In this document: positions 1 to 64,000 of the stretch, one piece after another
How the letters are laid out: each line of letters opens with the position of its first letter
Position numbering within the stretch: position 1 is the stretch's first letter
IMG/VR virus record: IMGVR_UViG_3300031555_004297
Strand: one strand, 5' to 3'
Length of the DNA: 64,000 nucleotides
DNA from: a virus
Taxonomy: Duplodnaviria > Caudoviricetes
The notes under the pieces: generated by a model
Database searches by the model: none
What the model saw: only the letters and a program-made list of their open reading frames with translations
Told to the model about the DNA's origin: nothing
Made by a program: the position numbers and the translations under genes

Positions 1-2325
1 GAAAGATACAGAGTTTGCAGCTTCGCGCTCAAGAAGAGGATTAAGGATAGACAAATCAGAAGACATAGGATCCTCCATAACCAAATCAATTACAGCGCTA
101 CGCTTCATAGAGATACCGACTTTTCTTCCACGCTTAACCTGAGTTTTATAATCAGTATAAGCTTTGGAAAGAGCTTTATAGAAGTAGCCAGCTACGATCT
201 CAATTGTTCTATAGCGATTACCAGAGATATCGGTATGGCGATTATATTTATTATCAGCAAGAAGATTATTTGCATACATAAGCATTCCAAAATAATCAGA
301 AGGAATACTGCAATCGTTACAAACTTCTTCTGTGATAGGATCAATAAAGCAATCTACGAAGTTATCAAGACCATCCGAGAGGATTCTTCCGCCAAACTCA
401 TCAAGGAAGTCTAACCACATGGACCTCTTATCTACATCCATGATAGAATACATCTCAGTGGGGCAAGTAGCCAAACCATTGAGAAGCATTGAATTAGAAT
501 AAGTAATAGGATAAATGAGATATCCATCAGAGAATTTGATCCATCCGAATTCATTAGGATCTTTTCCAGTCTTTTCTCCAAGAAGTTTTGCTCCTTTGCA
601 ATACTTCATAACTCCATTAAGGCCAAGTGTATAGCCCATTACTACAACTAGCGGAATCTTATTAGCCATAAGGCTTGCTTCAGAATAATTAAGCCTAGAT
701 GCCGGCTTAATAGCTGTATATAGCTCTCTAAAATCTGCAGAAATAGAACCAAGCTCCTTCATAATTTGAAGAGAAACAAGATTAGTGTCTCCTTCACCAT
801 CGAAGTATCTAATAGAATTATCATACTTGTTGACCGCATAAGGAAGACCCTGTTTAGGATCTGCTTTATACGTTGTATAGTATTCATCTTGATTAAAATA
901 ATAAATCGAGGTAGCAGTTTCGATTCTATTTACTTCAGATGCAATATCAATATAGTCTGCAGGAAGTTCATATTTAGAACAGATTGCGGTATTATCTCCA
1001 AACCAGACTTTAATGTCTTTATTGCCTTTATAAAGGGTTGTAAATTTATGCAGAGCTTTATTAAGAACATCAGAAGATGGATAAGATCTTCCTTTAAGGC
1101 CATGACGACGAATGAAAATCTTGTTATAGTTGCTTACGCACTGTACAGTATCTTCATCGGTCTTAAGACAAGGCAGAAGCATAAGCTGACCAGACATGAC
1201 TTTTTCATTTCCACGAAGTCTCATAAATCTATTACTCTTAAATTTAGGAATATCGAATACAAGACTTGCTCTCTTTCCAAATCCATCCTCAGTCTGAACC
1301 GTATAAGTATCAATATAATCCATATTCGTGGATGTATCTTCAACCTTAATATCGATAATAGAAATAGGATAAGTCTTCTTAGAAAGATCTGCGAGCATTC
1401 TCATGATATCGCTATTGATATCATAATTATCTTGGAAGTTGAGGAATTTCATATCACTCCATTCCTCATTAATAGAATCTACTTTAAGATGCTTCGAAGG
1501 AAGTTCAATCGACGAAGGGGTTACAGTTAGAATATCTCTAATCTTTTTTCCTCTCATAGTCTTTTCAAGAAACTCGTCATTGAGTTTTGTCATTCTTGAA
1601 GTTCTGGCTGCATTAAAAGTAGGAGTATTGGAGTCTTCTTCCTCAAGTTCAGCAAGAAGTCTTGCGATATTCTCATCGTCTTCAAGCTGATTCCAGGCCT
1701 CTTCCTCATCTTCAGAGTTCTCGGCAGCTGTTGTAATAGCATCCACAAGTTCAGCTTTCTTGTCTTCAATTTCTTTCTCTTTAATAGCAGGTTTTTCTAC
1801 ATCTTTAACAGGTGATTTTGTAGGAGCTACAAAAGTCTTGGTCATTACAAGAGGAGCAGCTTCCTCTTTATCAATAAGCTCTTCGAGAAGCTGAATTACA
1901 ATCCTATATTCTGTAGCTTTATATTCATCAGCGATAAGAGCAAAGTTCTTTTTATCCGCATTATAAAAAATAAAAGTAATGCCATTAAACTTCAATCTGA
2001 AGTCAGAAGGAGATTGCTTCATATATCTACAAATAGTCCCAATAGGATTATGAGCTTCTTCCGCTCTTTCTCTATTGATTCTAAACCATGCACTTACAGG
2101 AACAGAGATAATTCTCTGATGATATGCTCTAATAGCATCACAGTATTTCGATAGGGTTTCAATATAAGAATTATCATTCTTATAAGTAATATTAGATAGA
2201 TTAATAATTGCACTTCTTCCATTAAGTTCCTTAACAGAATCTGTTGTACGTTTGATACCCTTTTTCTTTAAACGCGCTGCTTGCTCATCACTAAGAGCAG
2301 CTTCATTAATATTGATTTCACTCAT
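1..2325 (-). CDS. Multisubunit RNA polymerase beta subunit, N-terminal part (probably virion RNAP); runs off the left edge
   Basis: Not in the ORF track. Hand translation from ATG 2325 (RBS GGGAGGTG) is open to base 1: MSEININEAALS...YTVQTEDGFGKRASLVFDIPKFKSNRFMRLRGNEKVMSGQL...NPLLEREAANSVSF. The IPKF..RFMRLRGNEKV..QL segment matches the beta-subunit IP....F.ING.ERV..SQL region. Confidence 0.8.
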   Translation of the reverse strand, partial: MSEININEAALSDEQAARLKKKGIKRTTDSVKELNGRSAIINLSNITYKNDNSYIETLSKYCDAIRAYHQRIISVPVSAWFRINRERAEEAHNPIGTICRYMKQSPSDFRLKFNGITFIFYNADKKNFALIADEYKATEYRIVIQLLEELIDKEEAAPLVMTKTFVAPTKSPVKDVEKPAIKEKEIEDKKAELVDAITTAAENSEDEEEAWNQLEDDENIARLLAELEEEDSNTPTFNAARTSRMTKLNDEFLEKTMRGKKIRDILTVTPSSIELPSKHLKVDSINEEWSDMKFLNFQDNYDINSDIMRMLADLSKKTYPISIIDIKVEDTSTNMDYIDTYTVQTEDGFGKRASLVFDIPKFKSNRFMRLRGNEKVMSGQLMLLPCLKTDEDTVQCVSNYNKIFIRRHGLKGRSYPSSDVLNKALHKFTTLYKGNKDIKVWFGDNTAICSKYELPADYIDIASEVNRIETATSIYYFNQDEYYTTYKADPKQGLPYAVNKYDNSIRYFDGEGDTNLVSLQIMKELGSISADFRELYTAIKPASRLNYSEASLMANKIPLVVVMGYTLGLNGVMKYCKGAKLLGEKTGKDPNEFGWIKFSDGYLIYPITYSNSMLLNGLATCPTEMYSIMDVDKRSMWLDFLDEFGGRILSDGLDNFVDCFIDPITEEVCNDCSIPSDYFGMLMYANNLLADNKYNRHTDISGNRYRTIEIVAGYFYKALSKAYTDYKTQVKRGRKVGISMKRSAVIDLVMEDPMSSDLSILNPLLEREAANSVSF

Positions 2326-2347
2326 TTGGGCACCTCCCTAAAATATT

Positions 2348-2359
2348 TAATAATAAGTT
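2348..2359 (-). promoter_or_regulatory. Late-type promoter AACT-N6-TA upstream of RNAP beta
   Basis: Plus strand TA-ATAATA-AGTT; same geometry as about 20 other sites in the window. Confidence 0.6.
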
Positions 2360-2413
2360 CAGAGTGCAAAAAATAATGAGGGAGGAGCATAAAGCTCCTC
2401 CCAATAGGATTTG

Positions 2414-2986
2414 TTATGTATTTAAAAATTGGACTCCAGAGAACATACCAAGTTCTCTGGAGTTAATATAGTATTCTTCTTCATATGGTTCTAAGGGCTG
2501 TCCCCAAGAATATACTTTAATATTTTCTGAACCTTGCTTTATACGCTTAGGCATATCAGATGCTTTATAGCAAAGCGCATCTGATTTTACATTGAAATTT
2601 TCTTTATCTTCATAGCAAGCATCTTTAAGTGTCCATTGATGCTTTTTGCAGAAACCTAAAATGATCCTTCTATCGAGTTCATCGGTTTCACGGATTAATA
2701 GTTTGTGCTCATCTGGTTTAAAGCTCACGCCCCCATTCATATGAAGGACTATAGCTATATACTTCCCTGATTTAGGAAGTTTATAATAAACGTATGTATC
2801 ACGTCTATTACGGCTTGTGCCAATTTGTTTTTCGATTCTGAGTTCATAGTGAGGAATGTTTACAACATCATCTGGATTAGTTGGACGACTATCAGCCTCT
2901 CCACGAGCCCAGGCTTTTGGTATGTGAATGGCATACTCATTTAAAATTTGTTCATTATGGTTTTCTCTTATTACAGAATATATCAT
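2414..2986 (-). CDS. Hypothetical protein (190 aa)
   Basis: RBS AAAGGAGG; followed by hairpin GGAGGAGC/GCTCCTCC at about 2381-2402. Confidence 0.75.
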   Translation of the reverse strand: MIYSVIRENHNEQILNEYAIHIPKAWARGEADSRPTNPDDVVNIPHYELRIEKQIGTSRNRRDTYVYYKLPKSGKYIAIVLHMNGGVSFKPDEHKLLIRETDELDRRIILGFCKKHQWTLKDACYEDKENFNVKSDALCYKASDMPKRIKQGSENIKVYSWGQPLEPYEEEYYINSRELGMFSGVQFLNT

Positions 2987-3433
2987 GATATATCCTCCTT
3001 TCTAAAATTTGGTTTGAAACCATAATAAATATCAACAATAGAAAATTTGATTTTGTTTAAACCTCTCCTTTCTATAACATTATAATAAGATAAACTCCTT
3101 GCTAGAATTTATCTGCTATATCTTTAGGGATACGAAGATAAACATATTCATATCTTTTACCTCGTTTCGGTAAAGATTTTTCGAAGCATGTTTGCTTTTG
3201 CGATAAAGGCATGAGTTCACATGTTTTGATCATTATCTATCATACTTTTTGGTATGCGTAGATACGCAAAGCTGCTAGTTTCATGAAACTTGTATTCGGC
3301 AGCGAAAACACTTAAAGCTAGACAGAATGTTGTGAGCATTCTGTCTAGATCTTTATATTTATCATTTAATACAGCAATTTACCTCCTTTCAATGGAGATA
3401 TGTGATTATCTTTTATTGATAATCTTCATAGAT

Positions 3434-3442
3434 ATAATATAT
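3434..3442 (-). promoter_or_regulatory. Early-type promoter motif ATATATTAT (also at 18983, 21713, 25957, 26794, 41071, 54822, 62719)
   Basis: Identical 9-mer in 8 intergenic regions, facing minus-strand non-structural genes; resembles the phiKZ early consensus TATATTAC. Confidence 0.65.
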
Positions 3443-3496
3443 AGCCAAAAATTGCTATATTTACATCATTTTTATAGGATCATAGAGAAAAGTCTG

Positions 3497-3612
3497 AACT
3501 ATATAATAGGGATTCTTGCCACAATTCCTTGCTTTTCGTTCGTAAAGTCATAGTTTCAAAGTCCTTTCGTGCTGTGTACGAGCTGCGTGCGTTGCAGCTC
3601 GTACATGGATTT
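3497..3612 (+). ncRNA. Candidate small RNA 1 (late promoter, anti-SD/start segment, 12-bp hairpin)
   Basis: AACT-ATATAA-TA at 3497-3508; CATAGTTTCAAAGTCCTTTC at 3549-3568; stem 3575-3586/3594-3605; no RBS-led ORF on this strand. Confidence 0.5.
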
Positions 3613-3633
3613 GTTAAAAATTAATACAGCTAT

Positions 3634-3747
3634 AACTATTTTATAATTCATTCAAATGCCATTGGATGATAAAGGAATTTCATTCATATCAGTTGCTCCA
3701 TTTTTGTCTACATACTCTTAGCTGAGTATGTAGACGCTCTTTTGTTT
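3634..3747 (+). ncRNA. Candidate small RNA 2 (late promoter, anti-SD/start segment, 12-bp terminator)
   Basis: AACT-ATTTTA-TA at 3634-3645; CATATCAGTTGCTCCA at 3685-3700; stem 3706-3717/3724-3735 followed by a T-rich tract. Confidence 0.45.
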
Positions 3748-3762
3748 GAAAGGAGAATTTAT

Positions 3763-4578
3763 ATGCTTACACCAGTTTTAAATCCTTTATATGAGAATTT
3801 AAAGAAAGAGATAAAGCAATATGAGATAAATGAGCAATTATCATTTGATGAAACGCTCCAAGAATTAAGAAAGGACAAAGAAGATAATATTTATTCTATT
3901 TCTGGTCCAGATAAATATACTGGATCTGTATTTAGATCTAATAACTGTGGAGATTTTATGGTTACAGAATATTTCAATTATGATAAAATAGCCATAGTAT
4001 TTATGAATAGCGGATATAGAATGCTTGCTAGAGCTAATAATATCAATAAAGGTGAAGTCAAAGACCCTTATGCAAAATCTATTATGGGAGTTGGAAGTAT
4101 TGGAGTTGGCCCTTATAAAGTTGATGGTTCTCCATTTGAACGAATGATCTATTCTAGATGGAGAGGAATATTAGACAGATGCTATGTAAAGAAAGAACGA
4201 CGAAAAACAGTTCATTTTGAATGGCACAATTTCCAATACTTTGCTGCTTGGTTCACAGCAGAATTCTATTTGGTCCCATACAACACAATGTATGACATGG
4301 TAGTCGATAAGGATGTTCTAGTTCCAGGAAACGAAGAATATGGTCCTTATAGATGCCTGATACTCCCTAACTTTATAAATGCAAAAGTTCAGCTAAAAGA
4401 CTTCGAAATCGACAGAATTGAACGCCTTCAGAGCGGTACCATGACACAGTTTGAGATATTAAAGCTTTTTAAATATAAAGAAGAGAAAGAAGCCCGTATA
4501 AGATCCATGACGGAGGAATATCAAAATATTTTACCGCCGCATATATTTTTGGCAATTAAGAACTATAGAATGTTTTAA
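3763..4578 (+). CDS. Free-standing phage HNH-type homing endonuclease
   Basis: RBS AAAGGAG before ATG 3763; motifs YSRWRGILDRCY, EWHNFQYFAAW and DKDVLVPGNEEYGPYRCLILP typical of this phage endonuclease family. Confidence 0.75.
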   Translation: MLTPVLNPLYENLKKEIKQYEINEQLSFDETLQELRKDKEDNIYSISGPDKYTGSVFRSNNCGDFMVTEYFNYDKIAIVFMNSGYRMLARANNINKGEVKDPYAKSIMGVGSIGVGPYKVDGSPFERMIYSRWRGILDRCYVKKERRKTVHFEWHNFQYFAAWFTAEFYLVPYNTMYDMVVDKDVLVPGNEEYGPYRCLILPNFINAKVQLKDFEIDRIERLQSGTMTQFEILKLFKYKEEKEARIRSMTEEYQNILPPHIFLAIKNYRMF

Positions 4579-4647
4579 GCTCTCCAAGATTTTCCAAAAG
4601 TCCTAAATGCACGTGCTTCAAGCGATATTATAATTTAAAAAGGAGTC

Positions 4648-4659
4648 AACTACTAAATA
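4648..4659 (+). promoter_or_regulatory. Late-type promoter of the DGR target operon
   Basis: AACT-ACTAAA-TA immediately before RBS AAGGAGG. Confidence 0.6.
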
Positions 4660-4685
4660 ATTCCAATTAAAAGGAGGAATTTAAT

Positions 4686-4823
4686 ATGATTAAAATTCGT
4701 AACACCCCCCCCCCATGTCAGATTAGCGTAAAATCTTTCACGGGGCTCTCTTCCCGAGAGGTAGTTGGGGAACACAAATCAAATGATGTTAACCACATTT
4801 CAAAGAGGGGAGGTGTCCTGTAA
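4686..4823 (+). CDS. 45-aa leader ORF with C10 tract, coupled (TAATG) to the DGR target gene
   Basis: RBS AAGGAGG 4671-4677; MIKIRNTPPPCQISVKSFTGLSSREVVGEHKSNDVNHISKRGGVL*; stop 4821-4823 overlaps ATG 4823. Confidence 0.6.
   Translation: MIKIRNTPPPCQISVKSFTGLSSREVVGEHKSNDVNHISKRGGVL
4705..4714 (+). repeat. Poly-C homopolymer (C10), possible slippage/phase-variation tract
   Basis: 10 consecutive C in an AT-rich genome, inside the leader ORF. Confidence 0.85.
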
Positions 4824-6223
4824 TGGGTCAGGCTTTAATTTCGCGTGGTGGTGGAGTTGGTGGTGCAGCAAAAGCTAAGGTGGAGATTATTGCTCCTCTT
4901 GGCGCAACACTTACGATATCCCAAGGCGATGTTGTCTTTACTAGAGAAGTAGAATCTTCTCCTGTGGAGATGAGCCTTGGGTATGGCGTTTGGACAATTT
5001 CTGCGTCCGGCGCTGCAACTAAAACCATCGATATTGATGTATTGAAGGTGTATGAAGTGAATGTAAGAGATGTAACTTATGGTATCAGTATTGATATGAG
5101 CAACGGCGCTCCTGCCGATGCTGTTACATATACTGATGATGCAGTGGGTTACTCCGCCCTGAGTTGTAACGATTCCACAGGTGCTTGTGATTACGGCAGC
5201 TGGGAAGGTGCAATTACAGGGATAATTGGATGTAAGCCTTGTCTTTATAAAGACGGTGCTCGTGTTGCATATCTCAATCCGAACAATTATGCTCAGCTTG
5301 AGAATGGCGGTGCCGCAGATATTACTTCCGGCAATGCTGGTGAAGTAATGGTTGAATTTAAGAAGACTTGGTATAAGTATGCAGTTTCTGGAGATACTTT
5401 GACTTTCCAGGTTGCCAACTACGATAGAACTGCAGATGGATTTGTCTGTTCTGCATTTAAGTCGAATGATGGCACTGCTACTGTAAAAGATTTTATGTAT
5501 TTCGGTGCTTATGAGGGCTATTCTGAAGGTGGAGATGATAAGTGTCATAGTTTGAGCGGTAAATCCGTTTGGAACAATAACTACTGGTCTTATTCTACTT
5601 TCAGAGATATCTGTAAGGCATTTGGCGCTAGTTATGGTATGGAAGACTGGGTTAAGAGATATTATATTCTCGGTTTGCTCATGCTTGTTACCAAGACTAG
5701 AGGTATTCAGGCCGCAATTGGAGATGGAAATGTCAATTCTGGAGATTTAATTAGTTCCGGATCTATGGATACTAGAGGCTTGTTCTATGGTATTAACGAT
5801 GATGGAAACACTGGCGTTAAAGCATTCGGAATTGAGCATCTCTGGGGTAATACTTATAGTTGGTGTGATGGTATCATTACTCTATCTGAATCGACTATTG
5901 GTCTTAAGGAGTGTGCTCCTTATAATGATAGTGGAGAAGGATATACTTCTGTTGCTGATGGAGCTACTAGAGGTTCATGGCAATATCCTACAAAGATGAC
6001 TCCTGTTCTTGGAGGAGCAGCAGTTGTAGCATCTACAACTCAGTCAGATTCTAACATTGGCTGGTGCGATGGCGTGTGTGTCGATGACTGCTCTGGCTAT
6101 GTTGCACAGGTTGGCGGCCACTGCAGCGCTGGTATTGGGGGTGGTGGCCCCTTCTGCGTCGTTATCGACTACAGCCCCAGCGACGGCAACGGCTATTGTG
6201 TGGGGCGGCTCGTTTCCGCCTAA
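4823..6223 (+). CDS. DGR target protein: probable receptor-binding/tail protein with C-terminal C-type-lectin-like (Mtd/FGE-type) domain
   Basis: 3' end contains the VR; motifs FGIEHLWGNTYSWCDG, VAQVGG and terminal VGRLV resemble CLec-fold DGR targets; RBS GGGAGGTG. Confidence 0.9.
   Translation: MGQALISRGGGVGGAAKAKVEIIAPLGATLTISQGDVVFTREVESSPVEMSLGYGVWTISASGAATKTIDIDVLKVYEVNVRDVTYGISIDMSNGAPADAVTYTDDAVGYSALSCNDSTGACDYGSWEGAITGIIGCKPCLYKDGARVAYLNPNNYAQLENGGAADITSGNAGEVMVEFKKTWYKYAVSGDTLTFQVANYDRTADGFVCSAFKSNDGTATVKDFMYFGAYEGYSEGGDDKCHSLSGKSVWNNNYWSYSTFRDICKAFGASYGMEDWVKRYYILGLLMLVTKTRGIQAAIGDGNVNSGDLISSGSMDTRGLFYGINDDGNTGVKAFGIEHLWGNTYSWCDGIITLSESTIGLKECAPYNDSGEGYTSVADGATRGSWQYPTKMTPVLGGAAVVASTTQSDSNIGWCDGVCVDDCSGYVAQVGGHCSAGIGGGGPFCVVIDYSPSDGNGYCVGRLVSA
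6069..6223 (+). repeat. DGR variable repeat (VR)
   Basis: 155-bp ungapped match to 6594-6748; 26 mismatches, all opposite TR adenines. Confidence 0.97.
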
Positions 6224-6246
6224 TCCCTCGCCGAGTCAGGGGTGGT

Positions 6247-6272
6247 GTGGAGGGGACCACAGTCCCCTCCAC
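6247..6272 (+). promoter_or_regulatory. GC-rich hairpin/cruciform downstream of VR (DGR target-recognition element)
   Basis: GTGGAGGGGAC-CACA-GTCCCCTCCAC, 11-bp stem with 4-nt loop; position matches the post-IMH hairpin of Bordetella BPP-1 DGR. Confidence 0.8.
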
Positions 6273-6276
6273 TACT

Positions 6277-6330
6277 CGACAATATGGCATAGCGAAGCGG
6301 CAGCGTAGCGTGCCATATTGTCGCCTTTTT
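6277..6330 (+). terminator. Second hairpin after VR, probable intrinsic terminator
   Basis: CGACAATATGGCA/TGCCATATTGTCG 13-bp stem followed by CCTTTTT. Confidence 0.6.
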
Positions 6331-6386
6331 ACATAAAATCTTACGATCTTACTTTTAAAACTTTCATAGAAAGGAGGATGGTAAAT

Positions 6387-6908
6387 ATGATTAAATTTAT
6401 TAATAACACTTGTATTTTTCATAAGATGAATAAATGTATACAGAATAAAATTGTTGTTTGTAAACTTACTAACTATTTAAATAGATCATGCAAACACATC
6501 GTTTCGTATTTGAATAGAACTAGTAAATTTATTCATAAGAGTGCTGGACGATGGCATCTTCTAGGGATAACGGAGAATCTCGTTCTGCGGGGTATGGCGT
6601 GTATGTCAATGACAACTCTGGCTATGTTGCACAGGTTGGCGGCAACTACAACAATGGTATTGAGAATGGTGGCCCCTTCTACGTCAATATCAACAACAAC
6701 CCCAACAACAACAACAACAATTATGTGGGGCGGCTCGTTTCCGCCTAAACCTATTCTGGACAATAGATCGATCTTGTCTATAGATCAAGCATTCTCGAGA
6801 GTGTTTTCTATTGCGGATAACTCCGATTCATCGAGTGTTACCAGTGTATATCTGAACTCTTTCTTGACTTCGAATTACAGGATGACTAAGAAGCATTGTA
6901 CAACATAG
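6387..6908 (+). CDS. Possible 173-aa ORF at the usual avd position, reading through TR out of the VR frame
   Basis: Strong RBS AAAGGAGG before ATG 6387; open to 6908; no Avd-like features visible. Confidence 0.3.
   Translation: MIKFINNTCIFHKMNKCIQNKIVVCKLTNYLNRSCKHIVSYLNRTSKFIHKSAGRWHLLGITENLVLRGMACMSMTTLAMLHRLAATTTMVLRMVAPSTSISTTTPTTTTTIMWGGSFPPKPILDNRSILSIDQAFSRVFSIADNSDSSSVTSVYLNSFLTSNYRMTKKHCTT
6594..6748 (+). ncRNA. DGR template repeat (TR)
   Basis: AAC/AAT-rich copy of VR, ending in the G/C element GTGGGGCGGC and CTCGTTTCCGCCTAA; lies upstream of RT. Confidence 0.97.
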
Positions 6909-7094
6909 GTGAATTCAACTCCGTTGAACCTTACCGGAAACGGTAAAATATTGCCCGTCTCGAGGTGGACTAGTAGCTTAAATGTCGAAGATCCGCTAGG
7001 GCTTGAATAGGGTTTAAACCTTATTCTAAAAGCTTAATAGACGAAAGACTTTAAGTCTTAGCAAAATAAATCATCTTAAGGAGGAAAATATTTT
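6749..7094 (+). ncRNA. DGR RNA spacer region (structured)
   Basis: Hairpins: TTCAAC/GTTGAA at about 6914-6928; TTACCG-GAAA-CGGTAA 6931-6946; GTGGA..CTAGTAG..TCGAAG..TCCGC at about 6965-6996; GAATAGGGTT/AACCTTATTC at about 7005-7026. Confidence 0.65.
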
Positions 7095-8600
7095 ATGCCT
7101 AAACGAACTGGACATCTATATGAGAAGATGCTTTCAATTAGAGTAGCGAGTGAAGCCTTTGATGGTGCTATGAGAGATAAGAAATTCAAGCACCGACCTG
7201 GTAGCATAGCTTTTATGCTTTACCATAACCGAGACTATTATATTGCTGAGGTAGGTCGTATATTAGAGACAGAATCATTCAAACCAAAGAAGCCAAGAGA
7301 GAGTATTAGATTGGATGCTGGTAGTGGAAAAGAACGCCATATCCAAGCCCCTGCTTTATTCCCAGATCAGATAGTTCATTGGTGTGTAATGCTTGTTCTT
7401 CAAGACATATTTTTGAAAGGAATGGATACATGGTGTTGTGCGAGTGTAAAGGGACGAGGTACCCTTTACGCTAAAAATTTTATTGAACGAACTCTTGATA
7501 ATTCTCAAGGTATAACAGGGCGAGATGCTCCTGAGCGGAAATACAAATACTGTCTAAAAATGGATATTAGAAAATTCTTTGAGAATATTGATAGAGGGAT
7601 TCTAATAGATAAACTAGAATCTAAAATCAAAGATCCTAAAATGATTAAGATCTGCTCAGATATAATTTATTCTGTTCCAGGACAGGGTCTTCCATTAGGA
7701 TACTATACATCTCAATGGTTTGCTAATTTTTATTTGCAATCATTCGATCATTATTTAAGAGAAGTTCTTATGCCTAAGTATGGTGTGGACTTCTATATTA
7801 GATATATGGATGATATGCTTATTATGGGAAGTAATAAAAGGAAATTAGCCCAACTTAAAGGAGAGATATCTCAATATCTTCATGATAATCTTAAGCTAGA
7901 ATTAAAGAATACTACAAGAATATTCTCTATTGCAGAATGTCCGATAGATTATATTGGATTTAGATTTTCTTATGGTAAAACAGTATTAAGAAAGAATATA
8001 TTGCATAGAGCTAGAGGCGCAAATGAAAGACTTTATAATGGTAAATTCCATATTAAAGAATTAAGAAGCTCTATGGCATATAATGGATGGATTCAGAATA
8101 CAGACACCAAACAATATAGAGCTCAGCATATGCAAGGATCTGTATATCTAGAACGAAAGAAAATTAGTGAATTCTCTAAGATTGAGCGATTAGAAACCTT
8201 AGCTTCCGAAAGGTATAAGCGGACTATAAGAATTGAAGAAGATATAATAAATCTTCGTCAAGAAACAGAGCTTGGTGATGGAGTTGTACTTATACGCCAT
8301 TATCCAGATAGGCACGATCAAGTCCGAGTAGTAGCTCGAAGCCGATATAGGTTTCCAGATCAAAACGAATATGAGGAAGAACTTAGAAAAGCTGCTGAAG
8401 AAAAGGCTAATAAGAAGAAAAAGAAACATAAAAAGAAAAAGCATAAACCTGGAGAAGCTTATAGAGCTCCAGCAGAGAGATATTTTGCAGAAGAAGGCAT
8501 GGAAGAAATTTATGCTCGAGATTATAATCAAAATATAAAAGATTATGATATCTATAGAGACCGACAAAACACAAAGGACGATTGGTATAAAGCCAAATAA
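7095..8600 (+). CDS. DGR reverse transcriptase with long basic C-terminal extension
   Basis: Motifs LKMDIRKFF, GLPLGYYTSQWFANFYL (DGR-type SQ) and YIRYMDD; adjacent TR/VR pair. Confidence 0.95.
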   Translation: MPKRTGHLYEKMLSIRVASEAFDGAMRDKKFKHRPGSIAFMLYHNRDYYIAEVGRILETESFKPKKPRESIRLDAGSGKERHIQAPALFPDQIVHWCVMLVLQDIFLKGMDTWCCASVKGRGTLYAKNFIERTLDNSQGITGRDAPERKYKYCLKMDIRKFFENIDRGILIDKLESKIKDPKMIKICSDIIYSVPGQGLPLGYYTSQWFANFYLQSFDHYLREVLMPKYGVDFYIRYMDDMLIMGSNKRKLAQLKGEISQYLHDNLKLELKNTTRIFSIAECPIDYIGFRFSYGKTVLRKNILHRARGANERLYNGKFHIKELRSSMAYNGWIQNTDTKQYRAQHMQGSVYLERKKISEFSKIERLETLASERYKRTIRIEEDIINLRQETELGDGVVLIRHYPDRHDQVRVVARSRYRFPDQNEYEEELRKAAEEKANKKKKKHKKKKHKPGEAYRAPAERYFAEEGMEEIYARDYNQNIKDYDIYRDRQNTKDDWYKAK

Positions 8601-8607
8601 ATAAACT

Positions 8608-8643
8608 ATGACAAGAGGGTCACGCCTCTTGTCATTTTCTTTT
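8608..8643 (+). terminator. Intrinsic terminator after RT
   Basis: ATGACAAGAGG/CCTCTTGTCAT plus TTTCTTTT. Confidence 0.8.
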
Positions 8644-8644
8644 C

Positions 8645-8719
8645 GTAAAACTCTTATTTTTCTCTTATATATCATTCGCGTGAAGAAAAAGAATAATTTA
8701 ATTTTCGACACAAATTATT
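8645..8719 (+). repeat. ~75-bp degenerate direct repeat (copy 2 at 9158-9232) carrying an ATATATCAT promoter-like core
   Basis: Shared blocks TTTCTCTTATATATCATT, GCGTGA and TCGACACAAA in both copies. Confidence 0.8.
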
Positions 8720-8754
8720 CTACAATTCAAAAAAAAATAAAAGGAGTTAAAACT

Positions 8755-9087
8755 ATGAATACTGCAGTCGAAACTATTACTAATCCAAAGGATTTGCTTG
8801 AAAGAAAACCTATCTCCAAAGGAGACTTCGTTACACCTAGAGATGATAGCGATATCGTTAAGCTCTATGTAGTAAAATCTATTAATGATAATCTTGCGAC
8901 TCTCCTCTATCTTAATCTCACACATGAGATGGATGATATAGAGTTAAAAGAAATTGCTATGCCAGTAGATTATCTGATATTTGCAGATGATTCTTTTGCC
9001 TCCGTTGGAGGACTGCTATGGCAAGTTAGAGAAGCAGTCCTCTCGAACAGAAAATGCACATCATGTAATATCGATATACATATCTAA
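8755..9087 (+). CDS. Hypothetical protein (110 aa)
   Basis: RBS AAAGGAG before ATG 8755; followed by a 17-bp hairpin at about 9103-9143. Confidence 0.7.
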   Translation: MNTAVETITNPKDLLERKPISKGDFVTPRDDSDIVKLYVVKSINDNLATLLYLNLTHEMDDIELKEIAMPVDYLIFADDSFASVGGLLWQVREAVLSNRKCTSCNIDIHI

Positions 9088-9194
9088 TTCAGGGTTGTAA
9101 ATATATTGAAGAGAGAAGTTCTCCAGACTTCTCTCTTCAATATAACTCAATTAGACTGTAAAAGTCCTTTCTTTCTCTTATATATCATTGGCGT

Positions 9195-9690
9195 GATAAA
9201 AGAGAATGTTTTAATAATCGACACAAAATATTTTCCTATTACATATTCCTGCGTCATGATGAATTTTGAGGCGTGTATTCATCATCGTCGTTTACTGTAT
9301 ATAAACATACGCACATGTCTCCTTTCTTAATTTTGGTTGGGAAGCATCTTATACCTCCATATTGTGGAAATCACACACCTACAACCTGGTTATCCACAAT
9401 TCTGCCTCCTTTCTGACCTACCTCTTCTAAAACTTCTACATATTACTGATCATGAATAAAAGTATAATCAACAGCCCACAACTGTTGATTAGAAATATAG
9501 TTCAATCGAGTAATGGATAAGTTTATAGGTCTCAAAGATATAATATGTACTCATGTCTTGGCAGTTTTACGACAAGTTGTCTAGTATTATTTGGGAATGG
9601 TAGCTCAAATAATATTTAGATGAGGATAATGATTGCTTTTCAATAGCCAGGGTAGAGCTCGTGTACTCACTCTACCCTGGCTTCTTCTGT
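9195..9690 (+). ncRNA. Candidate ~490-nt structured RNA with several C-rich anti-SD tracts
   Basis: Lies after repeat copy 2; no credible ORF; five or more hairpins; tracts CTCCTTTC, ACCTCC, GCCTCCTTTC, ACCTCTTC; ends at stem AGCCAGGGTAGAG/CTCTACCCTGGCT. Confidence 0.45.
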
Positions 9691-9697
9691 ATAAAGA

Positions 9698-10279
9698 TTA
9701 TTTATTTTTTATCCTATTGATAAGATATTTAATAGAATCTACAATAAGAGATCTATATCTTGGTTTTTCTTCATTAAGCAATTTATATCTAACCCAGTCA
9801 TCAATTAAGATTCCAAGGATAACTATAGGAATCCATAGGAAGGCATAAGTAAGACAAATCTGACCAAGAAGATTGAATGGCATTCCACTATAATCCCATA
9901 CTCCCCATCCAAGCCACAAATTAACAATACAACCAGAGACGAATTCCAGGATTAATACAGCACACCATCCGATAAGCAGTTGATACTCAAAATACAAATC
10001 CCAACTAAAAATTTCATTAGCAAGCCCCATAATGACAAAGCAAAGGCCTCCCACTATAAACATGCTAAAATGCGAATGTCCACGCCATAGGATTTCTATA
10101 CTATAGTAAATAGAGCCTCCTAGGATGAATAAGAATAAATGCTTCAATACTTTTGCTAATACACTACCAGGTTTGCAATGTTTAGCATAGATACCAAGAA
10201 GCAAGTAGTACGATACAGCAGCAATTAAAATCATAACCGCAATCGGACTATATCTTGCTACAAAATCAATAAGTGACAT
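9698..10279 (-). CDS. Multi-pass membrane protein (CmpB/putative ABC-transporter type IV-like)
   Basis: GGSIYYSIEILWRG..LEFVSG....WDYS.MPFNLLGQICL pattern; several TM helices. Confidence 0.75.
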   Translation of the reverse strand: MSLIDFVARYSPIAVMILIAAVSYYLLLGIYAKHCKPGSVLAKVLKHLFLFILGGSIYYSIEILWRGHSHFSMFIVGGLCFVIMGLANEIFSWDLYFEYQLLIGWCAVLILEFVSGCIVNLWLGWGVWDYSGMPFNLLGQICLTYAFLWIPIVILGILIDDWVRYKLLNEEKPRYRSLIVDSIKYLINRIKNK

Positions 10280-10347
10280 AAGATATTCCTCCTTAAGAAA
10301 TAATATTTACTTAAATGTTGAAGAGAGTAGGAGATCGTCTCCTACTC

Positions 10348-10689
10348 TCATCTTCTTTTTGTTGCTGTTTTAAAATTGATAATATCTTCTACGCAGACAT
10401 GATTAAATTCTTCACGATCTTGATCCTTCCAAGCTTTAAATAATCTAGTACTACACCTTTCCATGCATTTACTAAATAATAGCCGTTGATCTGGACGCTT
10501 TTCTTTTGGTGTTTTGCTTACTTTTCTCATGCAATCAAAATAATCAATCTGAGTTGCACCCTTATATCTAGGACGCCCAAGGTCAACATTTGTCAGAAAC
10601 ATTTCCAGCGCTTCTTGTAAGTTTCCAACTCCCTGAGCTCTTGATATTTCGAATACATTCCAGATATGATATCTAATATCAAAGTTCAT
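10348..10689 (-). CDS. Hypothetical protein
   Basis: RBS; late promoter at 10717-10728; terminator at about 10325-10349. Confidence 0.7.
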   Translation of the reverse strand: MNFDIRYHIWNVFEISRAQGVGNLQEALEMFLTNVDLGRPRYKGATQIDYFDCMRKVSKTPKEKRPDQRLLFSKCMERCSTRLFKAWKDQDREEFNHVCVEDIINFKTATKRR

Positions 10690-10826
10690 TATAGAATTCT
10701 CCTCTTAGTGTGTGATTACTAAGATGTTTGAAGAACTTATGCTATATTGGATTTTTATGATATTAAAAACTATATTCTAAAAAAAAATATATCAGAGATG
10801 GATTTCTCCATCTCTGATCTTATTTT

Positions 10827-11519
10827 TTAAGCCTCTGCATTAGCAGCTTCTGCAGCTGCAACCTCAGCAGCAATCTCTTCCTCGGTCTTATAGACAATCT
10901 CGATAGCATCTACTTCGGCCTTGGACTGGCAAGCATAGATCTGAGCCTTATACTCATTCATCTTCTGGAACCAGGGATAAATGTATGCACTAATAGCAAG
11001 TGCAAGAGCAGTCAGATTCTCAAAGCTCCAAGGAGTGCAAGCTTCCTTAGAAGCATGCCACTCAAGAACAGGATTTTCTACACCAGCAGAAACCTGCATC
11101 TGATACTGAGTGAGGTTAAGAGAAATCTCGGACTGGTCCTCAAGAGTAACTCCGTAAACCTTACCATCTGTCCAGGTAAGAGGATGCTCTGAAAGGAACT
11201 TTGCAAATGCGGCCTTGTTCTCATCCTGCTTCTCAGAATGGGCCTTGGCAAGGATTACAGGGAGGTCTTCCTCTTTAAGGAACTCACCGCTGTAATCATT
11301 ATAAATATATCCTTCGGGCGGAATAGGCTTTACAAAGCGAGCATCGCCTGTAATCGGCTTTCCTTCCTCATCCTTAGTTACGTAGGTCCACTTCTCGAAT
11401 ACGTAATCGGGAGCGGGAACAAACAAACATGTTCTAGGATATTTACCAACAGTCTCTGCGACTGTCTTGAAGTTGGTCACCCATGCGACAACTCCATTAA
11501 CAATTTGTACGACTTTCAT
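10827..11519 (-). CDS. Probable tail-fibre assembly/chaperone protein (DUF4376-like C-terminus)
   Basis: Follows fibre genes; LEWH..KEAC..W...L.ALA..I....Y...I...S..EVDAI pattern. Confidence 0.55.
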   Translation of the reverse strand: MKVVQIVNGVVAWVTNFKTVAETVGKYPRTCLFVPAPDYVFEKWTYVTKDEEGKPITGDARFVKPIPPEGYIYNDYSGEFLKEEDLPVILAKAHSEKQDENKAAFAKFLSEHPLTWTDGKVYGVTLEDQSEISLNLTQYQMQVSAGVENPVLEWHASKEACTPWSFENLTALALAISAYIYPWFQKMNEYKAQIYACQSKAEVDAIEIVYKTEEEIAAEVAAAEAANAEA

Positions 11520-11534
11520 GCTAAGTTATCCTCC

Positions 11535-12632
11535 TTAATTCGTCGACTTTCTATCTGTTTTCATAAAGATATTTAAGGCAACAGAAGTAGGTTCTGTCGC
11601 ATAGACTTCGATATATCCATCGAAAGTAAGAATTTTCATAATACGACCATAGCTCTCAAGCTCATCGACAGCTGTGCCATACTCATCAGAGAGATCGATA
11701 TCCACAATCGGATAATCAGTCTCAAGAATGCCTTCAAGAGTAATAGTCTGCTTATATGGAGCATCCCCATCTGTATCAGACCAATCATTTGTATCGGCAG
11801 AAATTGTAGCATTTAAAATAAGAATGCCTTTTTCATTGTATGATTGAAGTGCCTGAATCGCTTGATCCTGAGACGTATTCTTATTATCAAGCGAATTCTT
11901 ATTAGCAGTTACTGTATCGGAGAGGGAAGAAATAGAATTAGCTAATTCTGTATTCTTATTTTCCAATTCAGTTTTATTTGTATCAACTGTACCAGCAAGA
12001 GTAGAAACTTCATCACTAACGGCATCAATACTTTCCTGAAGAGCAGTATCTGCATTTTTGCGTTGTGTAATTTCGCTGGTAATAGAAGTCTTATTAGCAT
12101 CTGCCGTAGATTTAGCAGCATTCGCAGTGTTCTTCGCAGTAGATGCAGCACTGGCAGCTTCATCGACTTCAGTTTCAAGAGCACCAATTTTAGTAGTATG
12201 CTCATTAACAGCTGTAGACATTGCCTCCAACTGCTGATTAATTGCTTCTACTCTCTCGTCGCTAGCAGATCCAGATTCAAGAGATTTAATTCTTTTCTCA
12301 TGATCATCTTTTGCCGTAGAGAGCTCAGAAGTCGTAGTCTTAAGACTATCAATTTCAGATAAAGCCTGGATTATTCCAGACTCAAGTGTAACAGTTGTAC
12401 CATCATCGAGTTCGATTTCTACAGCTCTGACTGAGTCTGCATCCATAGAAATTTGCTCTTTGATAGCATCTGTAATATTTATAAATGTCTTTTGTGCGGT
12501 TACTACATAGATTAAACCCTTATCATAATCGACAAGCAATTCTTTGGGCTGTGCCAAATCCCTAAACTCATAAGATAGAGGTCTCGAAGGGATTCGATTT
12601 TCAGCTGTAAACTGCTTATTAGAATCAGCCAT
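11535..12632 (-). CDS. Tail-fibre-associated coiled-coil protein with C-terminal beta domain
   Basis: Long heptad region; C-terminal domain similar to the two in 12754-14559. Confidence 0.65.
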   Translation of the reverse strand: MADSNKQFTAENRIPSRPLSYEFRDLAQPKELLVDYDKGLIYVVTAQKTFINITDAIKEQISMDADSVRAVEIELDDGTTVTLESGIIQALSEIDSLKTTTSELSTAKDDHEKRIKSLESGSASDERVEAINQQLEAMSTAVNEHTTKIGALETEVDEAASAASTAKNTANAAKSTADANKTSITSEITQRKNADTALQESIDAVSDEVSTLAGTVDTNKTELENKNTELANSISSLSDTVTANKNSLDNKNTSQDQAIQALQSYNEKGILILNATISADTNDWSDTDGDAPYKQTITLEGILETDYPIVDIDLSDEYGTAVDELESYGRIMKILTFDGYIEVYATEPTSVALNIFMKTDRKSTN

Positions 12633-12753
12633 AACCTATCCTCCTTTGCGAGAATATCGAGAATAATTTTAATTAAATGTTATGAAGTTATTTTTGTCCT
12701 ATTATTGGCACAAGATTTAAAAGGAGAGCTAGGAACTGACTCTCCTTTTATCA

Positions 12754-14559
12754 TTATCTGATGCACATCAACTTCATAGTTACTTCAGCAGTAGGAACTT
12801 CTGTAGCATAAAGCGTAATGCTATTATCTACTACATCGATCTTGTATACCTTATTAAATTCAATAAGTTGATCCTGTGCGGAGCTGTAGTCATCAGGAAG
12901 AATCAAATCAACGATAGGAGTATCGGATTCAAAGATTCCAGATACAGCAATAGTCTTGCTGTAAGGAGCCTCGGAGCCAGCCCAATCGGAAATAGGCATA
13001 GCAACCGTGAAATTCTCAATAGACTTGGGAGAAATAATGCAGACAAACTTAAGCTTCAGAGGAATAGAAGTATTGAGCACATCAGTTGTACTAATAGTAA
13101 CAGATCCATCATGTGTCTCAATACTATAAATCTTTCCAAATTCGCTAAGCTCTTCCTGAGCAGTACTATAGTCGTCAGAAAGAACAAGGTCTACCATCGG
13201 ATTATATTTCGAAAGCATTCCACTAATAGCAAGAGTATAAATACAAGGACTATCTGTGCCAGCCTGATATGCACTTGCAGGATTAAGCGTAGCTTCGAAA
13301 ACTTCCTTCGACTTCGAAGGAATAACAATAGTTTTGTCAGATGCCTCAATAACACGTCCCTTAGAATCTACTTCAAAACTAGGAACAGTAAACGTGTAGT
13401 CCTCTACATTTGTAGCAGGACCATAAGAGCCTTCAGCTCCAATGTCCTCAAGATCGGTATTAGGTTTAGGCGGAAGTGTAATCGTTCTATTAGTAACTCC
13501 AGTTACATGACCCTTTTCATCTACTACAACCTGAGGAATGGTAAAGTTTCCACCAAATCCAGGTGTAGCATCTGCAGCAGGACCGAATGTACCATTAGCG
13601 CCATCGGTAGGATGCTCGTACTGTGCAGGAAGTTTAATAGTTCTTGCATTTGCAGAAGTTACATGACCCATAGAGTCTATAGTAACCTGAGGTACTACAA
13701 ACTCTTCTCCATGATCAGGAGTAGCATTAGAAGCAGGACCTACAGACTTATTTGCTCCATTAGTCGGATGCTCATACTGTGCTGGCAGCTTAACCGTTTT
13801 TGTACTTGCAGCCGTAACATGGCCAAGAGCATTTACAGTAATAAAGGGCACACTAAACGTTTCGCCATGATCAGGGGTGGCATTATCAGCAGGACCGTAG
13901 TTGCCACTTGCAGGGCTAGATGGATGCGTATACTTCGTATCAGCATCACTAGGAAGGGTAATAGTTCTATTTACAACGCTAGTAACACGACCCTTTGCAT
14001 CGACAGTGATCTGAGGAACAACAAATCCCTCCTCATGATCAGGGCTGGCATTTGCAGAAGGACCATAACTTCCAGCTGTTACACCAGAAGGCTTAAGGGT
14101 GGCCGTAATAGACCAACCTCCTGTAGAAGAATCGCTACCTGTAACATCTCCCTCAAGTTTAATTTCCTGCATATCTTTAAAAGCAGTAGTAGTCTCAGAG
14201 TTACCAGAGATATTTACTTGCGCAGGGTGAGTATGGTCTTCACGAGATACAGCAGTAGAAGAACCCTTGGAAGCCGTATCGGTGGCGGCCTTAGGAGCGG
14301 TACTTCCAAGCTTTACCATACCTCTTACAGACTCCGATGCATTAGGCATCTTGATTGTCTTTTGAGTCGTTGGGTGAATAGTATCAATATTGACACCGTC
14401 CCCATCCTGAAGAGTAGTAATCTTATAATCGTTCAGAATTCTAGATGTTCCGTCTTCATCAATTATATACAATTTTCCATCGACTTCCGTAAGCTCTCTG
14501 GGATAGAAAACTTCACCAGCGACATAGACGGCAAGTCTTGCAGGATGTCTGCTAGACAT
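12754..14559 (-). CDS. Tail fibre protein with five ~52-aa repeats and duplicated C-terminal domain
   Basis: Repeats YGP..NATP.HGE.F.VPQ.T.D..GHVT....RTI.LP..Y.HP; late promoter 14590-14601. Confidence 0.75.
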   Translation of the reverse strand: MSSRHPARLAVYVAGEVFYPRELTEVDGKLYIIDEDGTSRILNDYKITTLQDGDGVNIDTIHPTTQKTIKMPNASESVRGMVKLGSTAPKAATDTASKGSSTAVSREDHTHPAQVNISGNSETTTAFKDMQEIKLEGDVTGSDSSTGGWSITATLKPSGVTAGSYGPSANASPDHEEGFVVPQITVDAKGRVTSVVNRTITLPSDADTKYTHPSSPASGNYGPADNATPDHGETFSVPFITVNALGHVTAASTKTVKLPAQYEHPTNGANKSVGPASNATPDHGEEFVVPQVTIDSMGHVTSANARTIKLPAQYEHPTDGANGTFGPAADATPGFGGNFTIPQVVVDEKGHVTGVTNRTITLPPKPNTDLEDIGAEGSYGPATNVEDYTFTVPSFEVDSKGRVIEASDKTIVIPSKSKEVFEATLNPASAYQAGTDSPCIYTLAISGMLSKYNPMVDLVLSDDYSTAQEELSEFGKIYSIETHDGSVTISTTDVLNTSIPLKLKFVCIISPKSIENFTVAMPISDWAGSEAPYSKTIAVSGIFESDTPIVDLILPDDYSSAQDQLIEFNKVYKIDVVDNSITLYATEVPTAEVTMKLMCIR

Positions 14560-14695
14560 ATATCATTTGACCTCCTTATAGAAAGTTTTTAATTATATGT
14601 TTTGAGTCTTCGATGAAAGCAGGGGTATTTACCGACTCCAGAAGCTTAAGGTCTTCAAACATATAATTAAAAATTCGAGGGAGGATTGATATCAT

Positions 14696-15733
14696 ATGAA
14701 CTTTTTTGTTCAGTTCTTATCGATGGCTTCCAAAGCCAACTTCTCCGCTTTAAGTGTCCAGAATACATCAATGGATTCAGTCGATGTGACAGAGCCTGTT
14801 AATAAATTCGCATACATGATTGAACACTATGGAGCATTAATTGTAATGCTTGCCGTTATTTTGTTTATCTTCGTAATTGTGATTATTGCTATGCTCAGAA
14901 GTCATTCTAAGCTTATGAATCAAGTAATTAAGGATCATGGCGGAAAAGAACACAGTCTTGAAGAGAATATTTTACTTAAGCTCGCAGATGCTCTAATCAA
15001 TCATCAGAAAACTACGAAATCTGAGACAGCTACATTAGATAAGCCTAAAGACGTAAATGAGATGACGGATGAAGAACTTCTTGAGAGTGTAAAGGAAATG
15101 CTTAGTAACGCATCAGCGAAACCTGCAGAACATTCTAGAAAGAGAGAGGAAATGCAGATTAATGATGAGAGTTACCATCATGACCTTTTGGGGGCGTTCA
15201 TAGATGTACATGCTGTACTCAAAGATGCATCTCGTGAAACACTTCGCGAGCTCAGATGTTCTAGAGTAGCTATCTATGTATTCCATAATGGAAACAAGTC
15301 AATGTTTGGCTTGCCCTTTTTTAAAATGTCTTGTGTCCATGAATGGGGATTGACTGGTGCTAATACTCCTCGTAGTAGAGCACACACAGATCTTCCTCTA
15401 CATTTATTTAATGACTTTATCGAAGATCTTTGGAGATATGGTTATTATAAGGCGCAAAATGTTGACATTGCAATTCAGAAAGATAATTCTATCAGAGAGT
15501 TTGTCGCATACTCTGATACAAAGGCATTATACTTTGCTGCTATTAAAGATAAAGATGGAATCATCTCCGGTTTTGTTGTAGCAGAGTTTGATGAATTTGA
15601 TACTTTCGAATCTGATGAAAATCGTGATAATTTTGTTAAAGGTGCACTGGATCGTATGGCTATCCAGGTCCAACCTATTATTGGATCTCCTTACGTCTAC
15701 CATCCTAACCATAGAGAACACGAACAGGGTTAA
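14696..15733 (+). CDS. Single-TM protein with GAF-like domain, possible holin-related
   Basis: TM helix at about residues 45-67; RVAIYVFHNG motif; late promoter AACA-TATAAT-TA at about 14658. Confidence 0.45.
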   Translation: MNFFVQFLSMASKANFSALSVQNTSMDSVDVTEPVNKFAYMIEHYGALIVMLAVILFIFVIVIIAMLRSHSKLMNQVIKDHGGKEHSLEENILLKLADALINHQKTTKSETATLDKPKDVNEMTDEELLESVKEMLSNASAKPAEHSRKREEMQINDESYHHDLLGAFIDVHAVLKDASRETLRELRCSRVAIYVFHNGNKSMFGLPFFKMSCVHEWGLTGANTPRSRAHTDLPLHLFNDFIEDLWRYGYYKAQNVDIAIQKDNSIREFVAYSDTKALYFAAIKDKDGIISGFVVAEFDEFDTFESDENRDNFVKGALDRMAIQVQPIIGSPYVYHPNHREHEQG

Positions 15734-15752
15734 TCCCTGTTCGTGATTCTTT

Positions 15753-17081
15753 TTATGACTTTTGCAATCTATTTTCTTTACCAGAAACAGATGTAATACA
15801 ATCGGAAATATATGCATTATCTACATAAATTCCGATATAGGTTCCATTTCCTCTGACAAGATCATTGCTGGTAAATGTCAGGGCTTCCCAATCCATTTTA
15901 CCACGAATGTAATCTGCATCATTATAAAAAACGAATTCGCAGAATATAGATGGTGATAGTCCCTTATTAAGTGTTTCTTTAATGCAAGTTCCAATATCAC
16001 CTTCGAGTAATTCAGATAGATCGATTTCAAGTTTATGCATAATACTATCTGGATCTACATCTTCTTCATAAGTTGTACTAAGCAATAAGGGCCAACCGTA
16101 TCTATTCTCATCAGGAATGGTTGTATTCTTAAACGCATAGCAGGTAGAAACAGGACCATTCGGTTGGAACCAAGCTCCATAGACAGTTTGTAATTCATGC
16201 TTACTTTCAGAATAATAAGCATACATCTTTGGAGCTGGGAATCTTACTTCTGTTGAAAGATCAATGATAAAGTTATTAGACATCTGTCCTTCTCTTTCAC
16301 CATCGTCTGCAGATAAATCGGTTGGTCTAACATGCACATACATATTTCTAAGTCTGAGGAAGAATTCATTCTTTCCATTAAGCGCTCTATATTTATATAA
16401 GAAAGGCAAGCTACTATGCATGTTTAGCCACTTGATAAATGCAGGGATATTTTCGATAGTCTCCTCGGGCCCGTCTGCTGTATCTTTTACAAATGTTTTA
16501 AAACCATTATCTTTAGCCAATTGAATCATGAGCAAATAAGGAATGTGAAAATCCAAATCTACGTCTTCACCACAAGTAAAGCCAACCCTACACGCTAATT
16601 TAATTAGCTTATACATGTCAAGCTGTTGAGCTCTAGTTTCAAGTCTGATTCTAAAATTAAATCCCATCATTAAAGTTTCCATACCAATTCCAAGATGAGA
16701 ATTGGTATCATGACAAGAGAAGAAGGATTCTTTGAATCGTCCAGTCTGTGTATATAGATCCATTCCATATGGATAGGTATCTATATGCTCATTATTGAAA
16801 TCCCAATTAATGGTAGGCACAATAGCCAAAGATGGTTTATCACGCTTAATAAGCTGAAGCTTGTCAAGTGATCTAAAATCATCATATATATTCTTTCCTT
16901 CCACGTAAATACTCTTAAAAGTATCTTTAGGAAATTTAGATAGAAACCAACGTTTCATATATTCAATACAAAGAGAATAAGCTTGTACTGTACTTGGCAC
17001 ACAAATACTTCTATACAAGACTTTAGAATGTTTCTCTTGGAGTTCTTCAATAGAAATTGGAGTAAGGCTATTAAAGTCCAT
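15753..17081 (-). CDS. Conserved jumbo-phage protein, probably virion structural
   Basis: RBS AGGGAGG before ATG 17081; late promoter 17105-17116. Confidence 0.6.
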   Translation of the reverse strand: MDFNSLTPISIEELQEKHSKVLYRSICVPSTVQAYSLCIEYMKRWFLSKFPKDTFKSIYVEGKNIYDDFRSLDKLQLIKRDKPSLAIVPTINWDFNNEHIDTYPYGMDLYTQTGRFKESFFSCHDTNSHLGIGMETLMMGFNFRIRLETRAQQLDMYKLIKLACRVGFTCGEDVDLDFHIPYLLMIQLAKDNGFKTFVKDTADGPEETIENIPAFIKWLNMHSSLPFLYKYRALNGKNEFFLRLRNMYVHVRPTDLSADDGEREGQMSNNFIIDLSTEVRFPAPKMYAYYSESKHELQTVYGAWFQPNGPVSTCYAFKNTTIPDENRYGWPLLLSTTYEEDVDPDSIMHKLEIDLSELLEGDIGTCIKETLNKGLSPSIFCEFVFYNDADYIRGKMDWEALTFTSNDLVRGNGTYIGIYVDNAYISDCITSVSGKENRLQKS

Positions 17082-17183
17082 AGATCTATACCTCCCTTTT
17101 AAATTATCTTTATGTTCAAGGCATATAAATGACAAAAAATAAAGAGAAGAGCCCAAAAGTTCTTCTCTTTATTTATATATAAT

Positions 17184-17567
17184 TTACTCTTTATAAGCAA
17201 ATATCCAATAAGGATATCCTGAACTACAATTGCAACCTTGTAGAATTGCAGTAAGTTTGACCTCCTTGCCGAAATATAGATTTAAAAATCTATTAATATC
17301 TTCGGGAGATCTATTAGAGAATGATTGGCTTTCGAATTTATCTGGCCAAACCGTCGTTGCAGCTTTACCAAATGCATCTCTATTCCATTGCAATAAACGA
17401 TCGCTATAATCCATATTATCGTGATAATCGAAATCTTTAGACTTATAAATAACAAATTCGTCATAGCAATATGGATGATCTATGGGAGTTCGTTTTACAG
17501 GATGACCTTCCAAATCATAATAAATATTATATATCTGGAAATCTTCATCCAAACTTCTATAAGGCAT
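17184..17567 (-). CDS. Hypothetical protein
   Basis: ORF in a tightly packed operon. Confidence 0.7.
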   Translation of the reverse strand: MPYRSLDEDFQIYNIYYDLEGHPVKRTPIDHPYCYDEFVIYKSKDFDYHDNMDYSDRLLQWNRDAFGKAATTVWPDKFESQSFSNRSPEDINRFLNLYFGKEVKLTAILQGCNCSSGYPYWIFAYKE

Positions 17568-17576
17568 CTATATCAC

Positions 17577-17855
17577 CTACACTTTATTTTTATCGACGCC
17601 AATAGCAGCATTCTTTTCAATACCCTGACTAGGAACTGCTAAAGGAATAGGCATAGTGTGATAGGGATTATTGCTTGGCGGATAAGGCGTATAAGGTATA
17701 TATGGTATACTAGATTGTGGTTTCAGGCAGATTGATACCCTAGCCCCAGAATCAAGGTTAATGATAATAGTACTCATATCATCAACACCATTTTCTCTCA
17801 AATGACTATCCAACTCATTGAGAGTCATATCTCTTAAGTCTTTTTTCTTTTCCAT
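17577..17855 (-). CDS. Hypothetical protein with PY-rich segment
   Basis: ORF in operon. Confidence 0.6.
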   Translation of the reverse strand: MEKKKDLRDMTLNELDSHLRENGVDDMSTIIINLDSGARVSICLKPQSSIPYIPYTPYPPSNNPYHTMPIPLAVPSQGIEKNAAIGVDKNKV

Positions 17856-17858
17856 TAT

Positions 17859-18371
17859 TTAATCCTCCGGAATTTCGAAAGTGTGGTCATTGAGTTTGTC
17901 GAAAAGATATTCGCCTTCTCCAAGAGGAATCTCAAATTTCTTATGAGACTGGAGATCGGCGATAAACTTTTCAAAGTTTGCATCAAGTTTCTTAATGAAG
18001 TCCGGAGTATTTCCTCGACCCACATATCGAGAGATATACTCTTCCTTGGCGTCAAGAGCAGGATACGAAACGGCATAGTTAATGCCAAGTTCATCGAGTT
18101 GGTTAAGAACTTCTCTATGGCCACTAATGAGGACATAAAGAAGATCCTTATAATTCTTGAGACCATCGGTCTCAAATGCAAGAGCTCTGATGGCTGAAAT
18201 ATAATTGGCAGGCCATGCAGGATGAAGCTCCTTTACTTCAGCCTTAGGATCAATCCAATGAAAATCAGATGATTCTAAGTCGATTACAATTCCTGGAAGT
18301 AGCTTTGCAGCTGTTGACTTTCCGGTTCCAGGAAATCCGGAAATGATATGAACCTTTCGTTGTGTACTCAT
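17859..18371 (-). CDS. Small P-loop kinase/NTPase
   Basis: IISGFPGTGKS Walker A at the N-terminus. Confidence 0.8.
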   Translation of the reverse strand: MSTQRKVHIISGFPGTGKSTAAKLLPGIVIDLESSDFHWIDPKAEVKELHPAWPANYISAIRALAFETDGLKNYKDLLYVLISGHREVLNQLDELGINYAVSYPALDAKEEYISRYVGRGNTPDFIKKLDANFEKFIADLQSHKKFEIPLGEGEYLFDKLNDHTFEIPED

Positions 18372-18386
18372 TTTGTTCTCCTTAAA

Positions 18387-18623
18387 TTATTCGACTTGGT
18401 AGATTTCTGAGCTGAGGCGAATCTCAGCATAACGAACTTCTTTTCCATTTACTATATCTTGATGCTCATTGAATTCTTGTTCTTCATCCTCTATATAGAT
18501 AAATGGTGTATCAGGACTATTTGGATTTGGCTCAATAGCAACGATTCTTCCATATCGTTCTGCATCCAAATAATCATAATACTTTACTGTCTTGCCTAAA
18601 AATTTTTTATATGGATTATACAT
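18387..18623 (-). CDS. Hypothetical protein
   Basis: RBS AAGGAGG. Confidence 0.7.
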   Translation of the reverse strand: MYNPYKKFLGKTVKYYDYLDAERYGRIVAIEPNPNSPDTPFIYIEDEEQEFNEHQDIVNGKEVRYAEIRLSSEIYQVE

Positions 18624-18641
18624 ATAAACCTCCTTGATTTA

Positions 18642-18920
18642 TTATGTATGGCTTCTCGCTTTCTTCACGGTAGGCGCCATGATAAAGGTGAGAAAAGATC
18701 CCACAATATTACCGATATTGTGAGCTACAAGCTCGATACTATTTACCCCTGTTTTAATACATGTAATGTAATCGGGAATAGAATCGAGTTCTATTCGAAG
18801 ATCGTTATATACATCTTCTGCAAATGCCAACTTGACGGTGTAAGTTCCATCGTCATTAAGGGTCCACTTTTCAGCGGATGGGATGTTTACGGATACCTTG
18901 TTTTCTTTTGTTGCTAACAT
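18642..18920 (-). CDS. Hypothetical protein, weakly similar to the fibre C-terminal domain
   Basis: V.IP..W.....YT..L..ITCIKT....IELVA pattern. Confidence 0.55.
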   Translation of the reverse strand: MLATKENKVSVNIPSAEKWTLNDDGTYTVKLAFAEDVYNDLRIELDSIPDYITCIKTGVNSIELVAHNIGNIVGSFLTFIMAPTVKKARSHT

Positions 18921-19018
18921 GATTTTGATCTCCTATCTTTTTTGTTAAATATTTGAGCATATATTAGCTGATGCTCATGATTATAATATATGCCCAAATA
19001 TTAATAGATTTACAAAGT

Positions 19019-19744
19019 TCAAAAATCATTAGCAATTGTTAATGATATCCTCACATACTCGCGATCTTTAGGAAGATCATAAGCTTCAATAAGAATATAT
19101 TCGTCCATAGGCACTATGCAGTGAATAAAGTCTTCAACCTTAGAAGTATATCTATAAGATATCTCTGTATTGATATCTACTCGAGAATGAGCAATCGTGA
19201 ATTTGCATTTACACTTCTCTAGTTTATTATCATATTCCTTTTCCCAACAATTTGGATGAGTAGGGAGGATGATATCAAAAGTTTCTACATCGCAATCATC
19301 AATATTACGACAAGGTCCATAAAATGTTTTATCAGCTTCTTGATTCTCATCAGCCTTTACATATGGAGATGCTAGTTCAAATCCAAGCTTTATATAATCA
19401 TTGATTATATTTCTAGGATCACATGCAAACCAAAGTCTTACATACTTATCATGGCAATGCATAGCAAAGAATACATCATCATTGCCAAATCCAGAAGAAA
19501 TGGGTTCATTGAACTCTATGTTATTTCCATATGAAGTTCTAATGATGCATGAACTTTCAGTTGACTCTTCTACTGGAACATCAGTATACCATGCTTTGAC
19601 AGCCTCGTTATATTCACCAAATAAAATGGTTTTACCAATATACTTATCATAAGGCCTAATCATAACCTTCTTCAATTCTAATACACTTCCGCTAAGTGTA
19701 TAAAGTACCTTTTCTTCAAATTCTGGTTTTATATTGTTCATCAT
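19019..19744 (-). CDS. Hypothetical protein
   Basis: Overlapping operon ORF. Confidence 0.65.
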   Translation of the reverse strand: MMNNIKPEFEEKVLYTLSGSVLELKKVMIRPYDKYIGKTILFGEYNEAVKAWYTDVPVEESTESSCIIRTSYGNNIEFNEPISSGFGNDDVFFAMHCHDKYVRLWFACDPRNIINDYIKLGFELASPYVKADENQEADKTFYGPCRNIDDCDVETFDIILPTHPNCWEKEYDNKLEKCKCKFTIAHSRVDINTEISYRYTSKVEDFIHCIVPMDEYILIEAYDLPKDREYVRISLTIANDF

Positions 19745-20192
19745 ATTTCATCCTTCCTTCGAATGTGATACGTGCTAAAGTATTTACAGAAGGTTTGGTT
19801 GCAACTTCAATACTTAGCATATTATGACTATAATTGCAGTGCATTCTATTAAATCGTCTTATATCAGCTTCTGTGTAAGTGATATGTAAATCATTTAAAT
19901 CTAGAATAGACATAATTGGATCAAGCTTGTAATAGATAGTGCTGCCCTGCTCAGGATAGCCATTGTCATTCCAAGCTTTGTTATTACGCTCTGGAAGCAT
20001 TACTTCTAGTGTAACATTGTCAATTCTAAAGCTATCATTAAACGTAAAAGTATAATGGCGAGGAAATATTTCACCCATACGTTTAATATTAATAAGAATT
20101 AAATTATCACTATGAAATTCAATATTGAAAAAATCGCATTCTTCACTATTCATAGCTGCAATGGCGTCTAATATACAACTTGGTATTTTCAT
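19716..20192 (-). CDS. Hypothetical protein
   Basis: ATGA overlap with upstream ORF. Confidence 0.65.
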   Translation of the reverse strand: MKIPSCILDAIAAMNSEECDFFNIEFHSDNLILINIKRMGEIFPRHYTFTFNDSFRIDNVTLEVMLPERNNKAWNDNGYPEQGSTIYYKLDPIMSILDLNDLHITYTEADIRRFNRMHCNYSHNMLSIEVATKPSVNTLARITFEGRMKYDEQYKTRI

Positions 20193-20986
20193 TGTTGCTC
20201 CTTTCTATAGCAAATCGTAAAAGTTCCGGCTCTTGGCGGCTTCATTTCTTTAAAGCGAATACGACATATATTGCCTTTTATATTGGCCTTGCTTATCTTT
20301 ACACCATCTCTAGTAAAATAAGCATCCTCAATTATTATAGGTTCATTTGATAGAATGCTATGTATATACTCATAAACCATATAAGACTCTTTAGACGCAG
20401 CATCTGTCTCAACAAATTTATTCCAGTCTTTCCTATGAACAGTAAAAGTGTTAATCTGCAAAGGCGATTCTGTTTTCTTCATATTTGATACGAATTCTTC
20501 ATATTCCCAATCAGAAATAACTAAATTAGTATAACAATTCAATTCTAATTGTATCTGAGGAATAGTCTCTAAGCGTTCAATCTCAGTATAATCTCTTAAC
20601 TGAAGATGTATAGTAACCATTCTCCTATCATGATTATCACAATCAATTGGTTCATTTTTAATAATGCTTATAATAATATCTTTATTATAATCATCAGGAT
20701 CTTTGTATGTATCATGAAGTAAACTAATTATATCACCATATGGAGTATGTACTTCATATGATGCTTCATAAACAACACCATTATCTCTGATAGTTTTACT
20801 AGTTTTTATATCAGCAATTGCAATACTGATTTTCTTCCACTGAAGATGAGGGAGAGTAATGAGTTTCTTGCAATTAACGGAATAGCATCCATCATCCCAT
20901 AGTTTAACAGAAGATCTGTATCCAGGTTTAACTATTCCTTTAGTATTTCTTAATCTGAATAAAAGTTTGCATAAATCTGTTTTCAT
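20189..20986 (-). CDS. Hypothetical protein
   Basis: RBS GAGGAG. Confidence 0.65.
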   Translation of the reverse strand: MKTDLCKLLFRLRNTKGIVKPGYRSSVKLWDDGCYSVNCKKLITLPHLQWKKISIAIADIKTSKTIRDNGVVYEASYEVHTPYGDIISLLHDTYKDPDDYNKDIIISIIKNEPIDCDNHDRRMVTIHLQLRDYTEIERLETIPQIQLELNCYTNLVISDWEYEEFVSNMKKTESPLQINTFTVHRKDWNKFVETDAASKESYMVYEYIHSILSNEPIIIEDAYFTRDGVKISKANIKGNICRIRFKEMKPPRAGTFTICYRKEQQ

Positions 20987-20987
20987 T

Positions 20988-21641
20988 TTAATTCTCCTCG
21001 TATAATTCTTTGATCATCGCTATATCGGTTCTACACACATATCGTCTATGCCCTTCGTCTGTAATATACGATGTACCGATACTTACCGTGGCTTTCTCGA
21101 CATTATCTTCTTGAATCTTAAATGAGATATTATCCAGCTTGTATTTTCTTATAATATCTTTAATTTCGTTAAACGCAAGCTCAATATCAGCATGCGCTTT
21201 ATCTTCTTTAGAGGAAGTAGACTCATTTTTCTCCTTGCAATTATCTCTTATAAGTATAATATCAACTGCTTCAGGAATACTGTAGAATTTACCACTCGGA
21301 ATAGAGATCTTGATCTTATTAGTACCTTTAAGAATACCCATACTAAGATAACCAAGTTCTCTAGATCCATGTTTATTTATCAACATATCAGGACTAATAT
21401 GAGCTTTATCTATCCTGTCAAGATATCTCGATTCTGCAATAGTATATTTGACACCATGCATAAGATCATCTCTCCAATCAAGTTTATTGATATAGAATCT
21501 TTCTTCGACAACAGTTTCCTTTTCGTCTCTATCATCGATCATGGTGAATTCAAGCTTATCGCCTTCGTTCAAAATAATACGTTTCCCATTAGGAAGTTTC
21601 AAATCGGTCTTATAACCAATATCAAGTGCATAGCTGTTCAT
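20988..21641 (-). CDS. Hypothetical protein
   Basis: RBS AAGGAG; early motif at 21713. Confidence 0.7.
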   Translation of the reverse strand: MNSYALDIGYKTDLKLPNGKRIILNEGDKLEFTMIDDRDEKETVVEERFYINKLDWRDDLMHGVKYTIAESRYLDRIDKAHISPDMLINKHGSRELGYLSMGILKGTNKIKISIPSGKFYSIPEAVDIILIRDNCKEKNESTSSKEDKAHADIELAFNEIKDIIRKYKLDNISFKIQEDNVEKATVSIGTSYITDEGHRRYVCRTDIAMIKELYEEN

Positions 21642-21782
21642 AATTTCATTCTCCTTTTATTATGATTATTAATATTAAGTAAAAGCTTCTGTATAAGCCT
21701 ACTTCTATGATTATAATATATCACTAAAATAAAAATTATAAAAAATAAAGACAGCTGGGTTTCAGCTGTCTTTATTATTAGA

Positions 21783-22193
21783 TTATTTAAGTCTAAAAGT
21801 AGTATGTTTAGTTTCTTTAGAATTCTTATCGATATTACCATTTTCATCTTCAAAAACTAAAACTACAGAAATATGGCCAAGATTATAATTTTTTCCAGAA
21901 ACACGATATCGGATTTTTCCGCCAATGCATCGACTTCCGGAAATAGCATTTAAAATATCCTGTTTTAATCCACCTATAGTTTTCTTTTCATAATTTTTAT
22001 ATTCATCTTGATCATATAGATTAATATCCGAAGGACCTTCTAATGCTGTAGATGAATCAATAAAGTATTCGCCTGTTTTAGTAGGCCCATAAACCCAAAT
22101 ATGGGAGTCTATGATTTTGTCCTCTAATACATGTCTTTTTACAGTTTCAAATACACTAATGGTTACAGGATTTGTTTTTTCTTTAGTGTTCAT
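21783..22193 (-). CDS. Hypothetical protein
   Basis: RBS AAGGAG. Confidence 0.65.
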   Translation of the reverse strand: MNTKEKTNPVTISVFETVKRHVLEDKIIDSHIWVYGPTKTGEYFIDSSTALEGPSDINLYDQDEYKNYEKKTIGGLKQDILNAISGSRCIGGKIRYRVSGKNYNLGHISVVLVFEDENGNIDKNSKETKHTTFRLK

Positions 22194-22254
22194 ATCTTTT
22201 CTCCTTTTTACTAAATAAAATTCCCTTTAGGCATAATGCCTAAAGGGATAATAG

Positions 22255-22482
22255 TTAAGCTTGAAGTGTTCTAATACGCTCAATCTGATCTGGTGTATAA
22301 TGAGCTCTACTTAATTGCACAAGAGTATTCATATTGATAATACTATCCCTCTTATGATTGTAAGAGTTATTAAACATTCCATCATTCTTAGAAATATACA
22401 TAGAATTTCTAGGATTGAATACGTATTCGGCTGCTTCTTGAAAATCTTTATTAATGATTAAAAGGATATTGAGAGTGTCACC
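22255..22482 (-). CDS. RNAP beta' N-half, exon 2 (GDTLNILLIINKDF...)
   Basis: Joined to exon 1 it restores the catalytic AADFD-GD motif; spliced product 498 aa. Confidence 0.88.
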   Translation of the reverse strand, partial: GDTLNILLIINKDFQEAAEYVFNPRNSMYISKNDGMFNNSYNHKRDSIINMNTLVQLSRAHYTPDQIERIRTLQA

Positions 22483-23397
22483 CATTACCTTCACATTGAC
22501 TCGCAGCATCAATGCCGTTCTCTTACAAACTGCTGCATGTTTCCATACAGATGAGACTATATCATTCTCTGATTTCTCAGAGCGTAGCATTTCGATTTAA
22601 TAGGTCTTAATGTGTTTTCCATCACTGCCTAACCCCATTGGCTTGGGCTCTACGTCCTTACGGACTAGTCGTTGAACCAAGAATTTTAATAATTATATTC
22701 TCTCGTTATATGAGACCGAGTTTTTCTATGATAAAGTTTATATATAAAACTACCAATTGTGTTTCCACTATCAGGGAACTTAATTTGATATTCTTTATAT
22801 ACTTCTAGATATGGCACGCCATCTGCAAATTTTTGACAAATTTCTCTTGCAAAATTATCTGTATAGACGGCATTATATCTATCTTCTCCGTGCTCATATA
22901 ATCCTGTTTCCGAAGCATGGTGTTTATTCTGATTATTATTACACCATTCAAGATTATTATACCAATTCTTTGCTTTATTGCCATCAAGATGATTTACATC
23001 ATTATATTCATCTGGATTTAGATTTACAATAAACGTATAGGCAACCAATCGATGCACTGAAAAGTTTCTCGGTCCTCTAGGTGTGACTAAGCAAATTCTT
23101 TTATAGCCAGCCCAGTTTGTGTCCTGTTTCATAACACGTTGTTTCTCAATGCTATATATGTCGCCATAAGGATTTATTAAGTATCTTCCGGGTAATATAT
23201 CTTCATATACCAGAGGTACATATGAAAAATCTGGTTTCAAAGCATTAGTATAAAATATCATTGGATGAAAAGTAGTATCCATTTCATCACTCCTTTATTT
23301 TTTTATTTTCTTGGCTGCTGATTACCATTTTACAGGCTCCCAGCAATTAACTACATTTGGCATATATAGATCGCTCTATATACGGACAGTTAATTCT
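22483..23397 (-). mobile_element. Group I intron (915 nt) in the RNAP catalytic motif, encoding an HNH endonuclease
   Basis: 5' exon ends in U, intron ends in G; P AATTGCTGGGA, Q AATCAGCAG, R GTTCAACGACTA, S ATGATATAGTCT (P7 GACTA/TAGTC). Confidence 0.92.
22686..23282 (-). CDS. Intron-encoded HNH homing endonuclease
   Basis: SVHRLVAYTFI...VNHLDGNKAKNWYNNLEWCNNNQNKHH; lies between Q and R. Confidence 0.92.
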   Translation of the reverse strand: MDTTFHPMIFYTNALKPDFSYVPLVYEDILPGRYLINPYGDIYSIEKQRVMKQDTNWAGYKRICLVTPRGPRNFSVHRLVAYTFIVNLNPDEYNDVNHLDGNKAKNWYNNLEWCNNNQNKHHASETGLYEHGEDRYNAVYTDNFAREICQKFADGVPYLEVYKEYQIKFPDSGNTIGSFIYKLYHRKTRSHITREYNY

Positions 23398-24666
23398 ATC
23401 AAAATCTGCTGCTAATCCTTCAAGGATCTGTAAGTTAAGCAACATCGTATATCCCTCAGATATGCCACTGCAATATACTTGAAGTATACCGCCATATGAG
23501 ATTGTTGGATTACGGTTGATTAACAGAGGAATCCCTCTAGGATAAGAGCTGATAATTCCCTCGATAATCTGTCTAATCATTTTATTTTCATGATGCATAG
23601 ACTCCATAAGAAGCTTATATGCATCATTATACTTCATAAAATATGACTTATGAAGTATATTAATAATTCTCTGTTGCAAAAGACCGCAGAGACAGGGATA
23701 ACTCAACCAGACCTCATCAATTCTAAGATCAGGCCCAGGAGCTATAACCGATCTAGCAGTGAAGTTATATCTACCGCCAAAGAGCTGTCTAATCGACCCC
23801 TTCTTTCCTGAGATAATCTTAGTGATTTCTCCATAAAGCTCTTTATACTTCATTTGAAGATTAAAGAGCAACTGATTCTTTGGCTTTCTAGCTCTATTCA
23901 TCTGAGTTTTATCATCATTGATTTTAGAAGCAAGATTTGCAATCATATTATAGATTGCATTTGTGCCTTCGAAATGGAATACACCGCCATCAAGACGAGA
24001 AGGTCTCAAATGAATTGTAAAAACAGGAATAGACTGAATGAATACCTTGTCCTTGTCGGCCATGATACTATCATAATAGTCTTTCTTTCCAGGCTTCTTT
24101 ACTCTATAAAATTCCATGACTTCATCAAATCTGTCATGGAAATCGATCATTCCGATTCCACGGAATGGTTCATCTTTGGGTCTTTTGATTTCTATATCAT
24201 GTCCATCTTCATCTTTTCTATCATCTGGCGTGATGATAGCCATAAAGTCTTTCTCGCCAATAAAGAAGGCAAGAGACATAAAGAGATTAGGGTGAATGAT
24301 ATAGTAAGGATCTTTGAGACAAATATAGCCAAACATGCTAAAATTGTCATCTCTGAATTGTACTTTTTCACCACAGACTTCGCAAACAAGTCCATGATAG
24401 AAACGCTGTGTTTTGTGTCCGCATTTGCAACGATATCTGTTTCCAAAAGCATTGGCATCTTGAAGGCCAGGGCCATACTTTGTAGAAAAGATTCCATTCG
24501 GATTCTTGATATCATCCTTCAATGCTTTAGGCGAATCGATGATAAATCCATTACCAGAAAGCACATCGTGCCTTCTTTCAGTATCAAGATTTACTCGTTC
24601 GAGTCTGGTTTGATATTCAAATTCATCTGAAGGATCAAATCTTGTATTTACTTTCATTTGTGGCAT
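23398..24666 (-). CDS. RNAP beta' N-half, exon 1 (probably non-virion RNAP)
   Basis: Zn finger CKC..CEVC; GKKGSIRQLFGGRYNFTARSVI; LINRNPTI; ends AADFD. Confidence 0.9.
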
Positions 24667-24727
24667 ATTATTGGCACCTCCTTATTAATAAATAGTTTTC
24701 GAGAGCATAAAAGTGTACCTTGTATGA

Positions 24728-24997
24728 CTACTCTCCTACTACTATATAGAGAAATTTCTTTCCCCATTTAATATTGATGCAATCTAGTTTGTGTAAAGAG
24801 ATACAAAGTTCTGGCTTATTTCTTTTAACCTCTCCAGTAGACTGTACAATGCCAGCTTCTTTCATAATAGCCGGGAGATATCGTGTTTCTGTAAAAAGAG
24901 TTTTCTCCTTTTCATTTTCCTCCCAATCTCTATCATCAAGAGCTATTAATCCTTTAAAGTCGCATATTGGTTTTCCTATCACTACATTCTGAAACAT
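24728..24997 (-). CDS. Small protein with S4-like motif
   Basis: LPAIMKEAGIVQSTGEVKRN resembles an S4 RNA-binding helix pair. Confidence 0.5.
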   Translation of the reverse strand: MFQNVVIGKPICDFKGLIALDDRDWEENEKEKTLFTETRYLPAIMKEAGIVQSTGEVKRNKPELCISLHKLDCINIKWGKKFLYIVVGE

Positions 24998-25008
24998 AGA
25001 GTATCTCC

Positions 25009-25518
25009 TTATTCTTCAGAAGGTTTAAACCCATTAGCTTTCCACTTATTCCAGTTTTCATTGACCATCTCAAGATGATAGTTAATTAACCCAACTGCTT
25101 TATCAGCAATATAATTATAGACTTTTATAATCATATCCTTATCTCCATAATCCATATTGATAAGACGATTATAAACAAATTCTTGATATTTATCATTAAA
25201 TGCAAATTCTTCAGCAACTTCGTCAAAACAAGACATATCAATCTTATCGCCATTTGCTGTAAGCTTAATAATGTCTTCAATATTGATATATGCGACTACT
25301 GGATTATCTACTTCCATATTACAATAAGGACCACCAATAGGCATCAAAGAAAGGGTGATATTAAATTCCTTTGTAATCTTTTCTGTTATTGCAGCAATAT
25401 ACAAAGCATTGGTGTTTCCAACACCAGCAATATCACCAAATGAAAATGTTTTTACAACAATTTTATTAGTTCGAGGATCTCTATAAATACTTTGATAAAA
25501 ATCATTCTTTTTGTTCAT
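25009..25518 (-). CDS. Hypothetical protein
   Basis: GAGGAGG before ATG 25518. Confidence 0.65.
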   Translation of the reverse strand: MNKKNDFYQSIYRDPRTNKIVVKTFSFGDIAGVGNTNALYIAAITEKITKEFNITLSLMPIGGPYCNMEVDNPVVAYINIEDIIKLTANGDKIDMSCFDEVAEEFAFNDKYQEFVYNRLINMDYGDKDMIIKVYNYIADKAVGLINYHLEMVNENWNKWKANGFKPSEE

Positions 25519-25849
25519 TCTTAGCCTCCTCAGCCTCTGCAATTGCTCTCTCAGCAATCTCAATATCAGCTTGCTCCATAGAAAGAACTCCAGCCAAAGA
25601 TCCGATAACTTTATCTACAACTTTGTCTGCCTGATGGAGAAGCACATTCTTTACAACCTGACCTGCACCGGAGAAAGTTCCCTTGAGTCTATCTGCACCC
25701 TCGATCACTTTCTCCACAGGTCGCACGTTTTCATACTTTTGATCATTTTCAGTAAGATAATGCAACAGTGCTGCATCATTCTCTTGGTCGAAATCCCTAT
25801 TCAACTGAATAAGGCCTCTTCTGCTCAAATCTTCATAACTTTTGCTCAT
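25502..25849 (-). CDS. Hypothetical protein
   Basis: RBS AAGGAG. Confidence 0.7.
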   Translation of the reverse strand: MSKSYEDLSRRGLIQLNRDFDQENDAALLHYLTENDQKYENVRPVEKVIEGADRLKGTFSGAGQVVKNVLLHQADKVVDKVIGSLAGVLSMEQADIEIAERAIAEAEEAKNEQKE

Positions 25850-25983
25850 TTTTGTTTTCTCCTTTTAATAAAAATAAATTTAGTTTCATAAATTCTTGAA
25901 ACGAAAGCTCCGCCTACTAATTTTCAGCAGAGCTTTCGACCTTTCAAGTCATAAATATAATATATGACTCTAAGGATTTTTAA

Positions 25984-26733
25984 TTAAAGTTTACTAGAAG
26001 TCCTATTGTCTTCCAAATCCATAGGCTTTTCCTCGCCCGTAATTTCATATTTTTCTTCAGGAGTAAGCTCATAGTTAAACTTCTTAGGAAGTTTAAAAAA
26101 CCACTCTTCAACATAATCTTCGAACTTGAGTTCTACGCCATTAATATTATTATCTCGCAAACAGAGGCGTGTAATAAATCTTAGCAAGCTTCTGGAGTGC
26201 TCATTTCTGTAGACAAATGCACAGCTATTTTCGAACTGACAATAATTATTAATGTCTACAAAACCAGCTTCCTCGAGGTCAATAACTTCTTCTACAAAAG
26301 AAGTATTTTGGAAGATGATGGCTTCTTTTTCAGAACTGGCTTTGATATATAACTGAGTTGCAATAAGCATATCAGAGTGCGCTTCTGCAAACTCGCGTAA
26401 TGCGAAATTAGCATTATCGGATCTTTCGTCGGGGGTAAGATCAGTAGTAATATCCGTAATGATAAGAATCTTATCAATTTTAGGATTGGTAACGTCAAGA
26501 ATACCAAAGATATCTCTGGAGAGGAATCTCAGTTTCTCATATTCTTTCTTAGGCTCAATATAATACTCGAACCTAAATTCACCATACTCTTCGATAGTTG
26601 TTTCTGGATACACTAGGCATCCTTTTTCATTCATGGTGCAGCCCTTTGGTTCATCAACAGGAACAGACTCGATCTTTCCTTCTGCTTCAAGTTTATCCAG
26701 TGCATTCAGCACTTTTGATTCAAACTTATCCAT
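25984..26733 (-). CDS. Hypothetical protein
   Basis: RBS AAGGAG; early motif at 26794. Confidence 0.7.
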   Translation of the reverse strand: MDKFESKVLNALDKLEAEGKIESVPVDEPKGCTMNEKGCLVYPETTIEEYGEFRFEYYIEPKKEYEKLRFLSRDIFGILDVTNPKIDKILIITDITTDLTPDERSDNANFALREFAEAHSDMLIATQLYIKASSEKEAIIFQNTSFVEEVIDLEEAGFVDINNYCQFENSCAFVYRNEHSRSLLRFITRLCLRDNNINGVELKFEDYVEEWFFKLPKKFNYELTPEEKYEITGEEKPMDLEDNRTSSKL

Positions 26734-26817
26734 ATTTCATTCTCCTTTAAAATGTATTAGAGAAGCAGAAATTAATCTGCTTCTCTTAATATAATAATAT
26801 ATGTTTATATTTTATTT

Positions 26818-27237
26818 TCACTCTAAATCTAGTTTTGCAAATCTAGTTGGACAATAAAGCTTGAATGAGATATCCAAAGTTCCAGTAGAATAATCATAAT
26901 CTGCCGAAAGATCATTAAATGATACTACATAAAGAGCATCGTCATCATCGGTGACGACATATGTAATAGCATCTTCAAATTGAGTTAATAAATCTACCGA
27001 AACAGTGCAACAGACATCTGCACATGGAATTTTAATTCTGAAAGGAGCTACATATCCAATATCATGACCCATATCAAAGGCTTTGATTAAACGATCGTCA
27101 TCTCTATCCTTTTCTGGATCTACTATAGTATGCGGTATATGAATGGTATTATGAAGACCATCGATCACTCTAGATATAATTCTATGAAATTCCTCATTGT
27201 AATACAACAATGTTTCACTGCTTATATATTTAACCAT
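26818..27237 (-). CDS. Hypothetical protein
   Basis: RBS GGAGGA; overlaps upstream stop. Confidence 0.65.
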   Translation of the reverse strand: MVKYISSETLLYYNEEFHRIISRVIDGLHNTIHIPHTIVDPEKDRDDDRLIKAFDMGHDIGYVAPFRIKIPCADVCCTVSVDLLTQFEDAITYVVTDDDDALYVVSFNDLSADYDYSTGTLDISFKLYCPTRFAKLDLE

Positions 27238-27796
27238 TATTGTCTTCCTCCTCCTTTCTTGATGAATAATAAATCATTGTATTTTCGTCGCAAAATACAT
27301 TTTCAGATTTTACAATAATCCTAAAGTTATTGTTTGTAGGATCTGTTTTTCCACGCATAAAGATCCCAAACCAAGGATATACTAATGAGTTTACAGCTCT
27401 AAATCTATCTTTATGCTTTCCAATAGGTTTGTTCCCATTAAGAATAGTATCATTAATTCTATTAAAATGATACTTGATACTGAAAGCTTTAATCTGAGTT
27501 GCAATATAGGCTTCAAGAGCAAGATATGTATCCCAATCCGTAGGAGTAATATGAATAATAGCATAAACAGGGCATTTGCCAATTTTTACAGTTCCCCAGG
27601 CCTGCTTGAAGGTAGATAAATCTACAGCAATCTTAGGCCTAGTAGCTTTAGAATCCCAGCATGTATTATTAAGAGATTCATTAATAAATGATTCGATCTT
27701 CTTCATAAGAATTTTCATATTCTTATGAATCAATTTGAATTCTTTCTTTGAAATAGCAATGGTTGAATCAAAGGTGTAGGGTACAGTCATTTTCAT
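27230..27796 (-). CDS. Hypothetical protein
   Basis: RBS AAGGAG; late-type motif at 27819-27830. Confidence 0.65.
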   Translation of the reverse strand: MKMTVPYTFDSTIAISKKEFKLIHKNMKILMKKIESFINESLNNTCWDSKATRPKIAVDLSTFKQAWGTVKIGKCPVYAIIHITPTDWDTYLALEAYIATQIKAFSIKYHFNRINDTILNGNKPIGKHKDRFRAVNSLVYPWFGIFMRGKTDPTNNNFRIIVKSENVFCDENTMIYYSSRKEEEDNNG

Positions 27797-27892
27797 TCTC
27801 CTTAAGCATTTTATACTTTAATAAAGTGTTTAAGCAGGTACAAAACTATAATCGGAAGAAGCCGCGTATACAGCTTCTTCCGGTAGTTTATA

Positions 27893-29185
27893 TTAATCAT
27901 CTGGGCAAAATGCAGCCATTGGATCCATTTCAGTAAAATTGAGCTGATCATCATGGAATAATTTCATTGATAGCACTTTAAGTTTAGAAGGAATCTGTGG
28001 TGTAGCCGCACCTATATTCCTAATACCAAGTCTATAGAAAAGATTTCCTGCGCAAGCGTTACAGATTCCATCTTTAGCTTCGCACATGGATGAGAATCTG
28101 AGCTTTATCTTCTTTCCTATAAACTTATTTTTATTTTCAGATGTAATCTCTGTAAGAGATCCATCATTATTAATTACATAGCAATACATAATTGAGCCTA
28201 TATTTTTTTCTGTAACATTTATCTCAATATGACGCTTCGTTCCACAATCACTTCCAGGATCTTTGAGAATAACATGTTGTAAACTTTGGAGAAATAATTT
28301 TTCCCAATATCCGCCTAGCTCTGTTTTCTTGGATCTTGAATAAGGTCCAGCGGCCAATGTATTTGCTAACTTAGAGTACTCATCTTGTGTAACTCCATCT
28401 ACGTAATTTGATGTAATAATATTATAAGACTTTCTAGGATCAGGATCTTGCACAGAACCTCTCATGATAAACATGTTTTTGAAGTTGTTCTCGAAAGAGC
28501 CGCCAGCTCCAGAGAGGAACATGTCCATAGCAGGATCATCCTGCATAAGTTCTTTTGCATATGCAAGAAGCTCTTTACTAACTTGGTCTACTACATAAAC
28601 ATCACCCTTATCAAAAGCTTCTTGATTTTGTTTAATCAACTCTGCTTTCCTTTTATTAATCTTCTTTGTAATTGTAAGCATATTCATAGAATGATTAGGT
28701 GCAAGAATACTTACATATGGCATAAATTTCTGACTCTTCTTACAGAATCTCTTATAAGTCTCTATAGAGATCTTGTCCTCAAGTACAGCATATCCAAGTG
28801 AATCAAATAATTTACCATAAGCTTTCTTACCGACATTATCATTTACATAGCCCACAAATTGAAGAAGCTCGGGCTCGCATTCTATAAAATATTTATTAAA
28901 AATAAGTCTACCGATTGTGGTAGTAAAGGGTTCTTTATTTCTCTTCTCTTTTCCATCTGGAAGCTTTCCACCATATGCTCCAGTAGGAATTGTCAGGATA
29001 TCATAAGGATTAAACCACTGATGGTCGCCAAAATCTCCAAATAATTCCATAATCAGACTTGTTGTAATGTCATCCTCTGTCAATTTAACAAGATATTCGA
29101 TATCTTTAGGATCTTTTATTTCTCTCGAAACGCGTTTTGCAACAGCCATTGAAAATCGCTCCTTTCGAATCAATTCATTATTCAT
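27893..29185 (-). CDS. RNAP beta' subunit, C-terminal half
   Basis: TTIGRLIFN; DCGT and C....GICNACAG second zinc site of beta'. Confidence 0.85.
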   Translation of the reverse strand: MNNELIRKERFSMAVAKRVSREIKDPKDIEYLVKLTEDDITTSLIMELFGDFGDHQWFNPYDILTIPTGAYGGKLPDGKEKRNKEPFTTTIGRLIFNKYFIECEPELLQFVGYVNDNVGKKAYGKLFDSLGYAVLEDKISIETYKRFCKKSQKFMPYVSILAPNHSMNMLTITKKINKRKAELIKQNQEAFDKGDVYVVDQVSKELLAYAKELMQDDPAMDMFLSGAGGSFENNFKNMFIMRGSVQDPDPRKSYNIITSNYVDGVTQDEYSKLANTLAAGPYSRSKKTELGGYWEKLFLQSLQHVILKDPGSDCGTKRHIEINVTEKNIGSIMYCYVINNDGSLTEITSENKNKFIGKKIKLRFSSMCEAKDGICNACAGNLFYRLGIRNIGAATPQIPSKLKVLSMKLFHDDQLNFTEMDPMAAFCPDD

Positions 29186-29235
29186 TTGTTCGATGTATTA
29201 AAAAGGAGAGAGATGCTACGTGTTGGTAGCATCTC

Positions 29236-29856
29236 TTAAAAGAATACTCTATGCACATCAGCAAGAGCATTCATACCACATCTAAAGTCAGATGGAGTAC
29301 TAGAAAGAGTAACTGTATATCTAGTATCATGATTTAATGTAATCAAGATATGTCCACTCTTTGTTCTTTCAGCAGTTAGACCGGACTCATTAATTTTATC
29401 AATAGTCCATGGAACATCCTTTCCATCATATTTCTTAAGTAATAAAGCAATTGATTCTTTTATCTTTCGTCGTCGTCCAGTCTCTTGATTTGCTTTAAGG
29501 ATAGATTCGCAAATTGTATGAGTTCTAGACATTTTATCAGAATTATTTAGAGCTATAGTCAATAGCTCTATAATTAGATCCTTCTGTTCTCCAGTATAAA
29601 GATCTTGTTCTTTTCCTTCTATAATCAAAGGAGTTCCGACCTTTGCTTTATATGATTCAAGAATAATTTGCTGAGACAGCATTTTTCCTTTTACTGTATT
29701 TAATTCTTTATGCAATGATTTTATCTCATTTTCATATTCAGATTCTAGGCTATCATAAAATTTTTTATCTTCAGCTCTAGCTTGTTTTTCTTTTGCTAGT
29801 TCATCTTCCAGATATTTAATATATTCTTCTGGAGTAAGTCCTTCATAATATTCCAA
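29236..29856 (-). CDS. Coiled-coil protein with C-terminal HicA-like domain
   Basis: AGGAGGT before TTG 29856; KSGHILIT...VTLSSTPSDFRCGMN. Confidence 0.55.
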   Translation of the reverse strand: MEYYEGLTPEEYIKYLEDELAKEKQARAEDKKFYDSLESEYENEIKSLHKELNTVKGKMLSQQIILESYKAKVGTPLIIEGKEQDLYTGEQKDLIIELLTIALNNSDKMSRTHTICESILKANQETGRRRKIKESIALLLKKYDGKDVPWTIDKINESGLTAERTKSGHILITLNHDTRYTVTLSSTPSDFRCGMNALADVHRVFF

Positions 29857-29966
29857 AGGAAGTACCTCCTTTCTAAAAATAAAGTATATTAAATAGATGT
29901 ATGTATCTATATAAAGATAAACAATCCTGAATGGGCCCAAACAGGCCCATTCAGAACATTAACAAA

Positions 29967-30815
29967 TTACATGTAGATGTGATAGATAATATCAATACCC
30001 TTGCTCACATCAATAAGAGATTCGTTCGGAATATTGAGCTTTGTTACCGGACGAATTTCCTTGAAGTATACATATCCATTCTCTTCGACAGGATATGCGG
30101 AGCAGAGAGAAATCGTATTAATACGAGCTTCATCAATACCTACAGTTGCAATAAAGTAGTCACGAATATCCTGCTTAGTAATCTTAAGGTTAATCTCAAC
30201 ATAAGACTCAGCGGAATCTACTTTATTATCAGTATAGATAGTGCTAGTAACAGCTGTAGAATCAGCATACTGCTGAATGAACTTAGGCTCGGAATCAAAT
30301 CTCTTGAAGTAGTATGCATAACGATCGCCTACCTTGGTGCGTCCGAAGTAAGTTTCTCTCAGTTCGTCAGAAAGATCAGTATTAGTCAACTGATATCTGA
30401 ATGGAATAAGATTCTCTGGAGCAATCCACTTCTTATAATCTACAGGATAAACCTGAGAGTTCTGGTCTCCACATCCATCAATACCTACACAGAAAAGAAG
30501 AATCTTATGATTATCTTTAGTTGCTACAGTACCAATAGACTCTGAAGGAGCAGTATCAGCAGCAGGGGTATACATAGCATCAGCACCCGTTCTAAATACA
30601 GAGTTGTAGGAAGGGGTAACCTCAGGATTTGTTACATCAAAAAGTTTTCTGGCAATAAGACCAGATCCAGGAATGATGACTTTGTTTCTAAGTCCTTTGA
30701 AAATATATTCACCCGTCTCGGGGTTTCTAATATCGATCGAAGTTTTAAACGTTGTATATTCGACCTGATCTCTAGTATCGAGACCATCATAGAAAGCCAT
30801 TAGTTTATTACTCAT
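29967..30815 (-). CDS. Probable virion structural (baseplate-region) protein
   Basis: RBS AAGGAGG; late motif at 30853-30864; start uncertain. Confidence 0.55.
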   Translation of the reverse strand: MSNKLMAFYDGLDTRDQVEYTTFKTSIDIRNPETGEYIFKGLRNKVIIPGSGLIARKLFDVTNPEVTPSYNSVFRTGADAMYTPAADTAPSESIGTVATKDNHKILLFCVGIDGCGDQNSQVYPVDYKKWIAPENLIPFRYQLTNTDLSDELRETYFGRTKVGDRYAYYFKRFDSEPKFIQQYADSTAVTSTIYTDNKVDSAESYVEINLKITKQDIRDYFIATVGIDEARINTISLCSAYPVEENGYVYFKEIRPVTKLNIPNESLIDVSKGIDIIYHIYM

Positions 30816-30863
30816 AATAGCGTGTAATCCTCCTTGATCGCTCAGTTTCAATTATATATATGT

Positions 30864-33785
30864 TTAATCTGGCAAATCTTTAGATGTGATAATGGTGAGC
30901 GCATCGATGAGTGCTTCCTCGGTAAGTATCTCTTCCGTAGAAGCATTTTCGGTGTCCATTTTATCTGTAAGTTGAGATTTATCAAGAGATACTCCACTTG
31001 CATATATTGCAGCAGCTTCCTCTGTAACAACCTTTGTATCATCATTATCAGGGAATACAACACTAGAAATATATACAGATGCATCAGAATCTCCAGTCTT
31101 ATCGGCAACGATGATTCTATCCATATCATCTCCAGATACATATGTCATATATGGATCCTTGAGAGCCTCTACCATTCCTTCCTCATATACCCACACTCTA
31201 TCATGAATTCCTAAACCTTCTTTAGGATTAATAGAGATAAGGTTATTAAGAGTATCAGACATGGAAATGGCTTCATAATACATTGTAGTCATATCATTAT
31301 CTGCAAAAGTATCATTAAGAGCTATGATAGTTTTCATGATGGTCTTAACAATAAGCGATACAGCATCCTCTTTACCAAATAGCTCATCTCGATAATATTT
31401 TTCTGCAAACGTATAGATATCGAAATAGATTCTTTCAATTAACGCCACTCTGTCCTCAGGATTATTTGTAACTTTAAGTTCAGATAAACGCTCCACTAAA
31501 TCAACTCTCTCTTCCTTATCGAAAAGTCTTGTAAAGTCAATCTTATCAATCAATTTGATAGCTGCTTCAAGCTTATCATCGATAGTATAAATTGTGTTGA
31601 TTCCAAGAAAGTCTACTTTATAAGATTTATAGAAATTGATAATAGATACGATATACTGCTTTGCGGCATCTGCACTCATTGCAGGGATATTCGAGAACAA
31701 TGCTTGGAACTCGGTCGTATCAATAAACTCCTCAAGAGCATACACAATGCTATCAATAACAGTTGCAATATACTGCTCTCTTGCTGTTTCATCTTCAAAA
31801 TTGTCAATTTCTCCAAGAATACCATAAAGATCCAAATCTCTATGATGGAGGAATTCGGTATAAGTGATATACTCTTTTGTCTCTCCATCGATAGTTAGAG
31901 TCTCTTTATAATATTCTCCAGTTTCAGGATTCTTATAGTAATCGAAAGTCAACTCAACGATCATAAGAGAATCATAAAGCTGCTTATAGATATCATATAT
32001 TTCTTTATTATCTGCATTAAGCATTCCTTGAACTAATTCATCTCTTACTTCGAGATTATTGACATACATGTTCATCATTTCCTTAAAACTAGGAATTGAT
32101 ACATTAGGCATGTTATACTTATCAATTAGCCCAAGAGCAGCATCTTTTTCCGCTTGCATAAGTTTCGAATTTGTAACGGCTTCTGCAAGTTTAGCAAGAT
32201 CTGCCTTAAAATTAAAACCATTAACGTAAAGTACATTAGATGCATCTGTTTCAACAATCTGGTCTACGAATCCATTGTATTTATACGTTAATGCAGTAAG
32301 TAATGTAAACAAATCTGCTACATTAAACGAACGCCCAGTTGCAATATAAGGAACTTGTACAGTTACCATACTTTCAAGAGCGACATTATCATATAGCACA
32401 TTAAAGAAGTAGTTTTGTTGGATTGATGCCTTAGCTATATCTGTAACGCTATCGATAGACATGTATTTAGTTCTAGCAAGGTTAAACTCTTCTTTTAAAA
32501 TTGAAGCAATGACTTCGTTATGAGCTCTTCCTCCATCCCAAGTAGGATCTTGAAGAGTGATCTCATCATAGTCGTAGTGGCTTGTTTGGTCTCTGATATA
32601 AGAATCAAGATCTTCATCAAGAGGAAGTTTGATGAACTTAAGTTCATATTCTTCTTCAAGATTTTCAGATCCATCTTCATTATAAGCATATTTATAGCTA
32701 CCATCAAGCTCAGTCTGTCTATCTTTAAGCAAATAATACTTAAAGATTTTTACATTATCAAATCCAAAGATAGAGCAGATATCTACCATACACTTTGCTG
32801 TAGATTTATATTTTAGCAAAGTATGAAGATTCTTTACCATTGAAATTTGATATTTCAAAGGAATCTCGCCAAAGAATGGAATACCATTTGACTGGAAAAT
32901 ATATTGTACAGAACGAATGTCGAAGATTTCTTTTCTAGTAATAAATTCTTGAACTCTAGAAATGATATCAATCATTGTAATTAATACAATAAATATCGAT
33001 ATCATATTATCATAGTAATCAGAACTATATTTGAAGGCCTCTGAATAAATTGTTCTTAGTACATAGAATTTGTTTTCATCTATCTTATCGCGATACATCT
33101 GAGCAATTGCTTCAGATTCAACTTCAGGAACATAGAGCACGTCAAATCTATTAGCCCTTCTAGCCAAATAATAATCAATAGCTTTAGTTCCAAGATGCCT
33201 CATATATTCATACTTAGCGGGATCTTTTTCAATAATACTATCGATTATGCCATACTGTTCAAGAATAGCAATCTCATTAGCATCAAATGTATGAATAGGT
33301 CTAGGTATCGTATATTCTCCATTCTTATCCTGAGTATATAATTGAAGTTGAACACCATCTGGTGGAATCCAGTCTTCTATATAATCAGCTTCTCCAACAG
33401 GGGGAAGACCATGGAGCATTCTATAATAAGGGTTAAGCTCTTCATAACCCTCGATATATTCTTTTATAAGTGCATTTGTAATTAGAGTTCTTTTAGCTGA
33501 AGGAATTCTTGAAGGTTTCTCACGATACAATGTCATCGTACCATAATCAACAATACCTGCAGCATTAAATGCTGATGTCGAAATAGTTGGAAAGACTTCA
33601 ATAACTGCCGTGCCTTCAATACACGACACGTATAAGTCTCCATTTTTCAAAGATTCAGCAGTCTCGCTATGATCTGCCCTATCCTTTAACTTTAAAACGG
33701 TATCTGCAGCTAATAATTTAGTGTAGTATACCATTTCATCGACATATGGGTTATCTGTATATATTTTATTTATTTTGAAAGACAA
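30864..33785 (-). CDS. Large virion structural protein (baseplate-wedge-like)
   Basis: 973 aa; L..LLKYKST..C...I..IFGF resembles wedge-type KGT motifs. Confidence 0.5.
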   Translation of the reverse strand: MSFKINKIYTDNPYVDEMVYYTKLLAADTVLKLKDRADHSETAESLKNGDLYVSCIEGTAVIEVFPTISTSAFNAAGIVDYGTMTLYREKPSRIPSAKRTLITNALIKEYIEGYEELNPYYRMLHGLPPVGEADYIEDWIPPDGVQLQLYTQDKNGEYTIPRPIHTFDANEIAILEQYGIIDSIIEKDPAKYEYMRHLGTKAIDYYLARRANRFDVLYVPEVESEAIAQMYRDKIDENKFYVLRTIYSEAFKYSSDYYDNMISIFIVLITMIDIISRVQEFITRKEIFDIRSVQYIFQSNGIPFFGEIPLKYQISMVKNLHTLLKYKSTAKCMVDICSIFGFDNVKIFKYYLLKDRQTELDGSYKYAYNEDGSENLEEEYELKFIKLPLDEDLDSYIRDQTSHYDYDEITLQDPTWDGGRAHNEVIASILKEEFNLARTKYMSIDSVTDIAKASIQQNYFFNVLYDNVALESMVTVQVPYIATGRSFNVADLFTLLTALTYKYNGFVDQIVETDASNVLYVNGFNFKADLAKLAEAVTNSKLMQAEKDAALGLIDKYNMPNVSIPSFKEMMNMYVNNLEVRDELVQGMLNADNKEIYDIYKQLYDSLMIVELTFDYYKNPETGEYYKETLTIDGETKEYITYTEFLHHRDLDLYGILGEIDNFEDETAREQYIATVIDSIVYALEEFIDTTEFQALFSNIPAMSADAAKQYIVSIINFYKSYKVDFLGINTIYTIDDKLEAAIKLIDKIDFTRLFDKEERVDLVERLSELKVTNNPEDRVALIERIYFDIYTFAEKYYRDELFGKEDAVSLIVKTIMKTIIALNDTFADNDMTTMYYEAISMSDTLNNLISINPKEGLGIHDRVWVYEEGMVEALKDPYMTYVSGDDMDRIIVADKTGDSDASVYISSVVFPDNDDTKVVTEEAAAIYASGVSLDKSQLTDKMDTENASTEEILTEEALIDALTIITSKDLPD

Positions 33786-33926
33786 TATACGTCACCCTCT
33801 TTCGATTTTATTTATTGATATGTGAAGTCAGTAAAAGTTACAGTTACCGAAGATTAAGAGTTCTATATTAATTGAATTCTGGTATTATAGGTTAACATTT
33901 TATTAATATATTCTATTTTTGGAGGA

Positions 33927-34604
33927 ATGGTCATGCAAGATACTTATAACCCTCTTCCTGGTATAGAAACATATCAAGAAAATATGAACCCCTGCTTAAC
34001 AAGCCCTAGTAGTACCTTTGATATAAGTTTTTATCAAACAAGAGAAAGCCTCTTAGATATTGATGTCTATAGAGTTTTCTTAAAGAACTGTGAAACGCGG
34101 TTTAGGCATTCACATACATATAAAAATTATAAAGGTTTCCTTATTGGACTTGGGATGGATAGATGCCAGGTGCATGGTTTTATCAGCGCGGATATGGAAG
34201 GCGTTGATCTGGAAATGCATCACTGCATCTTGACCCTTTTTGATATCTGTTTACTAATCACGGAACATCTATTAAATACGGTCGGTTATGTAACTACCTT
34301 CGACGTTGTGCAATTGCTGAAGGAAGAGCATAAAGCGAATAACATTGCTCTAGTAATGCTTTCAAAAACTCCACACCAAGTATATCATAATGATCCTACG
34401 CAGTTTTTCATTCACCCTAAGATGTGCTTTGGAAACTGGCCGGCTCTCATTGAAAAATACAGGTTGGGACTTACGCAAGACGTAGCATTTAAACTGCTTT
34501 ATTATCTAAAGAAAGCAATTGAAGTTGGAGAAACTCAAGATAACGGACTACTCGATCTTCGAGAAAAAATTAAAGAATGGAGTGAATATTGTGGCAGAGC
34601 CTAA
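33927..34604 (+). CDS. HNH-like (His-Me) conserved phage protein, paralog of 41910-42644
   Basis: DRC...LEMHH...H...L.KTPHQVYH; late promoter AACA-TTTTAT-TA at 33894. Confidence 0.65.
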   Translation: MVMQDTYNPLPGIETYQENMNPCLTSPSSTFDISFYQTRESLLDIDVYRVFLKNCETRFRHSHTYKNYKGFLIGLGMDRCQVHGFISADMEGVDLEMHHCILTLFDICLLITEHLLNTVGYVTTFDVVQLLKEEHKANNIALVMLSKTPHQVYHNDPTQFFIHPKMCFGNWPALIEKYRLGLTQDVAFKLLYYLKKAIEVGETQDNGLLDLREKIKEWSEYCGRA

Positions 34605-35046
34605 TCATTATCTATTTATTACCTACATCATCATTATCGTAGGAGTTATTATGGCAATGGCCTTAGCGGCCTTGATCATACAGCTAGTACTAAATTATAA
34701 ATACAGAAAAATCATGATTCAGCAAAGTGAACACAGACTGCATATTTCTGCGCAAATTGACAAGACAATACCGGAATTGCTCGAGTACATTATACAAGAA
34801 AGTTTTAGAGATTACGAGGCAACTACTTTAGTCCCTCTCAACGAAGATTATATTAACGAGGAACGTGAAAAAGAAATCAGAGCGGAATTAGTCAATATTG
34901 TCGGAGAAAGGATATCTCCTATAGCATTAGAGAAGATTGCTATTTTCTATAATGAAGGCAACATCGCTAAAGTTATCGCTGATAAAATCTACATCACGGT
35001 TATGACTTATGTAGTTGAACACAATTCCAAGTGGTCTGAGAAATAA
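34591..35046 (+). CDS. Membrane-anchored hypothetical protein
   Basis: GGAG before GTG 34591; N-terminal TM helix. Confidence 0.6.
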   Translation: MAEPNHYLFITYIIIIVGVIMAMALAALIIQLVLNYKYRKIMIQQSEHRLHISAQIDKTIPELLEYIIQESFRDYEATTLVPLNEDYINEEREKEIRAELVNIVGERISPIALEKIAIFYNEGNIAKVIADKIYITVMTYVVEHNSKWSEK

Positions 35047-35097
35047 TGCTTAAAAAAAATAAAAGAGACGGCATAGCGTATAGCTATGCCGTCCTAC

Positions 35098-35916
35098 TTA
35101 TTTCGCAAAATAGCTTGTTGCAAGCATCTTATTTAGAGTCATAAGGATATTAGCATTATAGCTTATATCTAAATACTTCTTATCACTTTCGGATGCTACA
35201 TCCATCTCTATCGTTTGATAGGTGGTAAAGCTTCTATTTAATCTATATCGGGATTGCGATACAAGCTCTCTATAATAACCTACATCAAGTTTAAGATTAA
35301 TGTAATCACTATAGAACTTCGATAATATATCTATAGCTATTCCAACTCCTTCTAACTGTGCGCAATAAAAGATCTCTTTTAAAAAATCTAGCATATAGTT
35401 AGCATGAAGAGAAATAGCAGTCTCGCCTAATCCCTTTATATCCAAAATTTCTATTTTATTAATTGGATCAAAATCATAATACATATCAAGCATACCAAGT
35501 CTATAATAAGATCTATAAGAGCTCTCTAATCTAAACTTGACTCGATCTGTAATATCAAGCTTCATAGGTCTATCAGAAAGGACAACCATTGCATCGTTTC
35601 TAATAGCCAAAATATCATTATCATCGAGATTGTTAATCTCCATGAATACGCGTCTGGCACTTTCTATACCAGCTTTTCTTACTGCTTCAATATTTGTATT
35701 TTTTCCGATCATCTTACCAATAATTATATTTCTCTCATCTTTTGGACAATTGTATAAATATTGATAGAGGTCTTCGGTTATGGCATTAGCATCTCGTAAG
35801 ACACTAATATTGGCTTTGGTCAAATCGTATTCGCGAATAGGGAAGTCTATAATGTATTGCAATGGCGATCTGTATACTACTTTTTTCCATACACTTTTAC
35901 TCATAGACTTCACCAT
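35098..35916 (-). CDS. Small divergent DNA-polymerase-palm-like protein
   Basis: IREYDLTKANISVL and ILAIRNDAMVV resemble polymerase palm motifs A and C. Confidence 0.45.
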   Translation of the reverse strand: MVKSMSKSVWKKVVYRSPLQYIIDFPIREYDLTKANISVLRDANAITEDLYQYLYNCPKDERNIIIGKMIGKNTNIEAVRKAGIESARRVFMEINNLDDNDILAIRNDAMVVLSDRPMKLDITDRVKFRLESSYRSYYRLGMLDMYYDFDPINKIEILDIKGLGETAISLHANYMLDFLKEIFYCAQLEGVGIAIDILSKFYSDYINLKLDVGYYRELVSQSRYRLNRSFTTYQTIEMDVASESDKKYLDISYNANILMTLNKMLATSYFAK

Positions 35917-36406
35917 CCATCGGCACTAAAGTATGCCAGCGCATTATATCCTGTTCAATTGCATAAAGACCAGGAATTGACATATCTGATTCTTCTGCAT
36001 ACATAAAATCTTCTAATTCATTTACGACATAAGCATTATATCCATATCGTTGCTGAATTAGTTTTACAAGAGATTCAAGTATAGCATCTCGATAATCAGA
36101 ATGATTAATTAAAATCTGCACCATAGTTTCAGGTGACATATAAGCTGGAATAATGATATTCATAAATTGACAAAATGCATCAGGGTTTTCCATGATGAAT
36201 CCATGATATGAAATATCAAAAGAAGGACAATATACCATATCTCCTTCAAGCGACTCCTCCGGTAAATAGCCAGGCGATGGCACCAACATATTTAATGTAG
36301 GTACATCAGAATAATAGGAAGACAGGTTGTATACAACAACCTGTCTAATTCCTTTTTGTTCTAGCATTTCGGCAGGTATAATTCTGTGAGGTGTAAAGAT
36401 AATCAT
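35897..36406 (-). CDS. Hypothetical protein
   Basis: ATGA overlap in operon. Confidence 0.7.
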   Translation of the reverse strand: MIIFTPHRIIPAEMLEQKGIRQVVVYNLSSYYSDVPTLNMLVPSPGYLPEESLEGDMVYCPSFDISYHGFIMENPDAFCQFMNIIIPAYMSPETMVQILINHSDYRDAILESLVKLIQQRYGYNAYVVNELEDFMYAEESDMSIPGLYAIEQDIMRWHTLVPMDGEVYE

Positions 36407-37062
36407 ACTCCCTCCAACGGATCGAATAAGAATTTCCCTTCGTTTTCTGCTATCATTTTCTTGACCATTTCAAAATATTCCACATAGTATTGATGCGTTC
36501 TCTCTTTTACAGCGGGATTAATCTCATATGCTAATTTTGCAATAGCAATATCATGAATAGGAAAACTAATGGGATGCTTCTCCATAAATGTCGGATAATC
36601 GATAAGATTCATATTGTAAAGTTTGGCCAAATCTATCGGCAAATATTGCTCTTCAATATATGGTTGAATCTTGTTACGAATTCCAAGTACAAGTCCATAA
36701 TACTTATAAAGAAAATCTATAAGCATTTTTGGAAATTGCATATTTAGCTCATCTCTTCCAAACATGATTCCTATCGGAATTTGTCTGATAGCAGCTGCTA
36801 CAATAATGGATACATAAACATCGGCCTCCTGAGAATTAAGATAATGCTCATAGATAGCTATCGATCTATTTATATCTCCATCCAGCTCTGCTTGGATAGC
36901 TTCAAATGGCGATAATAAAGCACCTGCAGTAATAATAGCAGGATGAGTCAAGAATTTCTGACTGGGTTCTTCGACAACATAAATTATCTTTCCACCAGTA
37001 TATGTGAACTCCTCGAACTCATCCTCATTTATTACCCAAATACCCATCGGGTAATTTGCCAT
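36403..37062 (-). CDS. Hypothetical protein
   Basis: RBS AAGGAG. Confidence 0.7.
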   Translation of the reverse strand: MANYPMGIWVINEDEFEEFTYTGGKIIYVVEEPSQKFLTHPAIITAGALLSPFEAIQAELDGDINRSIAIYEHYLNSQEADVYVSIIVAAAIRQIPIGIMFGRDELNMQFPKMLIDFLYKYYGLVLGIRNKIQPYIEEQYLPIDLAKLYNMNLIDYPTFMEKHPISFPIHDIAIAKLAYEINPAVKERTHQYYVEYFEMVKKMIAENEGKFLFDPLEGV

Positions 37063-37073
37063 AACTAGTCTCC

Positions 37074-38537
37074 TTATTTCTTAGGAATACGAGTTGTTGT
37101 CTTCTTCTTAGGAGTTTCATCTCCATCAGAAGGTTTCTTTGTATTTCTTGTGCGAACGGGCTGCTTACGAGGAGCAGGCTCGTCCTCATCATAGAGATCT
37201 CCATACTTATCTGCAATTTCATCTACAGGATCGTCATCGATCTCTTCATCAGCAGATTCTACATAATCATCTGCAGCAGTTTCCTCTACAGTTTCATTTG
37301 TAGTTTCTTCTTCAGCGGACTCAGCTACTTCTTCCTTTACAGGTTCTTCTGTAGCCGCAACTGTAACTTTAATATTTACAGTATTATTTTCTTTGTCCTC
37401 TTTAACCTCATCTACAGAAACAAGCTTGACGTTCTGCTTAGGAGCCTTAATATTCTTCTTGGAAGAACCAGGCTTCTTAACATTAATCGCTGTTGCAACT
37501 TCTGCAGTCTCGACCCTATCCTTCATACCACCAGCAAGGATATCTTCGCCCTTAGTGATAGTAGCATTAAAGGTAGGGATGAATTTAGACTTGGTCTGAT
37601 TACCAAATCGGTTTCCGCTGCGGTTCGGAGCAGGTACATTAATTACCTCTGCTTTAAGAACTCCAGCTTTCTGAGTTTCAGGAATAGGTCTCTTGATAAC
37701 TTCCTCAGATTCGATTGAAGAAGTTAATACTTCCTTTCCTCTAGTAATAGTAACTTTCATTGTACTACCTCCTTTAATTACAATATTGTTTTCAATACTG
37801 TCATCTCTTAAATTACACGCTAAATATATTTTACCACATTTAGTGCATACTAGGTGATTAAATCCACAATCATAATCAATCTCGCCATCGCAAGTCTGGC
37901 CTGTTAATGGATCTACAAGTTTTGTACAGAAGAGCTTATTTCCATCGAGCTTGTAAATATATGGATAATCTAATAAGACAGGCGCATGTCCAAATCGAAT
38001 ACCCCAGTTCATAAAGAACTTTGTTCCAACATCTTCTACAACATACTGTCCTAAAATCTTATTTACAAGAATCTCAAATACATCTTCTGCGATCTCCCTG
38101 AACTCTGCTTTATTTTTTATAGGCAGAACTCGTTCCGCAAATCCTACCGTACCACATGGAGACGTATAAAACATCTTTGCTACATACGGCTTCAATAAGA
38201 ATTGATTTTGGAATTCTAGCGGATTATCTTGCATACCAACTTTATCTACAGCTATCTTAACAAGAAATCTGTCATCTTCAGAAAAGCTATAAACAATTCG
38301 GTTCGTACCAGCAGAGAATCGTTTAAATCCTCTTGGTCTCATAATATCATCTATCATCTTATATTTCTTTTGAATATTTGATGATAATCTGATTGATGTT
38401 GCTATGGATCTCAATGCATCTACATCCTGTTGCGTAAGATAGAAATGCATAGGAGGAATCCATAAGTTATCAAACTCAAATTCAAGAGGACTTTGCTTCT
38501 TGACCTTTAAGATGTCTAATACATCTATTTTAGCCAT
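37074..38537 (-). CDS. Protein-kinase-like protein with Zn ribbon and disordered charged tail
   Basis: SAGTNRIVY, LVKIA, DNPLE, EDVGTKFFMNWG, VLLDY; then C..(x)..C and CTKC. Confidence 0.65.
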   Translation of the reverse strand: MAKIDVLDILKVKKQSPLEFEFDNLWIPPMHFYLTQQDVDALRSIATSIRLSSNIQKKYKMIDDIMRPRGFKRFSAGTNRIVYSFSEDDRFLVKIAVDKVGMQDNPLEFQNQFLLKPYVAKMFYTSPCGTVGFAERVLPIKNKAEFREIAEDVFEILVNKILGQYVVEDVGTKFFMNWGIRFGHAPVLLDYPYIYKLDGNKLFCTKLVDPLTGQTCDGEIDYDCGFNHLVCTKCGKIYLACNLRDDSIENNIVIKGGSTMKVTITRGKEVLTSSIESEEVIKRPIPETQKAGVLKAEVINVPAPNRSGNRFGNQTKSKFIPTFNATITKGEDILAGGMKDRVETAEVATAINVKKPGSSKKNIKAPKQNVKLVSVDEVKEDKENNTVNIKVTVAATEEPVKEEVAESAEEETTNETVEETAADDYVESADEEIDDDPVDEIADKYGDLYDEDEPAPRKQPVRTRNTKKPSDGDETPKKKTTTRIPKK

Positions 38538-38554
38538 AGTAATATCCTCCCTTC

Positions 38555-39703
38555 TTAAGGTTCATCGAGCGATCTTATAAAGGACTGACGTGCTAACTCT
38601 AATCGATCTCTCATAAAGTTAGGCGCTGTCACACTATACTGACCCGTATTAGGATCATATGAGAAACTTGATGCTACAGCTGGATCATGCCCAGGACTTA
38701 CTGGTCGTCCATCAGGCATAACTCCATATCTGCCAGCAAATCGTTCAACTGCAGAGCGTTGAGCTCTGGTTCTGATACCATTTTTCTTAAGAAGATTCTC
38801 TCTAAAGGTATCTTTATTATAAGCTTGAGCCGTTCTCTTAAGACCTTGCTCATAGATTTCTCGGCTCATATCATGTGCTAATACAACTCCAGCTCCGTTA
38901 TTTAAGAAATCCAACAAATCCATATTGTCAAATGCCCGTTCAGGAGCTCTCTCATATAGCTGGTTGCGATAATGAATCATATTAGCTTCATTGATAGCAT
39001 TTCGTGTTTTCATATATTCAGCTTGATAACAGCATCTTTTATAATCTTCTCGCTTATATACATCAACATCGACTGCTTCCATAGCCGCTAAGACTTCATC
39101 TCCTCGAGTTACACTTACGGAGAGAAATCTCATAGGTTTCTTGTTATAAACTGGTTGTGATCGAGCATACTTATCATATCGATCAAACCTCTTTTCACAT
39201 TCAGCGGCTTCTTCTTCAGTTCTACTCACATTTTTACTTACAATTCGAGAGATAGATTTGAATAGTTTCTCATCATCATCGAGCTGTTCATCATAAGTAG
39301 AATTATTGTAATTAGCCGCTTCAAGACGCTCTCTAGCGTCATCATCCATAGGTTGCATATATAATGGATTATTGAAGCCATATCCATAACCACTATATCC
39401 ATAGCCCATATAAGGATTATAATAATCTCCAAATGCAGCTTGGTATCCAGGATTATATCCTCCAACAATATTTCTCGGTGGAGCGAATGTTGTAGGCTGA
39501 TATATCATTTGTTGTCCACCCTGCATTAGCATCTCTTTCGGTGATGGGAAAGGCATACCTTGTGGCTGTTGCTGCTGAGGTTGTGCCACCGTCTGAGTTG
39601 TAATTACTGTAGGACTACTACCGTAATAGCCAGGCATATTTCCAAACCCTTGTGGGGTGTTGTTTAGCATGGCTTGTACAGTAGGACTGTTCATATTAAG
39701 CAT
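38555..39703 (-). CDS. Hypothetical protein with Q/P/G/Y/N-rich low-complexity N-terminus
   Basis: QPQQQQPQG...GYNPGY..YYNPYMGYGYSGYGYGFNNP. Confidence 0.75.
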   Translation of the reverse strand: MLNMNSPTVQAMLNNTPQGFGNMPGYYGSSPTVITTQTVAQPQQQQPQGMPFPSPKEMLMQGGQQMIYQPTTFAPPRNIVGGYNPGYQAAFGDYYNPYMGYGYSGYGYGFNNPLYMQPMDDDARERLEAANYNNSTYDEQLDDDEKLFKSISRIVSKNVSRTEEEAAECEKRFDRYDKYARSQPVYNKKPMRFLSVSVTRGDEVLAAMEAVDVDVYKREDYKRCCYQAEYMKTRNAINEANMIHYRNQLYERAPERAFDNMDLLDFLNNGAGVVLAHDMSREIYEQGLKRTAQAYNKDTFRENLLKKNGIRTRAQRSAVERFAGRYGVMPDGRPVSPGHDPAVASSFSYDPNTGQYSVTAPNFMRDRLELARQSFIRSLDEP

Positions 39704-39752
39704 TAGGTGTTTCTCCTTTACTTTCTTGATACTTCATAATTATATTATGTAA

Positions 39753-40298
39753 TTATTTTGAAGTATCCTCTTCAACAAACTTGTCGATGATATGCTCAAT
39801 AACTGTCATAAAGCTAAGTTCTTCAGCAGAACCTTCCATATTAACAGCACTGAATGCATACTTACAGTTCGTTCTAAGCATAACGTTATATCTAGTCGCT
39901 AAAGAGCGTCTATACATAATAATTTTTATAACGTGAGAAATTGCTAAAAATGCTTGAGAAACAAGTTCGATGTTAAATAACTCATCAGCAGTAGAATACT
40001 GATTATCCTTATTTACAATCTTGTAGTACATTTCTTTTAATCCAGAAAGCACGGTTCCGATAACTATGTCGATTCCAGCAGAATCGGTGATTTCTTTAAG
40101 ACTATCATAAGCCTCGTCAATAGTTTCCTCGATTTTATCTGCAAGCTCGAGGTGATTAAGTTCTTTCTTTGCAGCCGATGAAATGAAAGGCTTTGCTTCA
40201 AGCTTGCGCTTAGGCGTTTCCGCAGGCTTTTCATTAGCTGTTACCTTATTCATTCCAAATACGAATGCTGCTCCTGGTCTGAGTCCTTGGTGTTTCAT
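39753..40298 (-). CDS. Hypothetical protein
   Basis: RBS AGGAGG; ATGA overlap. Confidence 0.7.
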   Translation of the reverse strand: MKHQGLRPGAAFVFGMNKVTANEKPAETPKRKLEAKPFISSAAKKELNHLELADKIEETIDEAYDSLKEITDSAGIDIVIGTVLSGLKEMYYKIVNKDNQYSTADELFNIELVSQAFLAISHVIKIIMYRRSLATRYNVMLRTNCKYAFSAVNMEGSAEELSFMTVIEHIIDKFVEEDTSK

Positions 40299-41023
40299 TG
40301 ATTGTATCCTCCTTTAAAATCGTGGTGACTTCTCACCGTAGTTTTGTCTATACATCTAATATACTGGTGTAGCATAGATGCACGAATATTATAGAAAAAG
40401 GGACTTAAGCCCTCTAACTCCGTATTAGGTAAAATAATCCCATTTGCTACATATGCATGTACAGCTTCTCTAGTAGATTTATCTACCATGTCATTGCATC
40501 TGCATAGATAGCAAATATCTAACCCTAAAGATTCTGGAGCTACTTTATTAGCTCTAATAAAGTGAGCTCTTGCTTTATCCATTGTCATTTTACCATCCAT
40601 TACATGACCACGCTGATGGTAAAATTCAATGCGTAAATTATTTTCAACGATTAGATTGAAAATATCAATGAACTTTTGTTGATTCATTACTGGTTGGCCA
40701 CTACTAGAAATTAGTGTTCCATCAGGCTGTATTCTTTCAACCCAATTCTTAATCCAATCTCTTAGGCCATAAAGTGAAATCTTTGAATCCGAAAACAACC
40801 TGAATATTGCTCCAGGGTTCTCTTTGCGAAGTTTTAATGCTTCCACAACTCCTATAAAAATAGCTAAGATTTCTGAAGAGTTATTGGTAGCATCTAATTG
40901 AATTATTCTTCTATATCCAACGTCATGGATACCGACACTATCCTGACATGTGATAACGCAACCGCCACAGGCAATCTTTTTATCAATGTCTATAGAGGCG
41001 TCGCAAAATAAGTTAAAGATCAT
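40295..41023 (-). CDS. rnhA: Ribonuclease HI
   Basis: FCDAS, TNNSSEILA, FSDSK, HQRGH and NDMVD catalytic motifs. Confidence 0.85.
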   Translation of the reverse strand: MIFNLFCDASIDIDKKIACGGCVITCQDSVGIHDVGYRRIIQLDATNNSSEILAIFIGVVEALKLRKENPGAIFRLFSDSKISLYGLRDWIKNWVERIQPDGTLISSSGQPVMNQQKFIDIFNLIVENNLRIEFYHQRGHVMDGKMTMDKARAHFIRANKVAPESLGLDICYLCRCNDMVDKSTREAVHAYVANGIILPNTELEGLSPFFYNIRASMLHQYIRCIDKTTVRSHHDFKGGYNQ

Positions 41024-41182
41024 AGTTTACTACCTCTTTTTCGTTTAGTTAATTCATTGTTTCTACCTATATAATATATGACCAAAATGAAGATTAAGAA
41101 AAAAGGTGAGAGAGCGGTTTCCCGCTCTCTCTCTGTATCATTTTTAAAGGAGATATAAAAAATGACTACTTACAAAATCAGA

Positions 41183-41752
41183 TTACGCTCTAACGAGGTT
41201 AACCTTGTTCTTGAGCTGATCAACAGCCTTCTTGGTCTTCTTAAGCTTCTTTGCATTCTTACCATCCTTCTTGCCGCACTTAGCCTCAAGAAGAGTATTC
41301 TCAACAAGCAACTTAACAGACTCAGCAGTGATAACAACAGCAACCTGCTCAGGCTCTACACCATTCTTAGCAGCGATGTCCTCAACGACATTTGTTGCAT
41401 CGGGCTCACACTCTTCTGCAGTAGCAGGAGCAGCACCCTCTTCAGCATTTGCATTCTGCTCAGCAGCTGCCATCTCGCCCTCAGTTTCCTGAATAGCGAT
41501 AACAGTCTCGAGCGAAACAAAGTACTTAGCAGTACCAACGGGAGCCTGAGCTGCATAAAGATTAACAGCCTCAGATACAACCGGAACACCACCATTAGTG
41601 GTCTTATCTTTCTCATCAACTTCTTCAACGTTATTAGTCAGATCTTCTTCGAGTTCCTCAATAACGTCCTTTACCTCTTCACTAACCTCGGGGTTAAGAA
41701 GATCAGCAGAAGCAGCTTCTACAAGCAACTTACGCGGATTGTTAAACAACAT
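41183..41752 (-). CDS. Probable head/virion protein (acidic, basic C-terminus)
   Basis: Late promoter 41815-41826; several hydrophobic-x-E|A/S sites. Confidence 0.55.
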   Translation of the reverse strand: MLFNNPRKLLVEAASADLLNPEVSEEVKDVIEELEEDLTNNVEEVDEKDKTTNGGVPVVSEAVNLYAAQAPVGTAKYFVSLETVIAIQETEGEMAAAEQNANAEEGAAPATAEECEPDATNVVEDIAAKNGVEPEQVAVVITAESVKLLVENTLLEAKCGKKDGKNAKKLKKTKKAVDQLKNKVNLVRA

Positions 41753-41909
41753 TTTGGAGTTCCTCCTTGATAAAATATTTTTTAGAATTGATCAATTCCA
41801 CGTCATTCGGAATTTATTTATATGTTGTAGAGTTAAAATAATTAAAACGCCCATAATTGAAGGCATTTATAGCGTTTTAACCCATTTTTTCCAGTATCAT
41901 AGCGAAAAA

Positions 41910-42644
41910 TCACTTATTTTCACCATCTACAAGCTCTCTAATACGACCCTTTACAAGATCTACAATATCCTCCATCTTGGGAAGATTGTAGGCTCCAGAT
42001 GGATCTACATAGATAAAGTGTTTAGCAAGAATGGTTTGAGCATCATCGCCATTATAAGTTTTAGTAGCTTCCTCAATATGCTCAAGAGTTTCTAACTGCT
42101 CTGGAAGCATATAAGGTTTGTAATGATTTACAAACTCTCTGTATTTTCCATATACAGCAGAAGTGGGGACAAATAAATAAGAGGCATGTACAAGCTGATG
42201 TACAGTCTCGGCCAAAGGAATAAGACCGACCATTAAATTATAATGCAGATACATTACTTCTTTAGCAACAAACTCTTCATCAAGAGGCTCATTATACGAT
42301 ATTCTTTTATTATAGACAATAAGCGCTATATCATACAAACTAAGCGGCTCATGATGAATTTCAATATGAATCTTCGTAGAATCGGCATTACTAAGATTTT
42401 TATAGAAAGCGCATCTATCCATATCGACATACTCTCTAAGATATTTAATCATAGCTTTGTATTCAAATGAAGTTCTAACACACATTTCAACAGCTTTTAT
42501 ATATTTCTGGAATGATTTATCATCATTCAGATCATAATCATAAAGGTTATACTCAGGAACCTCATGCATCTGTATGACTACAGGCGGATCTTCCATTTCA
42601 TATACCTTATTTCCAACAACATTCGGATCTCTCAAATAACTCAC
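41910..42644 (-). CDS. HNH-like conserved phage protein, paralog of 33927-34604
   Basis: DRC...IEIHH...LH...LAETVHQLVH; late motif 42659-42670. Confidence 0.65.
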   Translation of the reverse strand: MSYLRDPNVVGNKVYEMEDPPVVIQMHEVPEYNLYDYDLNDDKSFQKYIKAVEMCVRTSFEYKAMIKYLREYVDMDRCAFYKNLSNADSTKIHIEIHHEPLSLYDIALIVYNKRISYNEPLDEEFVAKEVMYLHYNLMVGLIPLAETVHQLVHASYLFVPTSAVYGKYREFVNHYKPYMLPEQLETLEHIEEATKTYNGDDAQTILAKHFIYVDPSGAYNLPKMEDIVDLVKGRIRELVDGENK

Positions 42645-42717
42645 CTACTTTCTATCATTATAGAAATGTTAAAAGAAGCAGATAGGAGTCAAAAGACTCC
42701 TATCTGAATGTTTATAA

Positions 42718-44115
42718 TTATACTTCGTTATCCTTATTAGGAACGACTCTTTCAAAATCTTCCTCTTCGGTACCATCGGGAGCAATACCAGCAGCCTGCT
42801 CATATTCTTCATCAGTTACTTCAAAGGTCTCATCTACAATACCAAGATCTTCGTCCATAAAATTGAACGGATCTTCGATAAGAAGACGAGGATTCGTATA
42901 AAGATCGCAAAGTTCTTTTGTATTAAATCTAGAAATAGATCTAAACCAATCACCTACTGCTTGTGCATACATGCGGATTTCTGCCTGAGCATGCTTATCT
43001 TCTCTAAGATGCAAGAACATCAGGAAACTCTTTACCGTAAATGTCATATAGATCTTTCTGCACTGAACATTTCCTGGGAGGAATGCTCTAGCATCTTCTT
43101 TCAGAAGATGGTGTTCCTGACCAGCAACAACAGGATTCTGAAGCTGCTCATAAATCTTACATATTGCATCTCCAATTTCATCGAGAGTGAGATGCATGGG
43201 GCTAGATGCTCCAAATCTGATATTGTACTTATGAGTTGCATCATACTTATCAGGCTTAAACAATGCAGGTGAGCTAAAGCATCCCTTGCTATAGTCTACA
43301 TATCTCTGAGACTCCTGAGTAATGCCATTTCTATGTCTTACAAGCTGATGAGTGCAAGTACGGCTCATATTCTTAAAAAGAATAGTAATAGATGCAAACT
43401 TAATCAGATCGAATGTTGTAATCTTTTCGGCGATCTCGGGTTCAATACTATAGAGATTCGTATACAGCTTCTTGATACTATCCATACCAATTACTTCAAA
43501 AAGTTCTGTATTTGCAGACTCGGGAAGAGATGCACTAAGCAGTTTGAAGTTTTCATCGGGCTCGAGATTCTGGAACAAATCTTTATCAAGAAGCTCGTAT
43601 GCACAGATATCTTCAAATGCGGCAGAGTTTCCATACTGGTAAAGAAGTGCTGTAATTGCCTGAAGAACAGGATTATTTAGATCTTCAGCTTCTTTATAGA
43701 GATCTGTAAAGCCTCTATAAGATCCACCGATAATAAAATGCCAGTATGTACCGTCATTAGACATTACACTAAAAGTATTAAGATACTTTACAGTAGTAAG
43801 AAAATCTACAAATTCAGGTGCAAACTTTACAGCAACTTTAAGATATGCAACAAAGTTACTGTGCTCAAGAATAGACGTATGGCCAGTCTTAGATCTACGT
43901 CCTACATAATCTGCAATTCCTTGATAATCTTCAGGAATTGGCTTATCCCAACAGCATGCTGATGCGGTTGCACAGATTGGAATTGCGTTATTCATACCTA
44001 CCAGGTATGCTTTGACTGCTCCAAATCCGATGGATTCTTCAGTCACTTTCTTCTTTCCGCCAACTTTAGTTCTGATTTTGGACATGGCGGTTTCTTTGGT
44101 AAACGGGTTGTTCAT
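42718..44115 (-). CDS. thyX: Flavin-dependent thymidylate synthase ThyX (double-length)
   Basis: GHTSILEH; SRTCTHQLVRHRNGITQESQRY; EDARAFLP; HAQAEIR. Confidence 0.92.
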   Translation of the reverse strand: MNNPFTKETAMSKIRTKVGGKKKVTEESIGFGAVKAYLVGMNNAIPICATASACCWDKPIPEDYQGIADYVGRRSKTGHTSILEHSNFVAYLKVAVKFAPEFVDFLTTVKYLNTFSVMSNDGTYWHFIIGGSYRGFTDLYKEAEDLNNPVLQAITALLYQYGNSAAFEDICAYELLDKDLFQNLEPDENFKLLSASLPESANTELFEVIGMDSIKKLYTNLYSIEPEIAEKITTFDLIKFASITILFKNMSRTCTHQLVRHRNGITQESQRYVDYSKGCFSSPALFKPDKYDATHKYNIRFGASSPMHLTLDEIGDAICKIYEQLQNPVVAGQEHHLLKEDARAFLPGNVQCRKIYMTFTVKSFLMFLHLREDKHAQAEIRMYAQAVGDWFRSISRFNTKELCDLYTNPRLLIEDPFNFMDEDLGIVDETFEVTDEEYEQAAGIAPDGTEEEDFERVVPNKDNEV

Positions 44116-44837
44116 AGTTTTTCTACCTCCTTAATAATTCTATCCCAAATTTCATCTGCAATTTCACTTCTACTTTTAATTGTATTATCCTCATTAAGGA
44201 CATCAATCACGATAAGATTGATTCCTGCAGATGCAAAGACATTTGTTTGGATTGCTCTCTCAGAGCGCTCCCATACACCTTGAATAAAAGATGTATCAAG
44301 TTCATTTAAATCCTTATTAGCTTTCTCAGCGATGAGCTGTCGAAGCACATCAAATGATTTCATTCTCATCCATACTACGATATCAGGTGTAGGAATTCCA
44401 TATACCTTTTCATCGTAGAGAAGGTCTTCAACAGATACGTTATTTTGATCCTTCATAGGATTATAAATAGCATTGGAAGAGCTGTATCTATCAAACAAGA
44501 ATACAGACTCTTTGTTTTTAAGCTTATCAATATTTCTTTGTATTCCATGTACTGATTCATACCAATATGCGAGTCTATCAGCACAATATAGATTGCAAGT
44601 AGCGATCGGATGCGATTTCATATGATCTCTATCAAGAGATCCATCTAACCATTTCTCAAGCATCAAAGCAGGTTGAGTTCCATATCTTGGAAATGATTCT
44701 GTAATAATTTCTACATCTGCTTCATAGCGAAGGCGAGCAGCAAAAGTTTTATAATTCGTTTCCTTAAACGAATTATCTAGACCTTCAAATGCAATTATTC
44801 GACCATTAAGCATTTCTTCAAAGTCAGTCATTTTCAT
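44112..44837 (-). CDS. tmk: Thymidylate kinase-like
   Basis: IIAFEGLDNSFKET, LFDRYSSSNAIY, PTPDIVV; coupled to thyX. Confidence 0.8.
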   Translation of the reverse strand: MKMTDFEEMLNGRIIAFEGLDNSFKETNYKTFAARLRYEADVEIITESFPRYGTQPALMLEKWLDGSLDRDHMKSHPIATCNLYCADRLAYWYESVHGIQRNIDKLKNKESVFLFDRYSSSNAIYNPMKDQNNVSVEDLLYDEKVYGIPTPDIVVWMRMKSFDVLRQLIAEKANKDLNELDTSFIQGVWERSERAIQTNVFASAGINLIVIDVLNEDNTIKSRSEIADEIWDRIIKEVEKL

Positions 44838-44936
44838 TCTCCTTTTATGTAATAATTACTTAATTGTATTGATCTCTGTATAATCATAAAAATATGCTTA
44901 AAGATATAATATAATAATGAAAGGAAGTGATTTAAC

Positions 44937-45749
44937 TTGACAAATTTTGAATGGGACTTCTATCAACCTATAGCAAAAAGATTATTTGACTATATGAATG
45001 GTAGAATTAATAAAATGAATAACCGATGTATTCTATACATCGATATGTATGATAATATTCGTAATACTTATGCTACTATTCGATATCCAAATCATATATT
45101 TCTTCATCTGGGAAATATTATAGATAGTTGGAATAATGAGTGGTATGGTATTATCAAAAAAGAAGAATATGTTTGCACTGTATTGGCTTGGGCCATTGCA
45201 CATGAATTATTTCATGCAGATCAAGCTATTCAAATGGTAATGTATATGAGCAATAATGCCTATAAAGAGGATAAAGAAAATGACGTACAACGATCTAGCT
45301 ATGATTGGGTGAGCGATAACCAATTTGTTTTATCAAATCTTATAGGAATTAGAATTGATATGGAGGCAATCACGTCAGATTCGCTTCCAGATGAAGGTCA
45401 TTATAGAAAGGCATCACCTGCAGAGTTTTATAAGCAGACTATAGCCAATACCATTCTAAAAGACCTTCAACTATTTAATAAATTAACATTTTTTACAAAT
45501 GATGCTGAGGCTGATGATATCATACTGATGTTTAATTCTAAAGAATCAGTTGTTATTAAAAGTGGAGGCAGATATCTTGCAGAAAATATAAGTGCATTTA
45601 GTGATATGACATATCGCTATGTAGCATATTATGATGTCTATGTCGTAAATGTAAATGTAGAAACTATAATGCGAGATGGACGATCTGTAGTTATAGTGGA
45701 TTTGAAAATTGATAATCCACTATTCTATCCAATGATGTTTAAAAAATAG
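44937..45749 (+). CDS. HExxH zincin-like protein
   Basis: AIAHELFHADQ with a downstream E. Confidence 0.55.
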   Translation: MTNFEWDFYQPIAKRLFDYMNGRINKMNNRCILYIDMYDNIRNTYATIRYPNHIFLHLGNIIDSWNNEWYGIIKKEEYVCTVLAWAIAHELFHADQAIQMVMYMSNNAYKEDKENDVQRSSYDWVSDNQFVLSNLIGIRIDMEAITSDSLPDEGHYRKASPAEFYKQTIANTILKDLQLFNKLTFFTNDAEADDIILMFNSKESVVIKSGGRYLAENISAFSDMTYRYVAYYDVYVVNVNVETIMRDGRSVVIVDLKIDNPLFYPMMFKK

Positions 45750-45765
45750 AGAGGAGATATGACAA

Positions 45766-46314
45766 ATGAAACATTATGCTAAATGGATGGAAGTTCAGAA
45801 AATCCATCCGCAAGATGATTACATGCTAAGGATTAATTATACGAAAATGCTTAGCGCTTGTCCAGATTTAGCAGATGTATGTCTTAATGATTTCTTAAAA
45901 TGTTGTAATTCTGTATTTATTCTTGTAGATAAGATTTATGGCAATACTCTTGGAATCATTGCAATTAGACAAGCATCTGTAGAAGAATTAAAGATTGCTG
46001 GTCTCGGATACTATTGTTTAGATAATCAAGCTTTATATAAGATTGAAGCCTTCCATTGTGATAGTAATGTCTCAGATGAAGACTGTTCTAAGCTAATTAA
46101 CACAGCTATCGCAGATAAGAATGATGGATTTATCTTCTATCGTCCAGTCTGCCCTACGGTTAAAGATCGAGAGAACTTTAAAGATTTTGTAGGATTTACT
46201 GAAACTACAGTTGTAAAAGATAATAAAGAATTAAATTACTTTGTTAAACCGCCGGCAGTATATGGAGAAGCTTCTCCAGAACGTCAAATAGAAGAAGTAA
46301 CAGAGTTGGCTTAA
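45766..46314 (+). CDS. Hypothetical protein (possibly degenerate GNAT fold)
   Basis: RBS GAGGAG. Confidence 0.6.
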   Translation: MKHYAKWMEVQKIHPQDDYMLRINYTKMLSACPDLADVCLNDFLKCCNSVFILVDKIYGNTLGIIAIRQASVEELKIAGLGYYCLDNQALYKIEAFHCDSNVSDEDCSKLINTAIADKNDGFIFYRPVCPTVKDRENFKDFVGFTETTVVKDNKELNYFVKPPAVYGEASPERQIEEVTELA

Positions 46315-46340
46315 TTGCCAACTCTGTTATTTTTTTTTGT

Positions 46341-46880
46341 TTACTTTACCCAAGAAGGGCAGGGAGCGAATACACGAATGCTCTCATGAGCAGGAACTAC
46401 GGTAGGTGTCTTAGAATAACGATCACTGCCATCGTCATTAACTCCAACCTTCTGCGGGAAGAGACGAGTAGTAGCTTCTACTTTCTTAAGACCAAGAGAT
46501 ACGTCAGAATGCTCTCTTGCTCCAAGAGGAAGCTTACGACCAGTCTGAAGGAAGGTATTAACAAACTCCTTAGAGATGCTTACCATAGAAGCAGCTTCAG
46601 ACTTCTTAACTTCATAGCCTTCCATAAGCTGAGTAGCCTCTGCCATAGGAACCTTTGCCGCATTAGAGATTACACTTGCGCACATCTGCTGGAAGTCACG
46701 TGCAGGATTATAGCTCATTTCTTTACCATCTTTACCATAGATATCTACAGTATAAGAAGTATCGCTAAGCATTGCCTGCATAACACGGATCTCGTCCTTT
46801 CTGGACGAGCTTACTTGGTTAAGACCTGTAGAAATTTCTTCAATCAAGGCCTTTACGGTGATTTCGCCTTCGTTGTTCAT
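46341..46880 (-). CDS. Conserved hypothetical phage protein
   Basis: RBS AGGAGG before ATG 46880. Confidence 0.7.
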   Translation of the reverse strand: MNNEGEITVKALIEEISTGLNQVSSSRKDEIRVMQAMLSDTSYTVDIYGKDGKEMSYNPARDFQQMCASVISNAAKVPMAEATQLMEGYEVKKSEAASMVSISKEFVNTFLQTGRKLPLGAREHSDVSLGLKKVEATTRLFPQKVGVNDDGSDRYSKTPTVVPAHESIRVFAPCPSWVK

Positions 46881-46935
46881 TTGGAATCCTCCTAAATTAT
46901 ATTTTTTATATTTATGATAAAAGAGATCATTTATC

Positions 46936-47094
46936 TCATTTATTAATAGTTTCTGCATTGGGCTTATTATCAAAAAAGATCATAGGCTCAATTAGCTTTC
47001 TAGGTTTTCCCTTTTCTGTAATTAATCGATTTACTTCTTCAGGCGTTGCTTCTGCAAGAAACTTGATAAAGTTATCTCGAGTGATTGTCTGCAT
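46936..47094 (-). CDS. Small hypothetical protein (52 aa), below ORF-track cutoff
   Basis: MQTITRDNFIKFLAEATPEEVNRLITEKGKPRKLIEPMIFFDNKPNAETINK. Confidence 0.5.
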   Translation of the reverse strand: MQTITRDNFIKFLAEATPEEVNRLITEKGKPRKLIEPMIFFDNKPNAETINK

Positions 47095-47268
47095 ATATGA
47101 TTTTTCTTTTTTCAAAGTTCAATCCTTCTTTCTTAGGATTATTTAATAGTGTCCTTTATACTTTCCTACATAGGCCACTATTGGATTACTTGAATGTGAA
47201 CGCCCGTGTAAAGGTTAACTTGGGAACGTTCCAACTTATTAATAATTCAATAAAAGGGGTGAGAAATT

Positions 47269-49920
47269 ATGAAAATGATGGATGAACTGAAACCTTTGTT
47301 TCTTTATCCCAAATCTATGAAAGTACATGCTCCTGTAAACGAAAAAGATAAGAAAAAAGGAGCTGCTATTATGCTCCTTAGTAAAGATACAACAACCTCG
47401 TCTAAAATGATGAGATTGCCATATCTTCATAATCCTAATCTTTTCTCAGCATATTATATTGACAGAAATGCCATGGCATATATCGATAATGTCGGTATTG
47501 AAAATATAGATTTTGATGAAAAGGAAGCTGAAAGCATTTCTGAAGGAATTATCTTCAGCTCTATTGGGAAAACAAAATTTAAATTCGATGACAAGGCTAC
47601 TGTCATCGATACAAGGAGAATTCAGGAAGTCTTTAGCCAGAAGTCTATCGAAGAGTTTGCTAAAGGAATTAGAACTACAAAAACTCCAGAAACCATTAAG
47701 ATTATAGTCTATCCAAATGTATCCGCTCTTAGAAGTGCTGCTCCTAAGAATATTCAGAATGTTTATGGAGATTACTTATATTCATTCGTATCCAATGATG
47801 CAGTTCATGTTATGTCTTATGCATATTATGATGAAGAGCTCATGGGAGGTAATTATATTGTATATCTCAGAAAAGCACTATATCAATTCTTGATCGAGTT
47901 CTATAATGATGATATTCCTACCACAATGTCTCATGTAATTGCATCAGGTCTTTCTGGTCAAGCCGCTTGGCTTAGCGAGAATAAGAGTAGAAATAGATAT
48001 AATCTCGGAGAGCTTAAGAAACTTGCTGAACAGATAGAGAATATGGCTAGGCCTAAAGCTTGGGAGCTTACAAGGGAATATATTAAGCATAATGATATAA
48101 ATATTTTTAGAAGATATCAAGCAAATCAATTTATTGGTATTGCTAAGAGATTAATCTTTGAGAGCTCACTTAGCTATATGCAGCGTGAAAGACTTCTTCC
48201 TTCCGAATTTGGTCTTCCTAACAAGAGAAAATATCCAATGCATGATGAAGAACATGTTCGTCTTGCTTTGAAGATGTTTAATAATGCAGATGAAGATGAG
48301 GAAGAAGAGCTTGCAAATAATATTGTAAAGAAAGCTAAATATTTTGGTATTACTGATCTTAAAGCTAGTGCAGCAAATAGATTCAGAAAATTCTACGATC
48401 CTGCCACGCTTAAACCAGTAGATCCTAATGCTAAAAATAAAAAGAGTGATGGCAGTGTTAAGCAAGAATTTGCTATACTTGAAGCTGGTCCTCTTGGTAC
48501 TGATTATATGGATATTGTAAAGATCTGTAATAATTTAAGTGCTAATGAGCTTTCTCGTATCACGTTCTATGATACCTATAGAAATTCTAATTTTGTAGCT
48601 AAGCGTATTATTAAAAGAGTAGGTCCAGAACCTGCTGGATTTCTTGATGCATATATCTTTCCTTCTAATCCTGATCTTGCACAGATCGTAATTGCAGTTG
48701 ATCCTAGGTTTAGAGGTCAGCATGTTGCAGATGATATGGTGGATGAGCTTCTTAATGGAGATTTTGCTAAAACGTATGAGTTTAAGATCTTCTATTGGAC
48801 TGCTCATCCCGATAATGCTGCTTCTCAAGCATTGGCATCAAAACATGGATTTATTGATACGGGCCATCTAGATAAATATGGCCGTAAAGTTTTCATTAAG
48901 AAAGTTAAAGATGACAATGAAATCTGGAAAGAGATCCCTGCTCATATGAAGCCGGCTCATTCTTCTGAAGAGGTTGTTGAGACAGAGCTTTCTTTTGTTA
49001 CTAAAGAGATGGCTCTTCTTACTGAAAGTAAGGATAGAGAATATTCTCAGAAACTTAAAGCGTATTTATATAAAGAACGTATCAGAAATAATAAAGATGC
49101 TGTTCTTCTTTATGATAGAATCAAAGAATCTAATCCTGAGATCAAGAAGACATATATCAAACTTGAGATGTATAGAAACTTTAATCTTTTCGTAGATCTT
49201 TCTTACTATCATGGATTATTCTTGAAGAATAATGCAACTGTTCTTGATAGAGCTGTCAACTTCTATTTTGAGTTTATCAATAGACTCATTAACAATAGTG
49301 AAGTTAATGCTACTTATAAGAAACAAACTATTTTTATTCCTGTAGACCTCTCTGCATGGGATGTTGCGAACGATACTGACCTGACAGACTATAAGAAGAG
49401 TTTGAACCCAATTTCAATTATCTGTCGTCTTATACGCACCAATCCAGAGGCTCTCAGGAAGGCTTGGGGAAATAAATCTATTGTCTTCGTTGGAACTAGA
49501 GGATATTTCACAGTAGATTTCAAGGACTTCGATATTAAGAAGCTTGCTAGATTTAAGAATAATCTTAAGAAGCTTACTTCTGATTCAGAAGTAGTTATAG
49601 ATGACTATGAAACTGATCCAGATGTTCTTGGAGGAGAAGACAAAGATACTCCTAAAGCTAGAGCTGCTAGAATGATCGATAAGATTGAACAAGGAAGTGG
49701 AGTATCTATCAATAATATTGAAAAGATTGATATTCCTGTTCAAGCCATTGAGCATCTTGCTATGAAGACTGGAGTTCTCGATATTGATCCTGCTTCTGCT
49801 ACATCTGTTAATGGTATTGCTATCGTAGCTCTTGATGTTGACGATAAGCATGAGGCTCTTGCAAATACCGTATTTAATAAAGCTAAAGGAATCGATACAT
49901 TCTGTCTTCCTAATAAATAA
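47269..49920 (+). CDS. Multidomain (polyvalent) protein with GNAT acetyltransferase and a domain shared with the RNAP beta N-terminus
   Basis: IAVDPRFRGQHVA and HPDNAASQALASKHGF (GNAT); FGLPNKRKYPMHDEEHVRLA module; late promoter 47233-47244. Confidence 0.75.
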   Translation: MKMMDELKPLFLYPKSMKVHAPVNEKDKKKGAAIMLLSKDTTTSSKMMRLPYLHNPNLFSAYYIDRNAMAYIDNVGIENIDFDEKEAESISEGIIFSSIGKTKFKFDDKATVIDTRRIQEVFSQKSIEEFAKGIRTTKTPETIKIIVYPNVSALRSAAPKNIQNVYGDYLYSFVSNDAVHVMSYAYYDEELMGGNYIVYLRKALYQFLIEFYNDDIPTTMSHVIASGLSGQAAWLSENKSRNRYNLGELKKLAEQIENMARPKAWELTREYIKHNDINIFRRYQANQFIGIAKRLIFESSLSYMQRERLLPSEFGLPNKRKYPMHDEEHVRLALKMFNNADEDEEEELANNIVKKAKYFGITDLKASAANRFRKFYDPATLKPVDPNAKNKKSDGSVKQEFAILEAGPLGTDYMDIVKICNNLSANELSRITFYDTYRNSNFVAKRIIKRVGPEPAGFLDAYIFPSNPDLAQIVIAVDPRFRGQHVADDMVDELLNGDFAKTYEFKIFYWTAHPDNAASQALASKHGFIDTGHLDKYGRKVFIKKVKDDNEIWKEIPAHMKPAHSSEEVVETELSFVTKEMALLTESKDREYSQKLKAYLYKERIRNNKDAVLLYDRIKESNPEIKKTYIKLEMYRNFNLFVDLSYYHGLFLKNNATVLDRAVNFYFEFINRLINNSEVNATYKKQTIFIPVDLSAWDVANDTDLTDYKKSLNPISIICRLIRTNPEALRKAWGNKSIVFVGTRGYFTVDFKDFDIKKLARFKNNLKKLTSDSEVVIDDYETDPDVLGGEDKDTPKARAARMIDKIEQGSGVSINNIEKIDIPVQAIEHLAMKTGVLDIDPASATSVNGIAIVALDVDDKHEALANTVFNKAKGIDTFCLPNK

Positions 49921-49962
49921 AAAAAATAACCGCTAGAGGGATTTCCTCTAGCGGTTTTTATA

Positions 49963-51720
49963 TTAATTAAATTCGTATACGTTATGTACAGCACTAGGTA
50001 CAAGGAACTGATTACAAGTTGCCATAATACCAATAATGCGAGCAACAGTATCAAGAATCGTAACGTCAGACATAATAGAAGTCTTAACATTGGTATCCCA
50101 TTTCTTGGTACGAATATTGTATACCATGGGTTCAGTTGCGCATGCATTAATCTTAATAATGTCAAACTTATCAGGAACGTCTCCTACATCTTCTGTAGCA
50201 TAAAGCGTAAGAACAAGCTCTCTATAAGCTGAATAGATAGCTTTATACAAAGCATTTTCTAGAGGATCTCCAGTTACAGCTACTTCAGAAGTGGCATTAT
50301 CGCTGTCAGCTGCATCAACATTATACAGTTCTACAATAGCTTTTACAGCAGACAGATTAGCAGCAAGGCCAACACCATTAGCTCCAGCGGAACGCAGGTT
50401 AAGTACAGCATCTTCTACAAGATCGCGGAGAGCATCTCTATCAGTTTGTGTAAGTCCACCCACATAAAGCTCTACCATATTACATTCAAGCGAATGCAGG
50501 CGACGCTTAAGAGTTCCGATAGTTCTAGCATCTTCACCCTCCTTAGAAGCGCGATCAATCTCTGTTCTAAGGAAAGCAATAAGATTATTGTAGATTTCAG
50601 AATATGATCCATCTTCATTACGAAGAAGAGACGGGTTAACAAAAGTTGTCTTCTCAGAATAAGAAACAACCTTATCACAATGTCCAGCCCAGTTCTTAAT
50701 CGTAGACGGAGTGGGAGCTCTTCCAGCTTCTACATCGGCCTGATATACCTTAGGATCAATATACTTACGAATCATCTTCGCACCGCACATTCTTGCAAGA
50801 TCCTCAAGCTGCTCAGGCTCATGATACTCGGTAATCACGCACACGGGAAGCTTATTTTCAGAAGATGCCTGAGCCATATAATTGATAAGACTATCCATAG
50901 AACCAGACAAATCCTGAGAAATCTTAGGAGCAAAGATTACAGTGGGCACAATCTCATCATAGTTTCCATCATTTACAGGAGTAATGAGATTCTGAGAAAT
51001 AATAGAACTAAGATAAGCAGCCATTTCTGCTGTATCTACAGGATGCTCAAAGAAGTAAAGTTCAGGATTAGGAACTTCACACGTATTGGTTTTGGGATTG
51101 GTAATGTAACAGGGATTATTATAACCACTATTAAGGGTCATACCATCATAGCTCTTGATTACCATCTCAGTGCCCATCGCGGGGCTTACATCGATATATG
51201 CACTGTTACCAAACTGCTCATAAATCTTATAAAGCGTCTGGGCAACAAATTCATTACCATTTGTAGAAATCATTGCAATATCATATACATCCTGAAGGGT
51301 GAGCTCAGTTGCAGACATCTTGATTCTAGCTTTAATATTTTCTACGACCTTTTCAAGAGCCTTAACAATCTCTACAGGTCTATACTTTCCAGAGGCTTCG
51401 ATCTCCTTAATCTGATTAAAGATAAGATTAGAAAGAAGTACTGCCGAAGTAGTACCATCGCCAACAGTCTTTACGATGTGACGAGTAATAGACTCGATGT
51501 CATCCTTAATAGACTGCTCGATAATACCATTATACTGAATAGATCCGAGAATGCTATGGCCATCTTTTGTATAACGAGCAAATGCATTCTCTTTCTTCAA
51601 ACAAGCATTAGATCCATTAGGACCAAATGAATGCACAAGAATCTCAGAAAGCTCTCCAAGAACATTCGACTGAACTGTTCTCAGTGTAGAGCCTCTAACT
51701 ACGTTGTTGATAATTTTCAT
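49963..51720 (-). CDS. Phage GroEL-like chaperonin
   Basis: SFGPNG, TKDGHSIL, VGDGTTSA, VEDAV. Confidence 0.92.
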   Translation of the reverse strand: MKIINNVVRGSTLRTVQSNVLGELSEILVHSFGPNGSNACLKKENAFARYTKDGHSILGSIQYNGIIEQSIKDDIESITRHIVKTVGDGTTSAVLLSNLIFNQIKEIEASGKYRPVEIVKALEKVVENIKARIKMSATELTLQDVYDIAMISTNGNEFVAQTLYKIYEQFGNSAYIDVSPAMGTEMVIKSYDGMTLNSGYNNPCYITNPKTNTCEVPNPELYFFEHPVDTAEMAAYLSSIISQNLITPVNDGNYDEIVPTVIFAPKISQDLSGSMDSLINYMAQASSENKLPVCVITEYHEPEQLEDLARMCGAKMIRKYIDPKVYQADVEAGRAPTPSTIKNWAGHCDKVVSYSEKTTFVNPSLLRNEDGSYSEIYNNLIAFLRTEIDRASKEGEDARTIGTLKRRLHSLECNMVELYVGGLTQTDRDALRDLVEDAVLNLRSAGANGVGLAANLSAVKAIVELYNVDAADSDNATSEVAVTGDPLENALYKAIYSAYRELVLTLYATEDVGDVPDKFDIIKINACATEPMVYNIRTKKWDTNVKTSIMSDVTILDTVARIIGIMATCNQFLVPSAVHNVYEFN

Positions 51721-51738
51721 AGTTCGATTTCTCCTTTA

Positions 51739-52404
51739 TTAGTTTTCGTCCTGATCAGTGATATATGCTGACATAATTTCAATGTCATGGATATCTCCTA
51801 GATTAATAACAAGTTCAGGGCTTAATAATGTAAAGTCATCTTCGCTATAGTTTTCACTAAAGTTTAAAACAACAATACTTTTGGGACCTGGATAATCATA
51901 CATTAGAGCATGTTTATAGTTTCCGACAATTACTCTATTGTATTTGGTAAGGTCCACATCTTTACGCTCCCCTGTTTCGATAGCCACACTTGGGAACTCT
52001 TGAGTTACAAACTTCTTCTGTGCTTCATTTTCGCAATACACGGCTATCTTAACAATATCACCTCTACCTATTTTACTATAAGCAGAAATAAGGGTAGTAG
52101 CATTTGTCTTGAAAGCGTATTTGCCAAGAATGCACATTTCGTAATCGGCCCAAAGAGCATTAAGGACAGATTCAGAATGTTGTTTAAATTCATCTCCTAT
52201 CATAAGAGATTTAAAAACATCATCCTTATTTTGAGTTCTAGCTAATTTCCAGTCTAGGTCGGATGTATAAAGAACTCTGTGTTTATCAAAGTTCTGTAAT
52301 GCAGTCTCCCTATACTCACCAGCTAAAAACTTGATTGTAGAAATTTCTCTATCAATAAGAGAGTAGAAATCAAATAAAACACTGTTTTGCATAGTTTCAC
52401 ACAT
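51739..52404 (-). CDS. Hypothetical protein
   Basis: ORF in operon. Confidence 0.65.
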   Translation of the reverse strand: MCETMQNSVLFDFYSLIDREISTIKFLAGEYRETALQNFDKHRVLYTSDLDWKLARTQNKDDVFKSLMIGDEFKQHSESVLNALWADYEMCILGKYAFKTNATTLISAYSKIGRGDIVKIAVYCENEAQKKFVTQEFPSVAIETGERKDVDLTKYNRVIVGNYKHALMYDYPGPKSIVVLNFSENYSEDDFTLLSPELVINLGDIHDIEIMSAYITDQDEN

Positions 52405-52461
52405 CCTTTAAAAAATAAAGAGGGTTGACCGTATTATGATCAACCCTCTGCATAATTTTGA

Positions 52462-53256
52462 TTACTCGAGGTCTTCCATGGTAGCAGAGCCGTAACTTAC
52501 TCCAGAAGAGAAGTTGGAACTACTGCTAGAATTATTTCCATTTGCGGGATTGTTGAAAAACGAATTCTTAGAATATCTATTGCCATTAGAATATGACTTA
52601 GCAGTTTCAACTCCAAGAGCCTGAGCAATTGCGTCAATCTTCTTATCTACGCGATCGAACGAGAATTTACGCTCATCCATTACCGTAAATGCAATGGCCT
52701 TAGTAGAAGCCTTTACATACTCGTCAAGTACAGTGAGCATCTCAAGAAGCTCAAGATTATCATACGCATCATACTCTCTATCGAAGTTCTTTCCATCAAA
52801 GTTTCTAAGAGAGAAATGATAATGAGTCTTAAATTCATAAGCGAAGCTACCAACAATTTCGCCATTCTCGCTAAGCTTACGAATTGTAACAAAGGGAGTA
52901 TTCTTTCCATACTCTGCACCATTAGAAATAGTAATAGCTGCAGTACCAGAAGGAACACCTACAGAATTATATGCTACAGGATCCTTCATGAACAGCTCGA
53001 TCTCGTTCTTAAGCATACGAGCCTTAGTGTGGGACAGATAGATGGTAATTCCATTGTCCATATCGAAGGATACCTCGTCGTTACCTGTCTGCTTTCTAGG
53101 ATAAATACCGATACAGAGGCTATTTTTCCAGAATCTGAAATTCAAACAAGTAGCGTCTACTTCGGATTCAGCGTTATTCATACGATAAGAGTATACAGTA
53201 ACGCCAGGGTCGTTAGACTTTGCAGTCTGATTGTTGTTGTAAGTTCCAAATGCCAT
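52462..53256 (-). CDS. Conserved phage protein with N/S-rich linker and acidic C-terminal tip (SSB-like architecture)
   Basis: Beta-rich core; tail NGNNSSSSSN...MEDLE. Confidence 0.45.
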   Translation of the reverse strand: MAFGTYNNNQTAKSNDPGVTVYSYRMNNAESEVDATCLNFRFWKNSLCIGIYPRKQTGNDEVSFDMDNGITIYLSHTKARMLKNEIELFMKDPVAYNSVGVPSGTAAITISNGAEYGKNTPFVTIRKLSENGEIVGSFAYEFKTHYHFSLRNFDGKNFDREYDAYDNLELLEMLTVLDEYVKASTKAIAFTVMDERKFSFDRVDKKIDAIAQALGVETAKSYSNGNRYSKNSFFNNPANGNNSSSSSNFSSGVSYGSATMEDLE

Positions 53257-53317
53257 GATTTGTTTCTCCTTTATTATTTATAAAAATTTATTTATTTGTT
53301 TTAGATTGGTTAACTAA

Positions 53318-54793
53318 TTAAAGTGATTTGAAAACGTCAGTTACAATATCTAGCATTTTCTTTTCACTATGGTAGATTTCAAACTTTCCACCATTCTTCT
53401 TTATAATATCTCCAATAGCTTCATAAGACTTCTTAGTTTTATCATCAAGCTTACCGAATTCATCATAGATTACAAGAAATGTCTTACTATAATGAGAAGC
53501 TTCAGTAGCTTCTACAAATGAGTAAGGTCCTACATGATCTCCTACAATCACTACAAAAAGATTCAGTTTAGCATCTGCTTTAACTTCATCCTCTTTAGCA
53601 ATGCATTCTGGGGTCCAATTAGGTACAATAGGATTAAAGAGCTCGTACTCTTTCTTCTTTTTATCATCAGACTGCTTCCAAAGTTCAATAAACTGCTCTC
53701 TCCAATCTGAGTTTACAGTACCACCAAGGAAGATCTGATTTGATTTAGGTTTAAAGTTCTTTGCTGTGAAAATAAGTTCTTTAGTAGAAAATCCAGCTGC
53801 TTTAGGATGTCCTCCACCACCAAATTTTTCAGCAAATGTTTTAGCATTAAAGGAGCAATGCTCATCTGCATAAACAGAGTACTCCCACTTTCCAGATTTG
53901 CCACTATAATTGAACAGAATTGCCTGTCCATATCTAGCAAGCTCATCTGCAAAGTTCCAGCTATTGCCAGTTGCATTCTTACAGATAAACTTGGTTCCAT
54001 CAATTACATATGTAAATGTATCTTCAAGTTCTCTATCATAACGCATTCCAATATATGCTTGTACAGTCTTTCCCTTATTAACGATTTCTTCTACATATTC
54101 AACATCGGTTAGGATATCCCATACAGCATTATTAAATTTAGGGCTTTCAGTGTCTTCATCGATACAGATACTTGTATCAGTAAGTTCAGCACCAAGAATA
54201 AACTGATCGCTACGTTTGTCCATTTTCTTCCAACAATCGTAGTCATCGACAAAATAAAGCCATAACGGAATTGCAATATCATATTCATGATAAACCCCAT
54301 CAGCTTTATTCTTTTTATTTGTTTTAGAAGCCATTACTTTAATAGCGCCTTTTGCACCATAAGCAGCTTCAATAAGGTATTCTTCATCTTCTTCAATATG
54401 CCTAATCTGCTGTAATTCATTCTGAGGGCATTTGAAAAAAGAATAGACAAGTGCGGCACCACATGCGCACTTGGAAACAAAATACGTTAAGTTACTAATA
54501 GCTTGCAATTCGTCTTTATGCTTCTCAATTACGTCTAGTGATGATGCGTGATGATCAATCCATGTTACAGTTCTTGCAGTTTTACAAAGTTCAATTAGTT
54601 GATCATAAGTCGAGTGGCTAATTGAAAAGTCTACAACAAATACATCATCTTTAGCGGTATGCTTATCAAATTTGCTGTTGTAGTCCATCATGATATAATC
54701 ACTCGGATGATCTTCAATTGCTGCTGGTTTCATTGTATGAACTAACCAACCAGCTGTTTTTCCATCCATGTCATTGTGATGATAAACAATCAT
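53318..54793 (-). CDS. DHH/DHHA1 phosphoesterase fused to a nucleoside-deoxyribosyltransferase-like domain
   Basis: HNDMDG, VVDFS, WIDHH, GGGGHPKAAGF; then IFLGGT...WR...FNP.V..W. Confidence 0.8.
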   Translation of the reverse strand: MIVYHHNDMDGKTAGWLVHTMKPAAIEDHPSDYIMMDYNSKFDKHTAKDDVFVVDFSISHSTYDQLIELCKTARTVTWIDHHASSLDVIEKHKDELQAISNLTYFVSKCACGAALVYSFFKCPQNELQQIRHIEEDEEYLIEAAYGAKGAIKVMASKTNKKNKADGVYHEYDIAIPLWLYFVDDYDCWKKMDKRSDQFILGAELTDTSICIDEDTESPKFNNAVWDILTDVEYVEEIVNKGKTVQAYIGMRYDRELEDTFTYVIDGTKFICKNATGNSWNFADELARYGQAILFNYSGKSGKWEYSVYADEHCSFNAKTFAEKFGGGGHPKAAGFSTKELIFTAKNFKPKSNQIFLGGTVNSDWREQFIELWKQSDDKKKKEYELFNPIVPNWTPECIAKEDEVKADAKLNLFVVIVGDHVGPYSFVEATEASHYSKTFLVIYDEFGKLDDKTKKSYEAIGDIIKKNGGKFEIYHSEKKMLDIVTDVFKSL

Positions 54794-54898
54794 AATTTTC
54801 CTCCATTTTAATATCTCATAGATAATATATGATTATTTTGTAGTTACTTCTCTATTAAAATATTACTTGAACTTAATAATAAAATAGGAGGGAATGAT

Positions 54899-55279
54899 AT
54901 GAATGATATTATAAATTTCTATGATAAAATGGATTTAAAATATCCTGAAATAGGAATAGCTATACAGGATATAGATAGAAGAAATCCAGGAATGGTAAAG
55001 TTTATTATTCCTATTCTAACGCCGAATCTAGATAGCTCTAAAGCATTTAATAAGACTATCTATCAGAATAAAAATAATTTAAAGAATAAAGCTATTGCAT
55101 TTGATATCAAAAATATATCTCTTACAAATTATGTCATCATTCCTATGCCTAAGGAAGTTTGTATGTCATATGATATGGAAGAAGATCCTATTATTCCATC
55201 TGGCTCTAAATGGATCTTATCTTTCATTGGTGGAGATATAACAAAACCAAGGCCTATTGCTAGATATCTTGAAATGTAA
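54899..55279 (+). CDS. Small protein resembling a baseplate-spike OB-fold domain
   Basis: IPSGSKWILSFIGGDITKPRPI; late promoter 54870-54881. Confidence 0.45.
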   Translation: MNDIINFYDKMDLKYPEIGIAIQDIDRRNPGMVKFIIPILTPNLDSSKAFNKTIYQNKNNLKNKAIAFDIKNISLTNYVIIPMPKEVCMSYDMEEDPIIPSGSKWILSFIGGDITKPRPIARYLEM

Positions 55280-55448
55280 ACAAATCGAATACAGCTGGAG
55301 AACGCGCTCCAGCTGTATTCTTTTTTGCGGTAAAATAATTTACGGAGGAGAAATCAACAACAATGAAAAGAAAACCATCACGTCTCACCACATGGAGGTT
55401 CAGAAATTATGACAAAGGCAGTAAGTTCATCATAATTAATTTATTGTT
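55280..55448 (-). ncRNA. Candidate small RNA 3 with two anti-SD/start segments
   Basis: AACA-ATAAAT-TA (55448-55437); complements of GGAGG..ATG at 55344-55365 and 55392-55411; 14-bp stem 55287-55300/55307-55320. Confidence 0.55.
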
Positions 55449-56631
55449 AATATCTATTCTCCACAATGTCGGGATAACTTACGAAAAGTCCGTAAGATTT
55501 ATGCTTGTAAACAACTGTAGAAGAAAGTTTATCGCGAAGAGCAACAAACTTATCATATGCAGTATTCCACTTGCCAAGCTCGAACTCATCACAGTTCTGA
55601 GAGTTACGATATTCGTCACAAATAGAAATATTGCTATTGATCTGCCTCATAAGGTAAAGAGCATCATCTTCATCTTCTACATTCTTAACCTGCATTGCAA
55701 GTTCATAATAAGCAGAATCGATCATCTTAAGGTTCTTCATTCTCATTTTTCTAAGAATCTTCTGTCCCACAGATTCCTTACCAGCCGATTCGCTAAATAT
55801 CATATCATCATCGATTCTCTGAATACGACGATATACATTACCAATCTCAAGCTTTTCAAGTCTAGAGCCGGTCATTGCCTTCATATCAGCAAGAGTCTTC
55901 ATAGCTCCAATACGCTGAAGCTTGATCTGGCGGTATAGACTAAGAGTCCAGCTAAAGATAATAAACTTGCTAGTCTCGCTATTCTCATAAAGCTTCATAT
56001 TGCCATTATTGATCTTTCTATATGCATCTACGAGATCTTCTTCCATTCCATATGCATTAATAAATTCATCATTGTAAATCTCAGCAACATCGGAAGTATA
56101 GAAGATAGAATCACACTTAGAAAGATAATCTTTCAGTCCATATGCAAGAATCTCTTTATAATGGATAGACTGGGATACACGAATATGATCTTTATTGTTA
56201 GCCAGATAGATATTGAGGGCATTGCGAGCATTCTCGATAGGAGTAGAATCTCCAGTAAGATGATTAACTTCTCTAAGAAGAAGCGCTGTAAGTCCTCTTA
56301 CAGAAATATCGGTAACAGGATCGAAGAGTTTAGAATCAAACTCGACAAGATAGCTGCTAATACGATACTTCTCTTCATCATTGGCCAAATATCCATAAAT
56401 TTCATCAGCATCAATCATAGGAATAATCTTAATGCCGAAATACATATTGTCATTATTTGTTGTATATAGAACCTCTTTACACTCAGAATCTGTAAAGAAA
56501 CGATTTAATTCATTCTTTAAAGATCTAAGATCTTCAGGCTCCACAGAAGTAGTCTGATCTTTCATTCTAGCAAATACAGAATGAAAGACAGAAAAGTCGT
56601 ACATAATTTCGCTCATGTTTATATCCTCCAT
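55447..56631 (-). CDS. Probable virion/head protein
   Basis: Downstream of capsid gene; late motif 56664-56675; IFSE|SA site. Confidence 0.6.
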   Translation of the reverse strand: MEDINMSEIMYDFSVFHSVFARMKDQTTSVEPEDLRSLKNELNRFFTDSECKEVLYTTNNDNMYFGIKIIPMIDADEIYGYLANDEEKYRISSYLVEFDSKLFDPVTDISVRGLTALLLREVNHLTGDSTPIENARNALNIYLANNKDHIRVSQSIHYKEILAYGLKDYLSKCDSIFYTSDVAEIYNDEFINAYGMEEDLVDAYRKINNGNMKLYENSETSKFIIFSWTLSLYRQIKLQRIGAMKTLADMKAMTGSRLEKLEIGNVYRRIQRIDDDMIFSESAGKESVGQKILRKMRMKNLKMIDSAYYELAMQVKNVEDEDDALYLMRQINSNISICDEYRNSQNCDEFELGKWNTAYDKFVALRDKLSSTVVYKHKSYGLFVSYPDIVENRY

Positions 56632-56760
56632 TTGATTTATAGAGTATCTGATCTTTAATCAATTATTTAATAGTTGACTCAAGCAAATAACAAAAGGAAG
56701 AGAGCCGAAGCTCTCTTCCTAGTGTTTTATGATATATTCAGACTACAGGAGGTGTCAGAA

Positions 56761-58548
56761 TTACTTCATAAGGTTAAAGTCGCTCATGTAACGGCCACCA
56801 ATGGGATCAGTGTTGGGAGCGATATCAGTGAGACCAGTGGGGTTAAGGATCTGGATACGACCCTGAACAGGCTGATACTCAACGAACTGCCAACGCTCGA
56901 ACGCATGGATAGCGGGAAGAGCGGGATTAGCCATGTTACGGATCTCGTTCGATACATACATCTGGTAATCGTAGATTCTATATACGATACGGTCAGTATT
57001 TCTGGGGCAAAGAACGATAATCAGATTGGGATTTCCACGGAGCTTATCAGATGCGATAAACTGGTATACTCTCTTATCGGACGTAACAACAGTCTTAACG
57101 AAATCGAGCTCAACAGGACCGATGTTGGAGGGAGTCTGGTAGGTATACTCAGTAGGAGTAATCTTACGAACCAGATCAGGAGATCCAAAGATAGATACGG
57201 TCATGTTAGGATCGTTAAGAACCTGGAAGAGACCCGTGGTAACGGAATCCAGGTAATCCATGAACGTCTTATGTCTCCACTCAACGTGATCAAGAGCATA
57301 GCTTCCACGAGGAGCGAAGTCGAACGTGGTTGCGAACTTGCAATCATCGGGCATAGTCTTGAAGGAATCATCAAGCTTAGTCTTGATAGAGGTATCCTTG
57401 TACTCGCCGAGAACAGTCTTCATGAGCGAGAGGATCTTGGACAACTGATTTACATTGTAAAGAGCAGAGATGTCCTTAACTTCCTCAGGAGATACAGTGG
57501 TGTTGATGGGGTTAGCGCTGGGGATCTCAACGATATCAGTGCGAACCTTCCAACGAACGCTGCAGGTCTTAACCATAGCGGAAGAAGTATCAATACGAGC
57601 GCTAAGGCGAACGTCGGATACAAGGCCGCTGGTTCCATTAATAGCAAACTTATTGTTCTTCATGTATCCAGTGAGGACATCCTTAAGAACAACAGTCTTA
57701 GTGGGATCTGTTGCATCCTTAGAGTTTACAACAACCTCATCAGCAAGAACACGGTCGATCTCGCCGTAGGAAGGAGTAAACTTGATTCTTACAGGCATCC
57801 AGAAGCTGTACTCGCCATCTGCATCGACAGCAGCACCGGTCTCGGGGTTGATATCACCAGCCTGGAGATATACACCGTTAACCTTAACAGCGGAGATGTA
57901 AGTATCGATCGAGAGGTTATCCTCCTCAGTTGCACCGATAGTTGCAAGAACATCGGTAGCGCCTTCCATCTGAGGAAGAGTCATATCGATAGAAGTAAAG
58001 GGTGCAGTAGAAGCGATTGCATCGTGAATCTTATACTGCTCCTTGAACATATCGATCTCTTCACCAGCGGGAGTAACGAGAATTCTCTTCTCCATAGACA
58101 TGGTGAACTTAGGCTCACGTGCAACGAACTTGGGAATAGCACCCTTGTCGAAGACGTTGTTCATCATGATATTCTTATGAAGCGGGAAGGTCATGCCGAT
58201 TACAGGGTTCATGGAGCCCATGTAAGCGTGCTCGAGCACTGCCTCTTTATCATTCTCGAACTGTGCTACAGCCATGTCCTCAGCGTCCTCGCACAATGCT
58301 GCTGCATGTGCAGGATCAACCTTATCGAACTCGGCCGTATCAAAGGAATTCTCAACATAGAAGTTTTTCAGGGCATTGCAAGCAGAACCGATCTGAAGTG
58401 CCTTGAAGGGCTCAGTATACAGATCTACGCCTTCTGCAAGAATGCTGTTAGCGCATTCCTGGAAGCTCTTAGCAAAAGAGTAGATAGAATCTCTCTCATA
58501 GCCTCTGCCCAGGGTTGCGGTATTTTTGCGATTACCAACAATAGGCAT
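56761..58548 (-). CDS. Major capsid protein (precursor)
   Basis: 595 aa; strongest codon bias in the window; late promoter 58622-58633; head-cluster position near the protease; own terminator. Confidence 0.75.
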   Translation of the reverse strand: MPIVGNRKNTATLGRGYERDSIYSFAKSFQECANSILAEGVDLYTEPFKALQIGSACNALKNFYVENSFDTAEFDKVDPAHAAALCEDAEDMAVAQFENDKEAVLEHAYMGSMNPVIGMTFPLHKNIMMNNVFDKGAIPKFVAREPKFTMSMEKRILVTPAGEEIDMFKEQYKIHDAIASTAPFTSIDMTLPQMEGATDVLATIGATEEDNLSIDTYISAVKVNGVYLQAGDINPETGAAVDADGEYSFWMPVRIKFTPSYGEIDRVLADEVVVNSKDATDPTKTVVLKDVLTGYMKNNKFAINGTSGLVSDVRLSARIDTSSAMVKTCSVRWKVRTDIVEIPSANPINTTVSPEEVKDISALYNVNQLSKILSLMKTVLGEYKDTSIKTKLDDSFKTMPDDCKFATTFDFAPRGSYALDHVEWRHKTFMDYLDSVTTGLFQVLNDPNMTVSIFGSPDLVRKITPTEYTYQTPSNIGPVELDFVKTVVTSDKRVYQFIASDKLRGNPNLIIVLCPRNTDRIVYRIYDYQMYVSNEIRNMANPALPAIHAFERWQFVEYQPVQGRIQILNPTGLTDIAPNTDPIGGRYMSDFNLMK

Positions 58549-58662
58549 ATTAAATGCTCCTTTCTATTAAGCTTAATAAAATTGCGTTATGAAATATGCC
58601 GCGCAATGCGAACAATATTTTTACCATGATGTTATTATTCTTCAAAACCTAAGAAGGTGTAA

Positions 58663-59352
58663 TTATTCACCTTTTTTGTTCATTTCTTCAAGAATATCGT
58701 TAATTCCATTCAAAACTGCAAGAAATTTGTTGTAATTAACAAGGTTCTCTATATATGACTTAGTTTTATATACAGAATTTATATAATCGGTTAGCATATC
58801 TCTGAGATTTGAGAGGGTATTAGATACATATTTAATGATCTCAAAATTTTCCTCTGCTACAGCTACATCGCCAATCCGATCTATAACTGAAGTTGTGGTA
58901 TCAAACATCTCGAGGTATCTATTCTTAAGCTCTTTATGCTTGATATCAAGTTGTTCGGGAGTAAGATTTTCATAAAGATCCTCTTCCTCCTCCTTATGTT
59001 CGTCAACCTCTGAAGGCTGTTGGGGGTCATTTATTGGTGCACCACCAGCACCTTGTGGAGCTCCCCCATCTTCTGGTGGAACTTCCTGTGCTTCTCGATC
59101 GGCATCCATCTGAGTATAATCTACGGGCGGTTCTTCACCACCTTCTCCTTCAGCCGGAGTCTGTTCTTCACCCTGAGCGGGCTGTTCTTCAGTAGCATTG
59201 GTATCATCGACAGGCTGTTCAGCCTGTGTTGCAGATGCTTGATCCTCTGCTGTATAATCAGGAGTCTGTTCTTCTTCCCCAGGTTGGCCGTCGATTTCTG
59301 CTTCTCTAACAGGTTTAACCAAGGGTTTATAATTTGTGAAAAAGAAACCCAT
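58663..59352 (-). CDS. Acidic head-associated/scaffold-like protein
   Basis: E/Q/P-rich disordered N-half and helical C-half; late promoter 59380-59391. Confidence 0.55.
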   Translation of the reverse strand: MGFFFTNYKPLVKPVREAEIDGQPGEEEQTPDYTAEDQASATQAEQPVDDTNATEEQPAQGEEQTPAEGEGGEEPPVDYTQMDADREAQEVPPEDGGAPQGAGGAPINDPQQPSEVDEHKEEEEDLYENLTPEQLDIKHKELKNRYLEMFDTTTSVIDRIGDVAVAEENFEIIKYVSNTLSNLRDMLTDYINSVYKTKSYIENLVNYNKFLAVLNGINDILEEMNKKGE

Positions 59353-59447
59353 ACTCTGCCTCCTTTTTCTATTTTAATTTAATCTAATGTTGAGCAAATA
59401 CAAAAGGAAGGATCACTAGGATCCTTCCTTTAATTTATTATTCAGTT

Positions 59448-61886
59448 TTAATCTTGGTCCTTTGGAGCATCATAGTATTTCTGTCCGAGATCTACTTTCA
59501 TTTTATATTTAATTCTTTGAAGCTGTCTTTCAAGATTTCTCTTTGTCATAAGAAGCTGTTTTAGTGCCTTCATATCATTCTTCTGCTCAGCAATCTGAAT
59601 GTATTTATCGCACATCTTCATTTCAATCTCAATTTCATCGATAACCATCTGACGCTCTTTAGACTTAAACTTAGCAGAAACTCCAAGATAACCAAGAGTT
59701 CCAATTACTGCAATAGCAGGATGGATGAAGAACGAAAGTCCAGCATTAACGATAGCCATTTTAATAACTTTAGAAGCAGACGGGAGAATTCTTCCTTTAA
59801 TAATAGCTTCTCTATTATCATTAGTAAGAGCATCCTCTACACCTTTCTTCATATTATTAACACTAAGGTCAATAGTCTGAGACATTTGTCTATCCTTATC
59901 TTTAAGTCCAGTCATTGCTTTTCTCAATTTCATAGAAGCTAATTTCAATGTATTAGAAATAGAAGCCTCCATAAGAGGAGAAGTTTCATTAGCATTGACT
60001 GTACTAAGGAGTTGAATTCCTTGAATTGCTTCACAAATAGAATCCATTTCCATCTTTCCTTGGAATACTGTCATAGCAGAGCTTTCATCATCAGGTCTAA
60101 TCTGTTCAAGAATATTAAGAGCAGAGTGGATAGAGCTAATTCTTACAGATCTTGCTACAGTGCTCTCAAGAGTAATTTTATTTTTTCTAATATTAGAAAG
60201 CACAGACTCGAGAGATATTTTCATGATATCTTTATGGAAATCCTGAGGATATTTTGCACCAAGATAAGCAAGATCAAGCATTGCATCATTATCCGCGTTC
60301 TCCATAATTGAGAATATCATATCTTCAGTAATAGGATTAGAGTTATAAGCTCTTAATACATCTTCAAGAACAGATCCGATATGGGTGGTTGCTTTGCAGA
60401 TGTCTGCAAATTCATTAAATTCTCCAAAATCAAAATCATCAAGAAGATCATCATCTAATCCATTGGTATCTATGTCACTTGTATCGAGATCATCATCTGA
60501 TCCGATATTGTCATACATCTGATCCTGCTCTTCATCTGTGAGAAGTTCAGAATGGTACATATCTAGTTTAACAAGAGCTTTCTCAAGAGCATCTTTATAC
60601 TTCTCGAGTTTCTCTTTTTCATCCTTATCATTAGTAGAACTAATTTTCTTTTCGGTTGCTTTAATTTCGTGCTCAAAGCATTTAATCATCTTAGCAACTT
60701 CTTTGCGTTCTACATGCAGCGAGATAAATTTATCAGCAATAAATCCAACAGCTGCAACTACAGGTCCAATAAACGGAATAGCTACACTGCCAACAATGAA
60801 GAAGGATCTAAGCCACTTGAGTAGATTAGGTGTCTCCTCAATAATATTTGTCACATTGTTAGAATATAGCTTAGTAATCAACCCTTTAAGCTTGTTCTCG
60901 GGTTTGTCTGTCTTAGCAAGTTCTTCCTCTTTGAACTTGTTGAAAATATCTTCGAACTCTTTACTTTCTTTAACAGGAATGCTAATATTATTATCACCAT
61001 AATGCCTTTGGAGCAACTGATCGATAGGCTCTTCGGTCTGTTCTGGTTCGTCTTCCATGAGAATATCGATGTTGCCCATATCCTCATTTTTATCAAAGAA
61101 TAAAGTAGCCTCGAGAATTTCTTTACATGACTCACGTCCATCCGGCTTGAACAAGAAATAGTCGATAGCAGTTTCAAGAAGTTCAGACTTCTTGTAATCT
61201 ATATTATTGGATTCAAATCCATAAAATGCGGTTTCAATGACAGTATTGAACTTAACGGCCGTAGGCATTTGATAAGTATCAATTCTATTACAAAGTTCAA
61301 CAACGGTATCGCTGACACCGTTAACTCTTGTATTTTCATTGATCAGCACTTCGAGATTGAATCTCTTGGAAACTCTATTATAATTTTCAATAACTCTATC
61401 GCAATTAGCATAAATAATAGCTGCTTCGAGCATCTTAGTATATGCTTCTACCATTGCCTGATCCTTTTCTTGATCTTGAGGAATAGGAGCTTGGGGCTTA
61501 TCGGCTACAGGATGAGGCTGTACCGGAGGAGCAATAATATGCGGTTGCAGCTTATGCTGAGCAACCGTTAATCTCCTTTTAAGCAATGTTTGAGTGTGTT
61601 TTGCATCTCTAACTTTTCCGATGCCTTCATTAGCAATAAATAATCCAACTTTAGAAATTTCAGATACATTGGCTTTTTCAGAAAATGCCTGATACATATC
61701 TAAAATCTGATATAGATTTACCTCATTACAGCTTGTGATCTTAGTTTCAATCATTCTTTTCAGATCAGCAGTTCTCATTGATTTCATTCCCCGCCAATCT
61801 AAATTATGTTGTTCTCTAAATGAGCTGGTTGGCGCAGTAAGATTTTGCATTCTTTTACGAATATCGCTCATTAAAACTTGTCTCAT
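59448..61886 (-). CDS. Probable internal head protein
   Basis: 812 aa; hydrophobic-x-E|S/A sites (VKE|S, LME|AS); late promoter 61911-61922. Confidence 0.55.
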   Translation of the reverse strand: MRQVLMSDIRKRMQNLTAPTSSFREQHNLDWRGMKSMRTADLKRMIETKITSCNEVNLYQILDMYQAFSEKANVSEISKVGLFIANEGIGKVRDAKHTQTLLKRRLTVAQHKLQPHIIAPPVQPHPVADKPQAPIPQDQEKDQAMVEAYTKMLEAAIIYANCDRVIENYNRVSKRFNLEVLINENTRVNGVSDTVVELCNRIDTYQMPTAVKFNTVIETAFYGFESNNIDYKKSELLETAIDYFLFKPDGRESCKEILEATLFFDKNEDMGNIDILMEDEPEQTEEPIDQLLQRHYGDNNISIPVKESKEFEDIFNKFKEEELAKTDKPENKLKGLITKLYSNNVTNIIEETPNLLKWLRSFFIVGSVAIPFIGPVVAAVGFIADKFISLHVERKEVAKMIKCFEHEIKATEKKISSTNDKDEKEKLEKYKDALEKALVKLDMYHSELLTDEEQDQMYDNIGSDDDLDTSDIDTNGLDDDLLDDFDFGEFNEFADICKATTHIGSVLEDVLRAYNSNPITEDMIFSIMENADNDAMLDLAYLGAKYPQDFHKDIMKISLESVLSNIRKNKITLESTVARSVRISSIHSALNILEQIRPDDESSAMTVFQGKMEMDSICEAIQGIQLLSTVNANETSPLMEASISNTLKLASMKLRKAMTGLKDKDRQMSQTIDLSVNNMKKGVEDALTNDNREAIIKGRILPSASKVIKMAIVNAGLSFFIHPAIAVIGTLGYLGVSAKFKSKERQMVIDEIEIEMKMCDKYIQIAEQKNDMKALKQLLMTKRNLERQLQRIKYKMKVDLGQKYYDAPKDQD

Positions 61887-62005
61887 TGATGCCGCCTCCC
61901 TAATTTAATTTAATTATAAGTTAGCGCCTAAGTAGATCAAAATAGATTGAGTTACAAAAAAAATAAAGATGGGCAGGACTTAGGGCCCTGCCCATAATCT
62001 ACCGA

Positions 62006-62656
62006 TTAAATATACCAACCACGAGGAGTATAAGTTACCTCGGGCTCGGGATAGTTTGCCTTATCATCACAAGCGCAGTCGATACAACAGTGCTTTTTAT
62101 CATTAACAGCTGCTTGTCTTTCAAGAGCTCTATCCATAAGATCCTTCATAATATGATATCCTTCGACAAGAGCTCCGGGGTTAGAAATCGGAACAAGAAT
62201 TGCAGAAGGTCTTTCTGCATTTCCAATAATACATGCCTCTGTTACGGGACCGAGATCGTGAGTGCTACTATCTTCACCAATACCACAATATCTCAAACCA
62301 TTATTGAGAGTATTTACGATAAGAGTAGAAGTCTTACCAGCCTCAGTAATCGGAACTGCAGGAATAATTGCCGCAAAACGGCTATCATTATAACCCTTAA
62401 TATGACCATCAAGGGTATTTACCATACCATTATCAGAAAGGATTGCATGAGCCACATCCATTCTTTCCATATAAGGATACAATCTCTCGACTACATCATA
62501 AGGATCGATGGGATTATTAAAGAAATCCATGGGTTCATAAGGTGCTACGACCATCTCGGCTGCACATGCCTCACATTTTTCAAGTTCAGCAGGATCAATT
62601 CGATTAATCGCTTCTGCGGGAACCTGAATTACTTTTGCTTTAAGCTTTCTTTTCAT
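62006..62656 (-). CDS. Hypothetical protein with Cys cluster
   Basis: RBS AAAGGAG; early motif at 62719. Confidence 0.7.
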   Translation of the reverse strand: MKRKLKAKVIQVPAEAINRIDPAELEKCEACAAEMVVAPYEPMDFFNNPIDPYDVVERLYPYMERMDVAHAILSDNGMVNTLDGHIKGYNDSRFAAIIPAVPITEAGKTSTLIVNTLNNGLRYCGIGEDSSTHDLGPVTEACIIGNAERPSAILVPISNPGALVEGYHIMKDLMDRALERQAAVNDKKHCCIDCACDDKANYPEPEVTYTPRGWYI

Positions 62657-62746
62657 AGTTTAATTCTCCTTTAATGAATTAAGTATTTTTAATTGGAAGT
62701 TGACCTTCCATTACTTTTATAATATATACTCAAAAATTAATTATAC

Positions 62747-62867
62747 AAAAGAAAGTCCGAGAATCCTGCTCTGGATTCTCGGAAGAAAGGTGCCCACATG
62801 CTGCTATATGCCAAAACAACACTCGGAGGTAACAACGGAATCTGAATAACACCGTCATTGATATGTT
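62747..62867 (-). ncRNA. Candidate small RNA 4 with anti-SD segments
   Basis: AACA-TATCAA-TG (62867-62856); ACCTCCG and CATGTGGGCACCTTTCT; 11-bp stem 62756-62783 then CTTTCTTTT. Confidence 0.55.
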
Positions 62868-62877
62868 ATATTATGAT

Positions 62878-63180
62878 AAAAATATTCCGGATGGGCGTCA
62901 ACCATCCGGAATACCAGGCCCTGTTAAATAAGGGTCCTTACATACGACACAACGCCTCGGAAAATATTATGCCTTTCTTTAGTGCAACAACTCACTAGAA
63001 AGGCATGTCGGGCCGCCTCTTCTCTTATGATGCCCCATTCACACACCATAAGAGTCCATAATCAAGCTTTAATTAAGTAGCGCTTTGTATATAAAACCCC
63101 AACGAGGTCAGCTTTATATACTATTGATTATTTAAGCACCACCAAAAACAATCAATCATTGCACTACTTATATTTTTGTT
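62878..63180 (-). ncRNA. Candidate ~290-nt multi-hairpin structured RNA
   Basis: AACA-AAAATA-TA (63180-63169); at least five stems; terminator 62883-62913 plus T-tract; no credible ORF. Confidence 0.55.
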
Positions 63181-63261
63181 GACATTGCAGTAACTTATTA
63201 CCTCAATAAATTGAATGCTTGTTTCAACATATCGGTAAATGAAAATAGGAGGTTGCTTATA

Positions 63262-64000
63262 ATGCCTAACAATATTCCTACGATTGGATACGTTATTCTT
63301 GAAAGCGCACCTCTGGAGGCTCCTGAGGTTAGCGTTATTTCTGATACCGGAAATAGAGTAATCGGTGAAGGAGTTATCCAGGAAGCCGAAGAAGAAAATA
63401 GAAATGGTCGTTGCTATCTTCATAACGACCTGCTTAGAGAAATCCAGTGTCCTAGAACAATGGAGCTTCTTACTACTGGAAATATGTTTGCTGAAAATGG
63501 TCACCCGATGGATATGTCGATGGCTAGACAGCAGACTATCGATCCCAATAACAGAGTTGCTAGATTCCTTAAGATTTGGATGGAAGGCAATAAAGTTATG
63601 GCGCAATTTAAAGGGTCTAATGACCCCAAGGGTGAATCTTTCGATCAGGACCTTCGTGAAGGGTTGAAACCTAGCTGGTCGCTTAGAGCTCTTGGATCTC
63701 TCAATAACATTAGGGGTAGAAATGTAGTCGAAAATCTTCGTGTAATCACTTGGGATAGAGTTATTTATCCTTCTCATCCTGGTGCTTATACAACCCGTCT
63801 TGTAACCGAGTCTGCAGCATATGCTAATGAGATTGCTCATATCGAAAGAGTCAATGAAAACGGCTGTCTCATTCCGATTACAAACGATAGCATTCTCTCG
63901 TATCTTAAGACAGAGTCTGCTAATATCAAGAGTCTTCTTTCTCAGATTGATTTTCTTTACGAGTCTGCTACTATCGTAAGAGGAAATCAGGTTCGTCTCG
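63262..64000 (+). CDS. Prohead core protease (T4 gp21-like); runs off the right edge
   Basis: Hand translation: IQEAEEENRNGRCY, AENGHP, PSWSLRALG, TWDRVIYPSHPGAY; RBS AGGAGG; late promoter 63226-63237. Confidence 0.9.
   Translation, partial: MPNNIPTIGYVILESAPLEAPEVSVISDTGNRVIGEGVIQEAEEENRNGRCYLHNDLLREIQCPRTMELLTTGNMFAENGHPMDMSMARQQTIDPNNRVARFLKIWMEGNKVMAQFKGSNDPKGESFDQDLREGLKPSWSLRALGSLNNIRGRNVVENLRVITWDRVIYPSHPGAYTTRLVTESAAYANEIAHIERVNENGCLIPITNDSILSYLKTESANIKSLLSQIDFLYESATIVRGNQVRL

Follow-up and report, generated by a model that had tools for sequence, protein, structure and literature searches.

The region immediately upstream of a tail-fibre gene in the window, i.e., the whole stretch of 64,000 nucleotides of viral DNA analyzed here, can be read, with a probability of about one half, as the 5' leader of a late mRNA encoding a DGR-diversified tail fibre, in which ten consecutive cytosines (C10), prone to slippage, determine the reading frame of a short upstream cistron. 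Under the mechanism proposed, transcription probably starts at A4659, downstream of an AR9-type late promoter, and a strong Shine-Dalgarno (SD) sequence would drive the translation of a 45-codon leader. The last four C's of the tract and an invariant GGGG would form a hairpin (P1), and the CU-rich segment at 4746-4754 would pair with the G-rich ribosome-binding site (RBS) of the fibre gene, hiding it. In the C10 frame, ribosomes would traverse these helices and terminate on UAAUG, opening the fibre start site and handing over to it. After a replication slip of +/-1, the leader ribosome would halt at 4724-4731, before the masking segment, and fibre synthesis would drop, until a second slip or a +/-3 change restores it.

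The downstream gene (4823..6223, on the + strand like all the features described below) is a genuine DGR target. It encodes a tail-fibre-like protein of 466 aa, assigned to PHROG 5302 (tail protein, E 2e-52) and having 107 homologues, and it carries at its 3' end a variable repeat (VR, 6069..6226) whose mismatches with the template repeat (TR, 6594..6751) are all located at TR adenines. The gene of the DGR reverse transcriptase (RT, 7095..8600; Pfam RVT_1, PHROG 1423) is adjacent.

Ahead of this gene, the leader SD (AAGGAGG, 4671-4677), which is conserved in all relatives, is located 8 nt before an ATG at 4686; its predicted unpaired probability of 0.32 is ordinary for the genome. The ORF which follows (4686..4823) comprises 45 codons and encodes the peptide MIKIRNTPPPCQISVKSFTGLSSREVVGEHKSNDVNHISKRGGVL, beginning with MIKIRNTPPPCQ and ending with GGVL. 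The last A of its TAA codon (4821-4823) is also the first A of the target ATG (4823-4825), forming a UAAUG overlap. The C10 homopolymer (4705..4714) occupies codons 7-10 (T-P-P-P; ACC CCC CCC CCA). Removal of one C (C9) leads to a 14-aa product terminated by TAA at 4729-4731, and addition of one (C11) to a 13-aa product terminated by TAG at 4724-4726, both stops being predicted to lie in the loop of P1, upstream of the CU-rich segment. The first-pass annotation of this DNA had described a strong SD, a 45-codon ORF containing C10, the TAATG overlap and these two off-frame stops, with the target start reached only in the C10 frame (or +/-3), and every one of these elements was recovered. Fusion of leader and target by frameshift was also considered and ruled out: the target frame is closed at TAG 4724, both off frames stop within 15 codons, and no reading frame joins the two proteins.

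The leader ORF is also predicted by gene callers in relatives, and the exact peptide of the window (P0113) is present on 33 public contigs. In a relative whose target protein is 56% identical (L001-L003), the same SD, first 12 codons and C10 are found as in the window; in a 2.9-kb comparison, the SD, the leader start and C10 form the best-conserved 60 nt, with 95-100% identity in this block versus 40-80% elsewhere. For the analysis of the leader across lineages, 17 contigs were gathered via the target protein, hence blind to the state of the leader (the unbiased set), and one more via the leader peptide; the neighbouring HNH protein was used as a query as well, and its matches collapsed to one place. 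The gathered contigs represent about eight lineages, with target proteins 49-100% identical and 12 distinct leader sequences. Despite many indels, the leader is open over 39-46 codons in 11 of the 12 sequences, its frame after the tract being stop-free in 11 of 12 and the other frames containing 1-5 stops each. Relative to the target start, 11 of the 12 sequences, from 8 lineages, have the leader stop at -2 (UAAUG) or +5 (AUGGGUGA/UAA), and the differences in length between lineages all preserve the leader-to-target phase. In L014, the frame shifts inside the tract and the middle of the peptide differs, and the ORF still terminates at the target start. This end position, kept despite a changed peptide, argues for selection on the arrival of ribosomes at the target start more than on the peptide, which is a signature of translational coupling. 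An upstream ORF with its own SD and with a stop overlapping or abutting the downstream start, as expected of coupled genes, is thus present in 11 of the 12 sequences. Collectively, these data give good support to a real and conserved cistron, very probably coupled translationally to the target, and we infer that the leader itself is translated.

The window is part of a contig of 185,246 bp (36.6% GC) from a giant gut phage, and in this whole genome C10 is the only run of C or G longer than 5 nt. As in phase-variable loci, the homopolymer stands far above the genome background (10 nt versus a maximum of 5) and a change of +/-1 alters the reading frame, here that of the leader. CCC accounts for 12% of the proline codons and PPP occurs twice in the 179 long ORFs of the genome; together with the absence of any other C or G run above 5 nt, this rarity indicates that chance does not account for the tract. 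Most clades retain it as C10 or C11, other alleles being C7, C5TC4, C5AC4 and C6ACC. That C10 could be an error of sequencing or assembly, or an accident without function, has a negligible probability, since the same tract recurs across studies and diverged clades in dozens of assemblies independent of each other, and this conservation already refutes such a reading. A nucleotide search of cultured phages returned no match, and pattern scans of JGI metagenomes and GTDB genomes returned chance matches only, in unrelated DNA.

An invariant tract length had been named in the first-pass annotation as a finding which would speak against a switch; instead, C7, C10, C11 and probably C13 were found. 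As in phase-variable loci, length differs between otherwise near-identical genomes: P0114 is the P0113 leader minus one Pro (C7) and is otherwise identical, and pairs of C10 and C7 alleles occur in four clades (P0113/P0114; P0111 and P0119/P0118; P0121/P0126-P0127; P0130-P0132/P0129). One allele encodes PPPP and is probably C13. Interrupted alleles encode PSP (C5TC4, seen in DNA in L062), PTP, HP and LSQ, the last one (P0120) being known from the peptide. Peptide look-ups are blind to +/-1 alleles, so that the spectrum drawn from them is biased to in-frame changes; within this limit, a rough tally by cluster contig counts gives, for ~122 leader-bearing contigs, ~86 C10/C11-type, 13 C7-type, 22 interrupted and 1 extended tract.

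Changes of +/-1 are visible in the contigs themselves. The sister contigs L060 and L013 carry C10 (on) and C11 (off), respectively, the C11 leader of L013 encoding a 30-aa product whose stop is located 35 nt before the target; this off-frame state could be an assembly error. In L016 and L017, C11 is in frame (on). Among the contig consensus sequences of the unbiased set, 16 of 17 are in frame, L013 being the sole exception. The tract is therefore mutable, and its in-frame state is strongly favoured at the consensus level. On general grounds, and with some direct support, it is near certain that the tract is slippage-prone and that off-frame variants arise. The interrupted, stabilized tracts (PSP, PTP, HP, LSQ) amount to roughly 22 of the ~122 leader-bearing contigs, about a fifth, and their persistence indicates that mutability is dispensable and that a stabilized tract is viable. 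Given the nearly constant on state of the consensus alleles and the persistence of interrupted tracts, we regard it as somewhat doubtful that mutability itself is selected as a switch. The slipped-strand control of the fibre suggested at first therefore stands in part: the variation in tract length, the coupling and the on and off poly-G tracts in the fibre genes of related phages (see below) speak for it, whereas the consensus frame and the interrupted fifth speak against it. A slippage switch for the fibre gene is plausible.

The late consensus of the AR9 nvRNAP, A(-11)ACA-N6-U-A/G(+1) (PMC5449584), is matched by the motif AACT-N6-TA at 4648..4659, which places the predicted transcript start at A4659 and gives a 5' UTR of 27 nt. 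The motif AAC[AT]-N6-TA is found at the equivalent position in 11 of the 12 leaders, and the phage genome encodes a multisubunit RNAP beta. A role of the tract as a promoter spacer was ruled out: the tract begins 46 nt downstream of the end of the conserved late-promoter motif, and none of the sigma-70-like matches extends across it. On the predicted transcript, the tract would occupy +46 to +55, a position where it could be recognized as a C-rich nucleic acid, through loading of the host Rho factor upon aborted leader translation, through a poly(C)-binding protein or through transcriptional slippage by the phage RNA polymerase. C-rich unstructured RNA is the classical Rho loading signal (PMC12360218). 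Nevertheless, a rut site is much longer than ten C's, the phage probably transcribes its late genes with its own polymerase, and no supporting feature was found, making such recognition very improbable.

The predicted transcript opens with a 5'-terminal hairpin (AAUUCC/GGAAUU, 4659..4681) which includes the 3' part of the leader SD and is predicted in 9 of the 11 promoter-bearing leaders, L060, L013 and L025 having a compensatory variant (AAAUCC/GGAUUU). P1 (4711..4745), closed by pairing between the final four C's of the tract and the invariant GGGG (4742-4745), is predicted in every lineage, and two of its inner pairs covary (AU/GC 6:6 and 7:3). Directly behind GGGG, the CU-rich anti-SD segment CUCUCUUCC (4746..4754) has two predicted alternatives: a local hairpin with GAGAG (4756-4760) or pairing with the target SD (4805-4813), the latter having an ensemble probability of 0.9. 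In L014, the match between the anti-SD segment and the SD is perfect (CUCUUCUCU/AGAGAGGAG). The target RBS, GGGGAGGTG (4805..4815, the SD itself being given at 4807-4815), is thus predicted to be masked, with a P(unpaired) of 0.009 for the SD, which falls in the lowest 4% of the 107 SD-bearing genes of the genome (median 0.43). A downstream RBS located in a conserved structure, as expected of coupled genes, is accordingly predicted, masking being weaker in some clades (0.19-0.40).

Across the alignment of the 12 sequences, 95.6% of cells agree with the consensus structure versus 43-62% in slid-partner controls, a figure obtained on the same 12 sequences from which the structure was derived and in which the C:G pairs never vary. 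Seven pairs show compensatory changes, a number reached in 3 of 500 shuffles, and the covariation score is above that of all 500 shuffles. For the anti-SD segment, all 12 sequences retain the helix 133-137:201-205, which includes G-U pairs and one double change. The fold depends on the ends chosen, pairing between the tract and the SD being present in some folds and mostly absent in others. The C tract itself, which appears as the anti-SD in some MFE folds, was rejected for this role, as its pairing changes with the sequence ends chosen and, in the ensemble, the partner of the SD is 4746-4754. A search of Rfam at the gathering threshold found no family in the window.

When the RNA is opened in the fold model along the path of an off-frame ribosome, up to 4744, the SD stays paired with 4746/4750; when it is opened to 4760, this pairing is lost. 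Since the off-frame stops are located upstream of 4746-4754, a slip of +/-1 should leave the fibre gene masked. The initial annotation had cautioned that the target has its own SD and that the effect of the leader may be partial; this SD is indeed present, but the caveat is eased by the prediction that it is masked unless a ribosome in the C10 frame passes. From this model, an off-frame leader would, rather likely, lower fibre synthesis substantially.

The tract could also act through the peptide it encodes. A Pro-Pro-Pro motif using the rare CCC codon might cause an EF-P-dependent pause near the start of the leader, throttling translation or sensing translation capacity and thereby setting the amount of fibre. 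T-P-P-P-[C/W]-Q is the commonest allele, with PPW instead in L015, and the low share of CCC among the proline codons and the great rarity of PPP in the genome would fit such a role. However, natural alleles carry PP, PSP, PTP, HP or LSQ in about 35 of the ~122 contigs, and the conservation of PPP or of a strong PPX stall motif, by which a polyproline leader would be recognized, was not found. Moreover, L014 reads the region in another frame, and holding a ribosome on the tract leaves the target SD closed in the fold model. No tRNA genes were found in the window or in the genome, which rules out a phage tRNA-Pro sensor. The PPP ribosome-pausing sensor originally offered as an alternative to the switch is therefore weakened by the natural replacement of its motif, and we consider it improbable.

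A weightier alternative is that the C tract is primarily an RNA element, which forms the base of P1 with GGGG, possibly pairs with the GGG following the target AUG or with the SD, and sets up a masked, leader-dependent start, slippage being only a cost which selection removes. The invariance of GGGG, the prediction of P1 in all lineages with covariation and the almost constant in-frame state of the consensus sequences are consistent with this proposal, as are the interrupted alleles, in which the 5' end of the tract is still C5 and the 3' end still C4. In a third clade (G004), the leaders that carry a C10 or C11 tract have no evident ORF, and an inverted repeat flanks each tract; there, the tract must function as RNA or as DNA and not via a reading frame, which argues that C tracts can also work purely through the RNA. 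The order in this non-coding leader, i.e., the C tract, then GGGGAGGGAGGG, then CCUCCCUUCCCC and then the SD, corresponds to a four-segment alternative-pairing layout. Against a primary role in pairing, GGGGAGG would be better complemented by a sequence other than a pure run of C, and P1 needs no more than four C's, yet six lineages keep 10-11 of them, with the rare codon used three times. In addition, G/C tracts plainly serve the sister phages as frame switches of fibre genes. On balance, an RNA element is a possible, not a probable, primary function.

Relatives of the phage point to switching. G002, a 224-kb phage sharing the C10 leader, has three more long tracts: G12 inside a fibre-like paralogue, which is off-frame in the assembly (an ORF of 474 aa would result from G10 or G13), G10 in another paralogue, which is in frame (510 aa), and C11 located 45 nt before a further gene. 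In G001, a phage of 289 kb, five tracts of at least 8 nt are found, and each of them occupies codons 6-9 in a paralogous homologue of the target; two are on (G9) and three off (G9, G10 and G11). In related jumbo phages, all the G/C tracts of at least 8 nt sit at the 5' ends of fibre genes, with on and off frames both present. A poly-C at the start of the RT gene of L031 was considered as an off-frame tract and set aside as ambiguous, a second ATG being in frame.

Masked-RBS translational coupling is known from MS2 coat-replicase and infC-rpmI-rplT, and leader-dependent unmasking from ermC, secM-secA and mifM-yidC2. The locus resembles the masked-RBS systems by its upstream ORF with its own SD, its UAAUG overlap and a downstream SD buried in a predicted helix which the upstream ribosome would have to open. 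Unlike leaders of the ermC, secM or mifM type, it has no evident arrest or inducer logic, and its upstream frame is set by a mutable homopolymer. The retroelement is like the DGR of Bordetella phage BPP-1 (Mtd, TR, bRT), with A-specific TR-to-VR transfer directed at the C-terminal end of a tail fibre. No leader cistron or homopolymer is known to precede mtd in BPP-1, in contrast to the leader cistron and homopolymer found here before the DGR target.

Hypermutable poly-G tracts have been reported in the receptor-binding protein genes of Campylobacter Fletchervirus phages (Sorensen et al., 2021, Cell Rep 35:109214; cited in PMC12823448 and PMC10877375). The locus shares with these lytic phages a long G/C homopolymer and, under the mechanism proposed, reading-frame control of a host-recognition protein, and the paralogous fibre genes of G001 and G002 show exactly the Fletchervirus arrangement. 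It differs from them in that the tract is located in a separate, coupled upstream cistron of 45 codons and not inside the fibre ORF, that the gene which would be controlled is also a DGR target and that consensus alleles are almost always on. Poly-C or poly-G tracts in promoters or 5' regions have likewise been described for bacterial contingency loci, including Bordetella fim, Neisseria opc/porA and Campylobacter genes (PMC1891110, PMC8355987). As in these loci, a homopolymer far above the genome background is found at the 5' end of a surface-interaction gene; unlike in these loci, it is outside the regulated ORF and is not part of a promoter spacer either, with the promoter predicted 46 nt upstream.

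Homopolymer control of phage receptor-binding genes, DGRs and masked-RBS coupling are thus individually known. Their combination, i.e., a repeat in a separate coupled leader cistron preceding a DGR target and duplicating with the gene, was not found described in the open-access literature searched. If true, a leader-borne frame switch acting via RBS unmasking would represent a new class of contingency locus and a new architecture for phase variation, the repeat being carried by a coupled leader ORF and not by the regulated gene or its promoter. Genome-wide screens for contingency loci search long ORFs and promoters and would therefore miss such a repeat. If the switch works, the virus would make less of a receptor-binding protein that is costly or risky, in a fraction of its offspring only, with hypermutation of the gene continuing; bet-hedging would then be stacked on targeted mutagenesis. 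Promoter, leader and masked RBS would also constitute a compact, testable module from an uncultured group of jumbo phages with their own RNA polymerases.

A broader and more speculative proposal, which we consider rather unlikely as a whole, is that two diversification systems are layered on one receptor-binding gene. The DGR would rewrite the tip of the fibre, and the homopolymer of the coupled leader would stochastically switch or dim its output without damaging the fibre ORF; leader and target would form a mobile, duplicating module, one copy of which would have decayed into the TR locus. As had been recommended in the first-pass annotation, the same leader was sought before paralogous genes, and it was found before a paralogous copy of the target in the relative L062, where two leader-target modules stand in tandem, one with C7 and the other with C5TC4.

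Related phages carry further homopolymeric tracts. The 289-kb genome G001 (IMGVR_UViG_3300035498_000877) encodes five paralogous homologues of the DGR target (L067, L076, L082, L088 and L042), all of which share the N-terminus MS(N)KKYLGGG and carry a G9-G11 tract at codons 6-9. This tract is in frame in two of the five genes and out of frame in the other three. Together, the five genes form a classical fibre phasome of the multi-gene type, here within a jumbo phage. Additional tracts were also found in the sister phage G002 (IMGVR_UViG_3300029305_005724), which possesses the same C10 leader as the window. Among its three further tracts (L064, L083 and L093), a G12 tract lies off-frame inside a fibre-like paralogue, a G10 tract is in frame inside another paralogue of 510 aa, and a C11 tract is located 45 nt upstream of a gene encoding 449 aa.

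In a third genome, G004 (IMGVR_UViG_3300035498_000911), three C10/C11 tracts (L066, L078 and L090) precede fibre homologues starting with MGEGF..., and each is flanked by TTAATCA...GATTAA. No leader ORF was evident at these three loci. From 5' to 3', the C10/C11 tract is followed by GGGGAGGGAGGG, CCUCCCUUCCCC, an SD and the fibre homologue, an order which looks like a four-segment alternative-pairing layout. In a distant relative, a DGR-type RT gene carries a C9 tract just past its start (L031, 3459-3484). As the first ATG of this gene is out of frame with the tract while a second ATG, 10 nt further downstream, is in frame, its on/off state is ambiguous.

The TR locus of the window looks, by sequence comparison, like a decayed second leader-target copy. 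Before the TR, positions 6330-6410 contain an SD followed by ATG ATT AAA TTT... (MIKFINNT). Its closely matching counterpart, with near identity, is the beginning of the second leader copy, together with the sequence preceding it, in the relative L062 (3945-4010), a 245-kb contig in which two leader-plus-target modules stand in tandem 5' of the TR. Unlike this second leader copy, the window region lacks the C tract.

Immediately 5' of the leader, the window carries an HNH-endonuclease-like gene (3742-4578), whose synteny is retained in most relatives and which, in L062, is broken into two pieces of 152 aa and 96 aa. A TATTATAAT box (4626-4634) precedes the late-promoter-like motif by 15 nt and, like this motif, is kept across clades; it may represent an additional promoter belonging to a different class. 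An 83-nt direct repeat is located 3' of the RT gene, its two copies (8645-8727 and 9158-9240) being 81% identical.

Follow-up and report, generated by a model that had tools for sequence, protein, structure and literature searches.

How DGRs operate without accessory genes was raised as a question in a 2018 survey, in which 29% of 372 DGRs fell into this class (Architecture A), one RT lineage was entirely without avd and ~20% of the DGR RTs carried unexplained post-thumb extensions of up to ~150 aa (Wu et al. 2018, PMC5758913). Both DGRs without Avd and RTs extended at the C-terminus by up to ~150 aa are already known, and the mechanistic and engineering work on DGRs to date has been based on bRT of Bordetella plus Avd. 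The locus described here joins the two features in a single cassette. A first-pass annotation had proposed that the extension, described as basic, may substitute for Avd, giving a single-protein DGR useful for engineering, or may localise the RT to the phage replication compartment.

The cassette and the search for accessory genes

The source record is a 185-kb gut jumbo phage, 75% complete by CheckV estimate, and the coordinates used here are those of the window, the 64,000-nt stretch of its DNA that was analysed. The phage carries a gene for the beta subunit of a multisubunit RNA polymerase (1–2325, minus strand), and the RT is the sole one found in the 185-kb record (Table 1). The VR and TR form a 158-nt repeat with 83% identity and 27 mismatches, 27/27 of them at TR adenines, and based on these adenine-specific differences and the adjacent DGR-type RT the cassette is, as judged from its sequence, a DGR. 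The gene order is target-TR-RT and there is no Pfam or NCBIfam accessory match among the neighbouring genes; on the searches for Avd and HRDC and the Pfam/NCBIfam scan of the neighbours, the cassette belongs to Architecture A.

Table 1. Features of the DGR cassette in window coordinates
Feature	Coordinates	Strand	Remarks
DGR target gene, 466 aa, tail protein, phrog_5302	4823..6223	+	VR at its 3' end
VR	6069..6226	+	Direct repeat with TR
GC-rich hairpin immediately 3' of VR	6240..6276	+	By sequence reading; conserved in L001
TR	6594..6751	+	Direct repeat with VR
TR-RT spacer, 343 nt	6752..7094	+	~230 nt above short-RT relatives (97–149 nt in most)
RT-18-like RNA core within spacer	6932..7010	+	Divergent, under Rfam gathering score
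RT ORF, 501 aa	7095..8600	+	Pfam RVT_1 spans residues 133–290
RT core, residues 1–351: NTE, fingers, palm, thumb	7095..8147	+	From bRT alignment
Extension module 1, residues 352–436	8148..8402	+	Predicted NTE docking; pLDDT 95 or more
Lys-rich run KANKKKKKHKKKKHK, residues 437–451	8403..8447	+	pLDDT low past residue 446
Tail, residues 452–501 plus stop codon	8448..8600	+	Two conserved motifs
Terminator-like hairpin	8608..8635, plus T-run to 8645	+	Starts 8 nt past RT stop; closes cassette

The absence of an Avd-like ORF, claimed in the first-pass annotation for the cassette, holds across the 185-kb record, where no match was found to PF05635, PF22296 or BPP-1 Avd itself, nor to HRDC. Both Avd families were searched, BPP-1 Avd matching PF22296 and not PF05635, and the search was positive for the BPP-1 control (E 2.2e-37). 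There was likewise no match to Avd in the 224-kb relative G001 (90% complete), and both Avd families are missing from 40 related viral records, 17 of which are at least 90% complete. Thirty-eight of the 40 are short-RT records, and the absence of Avd does not track the extension.

These short-RT relatives, with RTs of ~340–420 aa, possess neither Avd nor the extension. The gaps at their loci measure ~60–130 nt between VR and TR and, in most, ~97–149 nt between TR and RT, the latter leaving no room for avd. Clustering of 1,057 ORFs neighbouring the short RTs yielded nothing but peptides encoded by the TR or VR and the usual phage genes found downstream, with no conserved small gene. Most of the short-RT loci have 9–28 VR/TR mismatches with at least 80% at TR adenines, many of them exclusively so.

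Two ORFs of the cassette and its flank were considered as accessory genes and set aside. An SD-led ORF at 6387–6908, between target and RT, is called in every long-RT relative; it aligns over the TR-coded stretch only and is therefore taken to be an artefact of the stop-free TR. The other, a 110-aa ORF downstream of the RT, is acidic (pI 4.7), is separated from the RT by the terminator and by a repeated promoter-like element of its own, and is missing from three loci with extension-bearing RTs (L003, L005 and L087).

The TR-RT spacer contains a match to the RT-18 RNA (RF03021) at 26.8 bits, spanning the full model (1–84) in the expected place and below the gathering score of 41.3. Other long-RT loci score 27.6 bits (L001) and 32.9 bits (L004), and L006 and 9/9 short-RT loci tested have spacers that exceed the gathering score (46–69 bits). 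In the jumbo-phage lineage the RT has lengthened along with its spacer and the VR-TR gap, and RT length correlates with spacer length at rho 0.43 (n = 65). Binding of the extra spacer RNA by the extension was considered as a role for the latter and rejected; the correlation of the two lengths is confounded by shared descent, the additional 180 nt are poorly conserved (alignment A7) and their folding is no better than that of shuffles (z −1.0). Being poorly conserved and not unusually stable, the extra RNA offers no clear partner for the domain.

The RT core and its C-terminal extension

The best PDB match to the RT by sequence and by fold is bRT (8ub7_A, 328 aa), with model residues 2–351 aligned to bRT residues 2–326 (Z 32.4, rmsd 2.3 Å, 324 aligned) and an hhalign E of 2.7e-34 between the RT family and bRT. 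As the entire bRT fits in residues 1–351, residues 352–501 are extra and the core ends at ~351, slightly later than the AYNGWIQNTD sequence (328–337) near which the core had earlier been placed as ending. The ORF does continue to 501 aa as described, and the extension (residues 352–501, positions 8148–8597) fits the interval of 8140–8600 to which the first-pass annotation assigned it. The core has a pI of ~9.6. By hhalign, its Lys29, invariant in alignment A2, is aligned with Lys29 of bRT, and seven residues at the site of an insertion in the NTE loop are absent from bRT.

An AlphaFold2 model of the full-length RT, built on a 69-sequence alignment, has a mean pLDDT of 92 and a pTM of 0.84, with residues 350–440 at 95 or more. 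The extension is modelled as helices at 350–370, 372–391, 423–446 and 470–500, with strands at 397–403 and 409–416 that form a beta hairpin (VLIRHY/VRVVAR); after helix 423–446 come a low-confidence Lys-rich stretch and a short turn at 460–463. The helical segment, small beta region and KANKKKKKHKKKKHK run (437–451) that had been read from the letters all match this model. The helical hairpin, the beta hairpin and the start of the third helix are referred to here as module 1. Two motifs follow in the tail, Y-[YN]-P-[ST]-A-E-I-[YF]-F, present here as YRAPAERYF at 456–464, and a helix motif, [RK]-[DE]-Y-N-x-[EN]-I, at 475–481.

A search with the core (residues 1–345) recovered 1,811 relatives. 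RTs in the ~30 closest clusters (at least 48% identity) are 440–532 aa long and more distant relatives 317–424 aa. The long forms share the helices, the hairpin sequence VL[IV]RYY...D..R[IV]VAR..FPD, a K/R-rich patch and both tail motifs. The first-pass proposal presupposed an extension that is conserved in relatives, and its length and motifs are indeed kept over the ~30 clusters; conservation over this range, with core identity down to ~50%, argues that the extension is not a chance addition. The K/R patch holds 8–14 such residues per 20 in most full-length members, and the net charge of the extension ranges from −6 to +20 across the clade, near zero in several members.

The two parts of the extension are not retained equally. 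No RT extended by 68 aa or more lacks the helices and the beta hairpin, and intermediate RTs of 415–427 aa have only these elements. The RT of L005 stops just past the beta hairpin, with no tail remnant in other frames, and the DGR of this tail-less RT has 17 VR/TR mismatches, all A-only; in P0025 an acidic tail replaces the Lys-rich tail and module 1 is kept. Judged by this pattern, the Lys-rich tail appears to be the less essential part of the extension, and the basic run noted in the first-pass annotation is missing in two RTs that keep the docking module.

No significant family match for the extension was found in Pfam or NCBIfam, a Pfam scan of residues 345–501 returning only AlkA_N (E 0.16). 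Nor did searches bring up relatives of the extension beyond the RT clade; word seeding across 5.8 billion proteins led to 3 clusters, and HMMER, run in full over 1.84 billion representative sequences, matched 6 proteins, all from the same clade and none a different stand-alone protein. For the extension alone, the best Foldseek match in the PDB has an E of 0.26, the best of 48,161 chains by VIA-align has a Z of 4.9, with generic helical hairpins only, and in the ESM Atlas TM does not exceed 0.34 by shape, or 0.37 when the model from the Atlas itself is used. Chains of Avd, HRDC or the intron D domain are not among the matches listed for these extension-alone fold searches, and comparison of the extension profile with BPP-1 Avd by hhalign gave a probability of 0.1%. 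Compared with the compact four-helix bundle of an Avd protomer, the extension when folded alone reaches a pTM of 0.49, with its long helices broken by the beta hairpin and generic helical fold matches only. In the AlphaFold and Foldseek check put forward with the Avd proposal, the fold is confident in the full-length model, and no Avd-like bundle occurs in the fold matches listed.

Predicted docking on the NTE and the history of the extension

The position of the extension relative to the core was examined by splitting the RT at residue 351 and predicting the complex of the core (1–351) with the extension (352–501) alongside three controls. The docking, between partners that are two halves of one chain, has an ipSAE of 0.73, against 0.00 for the best of the three controls; of 80 solved complexes 58 attain this ipSAE mark, as do 2 of 110 mismatched pairs, counts that are rough because a custom alignment was used. 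Contact agreement in the docking runs was at least 39% and partner pLDDT at least 61. As no similar complex has been solved, the docking is not the recall of a known structure. The predicted interface brings extension residues 376–384, 396–404 and 408–426 together with NTE residues 13–18, 33–36 and 40–58; the model supports, but does not show, docking of the ordered part of the extension on the NTE subdomain.

In the cryo-EM structure of bRT with Avd and RNA, the NTE is the Avd-binding subdomain, Lys29 lies in a loop described as 'braced by Avd' and touches a phosphate of the template, and Avd has been proposed to position the template:primer duplex, directly or via the NTE (bioRxiv 10.1101/2023.10.23.563531). 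The extension is accordingly predicted to contact the same subdomain as Avd does in bRT, the match being at the level of the subdomain (NTE).

Conservation in the clade is consistent with this interface. The best-conserved residues of the extension (L399, R401, I384 and P421) fall within it, as do the conserved long-form NTE residues P35, F40, N45 and Y48. Further, the long forms have a four-residue insertion in the NTE loop (~residues 34–37) right after the Lys29 region, with P35 at 89%. The insertion is found in 34/34 RTs of alignment A5 with an extension of at least 68 aa and an intact N-terminus, and among the shorter RTs of this alignment whose N-terminus is intact, one exception aside, it is either missing or represented by two of its four residues. 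The NTE insertion and the extension may be one evolutionary event, so that their co-occurrence does not amount to many independent observations.

In a core tree rooted with bRT, the long forms are one clade nested among the short forms, and along the RT tree the extension lengthens in steps, from 20–45 to 41–58, 68–73 and 127–181 aa. Based on these sequences, the extension appears to be derived and to have been gained stepwise within a lineage that was already Avd-less; the nesting of the long forms among Avd-less short forms indicates that Avd-free operation preceded the extension. Wherever genome context is known, the extension-bearing RTs belong to jumbo phages that encode RNA polymerase. 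Five loci are syntenic with this one (L001, 244 kb; L004, 224 kb; L084, 172 kb; L085, 128 kb; L086, 85 kb), and three have other or unseen surroundings (L003, 253 kb; L087, 246 kb; L005, a fragment of 29 kb put at an estimated 11% of the full genome).

Explanations weighed and comparison with known systems

The explanation that we favour, and to which we give an even chance, is that of an accessory-free target-TR-RT DGR whose RT gained an NTE-docking cis domain stepwise within an Avd-less jumbo-phage sub-lineage. It starts from a domain that exists, is conserved and derived and has no known relative, in a lineage across which Avd was not found; from its predicted contacts we infer an effect of the extension on cDNA synthesis. 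The DGR would be of the accessory-free type, in a lineage that runs without Avd and whose spacer RNA bears an RT-18-type element, and the RT of the sub-lineage of RNA-polymerase-encoding jumbo phages would have acquired its C-terminal cis domain in steps. Module 1 would leave the thumb, fold back onto the NTE and pack on the enlarged loop near the template-contacting Lys29, a place and a job that would be those of the trans-acting Avd for the Bordetella enzyme. Module 2 (437–501) would consist of a flexible Lys-rich linker followed by the two conserved short motifs, most likely adding non-specific nucleic-acid binding or a docking site; some natural variants lack it.

Whether the extension is a true surrogate, required for cDNA synthesis and replacing the Avd scaffold, RNA/DNA binding by the Lys run included, in a self-sufficient single-protein enzyme, is the form in which the first-pass proposal is most directly weighed. 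Its support is partial and in part structural: docking is predicted on the Avd-binding subdomain, next to Lys29 and with an insertion in the same loop that co-varies with the extension, the basic patch is kept in most full-length members, and neither Avd nor HRDC was found in the record. Against replacement, the extension has no sequence likeness to Avd and is derived within an Avd-less lineage, its net charge is near zero in several members, the Lys-rich tail is absent in L005 and P0025, and short-RT relatives that have neither Avd nor the extension still show A-only VR/TR differences. As these short relatives appear active, Avd-free function does not in general require the module; and as they appear to work with neither Avd nor the tail, the latter counts as an addition and not as a demonstrated substitute for Avd. 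The first-pass interpretation is partly supported. A required surrogate is, on balance, unlikely. The related promise of a single-protein DGR for engineering passes to the 350-aa relatives, which are the simpler candidates and a better starting point for that aim than the 501-aa RT.

The second of the earlier suggestions, localisation of the RT, corresponds to a tether in which the Lys-rich linker and short motifs recruit the RT to a phage partner (the replication machinery, a compartment or the virion) and couple cDNA synthesis to the site of VR replacement. A low-confidence linker followed by a nine-residue conserved motif and a short conserved helix is typical of the architecture of linear docking motifs, and wherever the context is known the long RT belongs to a jumbo phage that encodes an RNA polymerase. 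Against it, L005 and P0025 have lost the tail, and the phage's shared tag [LF]-x-[EDK]-P-M-x-F is absent from the RT by sequence reading; targeting as the main role of the extension is improbable. [quoted passage not shown] The extension directly follows the thumb, as the D domain does in the intron RTs, the closest relatives of DGR RTs, and has conserved Arg residues in its beta hairpin; GsI-IIC RT (6ar1) shares the NTE, fingers, palm and thumb (Z about 26) and the possession of an additional post-thumb domain. However, the structural alignments with intron RTs, GsI-IIC included, go no further than model residues ~355–376 and leave the extension uncovered, no intron RT is listed in the extension-alone fold searches, and the predicted contacts are on the NTE, not in the duplex-binding cleft. 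Least probable of all is lineage-specific structural accretion with little DGR-specific role, for example by helping the RT to fold or stay stable in large genomes that are weakly streamlined. The joint lengthening of spacer, VR-TR gap and RT fits relaxed compaction, and the extra spacer RNA is poorly conserved; against this reading stand extension motifs conserved down to ~50% core identity, a very confident predicted fold and conserved interface residues.

A more far-reaching version of the favoured cis-domain reading would make module 1 an independently arisen cis analogue of Avd that braces the Lys29 loop to position the template:primer duplex, with the Lys-rich tail and motif tethering the RNP or cDNA to the replication machinery. 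This combination is speculative and we consider it doubtful; if true, it would constitute a second, unrelated scaffold solution for DGR reverse transcription, and a self-contained enzyme with modules that could be grafted onto other RTs. If the docking module alone does the job of Avd, the two would be convergent solutions to the same structural need. The lineage provides a graded natural series in which Avd was not found, from 350-aa RTs, through RTs of ~425 aa with the NTE-docking module, to RTs of ~500 aa with the Lys-rich tail, and the spacer RNA is of RT-18 type or RT-18-like throughout; the series is suited to comparison in vitro. New here are the assignment of the extension to a clade, a confident prediction of its fold, a docking prediction for the NTE accompanied by a co-varying insertion, the steps by which the extension grew and the link between an Avd-less lineage and the RT-18 RNA.

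Compared with the DGR of BPP-1, the phage system shares the RT core fold over its full length, the conserved Lys29, adenine-specific TR/VR differences, a GC hairpin after the VR and a spacer RNA between TR and RT. It differs in that an avd gene was not found in the phage record, in an RT 173 residues longer than bRT (the 150-aa C-terminal domain plus core insertions that include the longer Lys29 loop) and in the spacer RNA, which is RT-18-like here and has the Sp architecture in BPP-1. The short-RT DGRs of gut phages (e.g., L033, L050 and L012) are of the same RT lineage (35–43% identity) and share the failure to find Avd, the A-only mismatches and a compact target-TR-RT-18-RT layout, in which the RT-18-like core here is divergent, whereas their genomes are 20–65 kb, their RTs are 340–400 aa long and lack the docking module and the NTE insertion, and their spacers are 97–149 nt in most cases, in contrast to the 343 nt found here. 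With the Architecture A DGRs of Wu et al. 2018 the cassette has in common the target-TR-RT order and the lack of an accessory gene, and with the extended RTs of the same survey a post-thumb extension that bears no recognised motif; those extensions were left uncharacterised, whereas the extension described here is assigned to a single clade of jumbo phages.

Natural truncation of the RT

Among the related DGR loci, L005 encodes a naturally shortened RT that stops immediately past the beta hairpin of the extension, with no remnant of the RT tail in any frame at this locus. Despite the truncation, the TR/VR pair of L005 carries 17 differences, all 17 of which fall at TR adenines.

Features at the DGR and at related loci
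Feature	Location	Remarks
HNH-endonuclease-like gene	window 3742-4578	phrog_2081, E 2e-26; immediately upstream of DGR target
173-codon frame crossing TR	window 6371-6908 including SD; ATG 6387	strong Shine-Dalgarno (SD) and ATG
RT-18-like RNA (RF03021)	window 6932-7010; L006 7830-7910; L033 7905-7983; 8 more loci	Rfam motif, divergent in jumbo-phage forms
39-nt direct repeat	window 8645-8683 and 9158-9196	87% identical; contains TTTCTCTTATATATCATT
110-aa acidic ORF	window 8755-9087	pI 4.7; directly 3' of RT, beyond RT terminator
Truncated RT, 426 aa	L005 4165-5445	natural variant

Genes flanking the cassette

The acidic ORF downstream of the RT has no match to any family and, amongst the long-RT loci compared, is kept in L001, L002, L004, L084, L085, and L086 and absent from L003, L005, and L087. 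One copy of the direct repeat lies 5' of this ORF and the other 5' of the next intergenic region, and the repeat may represent a phage promoter or regulatory element. On the other side of the cassette, the HNH-like gene retains its synteny in L001, L084, L085, and L086. A metagenomic protein of 120 aa (P0123) matches the middle part of the HNH-like gene over residues 1-26, and its remaining residues match the RT extension, starting at the beta hairpin. Either P0123 is a chimera created during assembly, or it stems from a natural deletion in which target, TR, and RT core were lost.

The TR-spanning frame and the spacer RNA

The frame crossing the TR shares its SD and first residues between L001 and the window (MIKFINNT/MKIKYLKNT), while across the seven loci compared the alignment is confined to the TR-coded part. 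It is unlikely to encode a real protein, but ribosomes may conceivably load on the DGR RNA.

In this Avd-less phage DGR lineage the TR-to-RT spacer contains the Rfam motif RT-18, the 3' end of which lies from a few to ~90 nt upstream of the RT start. The motif exceeds the gathering score in 10/10 shorter-RT loci tested. The jumbo-phage forms are divergent, and the RT-18 core of L001 and L084-L086 is interrupted by a variable hairpin. RT-18 looks like this lineage's counterpart of the spacer RNA of the BPP-1 DGR.

Follow-up and report, generated by a model that had tools for sequence, protein, structure and literature searches.

In type I toxin-antitoxin systems, such as hok/sok and the txpA/RatA and bsrG/SR4 pairs of Bacillus prophages, a message with a small ORF is overlapped by an antisense RNA, and its start site is sequestered by structure and long-range pairing. 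The toxin is a small hydrophobic, membrane-active peptide, usually of approximately 19–60 aa. RNAIII of Staphylococcus aureus is approximately 0.5 kb in length, has many hairpins with C-rich motifs in apical loops, blocks the Shine-Dalgarno (SD) sequences of unlinked mRNA targets by these C-rich tracts, and encodes a peptide on the same strand. The bar minigenes of phage lambda consist of ribosome sites followed by two-codon ORFs without a conserved peptide, and translation rather than the product may matter there. In Enterococcus pCF10, the promoters of the prgQ/prgX locus face each other and give rise to overlapping, complementary RNAs, Anti-Q and Qs, which act as mutual repressors; one of the transcripts has a leader terminator and, close to its 5′ end, an ORF for a very small peptide, and RNase III cuts the duplex (PMC3181467). 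For lytic phages few regulatory RNAs are predicted, and the transcriptome of phage phiKZ contained essentially none (PMC8244752). Virulent phages, and jumbo phages especially, are almost uncharted with respect to regulatory RNAs, and the locus described here is a worthwhile candidate.

The stretch of DNA analysed, referred to below as the window, is 64,000 nt long and corresponds to bases 64001–128000 of a 185-kb IMG/VR virus record, which is estimated to be 75% complete. The 185-kb genome carries two RNA polymerase beta-like genes, as in jumbo phages possessing a virion and a non-virion polymerase. A gene-free gap of 610 nt (positions 9088–9697), which is among the longest non-coding stretches of the genome, separates a gene for a 110-aa protein from a CmpB-like membrane-protein gene on the opposite strand (Table 1). 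The locus is AT-rich and has several inverted repeats and promoter-like sites on either strand. We read it as a convergent sense/antisense RNA pair under mutual control by antisense pairing and polymerase collision, with a probability of about 0.5. What was observed directly in the sequences comprises conservation of the gap, covarying helices, strand-specific wobble pairs, matches to a promoter class, and a conserved ribosome site, start and peptide. The locus is not a member of any defined family. In layout, prgQ/prgX of pCF10 is the closest system, with facing promoters, overlapping complementary transcripts and a tiny ORF, all of which are predicted from sequence in the phage. Unlike pCF10, the phage locus has no gene for a repressor protein, and both of its products are non-coding or carry tiny ORFs; the overlap is approximately 340 nt, the promoters are of a phage early type, and the long-range fold of one partner reaches past the overlap.

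Table 1 Features of the gap and its surroundings (positions in the window)
Feature	Positions	Strand	Remarks
DGR variable repeat	6069–6226		
DGR template repeat	6594–6751		Mismatches at template adenines
DGR reverse transcriptase (RT) gene	7095–8600		
Putative promoter B1	8644–8682	+	Original copy of duplicated element, before the 110-aa gene; GTAAA, 17-nt spacer, −10-like 9-mer 8667–8675, 6 nt, G+1 at 8682
110-aa gene	8755–9087	+	Left flank of gap
Predicted minus-strand RNA	9100–9533	−	~430 nt, from H to hairpin A; would carry ORF1 and ORF2; overlaps plus-strand RNA over 9195–9533
Hairpin A	9105–9141		15-bp bidirectional terminator, 3′ of the 110-aa gene; stems covary
Putative promoter B2	9157–9195	+	Duplicated copy, directed into the gap; GTAAA 9158–9162, −10-like 9-mer 9180–9188, predicted +1 G at 9195
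Predicted structured non-coding RNA	9195–9690	+	~490 nt, from B2 start to just past hairpin K
5′ leader hairpin	9202–9235	+	Common to the B1 transcript; stems differ, 12-nt loop conserved; read from sequence
Hairpin C	9252–9290		At this position in every lineage; stem sequences unrelated
Alternative ORF2 frame	9316 to 9254	−	20 codons
Micro-ORF2	9282–9308	−	8 codons in the window, 3′ of SD2
Helix P1, 5′ arm	9337–9357	+	Long-range
Hairpin P2	9361–9400	+	Invariant 3′ arm, lineage-specific 5′ arms; encloses ORF1 start of the opposite strand
Micro-ORF1	9371–9397	−	GTG start, 8 codons in the window; ribosome site SD1 at 9405–9410
Helix P5, 5′ arm	9402–9406	+	Immediately 5′ of the anti-SD1 tract
Helix P6, 5′ arm	9415–9420	Either	
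Hairpin G	9465–9491 (9453–9491 with tail)		Minus-strand U-rich tail 9464 to 9453
Helix P6, 3′ arm	9526–9531	Either	Positions +3 to +8 of H-started RNA
Putative promoter H	9533–9571	−	Same architecture and spacing as B1 and B2; GTAAA part 9570–9566, −10-like 9-mer 9548–9540, predicted +1 at 9533
Helix P5, 3′ arm	9560–9564	+	In the H spacer between −35-like and −10-like parts; not in H-started RNA
Hairpin P4	9585–9614	+	Stems covary, purine-rich loop conserved
Helix P1, 3′ arm	9622–9643	+	Outside any H-started RNA
Hairpin K	9645–9682	+	13-bp stem covaries, loop motif conserved
CmpB-like membrane-protein gene	9698–10279	−	Right flank of gap

Relatives were obtained through homologues of the RT and the 110-aa protein in a large protein collection, by retaining contigs with the same gene order (gaps of 574–708 nt), and one more lineage (L089, gap of 562 nt) was found by a protein search of the IMG/VR jumbo-phage records. 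In 9 related phage sequences, representing approximately 8 lineages, the two flanking genes are likewise separated by a gene-free gap of 562–708 nt; one relative (P0017) was left out of the DNA comparison. Pairwise identity of the gap sequences was mostly 49–62%. In the near group, identity to the window was 0.85–0.86 for the gap versus 0.78–0.85 for the flanking coding genes, and in the far groups it was approximately 0.49–0.57 versus 0.49–0.69; the gap is conserved to the same degree as the genes on its two sides. The preliminary description of this DNA had found no credible gene in the region, and the comparison agrees: the plus strand contains no SD-led ORF, no gene was called inside the gap in any syntenic relative, and no ORF of at least 30 aa holds its position or strand among the relatives. 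A decayed gene or a meaningless spacer would fit the absence of called genes in all the genomes. It is hardly a credible reading, however, as the gap is conserved like its neighbouring genes over eight lineages, its helices show compensatory changes and no frame is open across lineages; the failure of any ORF of 30 aa or more to keep its place and strand excludes a decayed gene.

A complete diversity-generating retroelement (DGR) is situated just 5′ of the locus. In lineage L075, which has a related RT in a different gene order, the element was absent, indicating that it is tied to the place where the small gene and the membrane-protein gene meet and not to the DGR. Searching the phage sequences of GenBank with blastn gave zero matches for the region and nothing relevant for positions 4800–12700. 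No relatives were detected in IMG/VR by protein-word searches with the 110-aa protein, the RT and a 365-aa neighbour, and the exact pattern of the B element had no match there. A pattern scan of metagenomes gave 28 loci, only one of which (L212, with an L066-like sequence) was real. Two sets of candidates were rejected: matches to the membrane protein at 62 loci came from unrelated 40-kb phages, and a pattern consisting of the ribosome site and the first four ORF1 codons was unspecific, the element being present at 0 of 119 loci.

The region upstream of the 110-aa gene had been reported to be duplicated at the beginning of the gap, and this was borne out, with positions 8645–8727 and 9158–9240 being 81% identical over 83 nt (within-genome BLAST, E = 2e-16). 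The two copies contain the putative promoters B1 and B2; the third, H, is on the minus strand within the gap. All three consist of GTAAA, a 17-nt spacer, a one-mismatch core, N6 and G. In the Bacillus jumbo phage AR9, the early consensus is an AT-rich 13-mer followed by 6 nt and G+1, and the AR9 virion polymerase is reportedly sensitive to single deviations (PMC5312081). The phage studied here resembles AR9 in the AT-rich core, the six bases and the G start, in the enrichment of this pattern before genes, and in having two polymerase beta-like genes. It differs in that B1, B2 and H each have one core mismatch and carry the upstream GTAAA, which is outside the AR9 consensus. Recognition of B1, B2 and H by a virion polymerase is suggested purely by this analogy, according to which the class of H and B2 is probably the one that the phage's own polymerase uses first. 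The earlier proposal that the transcript is an early one is made plausible by the match of B2 to the AR9-type consensus.

The 9-mer core followed by N6-G has 10 strict matches genome-wide, 8 of which are in non-coding DNA (9.4% of the genome), and 7 of these 8 are co-oriented with the next gene. For the one-mismatch pattern that fits H, 15 of 18 genome matches are inside genes. Among the relatives, an element of the B1 type precedes the small gene in 7 of the 8 tested, including L076 (the strict pattern missed L072); 8 of 9 have B2, the exception being L076, in which the fold is nevertheless retained; and H was kept in all of them. The H-type arrangement, GTAAA-spacer-core-N6-GAGA, also precedes ordinary genes in other jumbo-phage contigs, and a search of IMG/VR with the H-block pattern returned five jumbo-phage contigs, all with other promoters of the class and not the element. 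B2 and H face each other at a distance of 338 nt, and on their sequences they would be convergent promoters of one class with overlapping transcripts.

On the plus strand, the predicted fold had a z-score of −5.96 relative to dinucleotide shuffles in the window and of −5 to −10.6 in five relatives; the z-score of the minus strand in the window was −3.65. Whole-sequence minimum free energies and z-scores separate the two strands weakly, as does the genome-wide count of G-U pairs (45 vs 24). All five hairpins of the preliminary description (C, P2, G, P4 and the 13-bp stem K) were found where it had placed them. Each lineage has them at corresponding positions, with stems that are unrelated in sequence, and the loop motifs of P4 and K are kept; a pairing between the loops of P4 and K, judged by eye, was not kept across lineages.

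RNAalifold, run on a plain MAFFT alignment, recovered hairpins A and K and the long-range helices P1 and P5. In a sequence-only alignment, P1 and P5 together had 90.6% of cells paired, with compensatory changes in 8 of 16 pairs; this pairing was matched by 0 of 500 shuffles, and slid-partner controls gave 37–52%. P5 contains only Watson-Crick pairs, and four of its six pairs showed compensatory changes. The helix tables were drawn up from the sequence-only alignment and from a helix finder that scored both types of wobble, G-U and A-C, alike. By the helix finder's count P1 had 14 G-U versus 3 A-C pairs and P2 had 5 versus 0, and the remaining helices were balanced. Two adjacent pairs of P1 are G-U in 5 of 8 sequences and would be C-A mismatches if read on the minus strand. 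The consensus fold energy was −37.7 kcal/mol for the plus strand versus −28.1 kcal/mol for the minus strand, on which P1 and P5 were not recovered. The 3′ arms of P1 and P5 and the hairpins P4 and K are all located upstream of the H start; therefore, they can be contained only in a plus-strand RNA or in read-through from the membrane-protein operon. The comparative evidence supports a folded plus-strand RNA of approximately 490 nt, extending from B2 (+1 at 9195) to K. The proposal of a structured non-coding RNA behind a duplicated promoter is upheld by the covariation in P1 and P5, by the G-U pairs of P1 and P2 and by the AR9-type B2.

The minus strand also looks functional. In every lineage, an ATG or GTG start codon follows the ribosome site SD1 at a distance of 5–9 nt, and the N-terminus of ORF1, MDN[Q/E]x[V/T]G, is conserved; the ORF has 11–15 codons in the other lineages. 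In the ORF1 frame pN/pS was 0.36, versus 0.74–1.57 in the other five frames. Three different third bases are in use in its glycine codon, and a two-base change in the fourth codon of one lineage leads from Q to the similar residue E. In the lineages other than the window's own group, ORF1 has an acidic tail (19 of 31 residues, P = 2e-10), giving a three-base periodicity that RNA structure would not give; in the window's own group this acidic tail has been lost. From these patterns, ORF1 is predicted to be translated; its start is buried in P2. The second ribosome site, SD2, is the most conserved block of the locus and has an ATG within 2–11 nt in all lineages, followed by ORFs of 7–22 codons. 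The ORF2 peptide is basic and not conserved, and the relevant event may therefore be ribosome binding or the act of translation. Wobble pairs of the minus type occur in P6 and in a local hairpin that covers an SD-like site.

As in lambda bar, phage ribosome sites are followed here by ORFs of a few codons; unlike bar, the N-terminus of ORF1 is conserved. Type I toxin-antitoxin loci share with this one a small-ORF message, an overlapping antisense RNA, a start sequestered by structure and long-range pairing. In contrast to them, the peptides have 7–22 residues and are acidic or basic, and the long-range fold is on the non-coding partner. ORF1 (8–15 aa, acidic) and ORF2 (7–22 aa, basic) are not hydrophobic, and the locus consequently does not qualify as a type I toxin. 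Stop-codon reassignment was considered as well and rejected, since TGA, TAG and TAA all serve as ORF1 stops among the relatives and the standard code gives a coding fraction of 91% for the genome. Elsewhere in the genome the start of ORF1 recurs once, out of frame inside an HNH-type gene, which is a chance match.

Hairpins A, G and K resemble terminators. Hairpin A is preceded by an A-run in 6 of 7 lineages, which gives a tail of U8–9 on the minus strand, as expected if a minus-strand RNA must stop before the small gene; judging from this tail, A would also end minus-strand RNA that leaves the gap. The tail of hairpin G is terminator- or attenuator-like in the window's own group and in L073/L079, L077 and L089, and not in L072, L076 and L082. 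The tail of hairpin K contains 5–8 U in 10 nt on the plus strand in most lineages, versus 3–6 in 10 on the minus strand, and as K lacks a U-tail in the minus direction, transcription may plausibly read through it from the membrane-protein gene.

Such read-through, followed by strong termination at hairpin A, would also fit a locus in which the minus strand alone matters, as the 3′ end of a late membrane-protein operon or as a small H-driven operon for tiny peptides, with no useful production of the plus strand. Conservation of ORF1 and of both ribosome sites is compatible with this, as are the pure Watson-Crick pairing of P5 and the minus-type wobbles of P6. It is nevertheless an improbable reading: a minus-strand P1 would contain two neighbouring C-A mismatches in 5 of 8 sequences and a minus-strand P2 would be short of 5 pairs, B2, a copy of a working promoter type, is kept in 8 of 9 sequences, and the tail of K is U-rich on the plus strand. 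The preliminary description had named transcription from the minus strand only, with translated micro-ORFs, as the finding that would speak against it. The evidence for the micro-ORFs is good, but transcription from the minus strand only is contradicted by G-U pairs that are specific to the plus strand.

A function at the DNA level, as a replication origin, a packaging site or an array for protein binding, would be in keeping with the AT content, the inverted repeats and the promoter-like sites on both strands. We regard it as very unlikely, because the strand-specific G-U pairs and the codon-level pattern favour an RNA and a peptide. Moreover, the site is a convergent junction located at a local maximum, not a minimum, of the cumulative GC skew, and iterated short repeats were not found at the locus.

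Under the preferred reading of a convergent RNA pair, the gap would be transcribed from both strands as one conserved unit, in a jumbo phage with its own RNA polymerases. B2, as a copy of the early-type promoter of the small gene, would produce the plus-strand RNA of approximately 490 nt, which has no coding capacity and would adopt a long nested fold made of P1, P5 and P6 with the side hairpins P2, G and P4, ending at K. H, lying inside the gene for this RNA and pointing in the opposite direction, would produce a minus-strand RNA of approximately 430 nt that ends at hairpin A and is predicted to have a structured leader followed by two ribosome sites, each with a tiny ORF. The two RNAs would be complementary over approximately 340 nt, the C-rich tracts of the plus-strand RNA being the antisense of the ribosome sites and start codon of the minus-strand RNA. 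Pairing between them would block translation of the micro-ORFs and make the two RNAs substrates for double-strand cleavage, and polymerases approaching from the two sides would interfere with each other. That both promoters fire and that the two RNAs regulate each other is our inference from the sequence. Several observations weigh against the reading: H and B2 each deviate by one base from the strict core, most genome matches to the pattern fitting H are intragenic, and the AR9 polymerase reportedly is sensitive to such deviations; ORF1 is very short and without its acidic tail in the window's group, and the ORF2 peptide varies; B2 is missing in L076; and whole-sequence z-scores do little to tell the strands apart. 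Each strand has comparative support of its own: for the plus strand, covarying long-range helices; for the minus strand, a tiny peptide behind a conserved ribosome site. If the reading is true, the locus would be a clear case of control by antisense and convergent transcription in the early programme of a giant phage, and would provide a candidate new structured RNA family together with conserved peptides of approximately 10 residues.

P4, the conserved loop of K and the arms of P1 and P5 exceed what a plain antisense RNA needs, suggesting that the plus-strand RNA may have a function of its own. It could be an autonomous large structured RNA that works with proteins, such as the small-barrel protein, ribosomes or the phage polymerase, the features of the minus strand then being secondary or serving to tune its level; this is possible, if rather doubtful. 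Covarying long-range helices and conserved loops outside the overlap are in its favour, and the adjacent 110-aa gene uses the same type of promoter and encodes a protein modelled as a barrel (pLDDT 78.6; SH3/KOW/Tudor-like) with weak matches to OapB, which binds OLE RNA, to KOW domains of NusG and to barrel proteins of the ribosome. These fold matches are weak and generic, however, with Foldseek E-values of at least 0.013 and a top Z of 8.7 to a Lon-protease specificity factor, and the codon-like conservation and acidic tail of ORF1 are left unexplained. No match to the 110-aa protein was detected in Pfam or PHROGs.

Of comparable, tentative standing is a more specific proposal, in which the plus transcript represents a new family of structured phage RNA of approximately 0.5 kb that forms a particle with the early small-barrel protein or serves as a decoy for ribosomes, by way of its anti-SD tracts, or for the virion polymerase, with the micro-ORF transcript as antagonist or timer. 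For a polymerase decoy, it was observed that the internal loop between P5 and P6 carries an RNA copy of the template strand of an early promoter. GOLLD and ROOL are likewise several hundred nt long, multi-helix, supported by covariation and phage-borne; the present locus differs from them in having no Rfam match and in the functional-looking antisense strand. The absence of an Rfam match also weighs against an autonomous RNA. The whole window gave no match at the gathering score, and the locus reaches the gathering threshold of no Rfam family, including 6S, GOLLD, ROOL, group I/II introns and riboswitches. When the region was searched at E-values up to 10, only hairpin-type rows appeared, far under their thresholds, with GOLLD as a single row at 9 bits versus a cut-off of 150. 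Neither tRNA nor tmRNA was detected in the region.

The four C-rich tracts reported earlier are present (9317–9327, 9352–9359, 9404–9414 and 9420–9428). They had been taken as the signature of an early RNA that acts in trans in the manner of RNAIII, with unpaired tracts blocking the SD sites of many host or phage mRNAs. The locus resembles RNAIII in its size of approximately 0.5 kb, its many hairpins, C-rich stretches complementary to SD sites and a small peptide at the locus. The sequence of the tracts would pair with any strong ribosome site of the Gram-positive type, the two main tracts are somewhat more accessible than average (mean predicted unpaired probability of approximately 0.6 vs 0.4 overall, range 0.33–0.95, in 9 sequences), and at two other phage genes the ribosome site matches over 12 nt. 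Two of the tracts, however, are the exact complements of the conserved minus-strand sites SD1 and SD2 in cis, 3′ of the convergent promoter H, with 9317–9327 being the complement of SD2. The tract at 9352–9359 is paired within helix P1 and that at 9420–9428 adjoins helix P6; unlike the motifs of RNAIII, the tracts lie between or inside helices, none of them in the apical loop of a hairpin. Complementarity between the plus-strand RNA and the rest of the 185-kb phage genome extends to 14 nt at the longest, which is chance level, no unlinked target was seen there, and the block around the first codons of ORF1 has no second target in this genome. These results go against a multi-target RNA of the RNAIII type, which we consider improbable. 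The "anti-SD" tracts are most simply explained as ribosome sites of the opposite strand seen in mirror image. When strings of such motifs are met in seemingly empty DNA, the opposite strand should be checked first, and this caution may extend to similar small units in the window at approximately 3076–3747.

The AR9-type early-promoter motif, an AT-rich core followed by N6 and G+1, was found at multiple positions in the window and at further positions genome-wide. Nearly all copies in the genome are intergenic and oriented toward the next gene, and they provide a first map of predicted early transcription units in this phage. Within 3076-3747, the early-type copy at 3465 is directed leftward and carries the GTAAA element.

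A hairpin opens each of the two predicted transcripts from the duplicated promoter, one entering the gene-free gap and the other leading into the 110-aa gene. The stems differ in sequence with pairing kept, and the 12-nt loop is almost identical. This shared 5′ hairpin may be a stabilising or protein-binding element.

The product of the 110-aa early gene adjoining the gap had no match in Pfam or PHROG. Its predicted model (pLDDT 78.6) is a small barrel of five strands plus one helix, weakly resembling KOW/SH3/Tudor barrels, among them the barrels of OapB, which binds OLE RNA, and of ribosomal proteins. The protein may be an RNA-binding partner.

Positions of the features (window coordinates unless a record is named)
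Feature	Position	Remark
AR9-type early-promoter motif	3465, 4625, 18989, 21719, 25963, 41077, 54828, 62725	more copies genome-wide
Leftward motif with GTAAA	3465	within 3076-3747
5′ hairpins	9202-9235; about 8689-8722	
110-aa early gene	8755-9087	
Insertion (approximate)	L073:7360-7460; L079:5945-6040	
HNH-type frame	G000:C1:3300-3620	beyond the window
Diversity-generating retroelement	4823-8600	complete
Variable repeat	6069-6226	at the end of the 466-aa target gene
Template repeat	6594-6751	mismatches to variable repeat at template adenines
Reverse transcriptase		501 aa, RVT_1; long, lysine-rich C-terminal extension

In two lineages with a syntenic gap, L073 and L079, an insertion of approximately 95 nt, with a hairpin of its own, separates hairpin P4 from the 3′ arm of the long-range helix P1. 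The L073 insertion contains an additional C-rich tract. On the minus strand, the complement of this tract can be read as a ribosome site ahead of a start codon, with a stop after it. A homing-endonuclease-like reading frame of the HNH type elsewhere in the phage genome contains a 12-nt match to the start of ORF1, a minus-strand micro-ORF in the gap; the match is due to chance.

A complete diversity-generating retroelement was also observed in the window, and its cassette is retained in close relatives. Among these, the reverse transcriptase has diverged more quickly (61-88% at the amino acid level) than the gap 3′ of it.

Follow-up and report, generated by a model that had tools for sequence, protein, structure and literature searches.

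The element described here lies in a 64,000-nucleotide stretch of viral DNA (the window), bases 64001-128000 of a 185-kb virus record. The sequencing runs that contain this DNA are feces, gut, bovine and sheep metagenomes, and the closest matches to the window's chaperonin, at ~25% identity, come from AR9, PBS1 and Staphylococcus jumbo phages. Dozens of genes in the window are preceded by AAC(A/T)-N6-TA, the late promoter of AR9 (PMC5312081); the late consensus in that phage is AACA-(6N)-TA/G, with the last base as the transcription start site (PMC5312081). Judged by these two features, the chaperonin matches and the common promoter motif, the window belongs to an AR9/PBS1-like jumbo phage from the ruminant gut. 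Looking up the host through GTDB contigs and cluster records gave no match.

Two convergent genes meet at the locus. A conserved late gene of 389 aa (also given as 389/394 aa) occupies 55447..56616 on the minus strand, and a 126-aa late gene (54899..55279, plus strand) ends at a hairpin common to both. At the end of the 389-aa gene, and overlapping its stop codon, sits an AR9-type late promoter, AACA-N6-TA (55437..55448, minus strand; predicted start site 55437), followed on the same strand by a 117-nt body and the perfect 14-bp hairpin (55287..55320). An earlier note on this DNA, made from the letters alone, had described this promoter-body-hairpin unit, and our analysis bears it out. With an AACA-N6-TA/G promoter in a phage of this group, the unit has the form of an AR9/PBS1-like late transcription unit. 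The promoter scores 12.0 with a matrix trained on 138 upstream sites, drawn from this phage and one relative, whose median score is 13.7. The hairpin is followed by T6 on the plus strand and by a weaker tail on the minus strand; as the better U-run sits on the plus strand, we read it as probably a two-way intrinsic terminator. Its structure is kept among relatives and its stem sequence varies. The unit's own promoter and terminator are recognized by their motifs and the conservation of these.

The predicted RNA has structured ends. The segment 55282..55437 (minus strand) folds at -45.5 kcal/mol (z -5.3), mostly owing to the hairpins at both ends, of which the one at the 5′ end (55405..55437) has a 12-bp stem and a UGCC-containing loop. 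As the earlier note had it, the body carries two segments complementary to a Shine-Dalgarno (SD) sequence, spacer and start codon, with the antisense ATGs read on the plus strand at 55363 and 55409. The 5′ segment (55392..55411, minus strand) pairs an anti-SD with an anti-AUG that is buried in the 5′ stem, and its anti-SD is missing in the whole-genome relative G001. The second segment, a U/C-rich 3′ seed consisting of anti-AUG, spacer and anti-SD (55341..55378, minus strand), lies in the loosely paired, U/C-rich middle of the RNA; it is kept in relatives and covaries with the targets discussed below. An unstranded metatranscriptome contig spans 55311-55768 and ends in the hairpin, resolving neither strand nor transcript ends, and one RNA run shares a small portion of its sequence words with the locus, a weak hint at most. 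Rfam covariance models, including those for C4, 6S, tmRNA and riboswitches, gave 0 matches in the window at the gathering score, and ARAGORN found no tRNA or tmRNA there.

We gathered the orthologous locus from related phages, which yielded 17 distinct close relatives, this phage included, with 57-90% protein identity. Promoter, body and hairpin occur together at this locus in 16 of the 17, the motif lying at the stop codon or ≤9 nt beyond it in those 16, one of which has a 7-nt spacer. In L030 and more distant phages the hairpin mostly follows directly after the stop and there is no promoter; promoter and body are either both present or both absent. The position is unusual, for only 3 of 91 convergent gene ends carry the late motif at a stop, and two of these are the present locus. 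Bodies range from 51 to 124 nt and can barely be aligned between relatives; the layout is kept and the sequence has turned over. Nearly all of them nonetheless hold an anti-SD tract (mean -10.1 kcal/mol, versus -6.7+/-0.5 for shuffles and -4.0 for the own strand), a feature absent from most ordinary long 3′ UTRs. The 16 orthologous bodies contain 10 antisense SD+ATG sites and, on the sense strand, 0; dinucleotide shuffles gave 0.7+/-0.9 and never more than 5 in 200. The antisense content is thus greater than expected by chance. Some relatives have three or four antisense start modules in the body. Changes in the anti-SD are biased toward those tolerated as G:U pairs as a trend only (p=0.056).

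The same layout recurs elsewhere. A genome scan recovered ~9 promoter-body-hairpin units in this phage and about as many in relatives, for the most part in orthologous positions, which supports the proposal of a dispersed set of late, ORF-less units with predicted trans pairing to translation starts. The three other units that had been listed are present: 3497..3608 (plus strand; late promoter, 5′ hairpin with UGCC loop, anti-start segment and hairpin), 3634..3736 (plus strand) and 62756..62867 (minus strand), which measure 101, 92 and 101 nt from start to hairpin end. A third, longer unit (3076..3346, plus strand) forms a tandem group with the first two. From one genome only, target prediction for the unit at 3634 puts the start of the 126-aa gene (54899) first (z -4.7). 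After the tandem units comes a 271-aa gene (3763-4578, plus strand) that matches HNH-endonuclease PHROGs; its G001 counterpart shares 79% identity, more than is usual for a mobile nuclease. Close to the 5′ end, 15 of 37 units have a UGCY motif (8.5+/-2.3 expected), a modest enrichment that is not universal.

The unit at 62756..62867, which we call family B, occupies the same spot in 13 phage sequences, and none of 15 neighbouring genes qualified as its target after correction. UUGGCA, the complement of UGCCA in the 5′ loops of several other units, is kept in 6 of 12 family B RNAs; this family could be a sponge for other units, or could target genes starting Met-Pro. Upstream of it, a hairpin-forming stretch (62915-62945, minus strand) is conserved in G001 (93855-93880) ahead of another terminator and may form the 3′ portion of another non-coding RNA within the gap at 62870-63170. 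Directly upstream of the family B unit in two other phages is a structured late-promoter unit of ~230 nt that is nearly identical between them (L053:3492-3723 and G002 185202-185438).

Outside the window, family E gave the best covariation seen beyond the focus unit. Three phages carry it with unrelated sequences, and in each of them the RNA pairs best with that phage's copy of a particular 203-aa gene (-26.8, -26.2 and -30.2 kcal/mol, versus -12 to -22), which ranked first of 82 genes; in L057 the unit is at 3027-3123 (minus strand) and the predicted target, adjoining DNA ligase, at 11926-12537 (minus strand). A held-out fourth family E RNA from a distant phage paired weakly (-11.2). A virion structural gene (L056:17521-18846, minus strand) has a leader with which the family C unit (L056:1368-1529, plus strand) forms 12 bp; between this phage and G001 the pairing shows a matched change from A-U to G-C that does not extend to G002, a fit in two of three phages. 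Genome-wide rank products over 2-3 genomes were significant for no family (p 0.10-0.82). Strong anti-SD tracts also lie ahead of hairpins in the 3′ UTRs 41132-41182 and 56720-56760 (minus strand), where no internal promoter was detected. In distant relatives that lack the focus unit, other units with as many as four antisense start modules lie close to the gene for the prohead protease (L066:8173-8520; L063:8645; L072:9812). In L039:13649-17931, three repeated leaders precede consecutive genes, each combining poly-C of 10-13 nt with a G-rich, SD-like stretch whose complement lies in a hairpin further downstream; from this arrangement they look like phase-variable switches.

Because the unit has no long perfect complement in three phage genomes and the energy ranking within a single genome is indecisive, we looked for targets by asking whether each RNA fits the leaders of its own phage. 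Each phage's RNA was paired with the orthologous start region of every phage, row and column effects were removed, and own pairs were compared across a screen of 15 neighbouring genes. Two leaders stood out: that of the GroEL-like chaperonin (own-phage residual -2.9, p=0.0007, 10 of 11 phages) and that of an 812-aa gene (residual -2.8, p=0.00025, 13 phages). As these were picked out by the screen, we corrected for 15 genes, giving p ~0.011 and ~0.004. The other 13 of the 15 genes showed no own-phage preference, and the single phage that goes against the chaperonin preference has a mis-spaced promoter. The signal persisted under five variations of the test, including window size, omission of the strongest phage and one phage per clade (p 0.0004-0.007), and it halved when both strands were flipped, which turns G:U pairs into mismatches. 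Family B, used as a control, gave no signal on either leader. Individual duplexes comprise 11-19 bp and take in phage-specific bases beside the SD.

The chaperonin gene (49963-51720, minus strand) would be paired at 51714..51737 and has a late promoter at 51804-51815. The 812-aa gene, which is predicted to be all-helical, starts at 61886 on the minus strand, with the predicted target region at 61881..61901 and a late promoter at 61911-61922. Its product gave no useful Pfam, PHROG or PDB match, and its low-confidence helical model resembles only uncharacterised phage proteins. Two held-out phages yielded one clear pass, two middling ranks and one failure: the own 812-aa leader ranked 1-2 of 13 in L055 and 9-13 of 13 in L054, and the chaperonin leader 3-5 of 11 in both. 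The unit shows imperfect complementarity, with covariation, to distant mRNAs, the held-out phages being mixed. An ungapped search for long complements in three incomplete phage genomes gave nothing above noise, the exact target pattern had no match in viral contigs, and units of distant relatives showed no preference for the chaperonin or 812-aa leaders.

A sister phage with 89% protein identity (L018) provides natural matched variants. Its 3′ seed differs from that of the present phage by two changes: a U is missing and a C has moved by one position. Facing the missing U, an A has gone from the chaperonin spacer, and facing the shifted C, a G in the 216-aa gene at 62656 has moved from +8 to +9. 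These two genes, both named beforehand in the earlier note, are the top 2 of 16 for matched change. Other sister pairs, for whose choice alone we used a tree in which the wrong protein was taken for L028, give a weaker and less clean picture. Given this and the mixed result in the held-out phages, targets probably differ between lineages.

The targets proposed beforehand thus fared differently. Own-phage covariation in 11 phages and the matched 1-nt deletion argue for the chaperonin. The gene at 62656 stands as a candidate for this lineage by virtue of the matched shift and a 14-bp duplex (start region 62642..62672, minus strand), while across 11 phages its preference is borderline (p=0.10). 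The neighbouring DHH gene was rejected as a target, including as that of the 5′ segment, with p=0.66, no matched change and a rank of 59-62 of 165. In the accessibility-aware energy ranking of 165 leaders in this genome, the gene at 62656 came 6th, the chaperonin 14th and the 812-aa gene 55th. The suggestion that such RNAs shut off early phage genes is unsupported because the supported targets carry late promoters: those of the chaperonin and 812-aa genes are conserved, and the gene at 62656 has both an early-like motif (62719-62728) and a late promoter (62690-62701). In AR9, groEL is likewise a late gene.

Several other explanations need to be weighed against target-specific repression of phage mRNAs. 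A real RNA could have host mRNAs as its main targets, or could dampen translation broadly through its anti-SD, and its fit to phage leaders would then follow from a common style of start sites. Many phage leaders pair with the U/G-rich seed as well as or better than the named targets; some phages also hold 3-4 segments for which no phage target was found. A shared style should, however, touch all genes, which is not what the 13 genes without preference and the silence of family B on both leaders indicate, and the single-base matches in the sister pair land on two specific mRNAs. We consider this account unlikely. It is distinctly unlikely, in our view, that the pairing is real but exerted by the 3′ UTR of the 389-aa mRNA, or that it protects, processes or activates its targets. 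The body does double as 3′ UTR of the late 389-aa gene, which has a promoter of its own, and phage sRNAs are able to activate (PreS) or to alter processing (SviR, 10.1101/2022.04.08.487710). Yet a second promoter is kept at the stop codon, is sometimes shifted off it and is lost together with the body; sister units stand alone between divergent genes; and the duplexes span the SD and AUG themselves.

Small proteins might instead be encoded on the opposite strand, with the antisense sites as their genuine starts and with read-through of the hairpin, an alternative that we checked by frame conservation. Gene starts of this genome often have a hairpin followed by an SD and ATG, and the frame from 55363 is open for 191 codons. 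Across relatives, however, neither strand has a conserved protein frame; opposite-strand frames run from 3 to 191 aa and share sequence only among close sisters, and 9 of the 17 sequences have no usable start. The antisense SD and ATG are spaced 12 nt apart in this phage and 16 nt in G001, ACG or ATA takes the place of ATG in some relatives, and the sites either follow a terminator or come before any promoter of that strand, leaving small-protein starts very improbable. The 191-codon frame itself (55363-55938, plus strand) has a good SD and runs antisense into the 389-aa gene; it has only 23 codons in the sister phage, and we therefore take it for a shadow frame. A cis-encoded antisense RNA was rejected, the opposite strand having no conserved gene and lying behind the terminator. 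There is finally the notion that the bodies are inverted gene-start fragments of no selective value, or pyrimidine tracts that happen to precede a terminator. Start regions are of low complexity and the bodies align poorly, but the enrichment over shuffles, the rarity of such tracts in ordinary long 3′ UTRs, the retention across a clade of 57-90% protein identity and the gene-specific covariation make its probability close to negligible.

At the level of sequence, the cassette, its non-coding character, its anti-RBS content and its gene-specific covariation are established. On this basis we think it probable that the element is a gene for a trans-acting, base-pairing small RNA that covers the starts of the phage's own late mRNAs and represses them. 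Going by the AR9 consensus, the late (non-virion) RNA polymerase would start at 55437 and stop at the hairpin. The covariation suggests that the 3′ seed would then pair over the SD and start codon of the chaperonin, 812-aa and, in this lineage, 216-aa mRNAs. Bacterial trans-encoded sRNAs cover ribosome-binding sites, and some derive from 3′ UTRs with an internal promoter; if the phage RNA acts in the usual bacterial manner, covering of the SD and AUG would block ribosome loading. Since the RNA changes in step with the ribosome-binding sites of these three genes, an RNA of ~150 bases probably limits translation of the chaperonin and the two other genes late in infection. As RNA and targets use the same late promoter class, its accumulation would most likely cap or delay chosen late and continuously expressed proteins, with early genes not being switched off.

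The ~9 similar units per genome would each apparently have their own targets. We give even chances to a broader picture, in which AR9-like gut jumbo phages have a network of ~10 late sRNAs per genome, each with 1-4 antisense start modules that are gained, lost and retuned as leaders drift, to control how much of the chaperonin, virion and replication proteins is made, and when. These RNAs perhaps share a 5′ loop handle, and some modules may face host or rival-phage mRNAs. In large virulent phages, late non-coding RNAs have been reported without established targets (PMC4933390, PMC10914365). Gene control in these phages is explained mostly by promoter classes, and we found no description of such an sRNA layer for them. 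The candidates presented here supply named phage targets together with natural matched variants, so the role of late phage RNAs becomes testable by simple reporters. AR9, which grows on Bacillus subtilis, offers a mapped transcript of the same layout, and the set of units would be a clear record of sRNA-target co-evolution.

In the literature, as far as our incomplete coverage of it goes, no such sRNA set is described for the AR9-like phage group. The AR9 late start site 75478 (PMC5312081 Table S3; L059:15478, minus strand) has the same promoter class, a short CCUCC body and a long hairpin, a likeness of layout; it is listed only as antisense to g090, with no sRNA function proposed. The sRNA1 and sRNA2 of PAK_P3 and the phiKZ ncRNA candidates (PMC4933390, PMC10914365) are likewise abundant late intergenic RNAs of virulent phages and proposed translation silencers. 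They differ from the present unit in that no targets are established and no anti-RBS covariation is reported, and the PAK_P3 RNAs are without start sites of their own. C4 of phage P1 (PMC8198154) is also a phage antisense RNA that restrains phage gene expression, but it belongs to a temperate immunity circuit, where it controls icd-ant, its neighbours in the same operon, whereas the targets here are 3.6 to 7.3 kb away in other transcription units and the RNA, unlike C4, has no Rfam match. SviR of the Vibrio satellite PLE (10.1101/2022.04.08.487710) similarly acts in trans during lytic infection, has several targets and lowers translation of phage mRNAs; it is a satellite's product directed at the helper phage, and its sequence is conserved, in contrast to the predicted self-regulation of a phage by dispersed RNAs. 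The nearest likeness in construction is to bacterial trans-encoded sRNAs (PMC12197685), which share an own promoter and terminator, the lack of an ORF and short imperfect pairing over the SD and AUG of several distant mRNAs. Here the RNA is encoded by a jumbo phage, predicted to be read by a phage polymerase and aimed at the phage's own mRNAs, and its seed tracks its targets without conservation of sequence.
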